The notes under the pieces: model-generated
Databases searched by the model: none
Told to the model about the DNA's origin: nothing
The model's input: the letters and a program-made list of their open reading frames with translations, nothing else
Translations under genes and position numbers: made by a program
Shown: positions 1 through 64,000 of the stretch, one piece after another
Numbering within the stretch: position 1 is the first letter of the stretch
Layout of the letters: each line of letters opens with the position of its first letter
Assembly: GCA_965202585.1 (NCBI GenBank)
Contig: OZ241833.1
Coordinates: forward strand, 28,458,001-28,522,000
Length of the DNA: 64,000 nucleotides
Source of the DNA: Thalia democratica
Lineage: Eukaryota
Reading direction: 5' to 3'

Positions 1-46
1 TTAAAATGTGTTCAAACAAAAAGAAAAGCATTATTTAGTTGCAAAC

Positions 47-13020
<12,974 letters not shown>

Positions 13021-13764
13021 TTCTCTATGTAGCTGTTTAATCTAAAGTTTTATTATTTTTATATAAGCAAGCACAACATTTTATTGATTGGATTTTAAGT
13101 GCTGCTACTCTTCGGGGCAGAAAACATCTGGCCTGAGTCAGCTTAAATTTGATAAAAAAGCTTTAAAAAAATTGTTGTACATACTTATGGTGCTATTTTC
13201 ATTAAGTAAACAAAATTTAAATAAAAAGTTTTAGTGTGTCAATAAAGTCCTTGAGGTAAACAAGTATTTTAAAATATAAATAATGCAGCCTTATCCTTTT
13301 TCACCTTATTTTTCATAGCTTTTAACAAGCTTTGGAATGTAATACAGCTGTAAAGACAACTAAACCTTGAAAAGTATTCATAGTTAATAAAAAAGTTCAA
13401 ATTAAAATATGTGGTTTCATTACATCAGTGATATACTGAGCAGATTTTTTTGATTGATTCTCTGGCAGTTTTTTTTTGAGATACTGAGAAACAGTGCTTT
13501 TGGTTTATACAAACTAGTACTTAATTTTATTAATTCTAAGAGCAGGATTATAAACAAGTTTCACATTTTACTTTTGCAAAAAGGTAAGAAAATACATTTG
13601 GTATAGCTAAGTATAGCTAGTTGCAAGGCAGAAATTTTATTCGATAATTAAAACCAACACTGTATAGTTAACTAAAACTAATTAGAGAAACTTTAGTATC
13701 AACTTTAAGGACATAGGGTGGTTAACTATTTTCTATAGTTTTTATTTTACATTAATGGCCAGGG

Positions 13765-14060
13765 TAGGTGTCAGAAATTTAAGAAGGGTCATTTTTGCAC
13801 AAAGATACTTTTGCACAAGTAGTCTTTTTTGAACTGAGACAGTTTTGCACAAACAGTCACTTTTGCTAAAGGCATCACTTATGCTTGGTTTTCAATTTTA
13901 CACAAGTGATAAATTTTGTATATAGTAACTTTTGCACAAGTTTGCACGGCATCAGTTTTGCACTAGTAGTCACTTTTGCACAGAGTTAGTTTTTTACAAG
14001 TGGTTACTTAAGCACAAGTTGATAGTTTGGCATAAGGAGTCACATTTACTGAGAAATCAT
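13765..14060. repeat. Degenerate TTTGCAC-unit array; partial copy of the 38010-38741 element family
   Basis: Begins TAGGTGTCA like the copies at 17701 and 38741 (reverse), followed by spaced TTTTGCACA units. Confidence 0.55.
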
Positions 14061-15553
14061 ACCGTTAGTAAACGGTTAAAGAAAAGCTTGTTTTTTTCTA
14101 GAGAATAATTCATTTGCCGCTTTATTTCAAACAAATAGTCTGCTACATTTTATCATGTGTCAGTTTTTTATAGTGTAATTTTTAAATGTATTAGTCATTT
14201 GGCAGTACTGTTAATACTTCATGATACAATGCAATGTTTGTTTAATTTTAATCTTTTTCTCAGCCTTTATTTTGCAATAATTAACTTAATTTTTAATACT
14301 ACACAGTATAATCATGTCAAGAAATTTTTTTGACTTTTTAATATTTCTTTATTTTGTTGTTATGAAGATTGAATAATTATTTCAGGTGCTTTAACAATTA
14401 TAGCTAAATTATTTATCACATCAAATATCTTGTCAATTTTAAAGGCAAGTAAATATAACCAACTATAAAGTCTAATTTAACAACAAAAATAATAACTTAG
14501 ATTTAAATATTTTAAGTTTTTCAAAAACTACCATACAACAGACAAAGTTTACACATTTTGTATGATAATGACATAACATACATCAAAATTAGTTGAAACT
14601 GTTTTAAATGTATGCCTATAAGCTTTCATTTAAGATATGAAAATTGAGTCATATGACAATGACTTAATAACTTTTTAAGTCAAAAATCAATTGACATGTG
14701 ATTTTTGGAGGTCAAATCATTTTTTTGGGTTGGATATCTTTTAATTGAAATTTCAATTCTTTATTAGATTCTTCTAAATTATGCCATAAGAAATTCAAAT
14801 CATAACAGTCTATGCTAATTTTACAACATAACCAAAAATGTGCTGTACTTCCTACCATTAGAACTAATTCAGTTTTTGCAGTGAGCCTATTAATAATAGA
14901 AATTTTTATTAGTGTTTATTTTTGATTTCTAACTAATCTATTACATACGGCCCCTTAATATTATTATGAGAACTTGAGTTGCCAAAAATTTAATTTTTAA
15001 TTAACTTTATCATGCTTACATTTAACATTTTACTTTCAGAAAGCTGGCTCACTCAATCTTGATTTTTTAAAACAACTTAAACAAAAGCATTTTTTTAAGT
15101 TTAAGTTATTAAAAAAAAAAAAACATAAAGCAACAACTTTTTAGAAAGCTACAATGTCAAGTTTGATAGTTTTTGTAATATTATTTTTTTGAATCAAGGT
15201 TGAAAAATAAGTTCTTTAAATCAAAGGTTCCACTCATTAAGTCAAAAAACTATTCTGAGTTATCAAAAACTGTTGTGAGTCATGCTAACTGAAACTAAAT
15301 TTTCAAATTTTTAAAACTAAAACAACAAGAAAAATTTTCAAGCATTTGTCTGAAAAAACCCTGATATATCTGCATATATTTCCTAAATTTTATTAAAATT
15401 AATTTCTAGTAAAAAAATAATATTATTAGTTCAGAAAATATTTCACAAATGACTATTACATTCTAAAAATTTTTTTTTTTATTTCAAGAATTCAAACTGA
15501 TATTTTGGAAGTATTTCCGAAAAAAAAAAAAACAGATTTAGTCTGACAAATAT

Positions 15554-15812
15554 CAGGGTTGTCTATTGGTTTTTGGCAAAGTTTCTCCAGGTTTTCAAAA
15601 TTTTCTTTAGGATTTTAAAAGTACATGTTTTGGGGTTTAATTTTAGCTTACAATTAAGTTAAATTAAAATCTATGTAAAATTGAAAAGATACTGTACAGC
15701 TACTATAAAGTGAAAGTTGTTTAAAATTTCAGGTTTGTTATTTGAGCTTTTTCAGTGATTTTTGTTCAACATTATAGGTTTTTCCAAGATTTAAGGTTTT
15801 GTGATAACCCTG
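15554..15812. mobile_element. CAGGGTTG-terminated MITE family copy
   Basis: Ends CAGGGTTGTC...GATAACCCTG. Internal CCAGG/CCTGG plus A/T-run units are shared, in reverse, with 47180, 52919 and 60122. Confidence 0.55.
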
Positions 15813-16154
15813 AAATATAAACTATGAATAAAATTTGTTGTACTTAACTTTAAATTGATTAAAATTTATGTTGCTGTGTCAACCACTGGGTTTAGAGATT
15901 GCAAGGTCAAATGCAGAGTTTTTTAAAATCATCATTAGGAACTCTAGGGCCTCTTACTTTCAAACCTTTTAGCTAATGTGTAATTTTAGTTTGTGTATTT
16001 ATAATATTAGAATTGAATAATTTAGAGCTGCAGCAATTAAATTGTTAATATTTTCTGTGTTAGTAGTAATATTTACATTTTTATCAATGTTTTTTTATTG
16101 GAAAACCCCTTGTGTGTTCGTAGTTATAACTACCAAAAAAGTTGTATTTAAATA

Positions 16155-17037
16155 CAGTACACTACCGCTTAAGTACGCAAATTGAACCTGACCAAAAAGT
16201 GCGTACTTAGCACGGGTAGTGCGTACTTTTTGACGACATGGTATAATATGAAATTTTTTTGTTTGTTTTCTTTCTTACAACTAGCATCCAAATAATTAAG
16301 CCAAATAAACAAGTCTTTTTATTTTAAATAAAATTTAATACATAATTCTAACCTGCAAAATTTTTTTAAAAAATTTAAAATGATTTATTTTTTCTATAAA
16401 AAGTTTCTACATAATTATACATACATTTAATATAGAAAGTCAATGTCAGTCAATGATATAAAAAAGAATCTTAAGCCATATTTTCCATATTTTGTTTTGT
16501 TAGAAAGTACCAAACTACATTTTGTTTACCAAACATTTTCAAAACATCAAGGTGTGTACATTTAAGTTAAATTATGACTTAACTATTTGTATTTGTAGGT
16601 TTTTTAACTTTGTCATCTAGATTTATTTGTTTTATAGCGTTACAGCTCAAATATCATTATTTTTTTCACTTTTCTGCAACCACTACATAAGTATTTAGTT
16701 TAAAAACATTTAATAACAGGGCTGTCACAATCTCAGGCCACTTAGACTACTCAGGATTACTCACCCTAGTTTAAAAGTTGTGAAAGTTTCAGGCTAACTC
16801 AGCTGGTTGGCCATTCTACCTGGAAACATAAGATAATGGAAAAACTTGATGATTGAAAATTTAGGCAAAAATCTGGAATTTCTTGGAAGTTCTAATATAA
16901 CATCCTTTATTTTGATAAATAAATTGTACAGAAACATAAAAAAATTTAGAATTTTTTTTTTTTGTCTTTCTGAATAAGTGCGTACTTAAGGCGAGGTGCG
17001 TACCAAAAAAAGTGCGTACTTAAGCGGTAGTCTACTG
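16155..17037. mobile_element. Tc1/mariner-type MITE, copy A
   Basis: TIR CAGTA(C/G)ACTACCGCTTAAGTACGCA, TA duplication at 16153-16154 and 17038-17039. The empty site is visible in the paralogous block at about 39398-39412. Confidence 0.92.
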
Positions 17038-17360
17038 TAGTATTTTACATTTATACGATAAAGGGATGTTTGGAAAACTTTAAATTTTGTAAAACAACAT
17101 AAAATTTAAAAAAAAAAGCTATTTAGCACAAGATTTTTAAAGCTTATGTTTGCGAAAATAAACTGACTATTTTTTCTTTAGGCATTGAAATGTTTTATTT
17201 AAATTTTTTGCTAGTATGAAAAATAAGAAAAAGTTTAATTAAAAGATGATAAACTATAGAAAACATACATGCTTAAAATAACAAGTTTTCTCAATAATTT
17301 TTTAGCAATTTTCCTTTATTTATGTAATAACCTTTAAGTCATTAACAAGTCTAAGTGTGC

Positions 17361-17414
17361 AAGTGGTGTACGACTTGATAACTAAAAAACATTTGGCACA
17401 CCAGTTCTAGAGCC
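17361..17414. repeat. Short dispersed hairpin/palindrome repeat family (also about 27331-27390, 36613-36690, 39029-39082, 58943-59010)
   Basis: Shared GGTGT(A/G)CGAC..GATAAC..GTGCACCAGG-TCCTAGGACC-like motif with an internal inverted repeat. It may be a rolling-circle (Helitron-like) terminus; the class is inferred. Confidence 0.55.
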
Positions 17415-20400
17415 GATTATTGTGAGCGCTTTTAATTGTCCTTCAATAGACAAAAAAATGCGGTCTGAAAAGTTTTTTTTTAGTACTCATACTACTCTTA
17501 ATTATATTGTAATGCAAAGTATTTATATTTAAAACTAGAATCTGAATACACATACTATATTGGTTTAAAACTATCATAGAAGATTTCATAAAACATAGAC
17601 ATTTATTTTTCAAACTTTAAATTTGTTTACTTCAGGCGTTTTAGACTTTTTAAAGAGAGGTTGCACAATTTTGTGTTGAGTAATGGAATATTTTTGTGCT
17701 TAGGTGTCAAACTTGCACGAGCGGACGAAATTGCACGAGAAGACTAAATTGCACGAAGACAATTTTGCACGAGGGGATATTTTTGAAATAACAAATAACA
17801 GTTTTGCACGGAGACATTTTCGCACGGGTTGAATTTTTTTTTGATTTTTTTTTTTAATTTTTTTATCAATTTTAACATTTATATTAATTTAGTTTTTTCA
17901 TTTATTTATTTATTTAACTACCACTGTTACCCCTAACCTAATCCTTACGCTCAATCAGGAAGGATATTTAAATATGTGTTTTAAACTCAGAGTAGTTTTG
18001 ATTTTTTCAAAAAATCAAAGATAGATTTAAGGTTTCTGAAAGTCTCAGGCTGTTTTATTCTATATTCAAAAAAATATTTTCTTAACTTAGTTTCAAAATT
18101 TTCTTATTTAAAAAAAATATTTTGAAGAACTTTATTTTCATTAATTTTGAAAAGCTTCTTTTTTTTATTCAAATTTGAAAAAATAAGTCACAATGACTTA
18201 AGACAGTTTAAGGTCTGTCAGAACAGTTTTCTTTTAAACAAGTCTTTAAAACCTAATCATAAAAAACATACTTTTTTGCTTATTTTAATTAACTTTCCAT
18301 TCTAATTTTGTTTTTATACAGTGAAATGAAAATTTTTACTTAATTAATTTTTCGTACTTAATGACAAACCATGGTCAAAACTTTCATATCTATTCCATAA
18401 ATTTTTACTGAAGACCGGTAAGTCTGACAATTCAATAAGGTAAGAGAGACTCCTGATGAAAATTTCCATTTCATGAATTGTGAAGCAGTATCTGATGCAG
18501 ATCCCTTGCTCAAATATATAGTAAATTTTCATTAAATAAATTTAAAGGTTTTCAGTAATTTTAAAACTTTCAATTTGTAGTCAAAGTGTTGTTTACTATA
18601 AAATATACATTTACATAAACTAAAACTTTTGTTAAGACTAGTTTTTTGTAAGTACTAGGCTTGTTTAGACATCTTTTCGTATCTCTGGCTTTACTTTAAA
18701 AAGTTTAATTCTATATATTTGATATGTTTTTATCAAGTCAATATGATACTGTTTATATATTTTTTAGTTATTTATGAAGCAATGCATCATAAAAGTAGTA
18801 GCCTACCCATTTATTAAAGTACCTGTAGACAATATCTAAATTTTTATGAATTCATTGGTTTTACAAATAATTTCCCCTTACAAGTACTAAAGTTGTCAAT
18901 TCAATTCAATTAAAAAACTTTTACTGTTTTTAAACTTGATATTATCTAAATTATAACACCTAACATTTATAAAGCGGAATGATAAGTATCATATCAGTGC
19001 AGCATCAGATAAACAGACCAGGACAATTGGCACAAAAGTTAAATAAAAAGATGACCAAGAAATACAGCCTTAAATGAACTCAAATTTTTCAATTGCTTTT
19101 TTTGTGTTTTTTTCTCTATTTTGTGTCATTTTTCGCTTTTTTGTTAAAATCAAGTAATAATCAGAACAAAATAATAAATTAGAATTTAAATATGTAGTAG
19201 TTAGTTAATTATGCATATTAAGATTATTAAGTACCAGTTGAATTATTGAAATGTTCTTACGAATTTAACTTAAGGGTGTGAAACGCTTTTATTAAGCGGG
19301 CCAGATGTGGAAACATTAAGTTATTGGTTGGCCAGAACATTTAAGTATTATTTGATACAGGAAAATAATTAAGTTGTTAATGCCAAAATGCTAATTCTAT
19401 ATCACCTTTTTTTAAATTATGAAGTTTATTATTTCCATAAGTTAAACTTAAAAACTTTTTGTATACATTTTAGATCCTAGAATTTCTAATGTACGTTTTA
19501 CCTCTTGCTGGCTGGATTCCATTAATTTTCTGTAAATTTTTCCAAAATGGTTATTTTATCCGTGGTTCCCTAAAGTAAGAATATTGTTGTGAAAATTAAG
19601 TTGATGAAACAACTTTTATTAAATACATAAATAAGTGCATACTTTTGTGGGAGTTTTTCATGAATAAATAAGCTATAGTTGTAACATCATAGCGCAGAAA
19701 TAGCTTCAGTATCCTTTTAAATAAAGTTAAAGTTATTTACGTGTTCCTACCACTAGCGGCGTAACTTGAGGTTCACAAAATTTTTTGTTAGTAGTTTAGT
19801 GTGCACAGACGTTTAGTTAGACTGGTCGAATAGTTGATGAAATTATTAAAAAAAAACTTTAAAATTAATTACACTGAAATTGGTGAATAGAAAATTCTAT
19901 TCGTTGGCTAAAAACTATAAAAGTAAATTAAATTTGTGAAATATATTAGTATTTTAAAAATTAATTTATATATGATTAACGTTTAACCATATAATATATC
20001 TTTTATACTTTTATGGTAGGTTTGCAAATAAGCATAGGATCAAATCGTCATTTTAGTTAATTATTGAATTAAGAAAAGTTTGAAAGTACGTTTTAGTTAC
20101 TAAATTTAGTTTATAAATATTAATAAAACTAGAATATAATCAAAAAGATAAAAAAAAATTTTTAATTAATTTTAGATGTGTTAATACTGACTTTTATAAC
20201 CATAAACAAGTTGAAAACTGAATTACTTGAAACATCATTTCTATTTAAGTTACAAGTTATAATTTCCAAGGGTAGATCTTACAAAAGTACCTAGAGTTGT
20301 TCTTAACTAAACAAAAAATATAAAAAGACTAGCTGGTGATAAAAAAGTGTTGCAAAAAACAAAGCTTAGTAACAGGACTTTTCGTAATAATCAATTTGTT

Positions 20401-20930
20401 TGAAATAGATTTTTATAAAAATAAAAGATTTTGTGTTTAAGTGACTCATAACTCACTACTTTTTAAACTTCTAAATTCCTTTTTTTATTAAAGTTTAAAA
20501 CTAGCTCCTTAAAATGTAAAAAAATCTAAACCCTTATAGGTTTTTTAATATCAAAATATCCTATATTTTACACAAACATCTATTTTGGACTAAAAATAAA
20601 AATAAACTTTAATGAAGCAAACATAGAAACCTTTAAAATCTAAACGTTTCTAGTTGACTGAAATTGAATCTTTGCATTTTAAAATTTTTAGCTATTTTTC
20701 TATAACCTTAAGGAAGTTAGAGGTAAAGGTATAGTTTACAAACTTTAGGTAAATTGGTTAGAGATATGGGTTTAATCAGTACTAATTGTATTAAAACCTT
20801 ATCTCATTTATTATAAACAGCAAAACTTTCAAATCTTTAATACTGCTGCCGACCTCTTTTTAACTTTACTTTTTCTATATCTTAAAAAATGGGTTAGCGT
20901 TTGTTAATGCAGGGGTTAACAGTCATTTGG

Positions 20931-20946
20931 TGGTTGCTGGCAACCA
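20931..20946. promoter_or_regulatory. Candidate RFX X-box palindrome upstream of DRC1
   Basis: TGGTTGC-TG-GCAACCA; the core GTTGCTGGCAAC fits GTNRCY-N0-RGYAAC. It is 7.9 kb from the DRC1 ATG, but DRC1 has an unpaired acceptor 21 nt before its ATG, so the true start lies further upstream. Confidence 0.35.
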
Positions 20947-23423
20947 GCAGCTGTAACTTTAGTTATAATGTTGCTTTTTTAAACTCCCGTCAATTACTTT
21001 TATGACCTTTTTATTTTTCGTTGTAAACACCATAATATGTAGTTTAAGTAACGAGCATAAAGTTAATTTTATAGGCAAATTTATTAATTTTTCAAAAAAC
21101 ATAAAACTTTAATGTCAATTATTTTCCTTATCTTAGACGCTATCTATTTTTTTTTTTTTTTTTAGAGAACGCACCTTTGTCTTTAATTAAAAAAAAAATA
21201 TTTAGTTTGGGGTTAAAATTATTTCATGGGGTCCCTCCAAAAATAAATGTTTTTTTTTATTTTTTTTCATTATTATTGTTTTAGAACCAAAAATAAATAT
21301 TTTTTTTTTTTTTTTCCCTTATTTTGCATTTTATTTAAACTCTTAAATGTTTATTTTATAAATAATGTTAATATCTTTTATGATTTGGCCCCAAATCAAA
21401 ATGATGTATATTATACTATCATTTGCCTTGACCATTTCCTAGATAAAAAATTGATAAAAGGAAAAAAAAAAGAATGTGAAATAAAACAAATTTAATTAAA
21501 CTATTTGGAAGGCTTGGTGTTTAGCCAACAGATACTTCGCTCTACTGAGCGCGAAAGATAGATTTTTCACGAAAGTGTTTAATGTTTTAAATAAGCTAAC
21601 TTCTGTCTAATATGAAAGTTCATTATCGAAAGTACTTTATCAGCATGATAACCAATGCGTGTTAGGTTAATAAAGTTAAATGTAATTATCAGTTATAAAT
21701 TGGCATACTTTTAAGTTTTTTTTATATCTCTTTACACTAGACTTTATGTAATTTTTACTATTAAGACTAATTTGGTATGTTGTTTTGTAAGGTCCAAATA
21801 TCTAAATAAATATTATTTTATATAAAATTGACATAAAAAAGATTACTTAAATTAAAATATGCTTTTTTGCATATTTAAAAAATTAAAGTTACACTAGATA
21901 AACATTTTTTTTAGTATAAGCATAAATAGATATATTATTACTTTAAGAAAATAAAACTACAAAAAAGGATAAAAAAAATATAGTAAAAGCATTTATACTT
22001 AAAACGAACAATATAATTAAGCATGGAAAATTATTAAACTTTTTTAGTTAAAAAAAAAACTGTCGAAACGATATATACAGAGATGAAAAATTAGATAAAA
22101 TAGAGATAATAAATAAAATAAATATTTGCATTAAAAGCAAAATTTATAAACAGCTCAATGTTTAAAAAATTTTGTTTTTCGGAAAACCAACAAAGGACTT
22201 ATTTAATTAGGTAAAAAATTACATAGTAAAAACATTGTTTTTGTTTTTTTTGCTAACTTTAGTAACTCTTTTGTATATCATATAAGTGAAAAACATACAT
22301 ATTATAGCTTTTGAAAATCCAAGCTTTTAATAATACTTTTAAATAAAAATTAAACTATACAACAATATTTCTAAAATTAAAAGTTTATATAGTTACATAA
22401 AACAAAACAGTTTCTAAAATCAAATAATTAGTTATCTGTAACATTTTAAATAAACTCAATTAAAGTAGCTACAAAAATTGTAAAGATAACTTATGGTGAA
22501 AAAATTTAAATTTAAGTTCTGATAAAACTTAATAAAATTGTTTAAATTATGAATTTAAAAAAAGCCAAATTCTTCAACAATTATTGATAACGCATATAAC
22601 ATTAATGAAGCTTGATATGTATAAAAAGTAAGTTTTTTACTCTAATGAGTCATCTTTGAAAAAAACCATGGCTTACGTTGACTTTAATGTTTTTAATGCT
22701 GCATGTCTTAAACTCTCATTACAACAACCGTTTCAAAGAACCTACATTTTTAAAAGAGTTAAAAGCACTAAAGCACAACTAATATTTAAGTCATCTAATA
22801 CAATTTTTATGGAAGTTAAAGCAAGTAATGCTAATGAGATTGGTATTTTAGATAAGTATAATAATATTTTTAACAATTAAAACATTTTATCGTTTATACT
22901 ACTTTATAAATACATTATAAGTAAAACTTTTTGTTTGTTTCGCTTTTGCTAATTATAAAATTATTCTTAATTTTAATTTACAAAAAAAAAAGTCAAATTA
23001 TATTGAGTCACGAGTTTATTTGAAAATATTAGTGGATACACAAGGTAAGCTATTATGTATTCTTATTTGTTATTTTTAGTTTTTATATATAATTTCTTAT
23101 GCCTAAAATAATATTAATACGACCATGATTTAGTTTTTAAAAAACTTTAAAAAAATAGCTAATAAAAGTTTGTGGCTAAAGACTAAAATTTAATTATTTT
23201 TCTAAGTCAGTATGTTTTTAGTGACTAAATATAAAGTTTAATAGTACTTAAATAGTTACTTTTTCTCATAAAACTTTTAAGTATTTAATTTTTCATATTT
23301 TTTACATTTTAATAAATTAACTTTCTTAAGTTAAGTAAAAATAGCACTATTTAGTTAAAATTTTTTTACTATGTTAGTGACTTAATTGCAGAATACTTAA
23401 TTTAAATATTATTTCAGTTTGAA

Positions 23424-23924
23424 ATGGCCCGCACAAAGAAACCCGCTGACGGAAAATCAACCGGAGAAAAAGTTCTCGCGAGAAGAAACGCCGCCAAGGC
23501 TTACAGGTTCATTCAGCCAGGCATGAAGAAGCCTCACCGTTACCGCCCCGGAACCGTGGCCCTCCGAGAGATCCGCAAGTACCAGAAGTCCACCGACCTG
23601 CTCATCCGAAAGCTGCCCTTCCAGCGCCTCGTCAAGGAAGTTGCCCAGGACTTCAAGGCCGACCTGCGGTTCCAGAGCGCGGCCATTGCAGCGTTGCAGA
23701 CGGCGGCCGAAGCTTACCGGATTTCCATGTTCGAGGACGCCAACTTGTGCGCCATCCACGCGAAGAGAGTGACAATCTTGCACAATGAAATGCGGCTTGC
23801 GAAGCGCATCATAAACGAAACTTCCGCAGAATTGAACTTTTTTCGTTGTGTGATGTGTTGTCACTTTTTTTATAAAAAAAAAAAATTAAATACAGAACTT
23901 AACTTAATGAAGTTAATAGGTTAA
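23424..23924 (+). CDS. H3: Divergent histone H3 variant (H3.3-derived), 166 aa, coding region intronless
   Basis: Histone fold [36 protein letters not shown]...[10 protein letters not shown]...[19 protein letters not shown] at 87-89 is H3.3-like. Acceptor TTTCAG at 23416-23417, 6 nt before the ATG; candidate donor CAAG/GTAAGC at 23044/23045. No histone stem-loop seen; AATAAA at about 24025. Not cenH3-like: normal loop 1 length, Q68 and F84 retained. Confidence 0.9.
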
Positions 23925-26900
23925 AAATTATTTGTTTTCTTTACTAACAACTGTATAAAAGTGAATGCCATAGTTCATAATTTAAAAGTGTTTTGATTTG
24001 ACGTTTTTTGTCGTACTGGTTCTTAATAAAGTATATAAATTAAGCTGGTAATGTTTGATATGTAAATAAGCTAAAATTCCAAATGAAATTAAAAATATTA
24101 TGAAAGTATTAAATCTGTTTCCAAACTATTTGTAATTTGTTACAAGTAACTTAAAACTACAAGAAATCTTCGAAGTAGTTATAAGGTCTAGTTATGTAAG
24201 TTAGTTTTCTTAAATTTATTTGTAATTTATTATCAATTTTCAACCCCATGTGCTCAATTGAAAATTTTTTAAGTTTTAGTAAGGTTCAATAATCAAATAA
24301 AAACATTTTAAGCTAAAAGCCTAATCAAAATTTTGTATTTTTTCTTTAAATGGTATAGATTTCCTGATCAAGTATTTTTCACATATTGTATAGTAAAAAA
24401 ACATAAGCCTTTTACTGGCACTTGAGAATGTTAAAAGCTTAATAAAATTATGTTTGAATAATATAAGGAATACGCTTCTAATGTATTCAATTTTCCCCTA
24501 GTACTTATGTAACATTATATAAAATTAATGTTCTACAACATCTAAATTGTTAACTCTAATTGAATTGATTGCATTTTAACTGAAAAGTTTGCTAATTTCT
24601 TGTTTAAGTGCACCTGTTCTGTTATCAGAAAATATATTGCAAACTTCTAAAAAAATTATAGACGTAGTTTTGGTGGAATTTTATCACAAATAGTTTAGCC
24701 CTCAACAACTTGATACGGCTTTCACACAGCTCATTCGTAATGTTCCGCTCAATCATGTTTAGTCCTAAATTTTCTTACAAGCTCAAAACTTATTTACTAT
24801 CACTTTGTTATCTGTACGATAGAATACCACTTGAGGGTTTTAAAAGCCTTCAGCAAAAATATTTTTATAAGCTATGAATTGAGAGTTTTTATTAAGGTCA
24901 TAACTATTGTTGATAAATATTAAGAATTTAAAACTTATTCTGTATAAACTACAAAACATAATTGTAAACTAATGTTTAAACAAACAGTTCTTGTAGAAAA
25001 TAACTAGCATTGTTTTCTATTAATATGTATATATATTTATTTATGTTTTTATTAATTATAAAATAAAAAGTTATTTTAAACAATGGTTTAATCAATTAAA
25101 ATTAAATTATATTTTATTAAAACTATTTACTCAATATATATTCAATAATAAAATTAAGAATTTTTAAAGTTTTTATTACCTAACAAGTGTTTTAAATTAA
25201 TCTTCTGTTTTAAAAAAAAATAACATATGCTTTTTCATTTAATTGTTAGAGAATAAAATTAATAAAAAAATAATTTTGTTTTTGGAGTTCAAATGTCCAT
25301 TGACTTCTTGAAATATTGATTTTCAAATTAAATTAGTTTACAAAATACTGAAACTTAAAGAAATGCGCAAATAGATTTGTATTTACAAGCAATTGCTGAT
25401 ACTTGTTTATAGTTAGATGCAGTTTAACTGTGACAACAGGTTTCACAACGCAGTTTAAGTATAAAAAGTTAAAGATGGTTTCTAGTTCAAAATATGAAGC
25501 AAAAGCTTGTTCTGCTAGAACGCAGTTACTGTTAGTTTAGTAAAAGATTTAAAAGTTTTTTTTAAGTCGCGAGTCGAGACCAACACTCAATAGAAAAAAA
25601 ACTTCCACGGGCGCAGTTGTTTTAAAATTATTGTAGTAAATAACATAGAAAGACTGTTTTAAATAAAAAATGTGATAAAACAGGCAATAAAATAGTAATA
25701 GTAAAGGGTAATAAATAAGTTAAGAACCTAACTGAAAGTTTTTTCACAAAATCATTTTGACAAGTTAAATAAAAAAACTTCACCTATCTTTTTGTTTTTG
25801 TAGATAGTTTTGTTTTGTTTTAGCTGAAAAGTTTAGACACTGAGGGCTGCATTTGGCATGCTTGCCGCAGTTTGCCCATCTGTGACTAATTAATCTTTAT
25901 TAACCATGCTGGTTTTAAAAGACTTATCATGCATTTTTCACGTTTTAAATCTAGTTAAAAAAGTTTTCCGTCGTGATAAATAAACATTTCATAAGCCTTT
26001 AATTAGAAAAAATAATTAGCAATAAAACTTTGTTTTTAGTTCAAATAAAAAGCTTTTAAGACTGCTAGCATAAGTGTGTAAGTACATCAGCTTTTTATCA
26101 AGGATATTCATGCGTTATCATTAATTCGTGCATACAAACACTATTTTTCAAAGATTTATTTAGTTAGTGTTCAAAAAATATTTTTTGTAATTTTATAATA
26201 AAATAAAAGTGATTTAAGTATTTCAATATTGTATGCCGAGTAACATCACCTTAAATTATAAACCTTGAGAACTTTTAAACTTTTTATAAACTTTATTTTA
26301 CATCAATGCAGTTCCTGTGCAAACTGTTGATTTTTCGCGTACATTTTAATAAATAACCACTATTAGAGTATAACAAAATGTATATTTTATTATTTTTTAA
26401 ATGACCGCAAGGGGGCGTTAGACGATTATTTATCTAATCACATAATAAAACTCTAACAATGTTTGTTTTTACGCTCAGTTTAGCCATAAGACCGTGCGAA
26501 AGGCACACCAAATCTAAGACTTTAGGACATTAACTAGATTCAAGAACTTTTTTATGATTTTCATTTTATAATATCTTTATATGTATTATTGTATTGTGCT
26601 CAATTTAGCCATCGTTGTGCATGAAGCACGACGTATATTAAGACTTTATATTATTAGTAAGACCTAATTTTGTATTTAAGATTGTGACATTCAGACACTT
26701 TAAGAACATCATTAAGAACATATTTATTTGTAGAACTTTGTGTTTACTTGTTGTGTTTATTTTCGCACTTTTATACTACTGATATATTAGCTGCTTTATC
26801 ACTTCTACTTTCGATTTGTCACATTAACATCACTTTTTCAATAAACTCACTTCATTAAAGAAAATATATATATTAAGTTTGTTACATAATTATTAATTAG

Positions 26901-28272
26901 TAAGTTAAACCTAATGAGTAAGGAAATGTAGTAAAAGCTTTAAGAACTAAACGTTAAAAGCGTTTAGCACAAAAAAGAGGACTTCTCCAATTAAAGGTAG
27001 TTCCTACTCCAGGCCTAGGACTACAAAATAACAATCGTGTTTTAGTCTTTCTTATTCGGAACATTACCATTTGTCATTGTCAAGTATTCGTTTTAACTAG
27101 TTAAACAAAACTTTGCATGATTACATAACTATAAAGCCGAACCTAAATCTATTATAAAATTCTAAAGATATTTAAGAAATGTTAGGTTGATCAGTAATTC
27201 CACCAAAATGTAACGACGTCTTAGTTTTTAATTCAACAAAAAAAAAATATCTCCTAGTAATTTATTTTCACTATAACACTTTCTATTAACCTTATCATCT
27301 GAACTAAGATCTTTTATATTAGAAAGTTACCTTAGCTGCCGATAACCGAAATGTTCTTCGTGCACCAGGTTCTAAGACTAAATATTTTAGCGTTCTTTTG
27401 TTGTTTAATAAACTATAACTTACATAATGGTAATCTAAACAAACAAGCAGCGCTAATTCGTTTATAGTAAAAAAAATATCAGATCATCAACAATATCGTA
27501 GTAAAGAAGAGCCAAGATTTTTTAAGAACTTCCAGTAGAACAAAAACAGCAGTGTATATCATTTGATTAATACAAAAGAAATCTCTCGCAAAAAACAATT
27601 TTAAAGTATGAAATTAATACTATGAACAACTACACTAGTATTCAGTACTTACTTTTTAGTTATTTCACAAGTTTTTTTCAAGTTTCATACACAAGATAAA
27701 CTATTAATTTACTACAGACAAAAATAAATGAAAGAACATAGAATTGTTATTAATTATTTAGTTATTGAACATAAAACTGCGAGATTAGTCTGTCGACTTA
27801 TGCTTCACGATCCTAGTTGGCCCACAGACCGCAGTTTGTCAACCCCTGATGTAATATATAGATAAAAAATTTTATCAAATTGTTTTATAAGAAAACCATA
27901 TGTAATCGCTTTTTTATTACATATAGTCCTTTTTTTCAGGGGTAACACGAAAAAACAGGAAACTAGTAAAAACACACCACTGATTTACTATTAATTAGTT
28001 TTAAATTGTACTCGCACCTTTGAAAATAAACCATAGTAAATTTATAAAATCGTTATTTTTAACTATTGAAAACTTTTTTAGAACAAAAAGTTTTTGGTCT
28101 TTATTTTTTTTAACGATTAACGTATAAAAATATTTAAACAAATACACTTTTTAAAGTTTATTAAGATTATGTGAAACCAGTTTATGTAAACATCTACTTT
28201 GTATAAATATAAACAAATATATGTTACTTATGTCAAAGCAACCATCAAAAAAAAAATCGTGAGATAAATATT

Positions 28273-29754
28273 TCAAAACACAGGAATTTTGACAAAGGAG
28301 AAGTTGTCGAGATGCCCTACATGATCGCACGAGTCCACCCGCCACTCGTCTTCCACCACATCGTAACACTCGAGAGAGCACAAGATGTTTTTCAGCATCA
28401 TCACTTCGGTTCCGATGCAAGTGGCGACGATCGAGGAGAAGGGCAGAGCTTCGGGCGCGTTGAGGAGGGCGAACTTGTTCGAGGCGCTGAACCTCGTACG
28501 TGAACCAGAGAGGACTGATGACGATCAGCTTGCTTCTCGCAGCCACCATGCTGTGCCGGAATTTATACTCCACCATGGTTGCCATCGGCGACCACTGGTC
28601 GGCGCCTACGTCGTAGGACTCCACGGAGTCCAAAATTTTTAAGGCGCCGTCCTGTCCGCCGGAAACCACCACGCGGCCCTCGAAGACGGCGCAGGCCGCG
28701 TTGTATCGCCTAAGCTCAGTGCCGGTTATTTCCCTCCAAGTTTTAGTTTTAGTGTCGAACTCTAAACACTTTTCGGCGACTCTTTGATATTTGTGGCGGC
28801 CGCCCAAAACAAGTATCTTGTCCATGAACGAGCACGCGCAGAAAAACACGCGGTCGTCGGGCATGTCGGTCGCTTCAGCCCAAAACCCGCCCGAGTAAAC
28901 TTCCATGGTCTTTTTCCCGCGGTCGCCGCCGAAAACAAAAACGTCGCCCTTCACAAAAACGGCTTGGGAAAACTTTCGCCTCTTCGTCATCGACGGCAGC
29001 CTTCTCACCTCCCTCAAACTTTCCCCTCCGAGCTCCGCCACGCTTTTGAGCGTTCGGTTCGATCTCAGCTTCCGGCCTCCGCACACCAGCACCTTGAAGT
29101 CTTTTTGCTCGCAGTACCGGTGCGCGCGACTCGGGCGGGCTCCAACGAAGTTCTCCTCGCCGTCCGCAGCTCGTTTCAGCATCGCGAGGCACTCGCCGGC
29201 TTCGCAACAAAAATTCGAGCTGCGCAGGAGCCGCTTCAAGGCGTGGCGGGAAAGAAGCCGGAGACGGACTTTCAGCAAAAGCGTCTTCGCGTGCCTCGCC
29301 CGTTCTTTTTTGCGGTGAAGCGACCAGGCGTTGGCGGCGTTGAACACCTCCAGCTCGGAAGTCACGTTCAAGTCGGAGCTGTGGAGTATTTCGGTCACGC
29401 GCTCGATTTCAAGCTCCAAGAAGTTGGGGGTCTCGCACACCATGGCGAAACAGCGGCTTATGTAGTTGAACGCCGCGTTTGAAAGGCGGGGAAGGTTGAA
29501 AACTTTGGAAAACTGGTAGTAAGTTGTCGCGTTTTGAACGCAGAGTGTTGCTTGTAAACGAACGGACGTTTTGCATTCTGCGTTTAGAATCAGCTTGTGT
29601 TTTTTTGTTGTGGAAATGCAATCATCAACACTTTTCTTGTTCTTTTTACCTAGAACAAAATTATTATTTTTAAGTAAAATAGTAAAACAAGGGTTATCAG
29701 TAGTTTTTTGAAATACTTCTATGTAGTTTTTGAAATCAATGTTTGGCAAAACAC
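28273..29754 (-). CDS. BACK + kelch-repeat protein, one large GC-rich exon; frameshifted near 28492 and start exon not found (possible pseudogene)
   Basis: BACK-like FLELEIERVTEILHSSDLNVTSELEVFNAANAW...LLLKVRL, and kelch repeats VLVCGG, VFVFGG, ILVLGG, VVVSGG, VESYDVGADQWSPM. After YEV a shifted frame continues kelch-like (ASNKFALL...CYDVVEDEWRVD...FSFVKIPVF) to TGA at 28273-28275. A phase-1 acceptor TTCTTCAG sits at 29755-29756. Confidence 0.8.
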
Positions 29755-32449
29755 CTGAAGAATTTTGAGTTTTTTTACTGATAAAAATAAATAACTGGTT
29801 GCATCTAAACCTTAATACTGTCTGAGGTACTTAAAACTTGTACAACAGTTTCATTAAAGTAATAAAATAACAAGTTTTAACCTACTCAACTATTTATGTT
29901 TAAAAATAATAACTGGTTTGTAGAATACTGTCAATTAAAAATTAATGTATTATTGAGACCAATTTAAAGTAAGTACATTTTGAAAAAATTACTTTACTAA
30001 GAGTAAGTAAAGTGTCTTGGTTTCGATATGTTAAGAAAAATTAATTTTTTGTTTTTAATTAAGTAAAATTAGTTTTAAAGAACTTATCTGAAAAAGACTA
30101 CTTAAGAACTTGTTTGTTTTTAAACATGACTTGTTTTAATTAAAGTATAAATAAAAACATTGCGAATTAAAGTTCCAGTCATATAAACCTTACACTAATA
30201 AAAAAATTGTTAAATCAACCGACTTTGAAAAGTAATAAGATTTAGATAAACTAAATAATTATTTTAATAAATTTATTTATAGTTTATCAAGTGCTTACAT
30301 ACAAAACTTATCGTATGAATTGCTTGTATTCTTAGACCTAACTACTTATTGAAATCGATAACCTAATTAAGTTTAGGTATTAACTATTAAGTTTGGAGTT
30401 GATTGCCGAGTTTTTCAGTTTTTGTATAATCTATCAGTAACAAGTTAGTTAGCACTAGAATACGTAATTTTATCAATTTTGTATTTATTATATATGCTTA
30501 GTTTTTACGTTTAAAGTAAGTAGGAAATAAAATTAAATTAGTAAAGAATTTTTACTTATAGTTAGAGTTTTTATAAAAATGTAGTTTAAAAGTGTCAACT
30601 TTTTTACATTAATTTTCTTTAAACTGACAATTTTTTAAAAATAGTACACTGTTTCTATTAACCAAATTAATGCAGTGTATTTGCATAAAAAATATTTTAG
30701 CGTCTAATATCAAAATTAATACTTCTAATACTCTGGTTTCTAAAAAAACTATTCTTTAGCCAACAATTGTGCAGGTCTGCACTGTAGACTCATTAACTTC
30801 TACATTCTACAAATATCGCAATGAAAACACTGACCGAGGTTAAACATGAAATGTATAAAGTATGATTGGTGAAACTCTATAACCGGTGCGCAACGTTATT
30901 TTCTTTGCATTGAACGTACTAACTTAAAGTTATACCACGAAGATTTTATTTTGTAGTACAAAAACTTAAAACTTTAAATGAAGTGACTTACAAATAGCTT
31001 TACTAAAACTTAGCCTACAAGTTTTAAAGTCTTTTATAAAGGTTTATATTGAAACCAAATCAACTTATTTGCTTTTTCATAGAGTGTAAAACTTAATTAA
31101 AATCTTTCAACTGTTTAGTTTTTGATGATAAAAATATTATTTATCTTAATAAAAACTCGAAACAATTAAACGTTGTCAAAAGAAAGTTATCTCGGTAAAA
31201 TTCTCAAAAAAAAAAAACAGAATTTAAGAGCTTGAAACTTAAATAAAGACTTTTAAGACTACTAATTAAATTTAAATCAAAGAAATGTTTAGAATACATT
31301 AAAAAAATTGTCTGCCTTTTACTTCTATTGTTTGTCAAACACTATCAGAACTTTAAACGTATTAATCAAACTAAACAAAATGTCTATGCCACTTTGAATA
31401 ACAGAAGCAAAATTTTCAAATTCAACTTCGATTGTTTGCCAAACATTTACAATATTTTAATCTTATAAACCAAACTTAACAAAATGTGTATGCGACTTTG
31501 AATAAAATCTCAAAGGGATACCATTTGAAACTAAACATTTAAAACAGCTTTACTTGTTTCGGGAAAGAGGGCCTTTACTCCACTGCTTTTAGAAACTCTT
31601 TCCTTGCACACGTCCACAAAGTTTCTAAATACTGAACTTGTCTGACTTAAGCTGCAAATGCATTTTTGTAAATTATGTGTTTTGTTTTCCTCTGAGCCGC
31701 AATTCTTTCCATGCTTTTTTATTGACACCTGTTGATGACGCTTTAGCGGTGAAGTGTCCATTATTATTTCAATTTAGGCTGTAAAATAATGTATTATATT
31801 TTTGTTGAGTTTTTTTAAACCAGTATACAACATATTTTGCTCAGATCACTTTGATATGTGACCACTTGATGTATACTAAAATGATGGTTACTTCTGGTCA
31901 TAACTAATTACTAAACTTTTTAATTTCTATTTGATAAAAGCTATATGCTTCTTTATATTAGTTAGATACCAAAGTTGAGCAAATAAAAAAAAAGAAGCAA
32001 AATTAATATTATAAAAACTAAATTTAAAAAGTTTAAATTACTTCTAAATATAATTTACATAAAAACTAAAACTTAAAAATAAATCAAACTCAGGTGGAAA
32101 ATACATTAAAAACTTTACAATTTAAGAACTATAAAATAAAATTTTGAATTTATTTTTTTTATATATTTTTCAACTAAAAACTTATCAGTTTACATAAATA
32201 ACATTTAACTTGGTGTTGAAAATTATAACTTATAAAATAGTTTCCTGTTTACTTTAGCTGGTTCTTTTAACAACTGCTTCTCAACTGAGACACCCATTAT
32301 TTATATTGGCGTGGTTGTAAATTCAAATGTTGCGTCAGGTAATTTACAGTTGCGTCAGAAATTAATGTTCTGGTTGAATGATTTTGCTCGTAACTTTCTC
32401 TATAACTTACAGAATTGTATCAGATATACAGTTTTCATGATACTCGAAC

Positions 32450-32800
32450 AAATGTAACAGCATGTAAAAGATGCCATAATATTTACAAATCGTCAGATAA
32501 AAGGTATCTTAATTTTTAGAAGATTTTTATATCTGGTGTTTTTGATTTTTATATGGCCAAAGAACTAAAAACTTTATTGAGCAGCAGCTCTAGTACCTGG
32601 TACCTGCAAGCTAGCCAAAATGTTGGCTTACAAAGACTTATTGGGAATGTCATACAAGCACCTTTGTATTTCTTTGTTTTAGAGTTAGTAATGCCAAAAA
32701 CCATACCATTAATGCTGTTTACACAGTTCCATTCTTTAAGAAGACCCATCACTTTATTACAAACTGTTTTGGCTTAAATATTTTCTAAGTTCTTTTTTAA
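32450..32800 (-). mobile_element. Degenerate DNA-transposon transposase fragment (hAT-like, hATm-type motif)
   Basis: LLKEWNC..INGMVFGITNSKTKKYKGAC...FWLACRYQVLELLL resembles, from memory, the GMVFDTTASNTG..GAC..WLACRHH.LEL block. The catalytic Asp is lost and stops follow. Confidence 0.55.
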
Positions 32801-34263
32801 TGAAGAAACTCCTAGAAGTTATGTTGTTTTCTTAAGACAGAAACATATAAGAGGTTGCCACCCTTTGATTAAAAAAAACCCTAAATGACCTTTTAAACTG
32901 TCTTACGTAATTATGAATTTTTTTAAACACCAAAAACAATTAAACTAAATTTTCAAAATCTAAACTTTTAATAAAACTCGGGTCATCCTGAGTTTAAAAA
33001 AAAATTAAACGAGCCTGATTTATCCTGTAATTTAAACTGTCTTGAGTTATCCAGAGTATACCTGTGTGTGGAAACCCTGTACTGTAGTATTACATGAACT
33101 AACTAGCTTAGAATAAACTAACTTGTTTTAGTGAAGCCATTTTTGTTAGTATATTTTCGTAGGTCCTTTTTCAAGAAACCATTACTACCCCTACTCTCTC
33201 ATATTTTAATTGGTCAAATTTGAGCCATTTTGTTCAACTCGACATTCAACCAAAAAAATGCAACTGCGCTGCACACAAGGAGGTTACAAGTATTTACTTT
33301 ACAAAAAAACAAATTTTGAGTGTCTTCCTGGTGAAAATAAATATTTAATGTAGTAGTCTTTTTTTGCTCTTTTGGTTTGCTTCTACTATAAGAAACCAAT
33401 GAAATTACAAACTTTGGTTTTTCATATTTTAAAAACAAGCTTATTTTAAATAACTGTAAAAAGAAACTTATAGCTTGGTTAAAGTTCTACAAAATAAGGC
33501 TAACTTACAAATAAAAAGACCCCTCTCGTTTATCTTTTAAAACTGCGATGTAGAGCGTAACTTTAAAAAGTGTTCTGCTCTAACAGGGTTATAGCTAGGA
33601 AGCTATTATTTTTGTGTTGTCTACTTATAATATTTGCCACATACAAAAAAAAATAAGCTAAGCAAAATTCAAAGGTCGGGGCAACAGATGCACGCACACT
33701 GTGTAGACTACTGATCTAAAGTAAGTTTTGAGTAATTTCCGGTATATCTAGTGTAATTTTTAAAACTCCCCTCAAATATAAATAAAATAATTTTCTTTTT
33801 TGCTCTTTATCAGAAACTCCGGAGTCCTTTGACCACTGGTGGGATCAAGCTCGAGTTTTGGAGCCAAAAATAGCCTGTTTTGAATATATTTACTTTCATT
33901 CATAATTCTGATGTAGCATAAAAACACTTATTTAAGTTTATATAAATACTTTAAACTTTTTAATAAAAGTGTGTAAACCTAAACTGACATAAACAATTAA
34001 AAACTTGTTCTTTTTTAATATTTAATATACTGTTTTAATAATAAATATCCATTTTAGTTAAATTAAAGGTTTGAGGCAGCTTAATCATCAAGACTACTAC
34101 AAAAGTATTTTATTTAAATTCTTCTATAAGAACTTTCAAGAAGCTTCAAAAAACTTGTAAAAACAGATTGTATACAGTAAACAACATCTATACTCTCAGT
34201 TTAAAAATAAATATGTATACAAAATTATCGATTTAAATTTTTCTATTCAATGTTACTTTCAAC

Positions 34264-35818
34264 TAGTGATGTACCGGACCCGGATCCAAGTAGTTTTTTC
34301 AAATTAGAATCCGGCCGGATCCGGAATCGGATTCTTAATATTGTAAGTTATTTGTAATGTAAATAGTATAAAAACTACTATGTAAAATAATGCAATTTTA
34401 TATAACTAACTACTAACTAAGTATAATTGTGTGAATTTTATCTTTTATGAGTTATATCTAACTATATCCTTTTGCATTTTGAAAAATTATAGCTTAAAAA
34501 AAATTAAAATAGTTTAAAACAGTAAACTGTAAACATTTGAATAAGATTTTTTAAAACTGTAGGAGGAGATTGATTTTTAATGAAATAGTTTTTTTTCGCC
34601 TTTTTAGTTTGCGCCTTCTATAAGGAACCTATTGAGCTGGCCGGCTTTAACCCCTTGTATCTCGAAAATTACTTTGAATTTTGTTAAGCTATAAAAAGTA
34701 TTTGGTAGCTAAGATTAAAGTTTATTACACAAGATCAACTTGTAAAAATCAAGGAGGACCCCCCTATAGCATTACCAATCTAAAATCAATTAAAACCAAG
34801 TTCTTGAACAAAATTAACTATAAAATAAAAAAAAAAATTGAAAACTGGATCAGCTCAAACTCATTCAAAATCTAAAAGAAATTAGCCTGAGTTTTTCAAA
34901 AAATTTTAAAACTAGCCTGAGTTATTATAAAAAAATCAAACTAGCCTGAGATTTTCAAAAAATCCAAAAATTTTCAAACTAGCAGGGTTGCCACTGTTTA
35001 AGTCAAAAGTACTAGCTAGAGTCAGGGTTCCCACCAAAATTTCAAAAAATAAATCTAGGGAAAATAAAACAAAAATCTAGGGAAAAATTATCAAAAAAAT
35101 GTGTCTAAAATAAAAGAAATCTGTAGTATTTCCTTAATTTTATTCTAGTTTTTGAACTTTGCTTTTTTTAACTTGAAACTCTAAAATATAAATTTACTTT
35201 ATCAAAAAAATTATGTTACATTATACATATATCATAGAAATTGGTCCAGCTCTAAAAAAAGTAAAATCTAGAGAAATCTAGGGAAATCCATAAATTTTCA
35301 ATTTTATTTAGGAAATTTAGGGTTGTTTTTTTTGAAAAATTGCAAAAATCTAGAGGTATCTAATGAAATCTAGGGATATGGGAACCCTGTAAAGTGAGTA
35401 TAAACTAGTCTGAGTCAGAATGAGGTTTTTAAAAACTTAAAAAATTACTTTAATCTAATAATCGGTAGAACAGCTAGCCATAAGGTTGACAATTTGGTAG
35501 TAAAGTTTTAATTTTACAACATAGGTAAAGAATTGCATTTCTGAAATGTTTATTTCATAGTTTAAATGTAAACAAATGTAAATTAGTCACGTGTACAAAA
35601 TGAGCCAATCACGGTAGGTGTTTAATTTTAACTGACGAAAATGACTCTTTTTTAATTTACACAGGGTTTGTTTTTGAAAAAATGCTTATCTGTATGCCTT
35701 TTTTTTATACTAGATCCGAATTTTTTTCATATCAAGATCCGGCCGGATCGGGATATCAGACAAAAATGGTAATATCCGGCCGGATCCGGACTCGAATAGT
35801 GAGTCCGGTACATCACTA
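34264..35818. mobile_element. Non-autonomous hAT element (1.55 kb) with nested insertions
   Basis: 16-bp perfect TIR TAGTGATGTACCGGAC, subterminal CCGGATCCGG repeats, and a perfect 8-bp TSD CTTTCAAC at 34256-34263 and 35819-35826. Confidence 0.92.
35023..35389. mobile_element. MITE nested in the hAT element
   Basis: 11-bp TIR CAGGGTTCCCA / TGGGAACCCTG with internal AATCTAGGGAAA repeats; TSD unclear. Confidence 0.7.
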
Positions 35819-38009
35819 CTTTCAACCAAAATAAATATATCATGATTGCTATACATTCTGGTTAATTCAGGCTATATACTTCTTTTAAATAACAGTTCTG
35901 GTTTGAAACCAAAACCTTATTATATCAAAGGTACTGCACACATAATTATAAGGTGACTAGTATACTAAAAAATATTTGGAAAACCTTGAATTATTAATAA
36001 CAGTTACATGTGAAATAATAAACTTAAAATTATAAAAGAATTACTATTATGTACAATAAGATGCTTCTATAGTATTCAGAATTTTATTTATTATTAATAA
36101 AAATAAAAATTAAAATACTTATTTAGTTATGTCTTAATTTTAGTTCCTAATACTAAAAATAGACAAAAAAACTTGTACTTAAAAAGAATATTTTCTATCA
36201 AAATTAACTTTTTAATTTTTAGTTAATCTATCCAGTAATTATGGTTTCAAAATAAAAAGTCCTAGTTGTATACACCTACAGATTAGTGAAAAAATTATAA
36301 GCAGCAACATAAAGTTATAAAATAAGTTTTTAAGTTTTATCTTAAAAAGTACATATACCAGTTTTTATTACTATGTCTCTAATAGGTTTTCTTTAAATAA
36401 GATTAATTTTCAGAACTGAACTTTGACTTATAAAAATAAGTGTATAGTTCAAAAAGTTTAAGACTAAAATACATCAGGTTTTTTTGAATTTAATATTTTC
36501 AAAACTCAGACTAGTTAGATATATTCCTAAATCTCAGACTAAAATCATAATATATTATTGACTTTTTCAAATTTATATATCTTTTTCTAGATATCCTAGA
36601 TAAGACGTTAAAAGGTATCCGTGGTGTGCGACTCGATAACTAAAAGGGTTTTATCGTGCACCAGGTCCTAGGACCAAATATTTTAAGCTTTTTATATTTT
36701 TCGTTCAATAAACTATACTGTCTTTTTTTTATTAATTTATTTTTTAGCTTTTGTTTTTTGCCTAATTTTTTTTTTACTCTCGTGCAAAATTGACCTTTCT
36801 TTCAAATATATTTTTGTGCAATTTAGTCACCTCGTACAATTTTTTCTTTGTGCAATTTTAACCCATTACTGTTTATCTTGTACAATTTTATTTTCAAACT
36901 CAAAAGCATGGCCTATCTAAGCTTGTTAACATTTTTACAGAGTTAAATGATCACCTTACAAACTTAAGTGATGATAAAACAAATTATCTAATATAAAGAC
37001 TCTTAAGACAATAAGACTATATGTGTTATGGTTTAGGTATTTCAGTTAAAAATAAATTTAAGATTATAAAAATGATAAAAAATCTAAGTTGGCCTTATAT
37101 GTATAGCTTATAGTGACTAAAACTAAAACCAAGTAGAAAAACTAAAAGAACTAAAACTGAGGCCTGCGAAAATTATGAAGCTTGAAATTTTGCCTGCGAG
37201 GACCATTAGCCAGCCGACCCCTAAAGTTAGATTTTTGATATAAAGTAAAGTTTAGTTTATATTTTGAAAGAAGTACCTAAAAAATGACGTAGTTTAATGC
37301 GTTTTTTATGGAAAAAATGTATAAACTGTAAATAAGCTTTATAACTACGAAAGTTGCACGATTTGAAAAAAAAAAAAAAAACTAATCACTAAGAATCAGC
37401 CAATTAAATGTCTTTTACAAAAAGTATATTTGAATAACTTTACAACCCCTAGGGTTTCATATTAGCTTTGGAAACTTTTGACTAAATCACATATTGTTCC
37501 TATTTTTACAACATCAGAAAAACCATAATTTTAAAACTTTTTATTTTATCAATTTGTAAAATAACTGTTTACGTCTGCTATACGTTTGTATTCAAAATAT
37601 AATTTATTTTTAAATTAAATTTGATTTTTAGGTAAGTTTTTAATTAAAACCAAGTAATTTATTTGCAAATCATTTAACATTTTATTTTCTAATATAATAC
37701 AAGTTATTTACTAATTTTAATTAGTAATTTGTTTTTAGTTTCTTTTCTATAAAAAATGTTGTTAATTATTTGTTGTTTTTTGTTGAACACAACGTATAGT
37801 TAAATGTTCACATTGTTATTGTAACAGGACTTGGGTTTATTTTTAATTGTTTTTTACTAAAAATCGAAAAAGAACCGGATTATTGATATCTTGAATTTTA
37901 GTTTACTTGAATATTAAAATGTTTAAAATTATAATAATTTTATGTATCTAAGAAATTTTTGACAATTGTGAAAATTTCTTAAGAATAATGTTAAAAGCTA
38001 CTACAAAAT

Positions 38010-38741
38010 TAGGAACGGGTAAAAATTGCACAAAAACAAATTTGTACGAAGATAGTTTTGCACCAAGAAAAATTTGCACGAGGTGACAAAGTTGCACGAA
38101 AACAGTTGTTAAAAGGATAAGTTTTGCACGAATAACAATTTCACACAGAGGGCCATTTTTGCACGAGATTAAAAAATAATAAGAAAAATAGTAAAAACAA
38201 AAAAAGAAAAAAAAAACTAAAAGATAATTAAATAAAAAATGAAAAAAAGAAGTTACAGACTGAGGGTAAGGGTTATGGGTAAAAGTGATAGTAGGAATTA
38301 AAAAATATATAATAAAAAACTATTAACAAAAAAAAAAAATTAAAAAGTATATAAAATTAAATCAATTAAATTAAAAAAAATCTACCGACCGAGGATAGGC
38401 TTAAGGGTAACAGTGATAGTAAAAAAAAAAACATGAAATAAAAAAAAGTAAGAATAATTAATAACGAAAAAATGTTAAGTTCCTGATTGAGCGTAAGGAT
38501 TAGGTTAGGGGTAACAGTGGTAGTTAAATAAATAAAATAAATGAAAAAAACTAAATTAAAGTAAATATTAAAATTGATAAAACAATTAAAAAAAAATCCA
38601 AAAAAAAATTCAACCCGTGCGAAAATGTCTCCGTGCAAAACTGTTATTTGTTATTTCAAAAATATCCCCTCGTGCAAAAGTGTCTTCGTGCAATTTAGTC
38701 TTCTCGTGCAATTTCGTCCGCTCGTGCAAGTTTGACACCTA
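38010..38741. mobile_element. Foldback-like element with opposed TTGCACGA / CGTGCAA arrays and internal GGGTAAGGGTTAGGG-like units
   Basis: TTGCAC units at 38026-38167 and inverted GTGCAA units at 38617-38730. Three internal units of about 120 bp end in GGGTAA(C/A)AGTG(A/G)TAGT. Related fragments at about 6360-6410, 10700-10750, 13765-14060, 17701-17961 and 36770-36870. Superfamily not determined. Confidence 0.6.
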
Positions 38742-39608
38742 AGCACAAAAATACTCCATTACTTAACACAAAATTGTGCAACCTCTCTTTAAAAAGTCTA
38801 AAACGCCTGAAGTAAACAAATTTAAAGTTTGAAAAATAAATGTCTATGTTTTATGAAAACTTCTATGATAGTTTTGAACCAATATAGTATATGTATTCAG
38901 ATTCTAGTTTTAAATATAAATACTTTGCATTACAATATAATTAAAAGTAGTATGAATACTAAAAAAAAACTTTTCAGACCGCATTTTTTTTGTCTATTGA
39001 AGGACAAATAAAAGCGCTCACAATAACCGGCTCTAGAACTGGTGTGTCAAATATTTTTTAATTATCAAGTCGTACACCACTTGCATACTTAGACTTGTTA
39101 ATTACTTAAAGGTTATTACATAAATAAAGGAAAATTGCTTAAAAATTATTAAAGAAACTTGTTATTTTAAGCATGTATATTTTCTATAGTTTATCATCTT
39201 TTAATTAAACTTTTTCTTATTTTCATACTAGCAAAAAAAATTAAATAAAACATTTCAATGCCTACAGAAAAAATAGTCAGTTTATTTTCACAAACATAAG
39301 CTTTAAAAATCTTGTGCTAAATAACTTTTATATTTTAAATTTCATGTTGTTTTACAAAATTTAAAGTTTTCCAAACATCCCTTTATCGTATAAATGTAAA
39401 ATACTATTTAAATACAACTTTTTTGGTAGTTATAACTACGAACACACAAGGGGTTTTCCAATAAAAAAACATTAAAAAAACAAATGTAAATATTACTACT
39501 AACACAGAAAATATTAACAATTTAATTGCTGCAGCTCTAAATTATTCAATTCTAACACTATAATTACACAAACTAAAATTACACATTAGCTTAAAGGTTT
39601 GAAAGTAA
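38480..39608 (-). repeat. Inverted duplication, right copy (partner 15954-17961), carrying the empty MITE site
   Basis: Reverse complement reads TTTAAA-TA-GTATTTTAC at the point where the left copy has TA-[MITE]-TA. Confidence 0.92.
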
Positions 39609-40104
39609 AAATATTTTCATTTTATTTACAAAAAATGAGTTTGCATTATGGATATATTTTTTAAATCCTCCTTTAAAGTATGGAACTTTGTGCTAAGTAA
39701 TAAACTCTAAGTTTGAATTCCTTATTTGTATTTTTAAATTTAGAATTGAATAATACTGAATTTCTCTTATTTTATGTAATCTAATTTTTACAAAAAAAAA
39801 AAAAGGAAATTTGGGTTGCTACACACAACCTTCCTTTAGAACCTTTTATAATGATTTAACTTGTCACAGTTTAAATTTATTATTTTAAACCTTACAACTT
39901 GTAGTTACAAGCATTGTTACTACAGTTTATAAACTTTGATAAATTATTTTTAAAATGTTTTGTACAACATGTTTCCCCTAAACGTTTACGTGACGCCCCT
40001 TAAGGCCGTTCTGCTATAAAAATCAAAATTTAGGTTAAAGAGGTTTATGCTAAGCTAACTGCTATTGTGGAAAATAGCTCATTTTTTAACAAATTTTCCG
40101 CGTT

Positions 40105-40569
40105 TCAGCTACATTTGGCTTCTATGCACAGCACAACACGGTAAACTTTTATTTTTCTACGTTTTTGCTCTACTGCGCATCTCGCAAGCCGTATGTCCTT
40201 CTGCATGCTGTTCACCCTCTTGGCATGGGTTGCGTACAAGTTGGCGTCCTCGAACATGGAAACCAGGTAAGCTTCGGCTGCCGTCTGCAACGCTTTAATC
40301 GTGGCAGTCTTGAATCTCTGAACGGTCTTGAAGTCCTGGGCTATTTTCTTGACGAGGCGCTGGAAGGGTATTTTTCTGATCAGCAAGTCGGTGGACTTCT
40401 AGTATTTGCGGATCTCTCGGAGGGCCACGGTTCCGGGCGGTAACGGTGAGGTTTTTTCATGCCTTGCTAAATTTTCGCAGGGCACTTGTAAGCATTGGCA
40501 GCGTTTCTTTTGGCACGAACTTTTCTTCCAGTTGATTTTTGATAAACGGTTTTTTTTTATAATGGCCAT
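40105..40569 (-). pseudogene. H3: Disabled paralog of the divergent H3 variant
   Basis: Same TTTCAG/TTTGAAATGGCC start context as 23424. Extra A in the A-run near 40555, one C missing near 40436, TAG at Q55 (40399-40401). The downstream fold [19 protein letters not shown]...[19 protein letters not shown] is open to TGA at 40105. Confidence 0.88.
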
Positions 40570-43500
40570 TTCAAACTGAAAAAATACTTTAATTATGTCT
40601 TGATCAATAAAAAGTTACTAACAAAATGTACTATAGTAAATGATAGTTGGCTAAATTTACACTAGTAAATGTAAAGATCAATTTATTTATCAACCTAAAA
40701 TACTTATGACTTTTGAGTATTTAAGAGAACACTTAATTGAAAAGTTTAATTTGCATATATTATCTGATCTAAAACTTATTCTTTCACAACTATTTTCTCC
40801 GTTGTTCTAAAGAAAGTTGATTTATTTAAATATAAGTTTTAAAAAAATTAAAAACTGTACAATTTTGTTATAGAAAAAAAGTAAATATTTAGTGCTGTTA
40901 AATATTACATTTAATCACTCAAGGATACTAACTTAAAAATATGATTAAATTTTAATCTCAAAGCGCAAAATTGTATGTTGCTATTTTTTCAAAGTTTTAT
41001 AAAAAACTAAAATAAGATTGTCTTCAGACTAGAATATTTTTAAGGCAAAAAAAAATATATATAAATTACTAATATACAACAAGAATTTAAATATCCTACC
41101 TTTTACTAACTTCAATAGTCCTATTACCACTTTGAATATTACTGATAAACTTTTGCTAACTTATTTTTCAAAAAGTTTTATATAAGGGGATTTGAATTCC
41201 GCCGATTTTCTAGGATTCTAATAAAAAGGTTTTAGTTATAATATTACAGCTGTCCAGCAATAAAATTGAATTTAGAACAAATTTTCAGCGTTTAAGCTAC
41301 ATTTGGCTTTTGTGTACTCCACTGCGCGCAATTTTTTAAGCACGAAAATTTTCTTTATTGGCAACGGTATTCAGCTTAAAAATGAAAAAGGCGGTGGATA
41401 CCTGGGCCGATTCGCAGCAGGAAAATATTTTTGATGTTAGTTTATTTCGATATAATTTATTGCGTGACGGCAACGACGGCTGTGTCGCGTTTTTTAAAAT
41501 GTTGTTCTTGATAGAAATTAGCGAAACTTGTTTGCTTATTCTTATTTAGTTCTTAAAAATGTATTTTATCAGCTTTAAAAGTAAGAAAAGTTTGTCTTAT
41601 TAAAATTCAATAATTTGGTAGATTAAAAAAAGCTTAAAAAGTAGTTATTTTAACAGTTTTAAGAAAATTTAAAAAATCAATTTTTTATGAAGTTTTTCTA
41701 CATATTTTCTTATAAAAAATTCGACTAGTATTTTCTTGACATTTAACGCTAAATTTATAAATATTTAATCATGACGTGTTACTGTTTTTTAAAAACTTTG
41801 AGTTTTTAATTTTATTATTATCTTAAAGTTACAACAAAGTTGGTGATTAATTATAAGTACTTATGTTATTAAGTTTTTTTAGATCGTTGTTATATATTTT
41901 AGAAAACATGAAGTTAAGGAAATAAAATCTAAAACTAGAATAAATTTCCAAAACTTAATTTTATAATTATGATTTTGTAAAGAAAGTAAAGCGATATGCT
42001 AGCGAAAGTTCATTTATGTTGTGAATAGGTACACTCAAATATACTGTCCCCAAAACGAACAACATCAATAATATTAGTTTCAGCCATGCATGACTGAGCA
42101 AATAACAAACTAAACAGCAACAGTATTATGTATTCATAAGTTGTTAGGTCAAAAGAAAAAAGTTTTGATTTGGTGGAGCTTCACTCTCTAAGATTGATAA
42201 ACTTTGTTAATGCTGCCTTCATTGAATGGTATAAAGGTTTTATAAAGCTTTACTTAAAGTTATGTTTTTAGGATTAAAATATCCACCATTGTCTTTTGAA
42301 GCAATAAGTATTTGATTGATAAAAATGAGTTTAGTAATATTTAGTTTATGTAGTTTCTAAATTTAATTATATAGACAAATCTGTGAGTAACTTACTTGTT
42401 TTTTTTTTATAACAAAAATTAGTTTTTGTTTGAAAAATATTTTATAAGTATTCTACTGCAAAATTAGATGTGTGATTCAGATAATATTATTTATCTTGAC
42501 TATTAAAAAATCAAAAATTAATATTAATTAATAAAATAAATAATATTTCATTATAAATGTCTTTTTATTTTTTATAAGTAGCTTGTATAACTTACAGTTC
42601 ATAACATTGTATGTAATTTAATTCCCTTATTTGTATTTAACGTTTAATTATCCATTAATTTTGATAGCTTTGTCTGATTTTACTTGTTCTAACTGCATTT
42701 GACAAACGTGAAATTATTTTTGCAGTCTTATAAGATCTATGTAAAGCTTTAAATTGTGTGGACAGAGAAATGTTGCTTACATATTTATGGTAGGAGAGAA
42801 GTATATATTTATTCTTTAATTCACAACTAGTTGATAGATAACAGTTTGTTATTTTTTAAAGTATAAATTAGGATTTCTAAACTAATTTTTATAAAAGCCA
42901 AAAAAAAAATTGCCCCCTTCTTATTATATATTGCTCCTTTACTAGTTATTTATCTATCAACTTTTTGCCCTTCACTATTTATAGACCCCTTATAACTAAC
43001 TACCCGTCAGGAGCAATCCAATTTTGGAAAACTGAGTATAAATAAACTTGTTAAAATGTTGTTGTAGATGTGCCACACAGATTATTTTTACTACTTTTTT
43101 AAGCTTAAATAATAGGTTTAGGTAGCAAGTAAAAAGTGGGTAGAAGATGATTATGTGGTCTGTGTTGTCTCTGTTTTTTTTTATTAGGTATGTCATATTA
43201 TTAAAAGTGGATCATAATGGTTAAAATGTAACATTTATTAAAAAAGGCTAAAACAAGCATTAAATGAAATACAAAAATGCTAAAAATAATTCTGCACATT
43301 GAAAAATATTAACAATAAGCACTAATCAAAACATAAACTAAATCGTTATTGTTTTTAACAATTGTTAGATTTTTTAAGTTTTGATAACAAAACCCATTTA
43401 AGTTTTAGCAATTTAAAATGAAATAGTTCACAAGCTACCCTTTAGAAAAGCTAAAATGTCTGTGATACAGAAAACGTTACTCCTTTCTTGGATACAAACT

Positions 43501-43911
43501 TCTGTCTATCATTTTTACAACTATTTTTTTTTTTACCGAAACACTTATCTTATACTGATTTTTATAAAAAACTAGATATAACAACATTGATGTACTACTT
43601 ATAAGTATTTTTTTTTTAATTAAGCTCAGACTGACCAAGACTAGTTAACAGTTATTTAAACTTGCTTTTGGTCATTATGAATATGCTTTTTATGCCTGGA
43701 TGAGTGGCAATTGTTTATAAATAAAGAGTAGAGGTTTGTACGGTCAATAATTTAGTGAAAATAATTTTTTGTGTTTGTAGTAACCATTATATATATATAT
43801 ATATATAGTGTTTAAAGATGTTGTGAATAATTAATAAATGACAACTAAGCTTTTTTAAATCTAAAACCTTCTTTAGATCATTAAATAAATACATTTCAAA
43901 TAACAATACAA

Positions 43912-46900
43912 ATGGACAATAAAAAAGATAATGAAGAAAAAGTTAAATTTCTCTATAATAATTTAGAGGAATCTGATAATGAACTTATAAGTCAACAAGC
44001 TTTTTCAAAATCATGTCCTCAACTAAATGTAAGTAGTTTTATAGCAAATTAAGTATACAAAATGCTTAATTGATAAATTATTTTAACAACTTTATGATGG
44101 TATCTAAATTTTTCAAAAAGTATAACAAAACACTTTTAATTTTTTAAATTTATTTGAGTCTATTTTTCAAATCAGGCTTATTGAAAATTCTATCTTACTA
44201 GATTAGACTGAGTTAAAGTTATAAAGTATTTATAAAGTTAAGGTTGAAGAACACTAAGTGTCGTAAAAATCAAGTGTAGGCTTAAAAGTTAACTAGATGC
44301 AAATACTAAACAACTTTGCTATACTATGAACCTTGTTAGCTTAAAATCAAACTAAAATAAACTAGGAATAGAAACTTACAACAATGATAAATTACACTGT
44401 TTGAAATACTTAAGGAACCAATTACTTTAAAGTTACTTAAAAAATAAAGACTTGATGTACAAACTTTGTCTGCTTACATAAACTGGACCTTAAAATGCAT
44501 AAGGGTTCCAAAATATGTAGCTGAAAAGAGTTCTTTGCTCTCATAAAAGTACTTACTTGAAAGTACTCAAAAAAATTTAAATATGAATGTTTTGTTATAC
44601 TTGATAGTTTTTTCATAAGTAAAAAAATTAAAAGTTAATTTTACTAGGTTAAACATAAGTCATTGCTAGGTTAATTAGTTCTTGTACATGTAATATTTTA
44701 ACTTTTGATAAGTTCTTAATTGTTTTAGCATTTGAAAATGCACAACATATCTGCTAGCTTTTTATCATAACTGCTAGCTTATTTATGTATATTAAAGAAA
44801 TTTATTAAATTATCATTTAAAAGTACTAAACAATTTTGTTTCTAAATTTTGATCATAGAATTTTAGACTAAATTTCTGAAAGCTAAGACATAGATAACAT
44901 AGACATTTTGAAAAACATTATCTTATGTGTATAAAGTGCATATACAAAAAGTCTTGATTTTTTTTTTTTGTACAATAGTTACAAACTTATGAATATAAGT
45001 ATAAATTTTCATCAAGTTTTAGCTTTGACAACTACAAAAAAAAATCACGTTTAAATATTTTTTCTTCAAGATTTTTTTTAATTTCTTTTGTTATTTAAAG
45101 TAATCAAGTGAGTATAATAACAAAATCACAAAGTAAATCTCAATAAACTTAAATAAATGTACCCTGCAAATAAGCTTCATTGTTAATTTTAATGAAGTAA
45201 TCAATTTAATTGTTTTCAATCAAATCAAAAACTACTACCCACTTGTATGAATTTTTTACAACTAATGTTTTTAACAATAAACAGCTCTGGAAAAAAAAAT
45301 TAGCACATAAATATACTTTAAAGGTTTGTGGGAAGCGTAGTACCAGTAAAAACAACACAAGTGAAGAAAGCTCTTGTGATGAGGACAATGAAAAAAATCC
45401 TTTTATCGTGAAAAGTAATGCGACTTTTTTGTTGTAATAATAGTTTTTTGTGTGTATTTTAAAATTATGTATATGAAGGTAAAAATTAGAACAATAAAAG
45501 TAAAAATTTGAATAAAGACCATAGGGGGAAACAACTTTTTTTTTAAATTGTAATTTTTCTTAAAAACTAAATTACCAGCTGTTTTTACCGCTTAAATTGA
45601 CTTTTGAGATATAAGCAATCAAAGATAGAGAGTTAAATATGTTTTTTTTATTGGAGGCTTTAACTAAAAAGGCAAAAAAAGACTGTTTTACTAAAAATGT
45701 ATGTCCTCTTTTAATTTTTCTGCAATTGTTTTAAAACCTTCTTAGTCTTGTCTTTAAAAATAACTAAAAACTTAGAGAAAACATATTTTTAAAATTTTTC
45801 TCAAATGTTTTTTGAATAAAAAATAAACAAAAAGTTAAATTTTTTAAATAATGTTGATCATAATTTTTTTTTGCTCCCTGCAACTTGTTTAGAACATCAA
45901 AAATAATGTTTGAAGTTAATTGCATCAAATGTGAAGGAGGAGATAGATTTTTAGTGAGTTTTTAAAATTCCAAGAATATCTATCTTATTTTTTTTTCTCA
46001 TCTTTGGTTTTGGGTTTTTTTTCACATAAGTTATCTTTAAAGTTAATTGATTTTGTTGAACTATGGAAAGTATCTTCTAATTTATACTTTAAGCTTATAA
46101 ATAACAGCTAATGAAAAACAATATAGTCTGGTGTATTTTTATAGTTTAGGCCATTGGTTGCCAAAGTGTGCACCTTTGCATATAGTTTTTTTACTATGTA
46201 CAGAAAAATTAATAAGCTGAATAGTGTTTTATAGATAGCGCTTTTTAATCTACTTCTTTGGTAAAAACATAATTATAACAATAAAGTTATGTTATACTTT
46301 GGCACCCTAAACATAAAAGAATATTATTCCTAAATAATAATTGCTTATTTTTTTAAATGTTGTAACATACTTAAAATGATTCTAGGTAAAAAGTTTAAGA
46401 GTTCAATAAACAAGTATGTTGACAATTCAGTCCAAAATGCTAAAAACAAAGTGAACAACACCCTCGAAAAAGTAGACAAGATTGCTCATAAAGTTTGGGA
46501 TGGCAGGTTTACATAAGTTATATTAAGAAATAAGTGTACAATTTGTAATTAGCAATTTTGGTTTTCTATCTTTGTTTTTTAAACACAAAACAACATATAA
46601 TTTCCCTTTGTCTTTATGTTTTTACAGAAGTAATACTCATCAATTCGAAAATATAAACTCTGTGGAATAAGTTAAAAACTTAGATAACAATTAAAACACT
46701 TTCAAGATGGAGGGTGGTTTCGTTTTTCCAGTTGAAGGAGTGGCAGAAGGACAACGAGTACCTCCTCCACTGGCACCGACCCGAGATGCCCAGCTTCAGG
46801 GCTTGCTTCGGCTCCATATTCAGAATTCACACTGAGACTGGAAACATTTGGACTCACTTGATCGGTTGGTTTAACTTTGTTAAGCACTTTATAAAGTTTT

Positions 46901-49900
46901 GTAAAATTATATACCAAAAATAGTTTAATATTGATTGTTTTGCTTGTTTAAAGTAAAGTATAACGTTTAAGCTATTTGCTTTTTTTTTAAAAGTTACTTG
47001 AAATTCAGTGTTTTAAATATTTTCCCTAGTCACTATGTATTACTTAAAATTTGTATACAATTAATATTATAGTAAAATTGATAACACTGTTATTATATTA
47101 ATTGATATAATGAGTAATTAAACTTGAAAGAACAAAACACATAAAGTTTATATTCTTTCTTAGTAAAGGTATATACAAGCAGGGTTGCTAAAAAACTTGA
47201 AATCCTGGAAAAACCTAAAATTTGACATTTAAAGCAAAAAAAACTTAAAAAAACCTGGAATTCAAGAAATTAAAAACAAATTCTGGAATTTTGTGCAATT
47301 TTTTCATGTAAAGTAATGTAATTTCGATTAAATACTAAAGTGTATTATATAATTTTATTGTATATCATTAAAAGTTATGTTTATTACAAAACGTATTTTA
47401 AGTAGCTTAATAGTATCTTTTAAATGTTATTATTTTATTCAAGACGGTTTTTTACCTTATGATTAATTTTATAAAAGTAGACCAAAAAACTTGTTCTTTT
47501 AAAAACCTAGGAGAAATTCTGAAAAACTGGAGAAAATCTACGAAACAATCTTTGGCAACCCTGTTAAATTAAGAAAATTAAATATTTATGTATTTCTTAA
47601 TTAGATTTTGTAGAAACATTATTTTAAAGAAATACTTGAAAAAATCTTACTATATATGTTTATATTTAGTAAATATCTTTATTTAAGCTGCAGTAATTAA
47701 CTTGTTTTAAAACATAGTATATGCTTGTGCAAGCTGATTTAAAAAAATTGTGTATAGTTTTAGATATATCTTTTAAGTTTTATACACTAAATTTATGATA
47801 CTTTAAAATCTGTTTATTGTACATAATAAAAGTAAAAACAACATTGCATAAAATCTTATTGTCAAAATAACTAAAACTATTATTTACTAAAGGTTTTAAA
47901 CTCAGTTGAAAAAGACTAAAAGAGCTAAACTATATGTATTGAATAAGTAAGTTGTTTATCTGTGACCCCTTAAATTATTTTTTAAGAACTTAAATTGTTG
48001 GAGTTTGAGTTGTTCAAATTTGAACAGTCATTTGACCGATCTAAAATTCATAAAAAACCAACTAATAATCATCTTAACTAACAAAAGTATTCTTTTCAAA
48101 CGTTTTTAAACAATTTCAAAACATAACTAAGAAATATGATAATTTAAAACTGTGTTACATCTACCTATCTTAACTTATTACTTAACTATCTAAAATATTA
48201 GCACTTTTAAAAACACAGTGATACAGTTTTCAAGTGATACCTAAAAGAATGTCAAAAATCTAAATATTGTTTTTCTAATACAAGGTTTCCCAAACTTTTT
48301 TTTAAAAAGTCCCTCTTTAAAGAAATTATAAAAGCAATGGCCTCCTTAAACATAATTTCTCAAAAAACTACCGTTTAAACAGCCTAAGACCTTTTTTTTT
48401 GCTCTTCATCATCCACTCCAGAATATCTAGTGTAATTTTTTTATTATTACCTCATTGCCCCCAAGGCGGCCACTTGGCCCAGTTTGGGAAACCCAGTTTT
48501 AAAACTTTATAATCATTTTTTGTCATCTTATTTTTGTCCAAAAAGTCGTTCATATTTCGACCTGCTGACTCCAGCAATTTATAAATAACTCAACTTTGTT
48601 TCCAATAATTAATTCTGTATTTATTCCTTCAACAGTTTATTTTACAAACTAAGTTGCGGTCAAAGACCTCGTCAGTGCTTAAATAAATCGTATTTAAATA
48701 GAATTTGTTTTCTTGAAATCAAAACATATAATAAGTAACTTTGTCATAATTAACGCAAAAACAGTTATCACACACTAACCCCATAACTCATCTTCCCAGG
48801 TGTGCTGCTCTTCCTCGGCATGTGCATCAAGTTCCTGTGCCTGCCCGCCACCTACTTCATATCGTCCATGCAGGAGAAGATCGTCTTCTTCCTCTTTTTC
48901 CTCGGAGCGCTCATGTGCCTCTCCTTCTCCACCATCTTCCACACCATGAGCTGCCACTCGGAGCGCGTGCTGAAAATATTCGGGAAGTGAGTTGCGGTTT
49001 TTTTTTCAGGTTTTCAAGTTGTAGTTGTACGAGTAGTGTAAGTGGTTCGCTTGAAAAGTTTTACATTTGTAATCAATTATAAATTATACGCGTGTTGAAA
49101 ATTTTAGAAAAGTAAGTTGGGTCGGTATGAAATTACAAAATATTTTTTAGATGTATTAGTTAAAAAGTTGTGGTTAAAGTACAAAAAGTGTCGATTTTTT
49201 TAGGCGGTGCGGAAAGATAACTAGTTTTATACGAAGAAGTATTGAGAAATAATTATTTTATTTTAGGACATAGGGGGTCCAACATTTTTACAAAAAATGA
49301 CATAAAATTTTATTTGAAAGTTTAAATATTCAGAAAATACGTTTGTTAATGATTGCAATAAAATGTTTAGACCTTACAGATCACAATTGGAATTGTGTTA
49401 GAACAAATAGTGTAAATAGTTCAGAAAGTGAATGGTGATAAAAAGTATAGACACTTGAAAAGTCTTACGCTTATATATTAACATGAACATCTTTTTCAAA
49501 AGTGTTTTATATATAATATCTAACATCTTTTATTTGTGTGTTTTTTAGAACTTTCAGTAGCTCAACCAGTATGTTTTTGTTATCACCAAGATACGTTGTC
49601 AGTTGATACTTTAGAAATAATCGTTATTTTACTCCGAAAGACTTGTATTGTTTTGATATTATGTCAAAAGCTTCATTAGTATTAAACATTTTTTGCATTA
49701 ACATACATATTTTTAGATTTTCAATAGTTTTTTGGTTTTGAAAAACATTTAGTCATTATTCCATTTTCAAACTTTTATGATTGTACAATTAATCTTTTTT
49801 TAAGATTATATCTATAGTTAAGTAACAACTTTGTTTTTAATTAGCATCATAACTCTTAAATGAAGTAAGTAGACAGTTTTTAATTATTTTAAATGTAATT

Positions 49901-52900
49901 TGTGGTTTTGGTTCATAATATGTTTACTTTGTTTAAAAACTTTAAATGCAGTGTTTATTACAGATTATTCTTAGCTACACATTATTCAAAACAAACCAAG
50001 TTTAAATTTTAAGTACTTTAATAGCTTTAAATTAGTTTAAAGCTATTTCGTTTAGCTTTCTTCTACCCATGTAATACGTAGGTAAAGCTTTTAACCTTAG
50101 TTTAATTCTTATTCTACACTGTTATTAAGTAATTTTTTTCCTTAGTATATACCAAAATAATTAAAATTTAGTTGGTTATATTTTTATTCAAGTCTTAGCT
50201 GAGTTAATTGTTTTGTATATTACTTACATTTAAATACACTACAAAGCACTTGAAAACCGTTTCATGTGGTTTAAGTTTAAAACTCGATATGTACTTGAAA
50301 TAATTAAAAAAACACTATTTTTTCATGCCACAAAACTTAATTTTATGATCAATTTAAAATCAGGTTTTGTTATAAATATTTAGTATTCCTAAGTATAGTT
50401 GCAATATTTGTGAAAGGCATTTAACCGTTGCGCATAATACTCACAAGTCCCTTAGCCATGGATACCTTTAAACTATCTTTTGGACATCTAAATAACTATA
50501 CGTGTTATTTTTAACTTTAGCTTATTTATTGATAGTTAAATTTAGACAGTTTAGTAGATGCTAAAGTTTGCTACTTTTTTAAGGTCATGAAAGTTTTATA
50601 TCTAAAGTAAGCAAAAGCAAACCAAAAAAAATACGTTTAACAAGTACAGTAGACTACCGCTTAAGTACGCACTTTTTTTGGTACGCACCCCGCCTTAAGT
50701 ACGCACTTATCTTTGATTAAATTTTCAATCATCAAGTTTTTCCAGATTATTTTATGTTTCCAGGTAGAATGGCCAACCTGCTGAGTTAGCCTGAGACTTT
50801 CACAACTTTTAACCTAGGGTGAGTAATCCTGAGTAGTCTAAGTGGCCTGAGATTGTGACAGTCCTGTTATTACATGTTAATAAACTAAATACTTATGTAG
50901 TGCTTGCAGAAAAGTGAAAAGAATAATGATATTTGAGCTTTAATGCTATAAAATATATAATTTAGATGACAAAGTCAAAAAAACCTACAAATACAACATA
51001 GTAAGTCATAATTTGATTTAAATGTACAAACATTGATGTTTTGAAAATGTTTCGTAAACACAATGTAGTTTGGTACTTTTCCTCTAACAAAACAAAACAT
51101 ATGGAAAATATTGCTTAATACTCTTTTTTATATCATTGACTGACATTGATTTTCTATATTAAAAGTATGTATTAATTATTTAAAAACTTTTTATAGAAAA
51201 AATAGATCATTTTAAAATATATCAAAAAATTTTAAAGATTAGAATTATGTATTTAATGTTATTCAAAATAAAAATACTTGTTTAATTGGCTTAATTATTT
51301 GGTGGCTAGTTGTAAGAAAGAAAACAAACAACTAAATTTAATATTATACTATGTCGTCAAAAAGTACGCACTACCCGTGCTAAGTACGCACTTTTTGGTC
51401 GGGTTCAATTTGCGTACTTAAGCGGTAGTCTACTGTACAGTAAATGTCCTAAACTAAAAAAAGAGTTAAAACTACTTGCATTTTTCAATTATATATGTTT
51501 TTTAGTCGATATATAACAATTAAAAATATATACTGTCGTTTATCATTGAATACTTAAAAACTTTTTTTTTGAAATTTAAAGTTTACTTACATTTTATCTT
51601 ATTTTCACAACAAAAGTTGAGATTGCTTTTACAAAACTATTTATAGTTTTAAACTTTTTAGCTTTATTGTTCAATTCTAAATTCAAGTATTTGTTTTATT
51701 TTTATTTTTTTGCTTATGCTATACATAAACTTTCAATATCAGTACTTAACAGTTTTATACTTAAAGCTAGACGAAACAATTTTGTAACATGTATAATTTA
51801 TGTAACTTTTAAAAGTACAATTACAACTCTTCCTACAACTTCAAAATTACAACAAAAAAAAATCATTTCAAGTTTAAAATTATATAAAATTGTTTAAAGT
51901 TATATTTTAAGTATATGGCGAATTTTATGCAAAATAAAAAACTAATTTTTAGCAAACAAACAATTTCAATAGTGTACTAATAAAAATGCAATGTTTAAAA
52001 AAAAACAACTTATGCACTTTGACACTACTGTAAGTAATAATAATCACTACTTAAGTTTTAATAAATACTGTTAATCTGCAGTTTGCTGCATTAAACAAGA
52101 CTTCAAATACTTGGCAAAATATTAGTTTTTTACAGGCTGGATTATTCTGGCATTGCACTGATGATAATGGGATCTTTTGTACCTTGGATATATTACTCGT
52201 TTTATTGTGACAGTGAGCCTAAAGTATGTTATCTGCTGTTTTATTTTATTTTAAGTTTTTTTTTGTATTATGCTTGTTTTACGAGTGTTAAATATGTACT
52301 ATTAAGAATAGTATTAAAAATGATTTTGGTACTGGGAAAACTTGTTGATAATTTTCAGTTGAGTTTTGTTTGTATTATTTGTGCTTCTTCCTAGTATTAA
52401 CTTTATTATGGACAGAGTTTGAAAAAGTTAACAGCTTTTTAATTTTTACAGTCGTATAAAGCTGTCTGGCCAGCTATAAGTGTAAAACATTATAACTTAA
52501 AACAGCTCTGCAAAAATAAACTCAGTATATTCAAATTGTTTATACTTACTGAGTTAAAATGTGAAAGTTTGTATCAAAAATAAATTTTCACCGATAACAT
52601 ATGATTCTAAAATTTAAAAACAAACATTAAATGTTAAAAAAAAAGTTAACATTTAAGTTCATTTCTTTTTTCCCTTTGTTCACCTTGTTTGATAAATGAT
52701 TCAAAAACTTGAAAGTTTTTCTAAAACTCTATTAAAATTTTCCATACAACTCTAACACTTCGTGTTTTGATTTTTCATGATGAACCAGCTGAACATTTAA
52801 GAGATTTGAGTTTTAAAATCAAACATGAAAAGTTTGGAAAGAAAAAGAGCACCTTAAAATTGTTTTACAAAATTAGATTTAAGTGTTGAGTTTAAAGTTT

Positions 52901-55253
52901 TGAATTTCAGACTTTTTACACTGTTGCCAAAAAACCTGGCAAAAAAAAACTTGTAAAACCTTGAAACCTGGAAAAATTTAAAAGTTTTTGGAAAAATCTG
53001 GAATTTTGAAAAATAATATCATCAAAAATATTCGAAAACCCGGAATTTTAAACTATTTTTACATGTAAAGTAACGAACTTTTGATTAGATACGAAAGATC
53101 TATCAAAAAGGATAAAAAAACTTATGGATCATTAAAAAAAATCCTAAAAAACACATTAAAGTAGCTTTACAGTGACTTTCAATGTTTTTTTTTTACCTTA
53201 AGTTTAATTTAATTTTATACTAAAAATAGACAAAAAAACTTGTTTTTTATAAACCTTAAAAAAATTTAGATGATAAAATAAAAAATTACAAAAAACCTTT
53301 AGCAACCCTGTTTTTTAATAACAAACATAAACTTTTTTTACTATTACTAATGAGGTATTTTTAAATCAATAGACTTTTAGCTTATTTAATCTGCGTCTCA
53401 ATAAAAATTTTTAAAGTTTATCAACCTCTTTATCCCCTCAACAGTCAACTTTAAAGTTTAAAACGGCTCGCAGTTTTGTTGTCACCATACATTTGTTTTA
53501 CATTGTAAAAATTAACTGGCAAACAACGTGATTTCAGGTGATATACATGTCGTGCATATGCGTGCTGGGCATCATGTGCATCGTCTTCTCGCAATGGGAC
53601 AGGTTCGGAACCGCCAAGTACAGAAGCACCAGAGCAAGTTGGTGTTTTTGTTGTTAATTGAATAAATATTTTTACCGTTTAAATTCAATAGTCGGAAATT
53701 ATTTTTGTATTAAAAAACGTTTTTGGTTGAATTGGTGAAGTAATTAAAACAATTGATGACAAATTAACATACTTTTGATTAAAATCAAAACTTGAACATA
53801 AACTTTAAATAAGTTATTCGCAAATCTTACTGCGCGCAAATTCACACTCTGATAAAAACTTCTCTAAAATTCTTTTTTTACTAATTCAAATTTTATGTTT
53901 CTAAGTTGAAGATACTCTGACGTTTAAATAAGATTTAAGTTAAGTGTAAAATTAGATTAGTAAATATACTAAAATTTAGTTTTGTACATTTTTGATCATA
54001 TTTAATACATAATATATCAGTAATTATAAAAAATATTTAGCAAAGAATGAATATGTAATAAACGCATTAGTTTCAATAATGTAAATTATAATTTAAAAAT
54101 GTAAACATAAGTAGATTTATTAATATTTAAAATACAAATTATTAAGTTGTATTTGTTTTAAAGTTGTTTTTAAGATACTTTTGTATGTATACAAGGTTAT
54201 AACTTAATTGATAAAACATTTATTTTAAACTTTAATCTATTTTTAAAAGTTTTTGTTTGGTGTTCATTTCAAATTAAAACTTTAAAATATACAAAATCTA
54301 TCAAAAAATAACTAATAATTATATTTTAAATTGTCATTATTTTGCAATAAATGTTTGTATAGCAACTTACTTAAAATAGTATGCATTTAGTGTTCACTGT
54401 GGTAAAGTATGAATATAACAGGATATACTTTGCATTGTTGCAGCTTATACTACTTTCTTTAAAAATGTATAACTTTCATACTAAATAAAGCTTTTATTTG
54501 GCAAATTTTTTGCACAGTTACTTGTTGTTTATTCAAAAAAAAAGTCTTTAAAAACCATTGGTTAATTTTATGTTTTATGTTATTTTTATATTTAAAACAT
54601 TTAGATTTTTTTAGATGCTATTATCAATTATGATTTTTTTCTAAATTTATTTGTAAATAATTAATTTAGTTGTCACCATCTATCATGAGTATATAGATCA
54701 TTACAACACTTATAAAGTGTTTACGGTTAACTTAATATTTTCTTTCAATGCAAAACTAATGATAAATTACTATTTATATACTTTCCAGACTATTTGGCAA
54801 TGAACAGTTAACTGATTTATCAGCATTTACCAATTGTAACTAAATCATACGATTTTTCGTTATATACTGCTTTGCGATAAAAAGTATAGAACAGTTTTGT
54901 ATGATTTACTTTTAACTAACATCTTTATAAAACTGAAGTTTGCTTGCCCAGGCGAAAGTTGTAGCTTTGATTTTAATACATGCTGCTAAATATGGATAGC
55001 TTTACTCTAAAAAAATGTAACTTGTTTTGAAACATAATCCATTTAGATGGTATTTTAAGCAAATTGCACTTTTTAATTATATTTTATTAGTTATTAACAT
55101 ACAAATAAAAATGTTTTTAGGTATGCTTAAAGGTTTTTAGTTTTATCACCTTCATATTATTTTAATAAATTATATACTTAAATTTTGTTTGTATTTTTTA
55201 TTTTCGTATAGTTTATATATTTCTTAATACAATATTTAAGTGTTTCTTACTAC

Positions 55254-55295
<42 letters not shown>

Positions 55296-58200
55296 TGTTT
55301 ATTGTGCAATGTTGGACTCGGGCATCAAAACCTGAGCCACTTAAACAGGACACACAAAAAGAGAAAAAGAAAATAAACTTATATTCACGCTTTAAGATAA
55401 ATTATATATATAAACATAATTCAAATGAAAACACAAAGTTAAACACAATATGATATACAAATGAACTAAATTTAAAAAAAATTCAATTCAAAAAATTACA
55501 AACTTATATATTACTTAGAACACACAATAAATTAGTTTGTCTAAAATCATCGCTTATAAAACAAAATTCCTAATTACAAAATAAATAAGTAAACCAATAG
55601 TTTGTAGGAAGGAGGTGTAGGGAAAAGAATATGTTTTTTTTTGTTTATAGTGTAAAATTAGTGAATTTTATTGGTATTTATTGTATTATAAATCAAATCT
55701 TTTTAGCTTTAAACGAAATTGTTCAACCCCTCACAAGATACTATATCCTGAGGTAGTCTGTTCAACAAAGCTTTTGCTCTATATTTAAAAATATTTTAGT
55801 TGCTGTTTGCCAATTAATTAAAGTAGTTTCAAATTTACCCATGTTTTGTGTTAGTCTCACCAAATACACCTTAGGTAAACACAGTTTAGTATAATGTGAG
55901 GTAAAGTTTGTATTTTTTTTTTTAATTTTAATCGATTTAGCATCAAATTTGCTTTTTAAGTTATAATTATATTTACACTTGAGTTAAAATATTGCTTATT
56001 AGGCTAAATAATTAAACAAAGCAGTTCAAAAATAATTATACTTATTAGTAATATTTTAGTTTTATTCAAAACTAAAGTTTTCTTAAATTTAACATATTAA
56101 AAAAATTAACTTGTACTGTATTAATTGAATTTTTTTTACGCATTTTTACTGAATAACTTAAATATTTTTATGACGTCATTGTGAAAAAGTAGTATATTTT
56201 CACAAAAAAAATCTCACAGCTTATCTAGTTTGTTTGGTAAACAACATTTTAAAAATAAATTTTTCCAATTAGTTACACTTTAAACAATAAAAAGTATTTA
56301 TTTTTCAAAAGTGTTTAGCCCTATTTTTAAGTATGCTACCGTTGAAGAAAATAACTTAAATTAATTCAAAGCAAGTTATGTGAATATAAAATTAATTGAA
56401 ATAAACCATGATTTATTTATATATTAATTTATTTTATTTGTTTAAGTAGATTAACTTAGTTATTAGCTGTAAAATGACAATTAAAGTAAGATCAATAAAT
56501 TATTTATACTCTACTTTATGCATTTATTAAGAGTTATGTTTATTTTTGGTACTTTATGACTCAAACAAGTTAGCATGCATTGATAAAAATTCACGCATTA
56601 GCTTTTATTAAGTAAGTTTTAGCTAAAGTATTTAAATGAAGCTTGAAGATAAAGTATTCAGATTATCATCGGCTTTGTATTTTTTGTCTAATATAATTGT
56701 ATAGTAGATTTATATTAAAATAAGTCACTTTATACCTACATAACTGAATAAAGTATATAAAGAAAGTAATCTAAAAGCATATTTTTAGTGTTTACTTTTT
56801 AAGGTAATATGGAAAATAATTATATAAAAGACATCGAACATATTTTTTGTACGTTTTTGAAAATGGATTTAAAAATTGCAATAAACGTATGTGGAGCTAC
56901 TAAATATGCATTTAGTGTAGGTGGTGGTCAAATATGAATATTACTTTGCATTTTTGCAGGTTATGCAATCTTAATTTTTGTTACTAATACATCAAGACAT
57001 ATTGAAAAATTTACATCTTTCAAAGCATGTGCTTTAATAACTAAAGTTGTTAGTTTTGAGTAAAGTTTTATATTTATAGACAAATTTTTGTCCACCACGA
57101 ATTTACATTAGTAATTTAAAAATTACACTACTAATAAAAAATTCTTCTTTAAGATTATACTTTTTTCAATTCATTAAATAGTTTTTTTTGTAATTAAAGT
57201 ACCCATTTTATACCTAAAGTTTATTTAGCATTCAAATATATTTTCACTTCATTGATCATTATATTTATAAACTGTTATTAATATTTAATTTTTCTAAAAA
57301 TTAAAACTTTCTCTTTACGCATGCAACATTAATAATGAATTAGATGTTTTTCCACAACTAAAGCACTATAAAAAATAATAAATAAATTATGGACAATTAA
57401 GCTTAAATAATAGAAATAGTTTGAAAATTATTACAAAACGAAATAATACGTTTAAAAAATAACTTATGTAATTGATTATTACTATTTAAAAATTGTCTTT
57501 AAATTGTTTATTGGTTATTTTTTTGAATATACATTTATGTCATTAGTTTAAATTTAGTTTTCATTAGAATGTTATAGTTTTGTTTAAATATTTACAGCTT
57601 AATTTGATAAAACTATAAATAGAAAAAAATATTAGAATACTATAAATGCTTTAGATGTTTTAAGCGACTTGTAAGTCAATTATGTGCTTTTTTAGGTGAA
57701 ATTTAGTTCTAAATTGTCTAATTGAATATTATCTATAAACCTAAAGTGTTTATAACAAATTAAAATTGTTAACAATATTTATAAGTGTATTTTCATTTTG
57801 TTATTTTTATCACCTTGATGTCAATTTAAAATGATTTTGCACTCAAGTGTTGAAGGTACTTTCAAACCTCAGGTCACAAAGTGCTGAAGAGTAGTTACTT
57901 ATTAATAATGGATGTGTTAAGTTTTGCTTCCACTTAAAAATGTTTTAAAATTACTATAATATTTGGATGACTAATTAATATTCTTAAGAAATAGTTATAC
58001 TTATTATGTTTTTTTTTGTAGTGAAAAAGTGTTTAAGTTGAATTTAATGAATTATTAAAAATTTAAATTTAGTCTCCCTATAGTTAAGTTCTAATTATAC
58101 TCGAATCGTGAGTAAAATTAGCGCTGATTATGTTAAATACAGCATTTGTAAAAATCATTATAAGTTTAAATTATGTGGTGACAAAAAATCGATTTCAAAA

Positions 58201-61200
58201 ACTATTAACCATTACAAAAATAAATTATTTTATTTACTACTTACGTAACTTGGCTAAATAATTCGAATAATTTCATGGCAATATCGTAAAAAAGTAGAAC
58301 TTTTTACAAAATATGTTTTTTTTTCCTCATAAGTACAACTTTGCCTTGTACCAAACTGTTTTTCAAAAGTAGAAATATTTCAGTCATTTCTACTTGAAAA
58401 TATATTGAAGTCATGTGAACGCTAAAACGTTAAACTAAACTTGTTAAATATGAAAAGTTAAAAATAAATCAAGAAAAAGTTAACGTGACGCTTGTGAGAA
58501 AAGCAAATTTTTCACCGCATGACTGTCACGCCACTATCACGCACCATTTTCGTTCGATGGTTGCACCATTATTATTTATTTGATACAATTGTTTACGTTT
58601 AAAAACCCAAACATGTTTATGTGCGGTTATGCAATAAAAAGTTTCCTCTTGTGATTTAAAGCTATTTTAGTTTGTTTGTCTGCATTAAACTGCAAATAAA
58701 AAATTAGTAACTGGAAAAGTTTAAATTTTTAATGAAAAAATGTAAGTATTTCTACTGTTAAATTTATGACTAATAGTTTTAAAAACTTTCCTTAATAAGT
58801 TATATGTTTTATATATTTTATATAATTTTATTTGCAAATAAATTTCAATAAAAAAAAAGCTATAAAACTTTTTGAATAGATTATTTTTGTGGTAATGAAG
58901 TAACTTATCTTATAATGTTTATTGAACGATAAAAACAAAAGGTTTAGTCCTAGGGCCTTGTACAAGAAGAACCTTTCGGTTATCGACCCGCATACCACTT
59001 GGATACCTTTTAACGTCTTGTTCAGGACTAAATATATTTCTCAATATATAAAAGTGAACTAAATCTTAAAAAGAAAAAAAAATAGCTAGCTTAAAAATAT
59101 TATAAAAAAATATTTATTTATCTATATCATTAACTAATTATTTATATTAACTCATATTAAAAAAAAATGTTTTACACTCAAAGTGAGTGTATTCAAACAA
59201 AGAAACCTTTGTTCAAAAAATTACCAAGTTTTACATTTGCCCCAAAATTTTATAGAACTTTTGAAATAGATTGATACTAGTTACTGCTTCTAATTGCAAA
59301 CAATCCTGCAGTTGTGTTCGTCGCCCTCGGGCTGAGCGGAATCGTTCCGGCGATCCACACCACTTTCAAGCTGGGCTTCCACAAGTCGTTCAGCGTCGGT
59401 CAGCTCGGATGGCTGTACCTGATGGCTTTCTTGTACATACTGGGTGAGTTTGTTGATTTACGTGTTAAAATAATATTTTTAACTGGTTTCATTTTCACAA
59501 ATGAAATTGTTCTTACTATTTTTGTACATATTAGGTTTGGTAGTTTAGAACTTTTTATTCAATTTTTTAAACTTTTTGTTAAACCTTTCTCTACATTTTG
59601 AGTGAGATATTTTTATAACTTTCTTAAAAAAATATTATTTAGTGACAAAGAAAAGATATATTTTTTTCAAGTTTAAATCTGTATATGTTTTTTAAGTAAA
59701 AGTTTGGTAACTATTTCTTATAGTTATTAGGTTATCTAGTATTTTTCATTGATAGTGAACTTAATTTTTTCAAAGGTCAGATTTAATACTTTCTATTTTA
59801 TAATGGAGTATTTACCTACACTTTTTTATTAAATACGAAAGAGTTTTGTACGTGTTCACTTTTAATTAAGTTTTGCAATCGTCTTTAGAAAATGTTTATA
59901 GATTTTCAACTTATGGTATTTAGTTTTAACATATAACATAAAAACAATTATTTTCACAGGAGCTTTTCTGTACGCGAAACGGATTCCTGAAAGGTACTTT
60001 CCTGGAAAATGCGATTTAGTGGTTAGTTTCAAAGAAAACTAAATTACAACAAAAGAAATCAGTATTAGAAGAAATTATTTATAAATTAGTTTTACTAACG
60101 GTATTGTAAGTTGAATTAAATTAGGGTTGCTAAAAAACCTGGGATCCTGTAAAAACCTTGTGTTTCACAATCTAGGCAAATAAAGACCTAAAATTTTAAA
60201 AATATCATCAAAAAACCTGGAAAAACATGAAATTTTAAACTGTTTTTACTTGTAAAGTAACGAAGTTTCAATTAATTAAAAAAAATCTACCATAAAAATA
60301 AAAATTTTTTGTTTCATTAATTTTTTTTTTTACAAAAATTACATTTAAAGAAGCTTTACAGTACCCTTTTCAATAGTGTTATACTGTTTAAGACAGTTTT
60401 TTACCTTTAATTTTATACTAAAAATGGACAAAAATAACTTGTTTTGAAAAACCTGGAAAAAGTTCAGAAAACCTGGAAGAAATTTACAACGAAACCTTTT
60501 GGTAACCCTGTTAATTGCTTAATATAAGAAAACTAATTTTTGCTGATTAAAACCTGTTATAATGATATTTTAAAACTTTAATGGGTTGATTTTATAAAAC
60601 TTCTTGAGTGAACCATAAATTAAATTTAGTTATAAAAATGTATTTGAAAACTCTTTTAAATGCTGCTGAATCGTTTTTAAAATTCTTTACTTGATTACTC
60701 TTTACAAATTTTTGAATAGAGTTAGATAATTTTTTTGTAACTTGGCATATCTTAGAAAAAAATAGGCGGGCTAGAACTTTTGGTTTACAATGTATTGTCA
60801 TGAAATTATCATTTATTTTGACAATTAAGGTTCCAAAAAGTATCGATATAATGACATAATTATTGTTGTAATGAGAGAAAAAAAGAAGCAATTAAGCAAA
60901 ATTTGTTTAGCTCAACTCAAACAAACTTTGTGTAAACATATTATTGTCCTAACTGATAACAAGTATGTAAAGCTGGTGATTGAAATTTACAGAAAATGTG
61001 AAAAACAAACAAGCTAAAATTTATTTTTAGCAAGCTAATATATTATGCTGGTTAGCCAGTGAGTTTTTATCCTTGAAAAAAAACTAATACAAATTATGTA
61101 ACAACCATTAATTATTAAGCGAGTGAGTTGCAGTTGTTTGAATTGTAACGGACTTTGGCCTTGATAGACGGTTGCTGAATAAAAATAGTTTGTAGGAAGT

Positions 61201-63311
61201 AATTATTAACACAGAATAAACACAATTTTTAGGAAAATATGTGTAAATGAACTTTTAACATTATTGAAAATTTAAAAGTTAATTAGAGATACAGAAGTTT
61301 GTTGACTTCTATTTAAGTACTTAAGATCAATTAATGCTTGTTGTATTGCATTTATTTAATCAAAACTAATTTCATTTATTCAAATAAAAACTTACTATGC
61401 TTTAAATTAACTAAAAAGTTTTGTTTATTTTATAATTACATAAGTTAATCGTATAAGTTTAAAATTTATTTTTATTATGTGTATGAAAGTACGTAAAACA
61501 ATGACATCACTGTTTAAATTTTTTCTTGTTTTCAAAGTACAAAAGTAATTTTTAGGAAAACACGCATTGTTTTGTTGAAAGTTTATAGATTACTCACTCA
61601 GCAGTATTAAGTTCTTAAGCATGTTCTATGTCAAAACTTGTAATTTTTTTATTAAATACATAGAAAAGTAATCAAGTTACTAAGCATTAGAATACTACAT
61701 CTCATTTTTTATCTGTTTTACATTGGTGCCTTGAAGTATTAATTTCTATTAGCTTTCTAAGAAAACTTTATAATTTTAAGTTAAATTGTTTCAAGATTAT
61801 ACCAGTATATTGGTATTTTTTTTAATTACAAATTTTTAGGCATTGTAAATTTGTTTAATTTAAACAAGTTTTGTTTTCTCAAAAACAAATTTTCTGTTTA
61901 ATTTATACATTTTAAAGTTATTGAAAAAATAAAGTAGTTAAAAATAACACACACCATTAAAATTTTAATGTTATGGTTAGTCAGAATGAACCCTTCTCAC
62001 TTTTTATATTTAACTTTACACAAAGCTTGTGAAATATATCCAAATTAATTATCCGAAGCTTTTACTAATAAATTTTGGTGATAAGAATTCGTGTGTGTTG
62101 TAATAATTTTGAAAAATACATAAAATGCTGAATTTGTTTTAGTACAAAACATTTACTTTTTGGGTTATTTCTAAGTTCTTTAAGCTTTAATGTAATAAAT
62201 TTTTATACAACTAATATATACCCAAAAACAATTTCTGGTTGTTTGAACATTTTTTTGGATTTTTTTATATGTATCCCAAACTAATTAAAAAAAAATACGA
62301 ATTTTGTTGCAAGTAAATTAAAGTTACAGTTTATAAGAATTTAAAAAAATTAAAGATGAATGAATTATCATGTATTTGAACACATAAAAAGTCATAAAGT
62401 TGCTAACCCAAGTTGTCATTAAATAGTAATTTTACTTAAGTTTTAAAATTTAACACCATTAATGTTCAAATATAAAAGTTTCATAAAATATATCTGTCTT
62501 AAGTAATTTTTGCAACAGCTTACACAGATTCCAACATTTTTCACTTTGAAAGCCGATAACATAGTTGGTTGATAAGACACACAATTTATTTAGCAATCTC
62601 ACAATAAATAATCGCAAGGATCATATATATATAAACTAAACCAGTAGAAGATAAGTTTTTATGGTATTTAGCTTTTATGATATCACAATAGAAAGTGGAA
62701 AGGATCAAAAATCGTATAAAATAAGTTTCAATGCTGTTTTTCTACAATTTACATCTTCAATCTACCCATGTGCTTTATCACATTCAAAAAAAAAACGTAT
62801 TTTGCTACTAACGTGTTAATACTGGTTTATTTTAGATACTTTACAACAAAAAATGAGTTTTAAAAGTATCACAAATATTTTAACTCATTCAGTCTTATGC
62901 CACCTCGTAACGTTTCCCACAATTTCCAATATCCTAGCCCGTCATTAAATTGGTTGTCTGCACAAACAGTCAATTTTAGTTTTTATCACAAACCCCAGAG
63001 CTCAATGTAAGTTCCAAGTTTAAAATACCAATAATTTTTTTGATGGTTCAGTTAATTTTTCCTACAACTTTCAGTTTCAAAGTTCATTATAAATCTATTT
63101 GATAACATAAACAATCACATTTTAATATATGATCTTTTACCATAAAATGTTTTTGATGACTTGAGTAATTTTCCCAAACAACTTTCAGTTCCAAAGCCAC
63201 CAAATCTTCCACATCCTGGTGGTGGCGGCGGCCATGGTCCACTTCCACGGAATTTCCAAGCTGCAGGAGTCGCGCTTCCTGCTGGGCGAGCAGTGCATGA
63301 TCGACGACTGA
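43912..63311 (+). CDS. ADIPOR: Adiponectin receptor protein (PAQR family, AdipoR1/2 co-ortholog), 10 coding exons, 392 aa
   Basis: Exons 43912-44028, 45324-45414, 46386-46506, 46707-46864, 48800-48986, 52136-52223, 53538-53637, 59312-59443, 59960-60021, 63189-63311 total 1179 nt, in phase, GT-AG. Motifs: KVWDGRWRV, HTETGNIWTH, FSTIFHT.SCHS, KLDYSGIA, IPERYFPGKCD, FQSHQIFH. The first two exons rest on splice signals and phase only. Confidence 0.95.
47180..47563. mobile_element. CAGGGTTGC MITE family copy in an ADIPOR intron
   Basis: TIR CAGGGTTGCTAAA / TTTGGCAACCCTG; the body is colinear with 52919-53310 and 60122-60510. Confidence 0.75.
50647..51435. mobile_element. Tc1/mariner-type MITE, copy B (inverted relative to 16155-17037, with an internal deletion)
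   Basis: TIR CAGTAGACTACCGCTTAAGTACGCA, TA duplication at 50645-50646 and 51436-51437. The body is the reverse complement of copy A. Confidence 0.92.
52919..53310. mobile_element. CAGGGTTGC MITE family copy
   Basis: Degenerate left end CACTGTTGCCAAAAAACCTGG, right end TAGCAACCCTG; colinear with the 47180 copy. Confidence 0.7.
55257..55900 (-). mobile_element. Probable 3' end of a LINE with an (AAT)n tail
   Basis: A (TTA)n microsatellite at about 55257-55293 abuts about 600 bp of higher-complexity sequence. On the minus strand it reads as unique sequence, then AATAAA, then (AAT)n. Class is inferred from architecture only. Confidence 0.35.
60122..60510. mobile_element. CAGGGTTGC MITE family copy
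   Basis: TAGGGTTGCTAAAAAACCTGG...TTTGGTAACCCTG; colinear with the 47180 copy. Confidence 0.75.
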
Positions 63312-64000
63312 GCCGTGACGTCACGACGCGACGTGGCAATGACGTCATAACAGCCGGCGGTGCGGAGGTGTTGAAGTAGCAGTTTTTTTTTCTTCTGTCC
63401 GGTTTTTTTTTCTTTCTTTTCTTTTATATGCAATTATTAAGACTATTGCCGCTCTTTCGTTTTAGTCGTTTTACAAAAAAAGTTATATTAAATTAAAAAA
63501 ACTTTATTACTTAAAAAGTTGATAAACTGAAGCTAACGTTCTATTGCATTGCGTTTTAGTCGAAATTTTAGTAAAATTTTTACCTACTATTTAAACAAGG
63601 TTAGTTTTTATCGCTTTTAATTCAACAAAGTTTTACTTTTGATCACTACTTTCCCTTTCTTCAAAATTTCTACTGTAGATTGCTTCGAAATATTTAAAAT
63701 TAATAACTGTGTACTAACTTATTTACTTATTTTTAAATCACAATAAAATTGATTTATGTAAAAAGTATTATAATTATGACTCATGATAAAATATAAACTA
63801 ATAAATTATCTTTAAAAGACCTGTTTATAATGATTTGATAACTTATTATTAACTTACCTGTACTGTAGTAATTTTGTTTATATAAATATGTGTACTGATT
63901 TTTGAAAAGTAAATTACATAAGTCATTCACGAAATTTAGAATGTATATGATGTTTTCAAATTTTATTGTAAGCTGCAACCAAGTAAAATATTATCAGCGA

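Follow-up and report, generated by a model that had tools for sequence, protein, structure and literature searches.

In the pelagic tunicate Oikopleura dioica, the male-specific histones H3t.1 to H3t.3 occur in addition to H3.2, H3.3 and CenH3 (Moosmann et al., 2011; PMC3156773). One of them, OdH3t.3, is an orphan, intronless gene of the replacement type with three tail and ten fold substitutions and no described loss of K27, and the same species carries a truncated, unexpressed H3 pseudogene (PMC3156773). Loss of K27 has been studied in Arabidopsis, where the atypical H3.15 (HTR15), which lacks this residue, cannot be trimethylated by PRC2, and where the sperm-specific H3.10 (HTR10) is linked to H3K27me3 reprogramming in sperm (PMC9797984). 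The K27-less H3 family that we describe here from the salp Thalia democratica resembles the Oikopleura H3t genes in being a lineage-specific H3 of pelagic tunicates with substitutions adjoining K79 and in loop 2/alpha3. It differs from H3t.3 in a tail that is far more rewritten and has lost K27, a comparison made through the published description of H3t.3. The plant genes provide a functional analogy for an H3 without K27 and are at most convergent with the salp family: the replaced residues are different, and the plant functions were shown experimentally, those of the salp family being predicted from sequence. While lineage-specific H3 variants as such are known, this K27-less H3 family of pelagic tunicates (salps) is previously undescribed.

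The locus that led to the family lies in a window of 64,000 nucleotides, the whole stretch of DNA analysed here. It is an H3-like ATG-to-TAA frame of 166 codons on the forward strand (23424-23924), hereafter the window copy, which carries the H3 signature blocks and matches the Pfam Histone family (PF00125, 3.3e-38) over residues 10-129, taking in alphaN to alpha3. Identity to the canonical H3 and H3.3 proteins of the same genome is 68-70%. The coding region has a GC content of 55-63% against 13-25% (~20%) in its flanks, and a GC3 of 0.73-0.75 that it shares with the family, confirming the strongly GC3-rich codon usage noted in the first-pass annotation of this DNA. Rfam gave no hits of any kind over the 64-kb window, and thus no histone 3' stem-loop. 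An AlphaFold2 run on the 166-aa frame with a 24-row alignment placed helices where expected and a low-confidence helix in the C-terminal extension, with a quality too poor for use (mean pLDDT 49, pTM 0.27). The features of the locus and its surroundings are as follows.

23410-23423 (+): splice (or trans-splice) acceptor, ..tttcag followed by tttgaa, abutting the ATG; AGTTTGAAATGGC is (nearly) invariant in family genes, pseudogenes and Tara Oceans relatives.
23424-23537 (+): N-terminal tail, codons 1-38, of the family type (K27/S28 gone, R8 gone, K18R), with private T8A and P18L.
23538-23777 (+): histone fold from alphaN to loop 2, codons 39-118, with ~96% nucleotide identity to paralogues, GC as in intact copies, and private L100R and V101I (canonical numbering).
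23778-23825 (+): diverged alpha3/C-terminal segment, codons 119-134, with 70% nucleotide identity to paralogues and 9-10 private replacements.
23826-23924 (+): read-through extension of 32 codons plus stop in former 3'UTR, aligned with the 3'UTRs of paralogue L003 and Tara contig L031; GC 0.24.
23860-23886 (+): site of a 14-nt deletion that removed the 3'UTR motif TTTGCTGTGTRAA, kept in 8/9 intact family genes, followed by a genomic A12 run (23874-23885).
24025-24030 (+): polyadenylation signal AATAAA, within a block that L003 and L031 also conserve.
23407-27755 (no strand): segmental duplication at the DNA level, 73-79% identical to the paralogue locus at C9:35.30 Mb.
40160-40569 (-): second copy of the family and clearly a pseudogene, having in-frame stops, a 1-nt deletion and a GC decayed to 0.485.

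The Thalia genome holds six copies of the family, three of them open (the window copy, L002 and L003) and three clearly dead. A six-frame genome search located L002 (C9:35.03 Mb, 134 aa) and L003 (C9:35.31 Mb, 141 aa), both with the rewritten tail and a normal H3 C-terminus, and a DNA search of the genome located the dead copies at C7:53.91 Mb, at C7:54.20 Mb and within the window at 40160-40569 (-). The last of these, 16 kb from the window copy and on the opposite strand, has two in-frame TAG stops and its 1-nt deletion in RYRPGT, and its tail, ..AYKCPAKI*QGMKKPH, is like that of a long-tail group seen in the Tara data. Some 20 further members in seven 90% clusters, all unnamed, come from Tara Oceans metagenome contigs, and these relatives have AT-rich flanks and the same acceptor as the genome copies. 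A protein search restricted to the tail separated the family (E at or below 1e-12) from full-length generic H3 proteins of normal size (~1e-5) by a sharp gap. There were no named NCBI or UniProt records among the family-level matches of the protein search, an exact-sequence look-up of the three open proteins found none in the protein collection, and a literature search returned no paper on salp histones and no mention of a K27-less salp H3 family.

In a maximum likelihood tree with the other H3 types of the genome, the 21 family rows form one clade on a long stem with support of 100/100. The first-pass annotation, which read the locus as a lineage-specific variant derived from H3.3, had proposed a search for relatives and a phylogeny as checks, and both agree with it insofar as the family forms this clade of its own, outside named protein records. 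Its reading of an H3.3-type, K27-less variant stands at the level of the family, which has AAI at positions 87-89, no stem-loop and a K27 loss that is conserved across species; the tail, on the other hand, is not private to the window locus. Between the short-tail and long-tail subgroups (defined below) omega is 0.16-0.21 at dS 0.31-0.47, so the family is held by purifying selection, and its GC3 (0.73-0.75) contrasts with 0.31-0.55 in every other H3 gene examined. Judged from sequence, this gene family is, on the whole, a functioning one. The window copy has the derived tail and fold substitutions, falls within the 100/100 clade and shares its flanks with L003, but it departs from the family at nine conserved residues and lacks the normal stop (..RIRGxx); it is a family member by descent and not a conserved member. 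The candidates for functional genes are L002 and L003.

The tail common to the family begins with ARTKK (K at position 5) and continues with xDGKS, K18R, A25Y, KAY-R/K-F/Y and GMKKPH. Members fall into a short-tail group of 133-134 aa, to which the window copy belongs, and a long-tail group of 135-137 aa (e.g. ..AYRYSATITQGGMKKPH), with K27 aligned to F or deleted in the former and aligned to Y in the latter. In the window copy the canonical ..KAARKSAPATGGVKKPH block is replaced, K27 and S28 are gone and the tail is a net 2 aa shorter, all as described at first pass. The accompanying statement that K9, S10 and T11 are kept holds for the lysine only: TDGKS replaces TARKS, R8 is lost and K18 is R. 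All members have one extra residue before the K9-equivalent lysine and D-G/R instead of A-R, with R8 lost, and therefore the ARKS context at K9 is absent.

In the fold, the family substitutions are R53K, E59D, R72K, T80A (which adjoins K79), G90A/E, E94T, G102S, L103M and T107A. Residue G90, which sets the chaperone choice of H3.3, is not kept, as the patch at positions 87-90 reads AAIA in the short-tail group, including the window copy, and AAIE in the long-tail group; the region of residue 31 (S31) is rewritten. The core changes listed at first pass (E94T, S96A, L100R, G102S, P121H, K122N and D123E) were all present in our alignment. Of these, E94T, S96A and G102S are family-wide, whereas L100R, P121H, K122N and D123E are private to the window copy. 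The genome encodes SUZ12 (VEFS box, 65.7 bits) and an EZH2-type CXC domain (43 bits), so PRC2 probably exists in it and the loss of K27 could matter. Nucleosomes made with the family proteins would be unable to carry PRC2 methylation or acetylation at H3K27, and, with R8 and the A25-R26-K27-S28 context lost, both ARKS motifs for K9/K27 writers and chromodomain readers would be absent.

The family resembles H3.3 in its A87/A88/I89-type alpha2 patch, the lack of a stem-loop, the AATAAA signal and an acceptor before the ATG as in the genome's H3.3 gene L015. It differs from H3.3 in A or E at G90, an unalignable S31 region, ~25% amino-acid differences and a GC3 of 0.73-0.75 versus 0.31. The window copy itself is H3.3-like in having no stem-loop, and its conserved AATAAA predicts polyadenylation. 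Thus far the poly(A)-type 3' end proposed at first pass stands (AATAAA at 24025-24030, no stem-loop), but the A12 run is genomic 3'UTR and not the tail of a retrocopy. CenH3/CENP-A proteins typically have a fold of ~50% identity, a lengthened loop 1 and a long unalignable tail. We rejected an assignment to this class, as the fold is ~85% identical to H3.3, loop 1 has no insertion and the tail can be aligned. A Pfam match of the window copy to CENP-T_C fell below the cut-off of that family.

Several elements of the flanks are conserved together with the coding region. The ..tttcag/tttgaaATG acceptor is (nearly) invariant across copies, with its AG 6 nt upstream of the ATG, bearing out the H3.3-type 5' splice architecture described at first pass. 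The upstream motif AGCTTGATCTAT lies at -104 to -121 in 7/9 intact genes, and the 3'UTR motif TTTGCTGTGTRAA lies 18-55 nt past the stop in 8/9 (L002:1936-1948; 26 nt past the stop of L003, on the reverse strand; and L031, L032 and L052-L055). Both motifs are common to paralogues and species whose remaining flanks have diverged, and they are candidates for a promoter element, or for a 3' processing or stability element. In L002-type genes, GGGTAATTGCCATGTT is also kept ~135 nt past the stop.

Beyond these elements, the window copy and L003 are collinear over 23407-27755 (73-79% identity), and at least 250 nt of upstream sequence can be aligned among all copies; this homology, 4.3 kb downstream and at least 250 nt upstream, means that the family copies are DNA-level duplicates. 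Their flanks are mosaic: those of L055 are L003-like upstream and L002-like downstream, and the 3' flank of L031 is 85% identical to that of the window copy over 200 nt, as against 78% to that of L003. Such mosaics indicate probable recombination or gene conversion among family loci. In the pair defined by its flanks as L003 and L031, dS (0.139) is close to flank divergence (~0.13), and synonymous sites in the family gene are therefore near neutral. Paralogue pairs within the genome have a dS of only ~0.11 despite flanks that are 25-30% diverged or unalignable, from which we infer gene conversion or recombination among coding regions. The family probably arose from an H3.3-type, polyadenylated H3 gene and may spread by DNA-level duplication and recombination, with copies on C9 and C7.

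Against this background the window copy is an outlier. Nine of its residues are private replacements in columns that do not otherwise vary across 21 members, compared with 0-2 in the others, and all but one of these nine are in the fold, at residues kept by canonical H3 (L100R, V101I, M120L, P121H, I124M, R128K, R131I and G132N). Its end branch is 0.15 long, 16 times the 0.009 of L002 and L003. Amino-acid relative-rate tests gave 13:0 changes against L002 (p=0.0002) and 12:2 against L003 (p=0.013), whereas each lineage has 4 private synonymous changes. The first-pass annotation had named a dN/dS near 1 as the mark of a young pseudogene, a value that is approached on the window branch (~0.7-0.9, on small counts) and not in the family (0.16-0.21). 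In detail, omega on this branch is ~0.69 by strict counts and ~0.9 with reference-variable codons added, compared with 0.00 for L002 and 0.15 for L003, all from small counts; the ratio of nonsynonymous to synonymous changes does not differ significantly from that of the pooled other lineages (Fisher p=0.16).

The divergence of the window copy is concentrated at its 3' end. As far as nt 350 it is 92-100% identical to both paralogues at the nucleotide level, but over the final 50 nt of normal coding sequence identity falls to 70-72%, which is the level of non-coding flank, whereas L002 and L003 are 88% identical to each other there. In a three-way alignment of the window copy, L003 and L031, private changes number 10, 2 and 1, respectively, in the last 55 coding columns; 7 (plus several private indels), 1 and 0 in the first 32 aligned columns of the proximal 3'UTR; and 15, 9 and 14 in 194 columns of the distal flank. 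The fast segment thus crosses the coding boundary and runs ~80 nt into the 3'UTR. Its C-terminal changes are biased from GC to AT (segment GC 0.458 versus 0.542). The paralogues stop after 134 or 141 aa, while the window copy adds 32 read-through codons homologous to paralogue 3'UTR, and its length of 166 aa results from loss of the normal stop through substitutions and indels. The frame described as intact at first pass is therefore open over 166 codons, but it has lost its normal stop, and 3'UTR sequence is translated in its last 32 codons. The window copy also lacks the upstream motif AGCTTGATCTAT, as does the dead copy 16 kb away. No other copy of the altered C-terminal segment was found in a search of the genome, and patch conversion from an assembled copy was rejected, as the genome contains no donor for the alpha3 segment.

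We consider it probable on balance that the window copy is a young, still-open unprocessed pseudogene or a relaxed, decaying paralogue and not a functional variant; half of the family copies in the genome (3/6) are already dead. Like young unprocessed pseudogenes of birth-and-death histone families, it is a DNA duplicate in a family with frequent gene death, with faster nonsynonymous change and with loss of its stop and of flanking motifs. It is unlike typical ones in that its frame is still open and its 5' three quarters resemble intact copies in composition and at synonymous sites. A local burst of substitutions and several indels, from codon 119 to ~80 nt into the 3'UTR, may have damaged the 3' end of one duplicate, rewriting helix alpha3, destroying the stop and deleting the conserved 3'UTR motif. 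Relaxed evolution could then have added the radical replacements L100R (in the buried alpha2 core) and P18L, together with T8A. The first-pass annotation had singled out this locus as the best candidate for undescribed biology. That is not supported, because the changes from which a special, less stable nucleosome had been read (L100R, P121H, K122N and D123E) are private to the copy, affect positions that do not vary in the 21 other members or in canonical H3, and come with the loss of its stop and of conserved flanking motifs.

Two readings would place the peculiarities of the window copy outside the duplication and decay of a gene. A GC-rich island that lacks introns, is surrounded by AT-rich DNA and is followed by an A12 run ~50 nt past the fold could suggest a processed pseudogene, retrotransposed from an H3.3 mRNA. 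The paralogue locus is nevertheless homologous for 4.3 kb on the downstream side and for at least 250 nt on the upstream side, far past any mRNA; the A-run is internal to a 3'UTR common to L003 and Tara contig L031; all family members have the same genomic acceptor and promoter-proximal sequence; and the stem-loop-less H3.3 gene of the genome, L015, cannot be the source of a GC3-rich copy since its GC3 is 0.31. We therefore rejected a processed retropseudogene, on the flank homology beyond any mRNA and the position of the A-run within the shared 3'UTR, and regard it as scarcely credible. It is likewise very improbable that errors of assembly or consensus, made where several copies exist, account for the private changes and the missing stop, a reading suggested by a central coding part that is common to several copies and by an approximately 5-fold contig depth there. 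Short-read contigs from two public runs of one sample, which behave as DNA, are identical to 22940-23516 and 23744-24063 at a single-copy depth of ~40x, an agreement to be read with the limit that the runs possibly come from the assembled sample and are compatible with a somatic or individual-specific allele. The exact contigs take in the whole of the diverged alpha3, the read-through and the deletion site, so the odd 3' part of the window copy is no artefact of assembly; the codon of L100R (23718-23720) is in the gap between the exact contigs listed. A 165-nt contig identical to 23549-23713 has a depth of ~200, compared with ~40 in its flanks, and one or two positions distinguish it from the assembled paralogues; this depth reflects either paralogue variants collapsed by the contig builder or more copies than were assembled.

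A more substantial rival to decay is that the window copy is an expressed, neofunctionalised member in which the tail and most of the fold are under selection while alpha3 and the C-terminus have been reshaped by positive selection and extended. As alpha3 and the C-terminus form the H3-H3' four-helix-bundle interface, this would imply an H3 able to pair with H4 whose tetramers form in another way or from this H3 only. The fold is a single open frame with no indel and no stop, although the adjoining 3'UTR has several indels. In codons 1-118 the window branch has 4-5 nonsynonymous and 4 synonymous nucleotide changes, a nonsynonymous rate of ~0.2-0.4 of the neutral (flank or synonymous) rate, and their GC (0.588) and GC3 (0.75) equal those of intact copies, whereas the clear pseudogenes have decayed to a GC of 0.485-0.52. 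Neither the acceptor nor the AATAAA block is damaged. In alpha3, several replacements (M to L, D to E, I to M, R to K) are conservative and preserve the arrangement of hydrophobic residues, and the excess of private changes over the distal flank (10 in 55 C-terminal columns versus 15 in 194) could also mean positive selection. The fast segment, however, enters the 3'UTR with indels and removes a motif conserved in intact genes, and a mutational event fits this passage beyond the coding boundary better than selection on the protein. Moreover, practically every H3 keeps L100, P121, R131 and G132, the arginine of L100R brings a charge into the buried core of alpha2, and the extension of 32 codons consists of ordinary AT-rich 3'UTR. 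The altered C-terminus has no relative elsewhere in the genome, nor was an orthologue of the private C-terminus found among 5.8 billion proteins, where only generic divergent H3s were matched, a weak negative given the thin Tara coverage. The clean 5' part fits a recent loss of constraint, a refresh by gene conversion, or continued selection on the first three quarters. Gene conversion among paralogues can account for it, paralogues being closer at synonymous sites than flank-defined orthologues. Taking these points together, we hold neofunctionalisation to be rather unlikely and retain decay as the preferred reading.

Other H3 genes of the genome were recorded in the same searches. Canonical H3 genes carry the histone stem-loop, and so do several genes with an H3.3 sequence: L019, L005, L008 and L020 (on C2) encode H3.3-type proteins (AAIG, with S31 or N31) with a canonical histone 3' stem-loop, ggcccttttaagggcc. 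An H3.3 protein sequence is thus combined with a predicted replication-dependent mRNA end in the Thalia genome. The H3.3 gene without a stem-loop, L015, is at C6:49.80 Mb and has a GC3 of only 0.31. Three stem-loop-less H3 variants at C1:46.88-47.81 Mb (L004, L012 and L022) have an acceptor before the ATG, R53K (in L004) and changes of the E94A/S96A type; at the DNA level they are closest to the K27-less family (77-78% over nt 147-421), of which they are a possible sister lineage.

The remaining observations concern the surroundings of the window copy and other contigs. Just beyond the duplicated block, and convergent with the window copy, is a GC-rich intronless frame of 532 codons (28151-29749, -) with BACK and Kelch domains (Pfam 1e-23 and 2e-22) and no BTB in frame. 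Its last ~90 residues resemble frame-shifted junk, and the frame may represent either a retrocopy or a gene of the KLHL type in decay. The frame at 4640-5005 (+) consists of a short repeat rich in Ala, Thr, Glu and Arg and is probably a translated tandem repeat. For the coiled-coil-like exons at 9076-12624 (-), the translations of four exons had no significant Pfam family; these are possibly the neighbouring axonemal gene of the first-pass annotation, an identification that finds no support in Pfam for the exons at 9-12.6 kb. Degraded COX1 fragments with many stops at C4:56.84-56.94 Mb and C757:31.3-32.1 kb are probably NUMTs, and an intact COX1 is on C1833. This mitochondrial gene yields a normal protein under the ascidian code only, with AGA and AGG at conserved Gly positions and TGA at Trp, as expected of a tunicate.

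To our knowledge, animals seldom have lineage-specific H3 variants in which a major regulatory lysine is removed, and the clearest experimentally studied K27-less cases that we found are plant H3.15 and H3.10. That the salp family serves the germline is a guess by analogy with Oikopleura H3t and with plant H3.10 and H3.15. We also considered a bolder and clearly unlikely combination, in which the family would be a working H3 blind to both Polycomb and HP1 (no K27, no ARKS, an altered G90 patch), deposited at a life stage or in the germline, and the window copy would at the same time be a live, expressed offshoot with a rebuilt alpha3 and an extended C-terminus that alter H3-H3' tetramerisation. 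If true, a chordate would have an H3-like nucleosome subunit of a kind that is new in its structure. The substitutions that look most interesting belong to a copy that is probably decaying, which calls for caution, and what the locus shows is birth-and-death and recombination in a K27-less H3 family. Salps are the closest invertebrate relatives of vertebrates, and in them this conserved H3 family, without K27 and without R8, would offer a natural experiment on chromatin that is partly free of H3K27 and K9-context marking.
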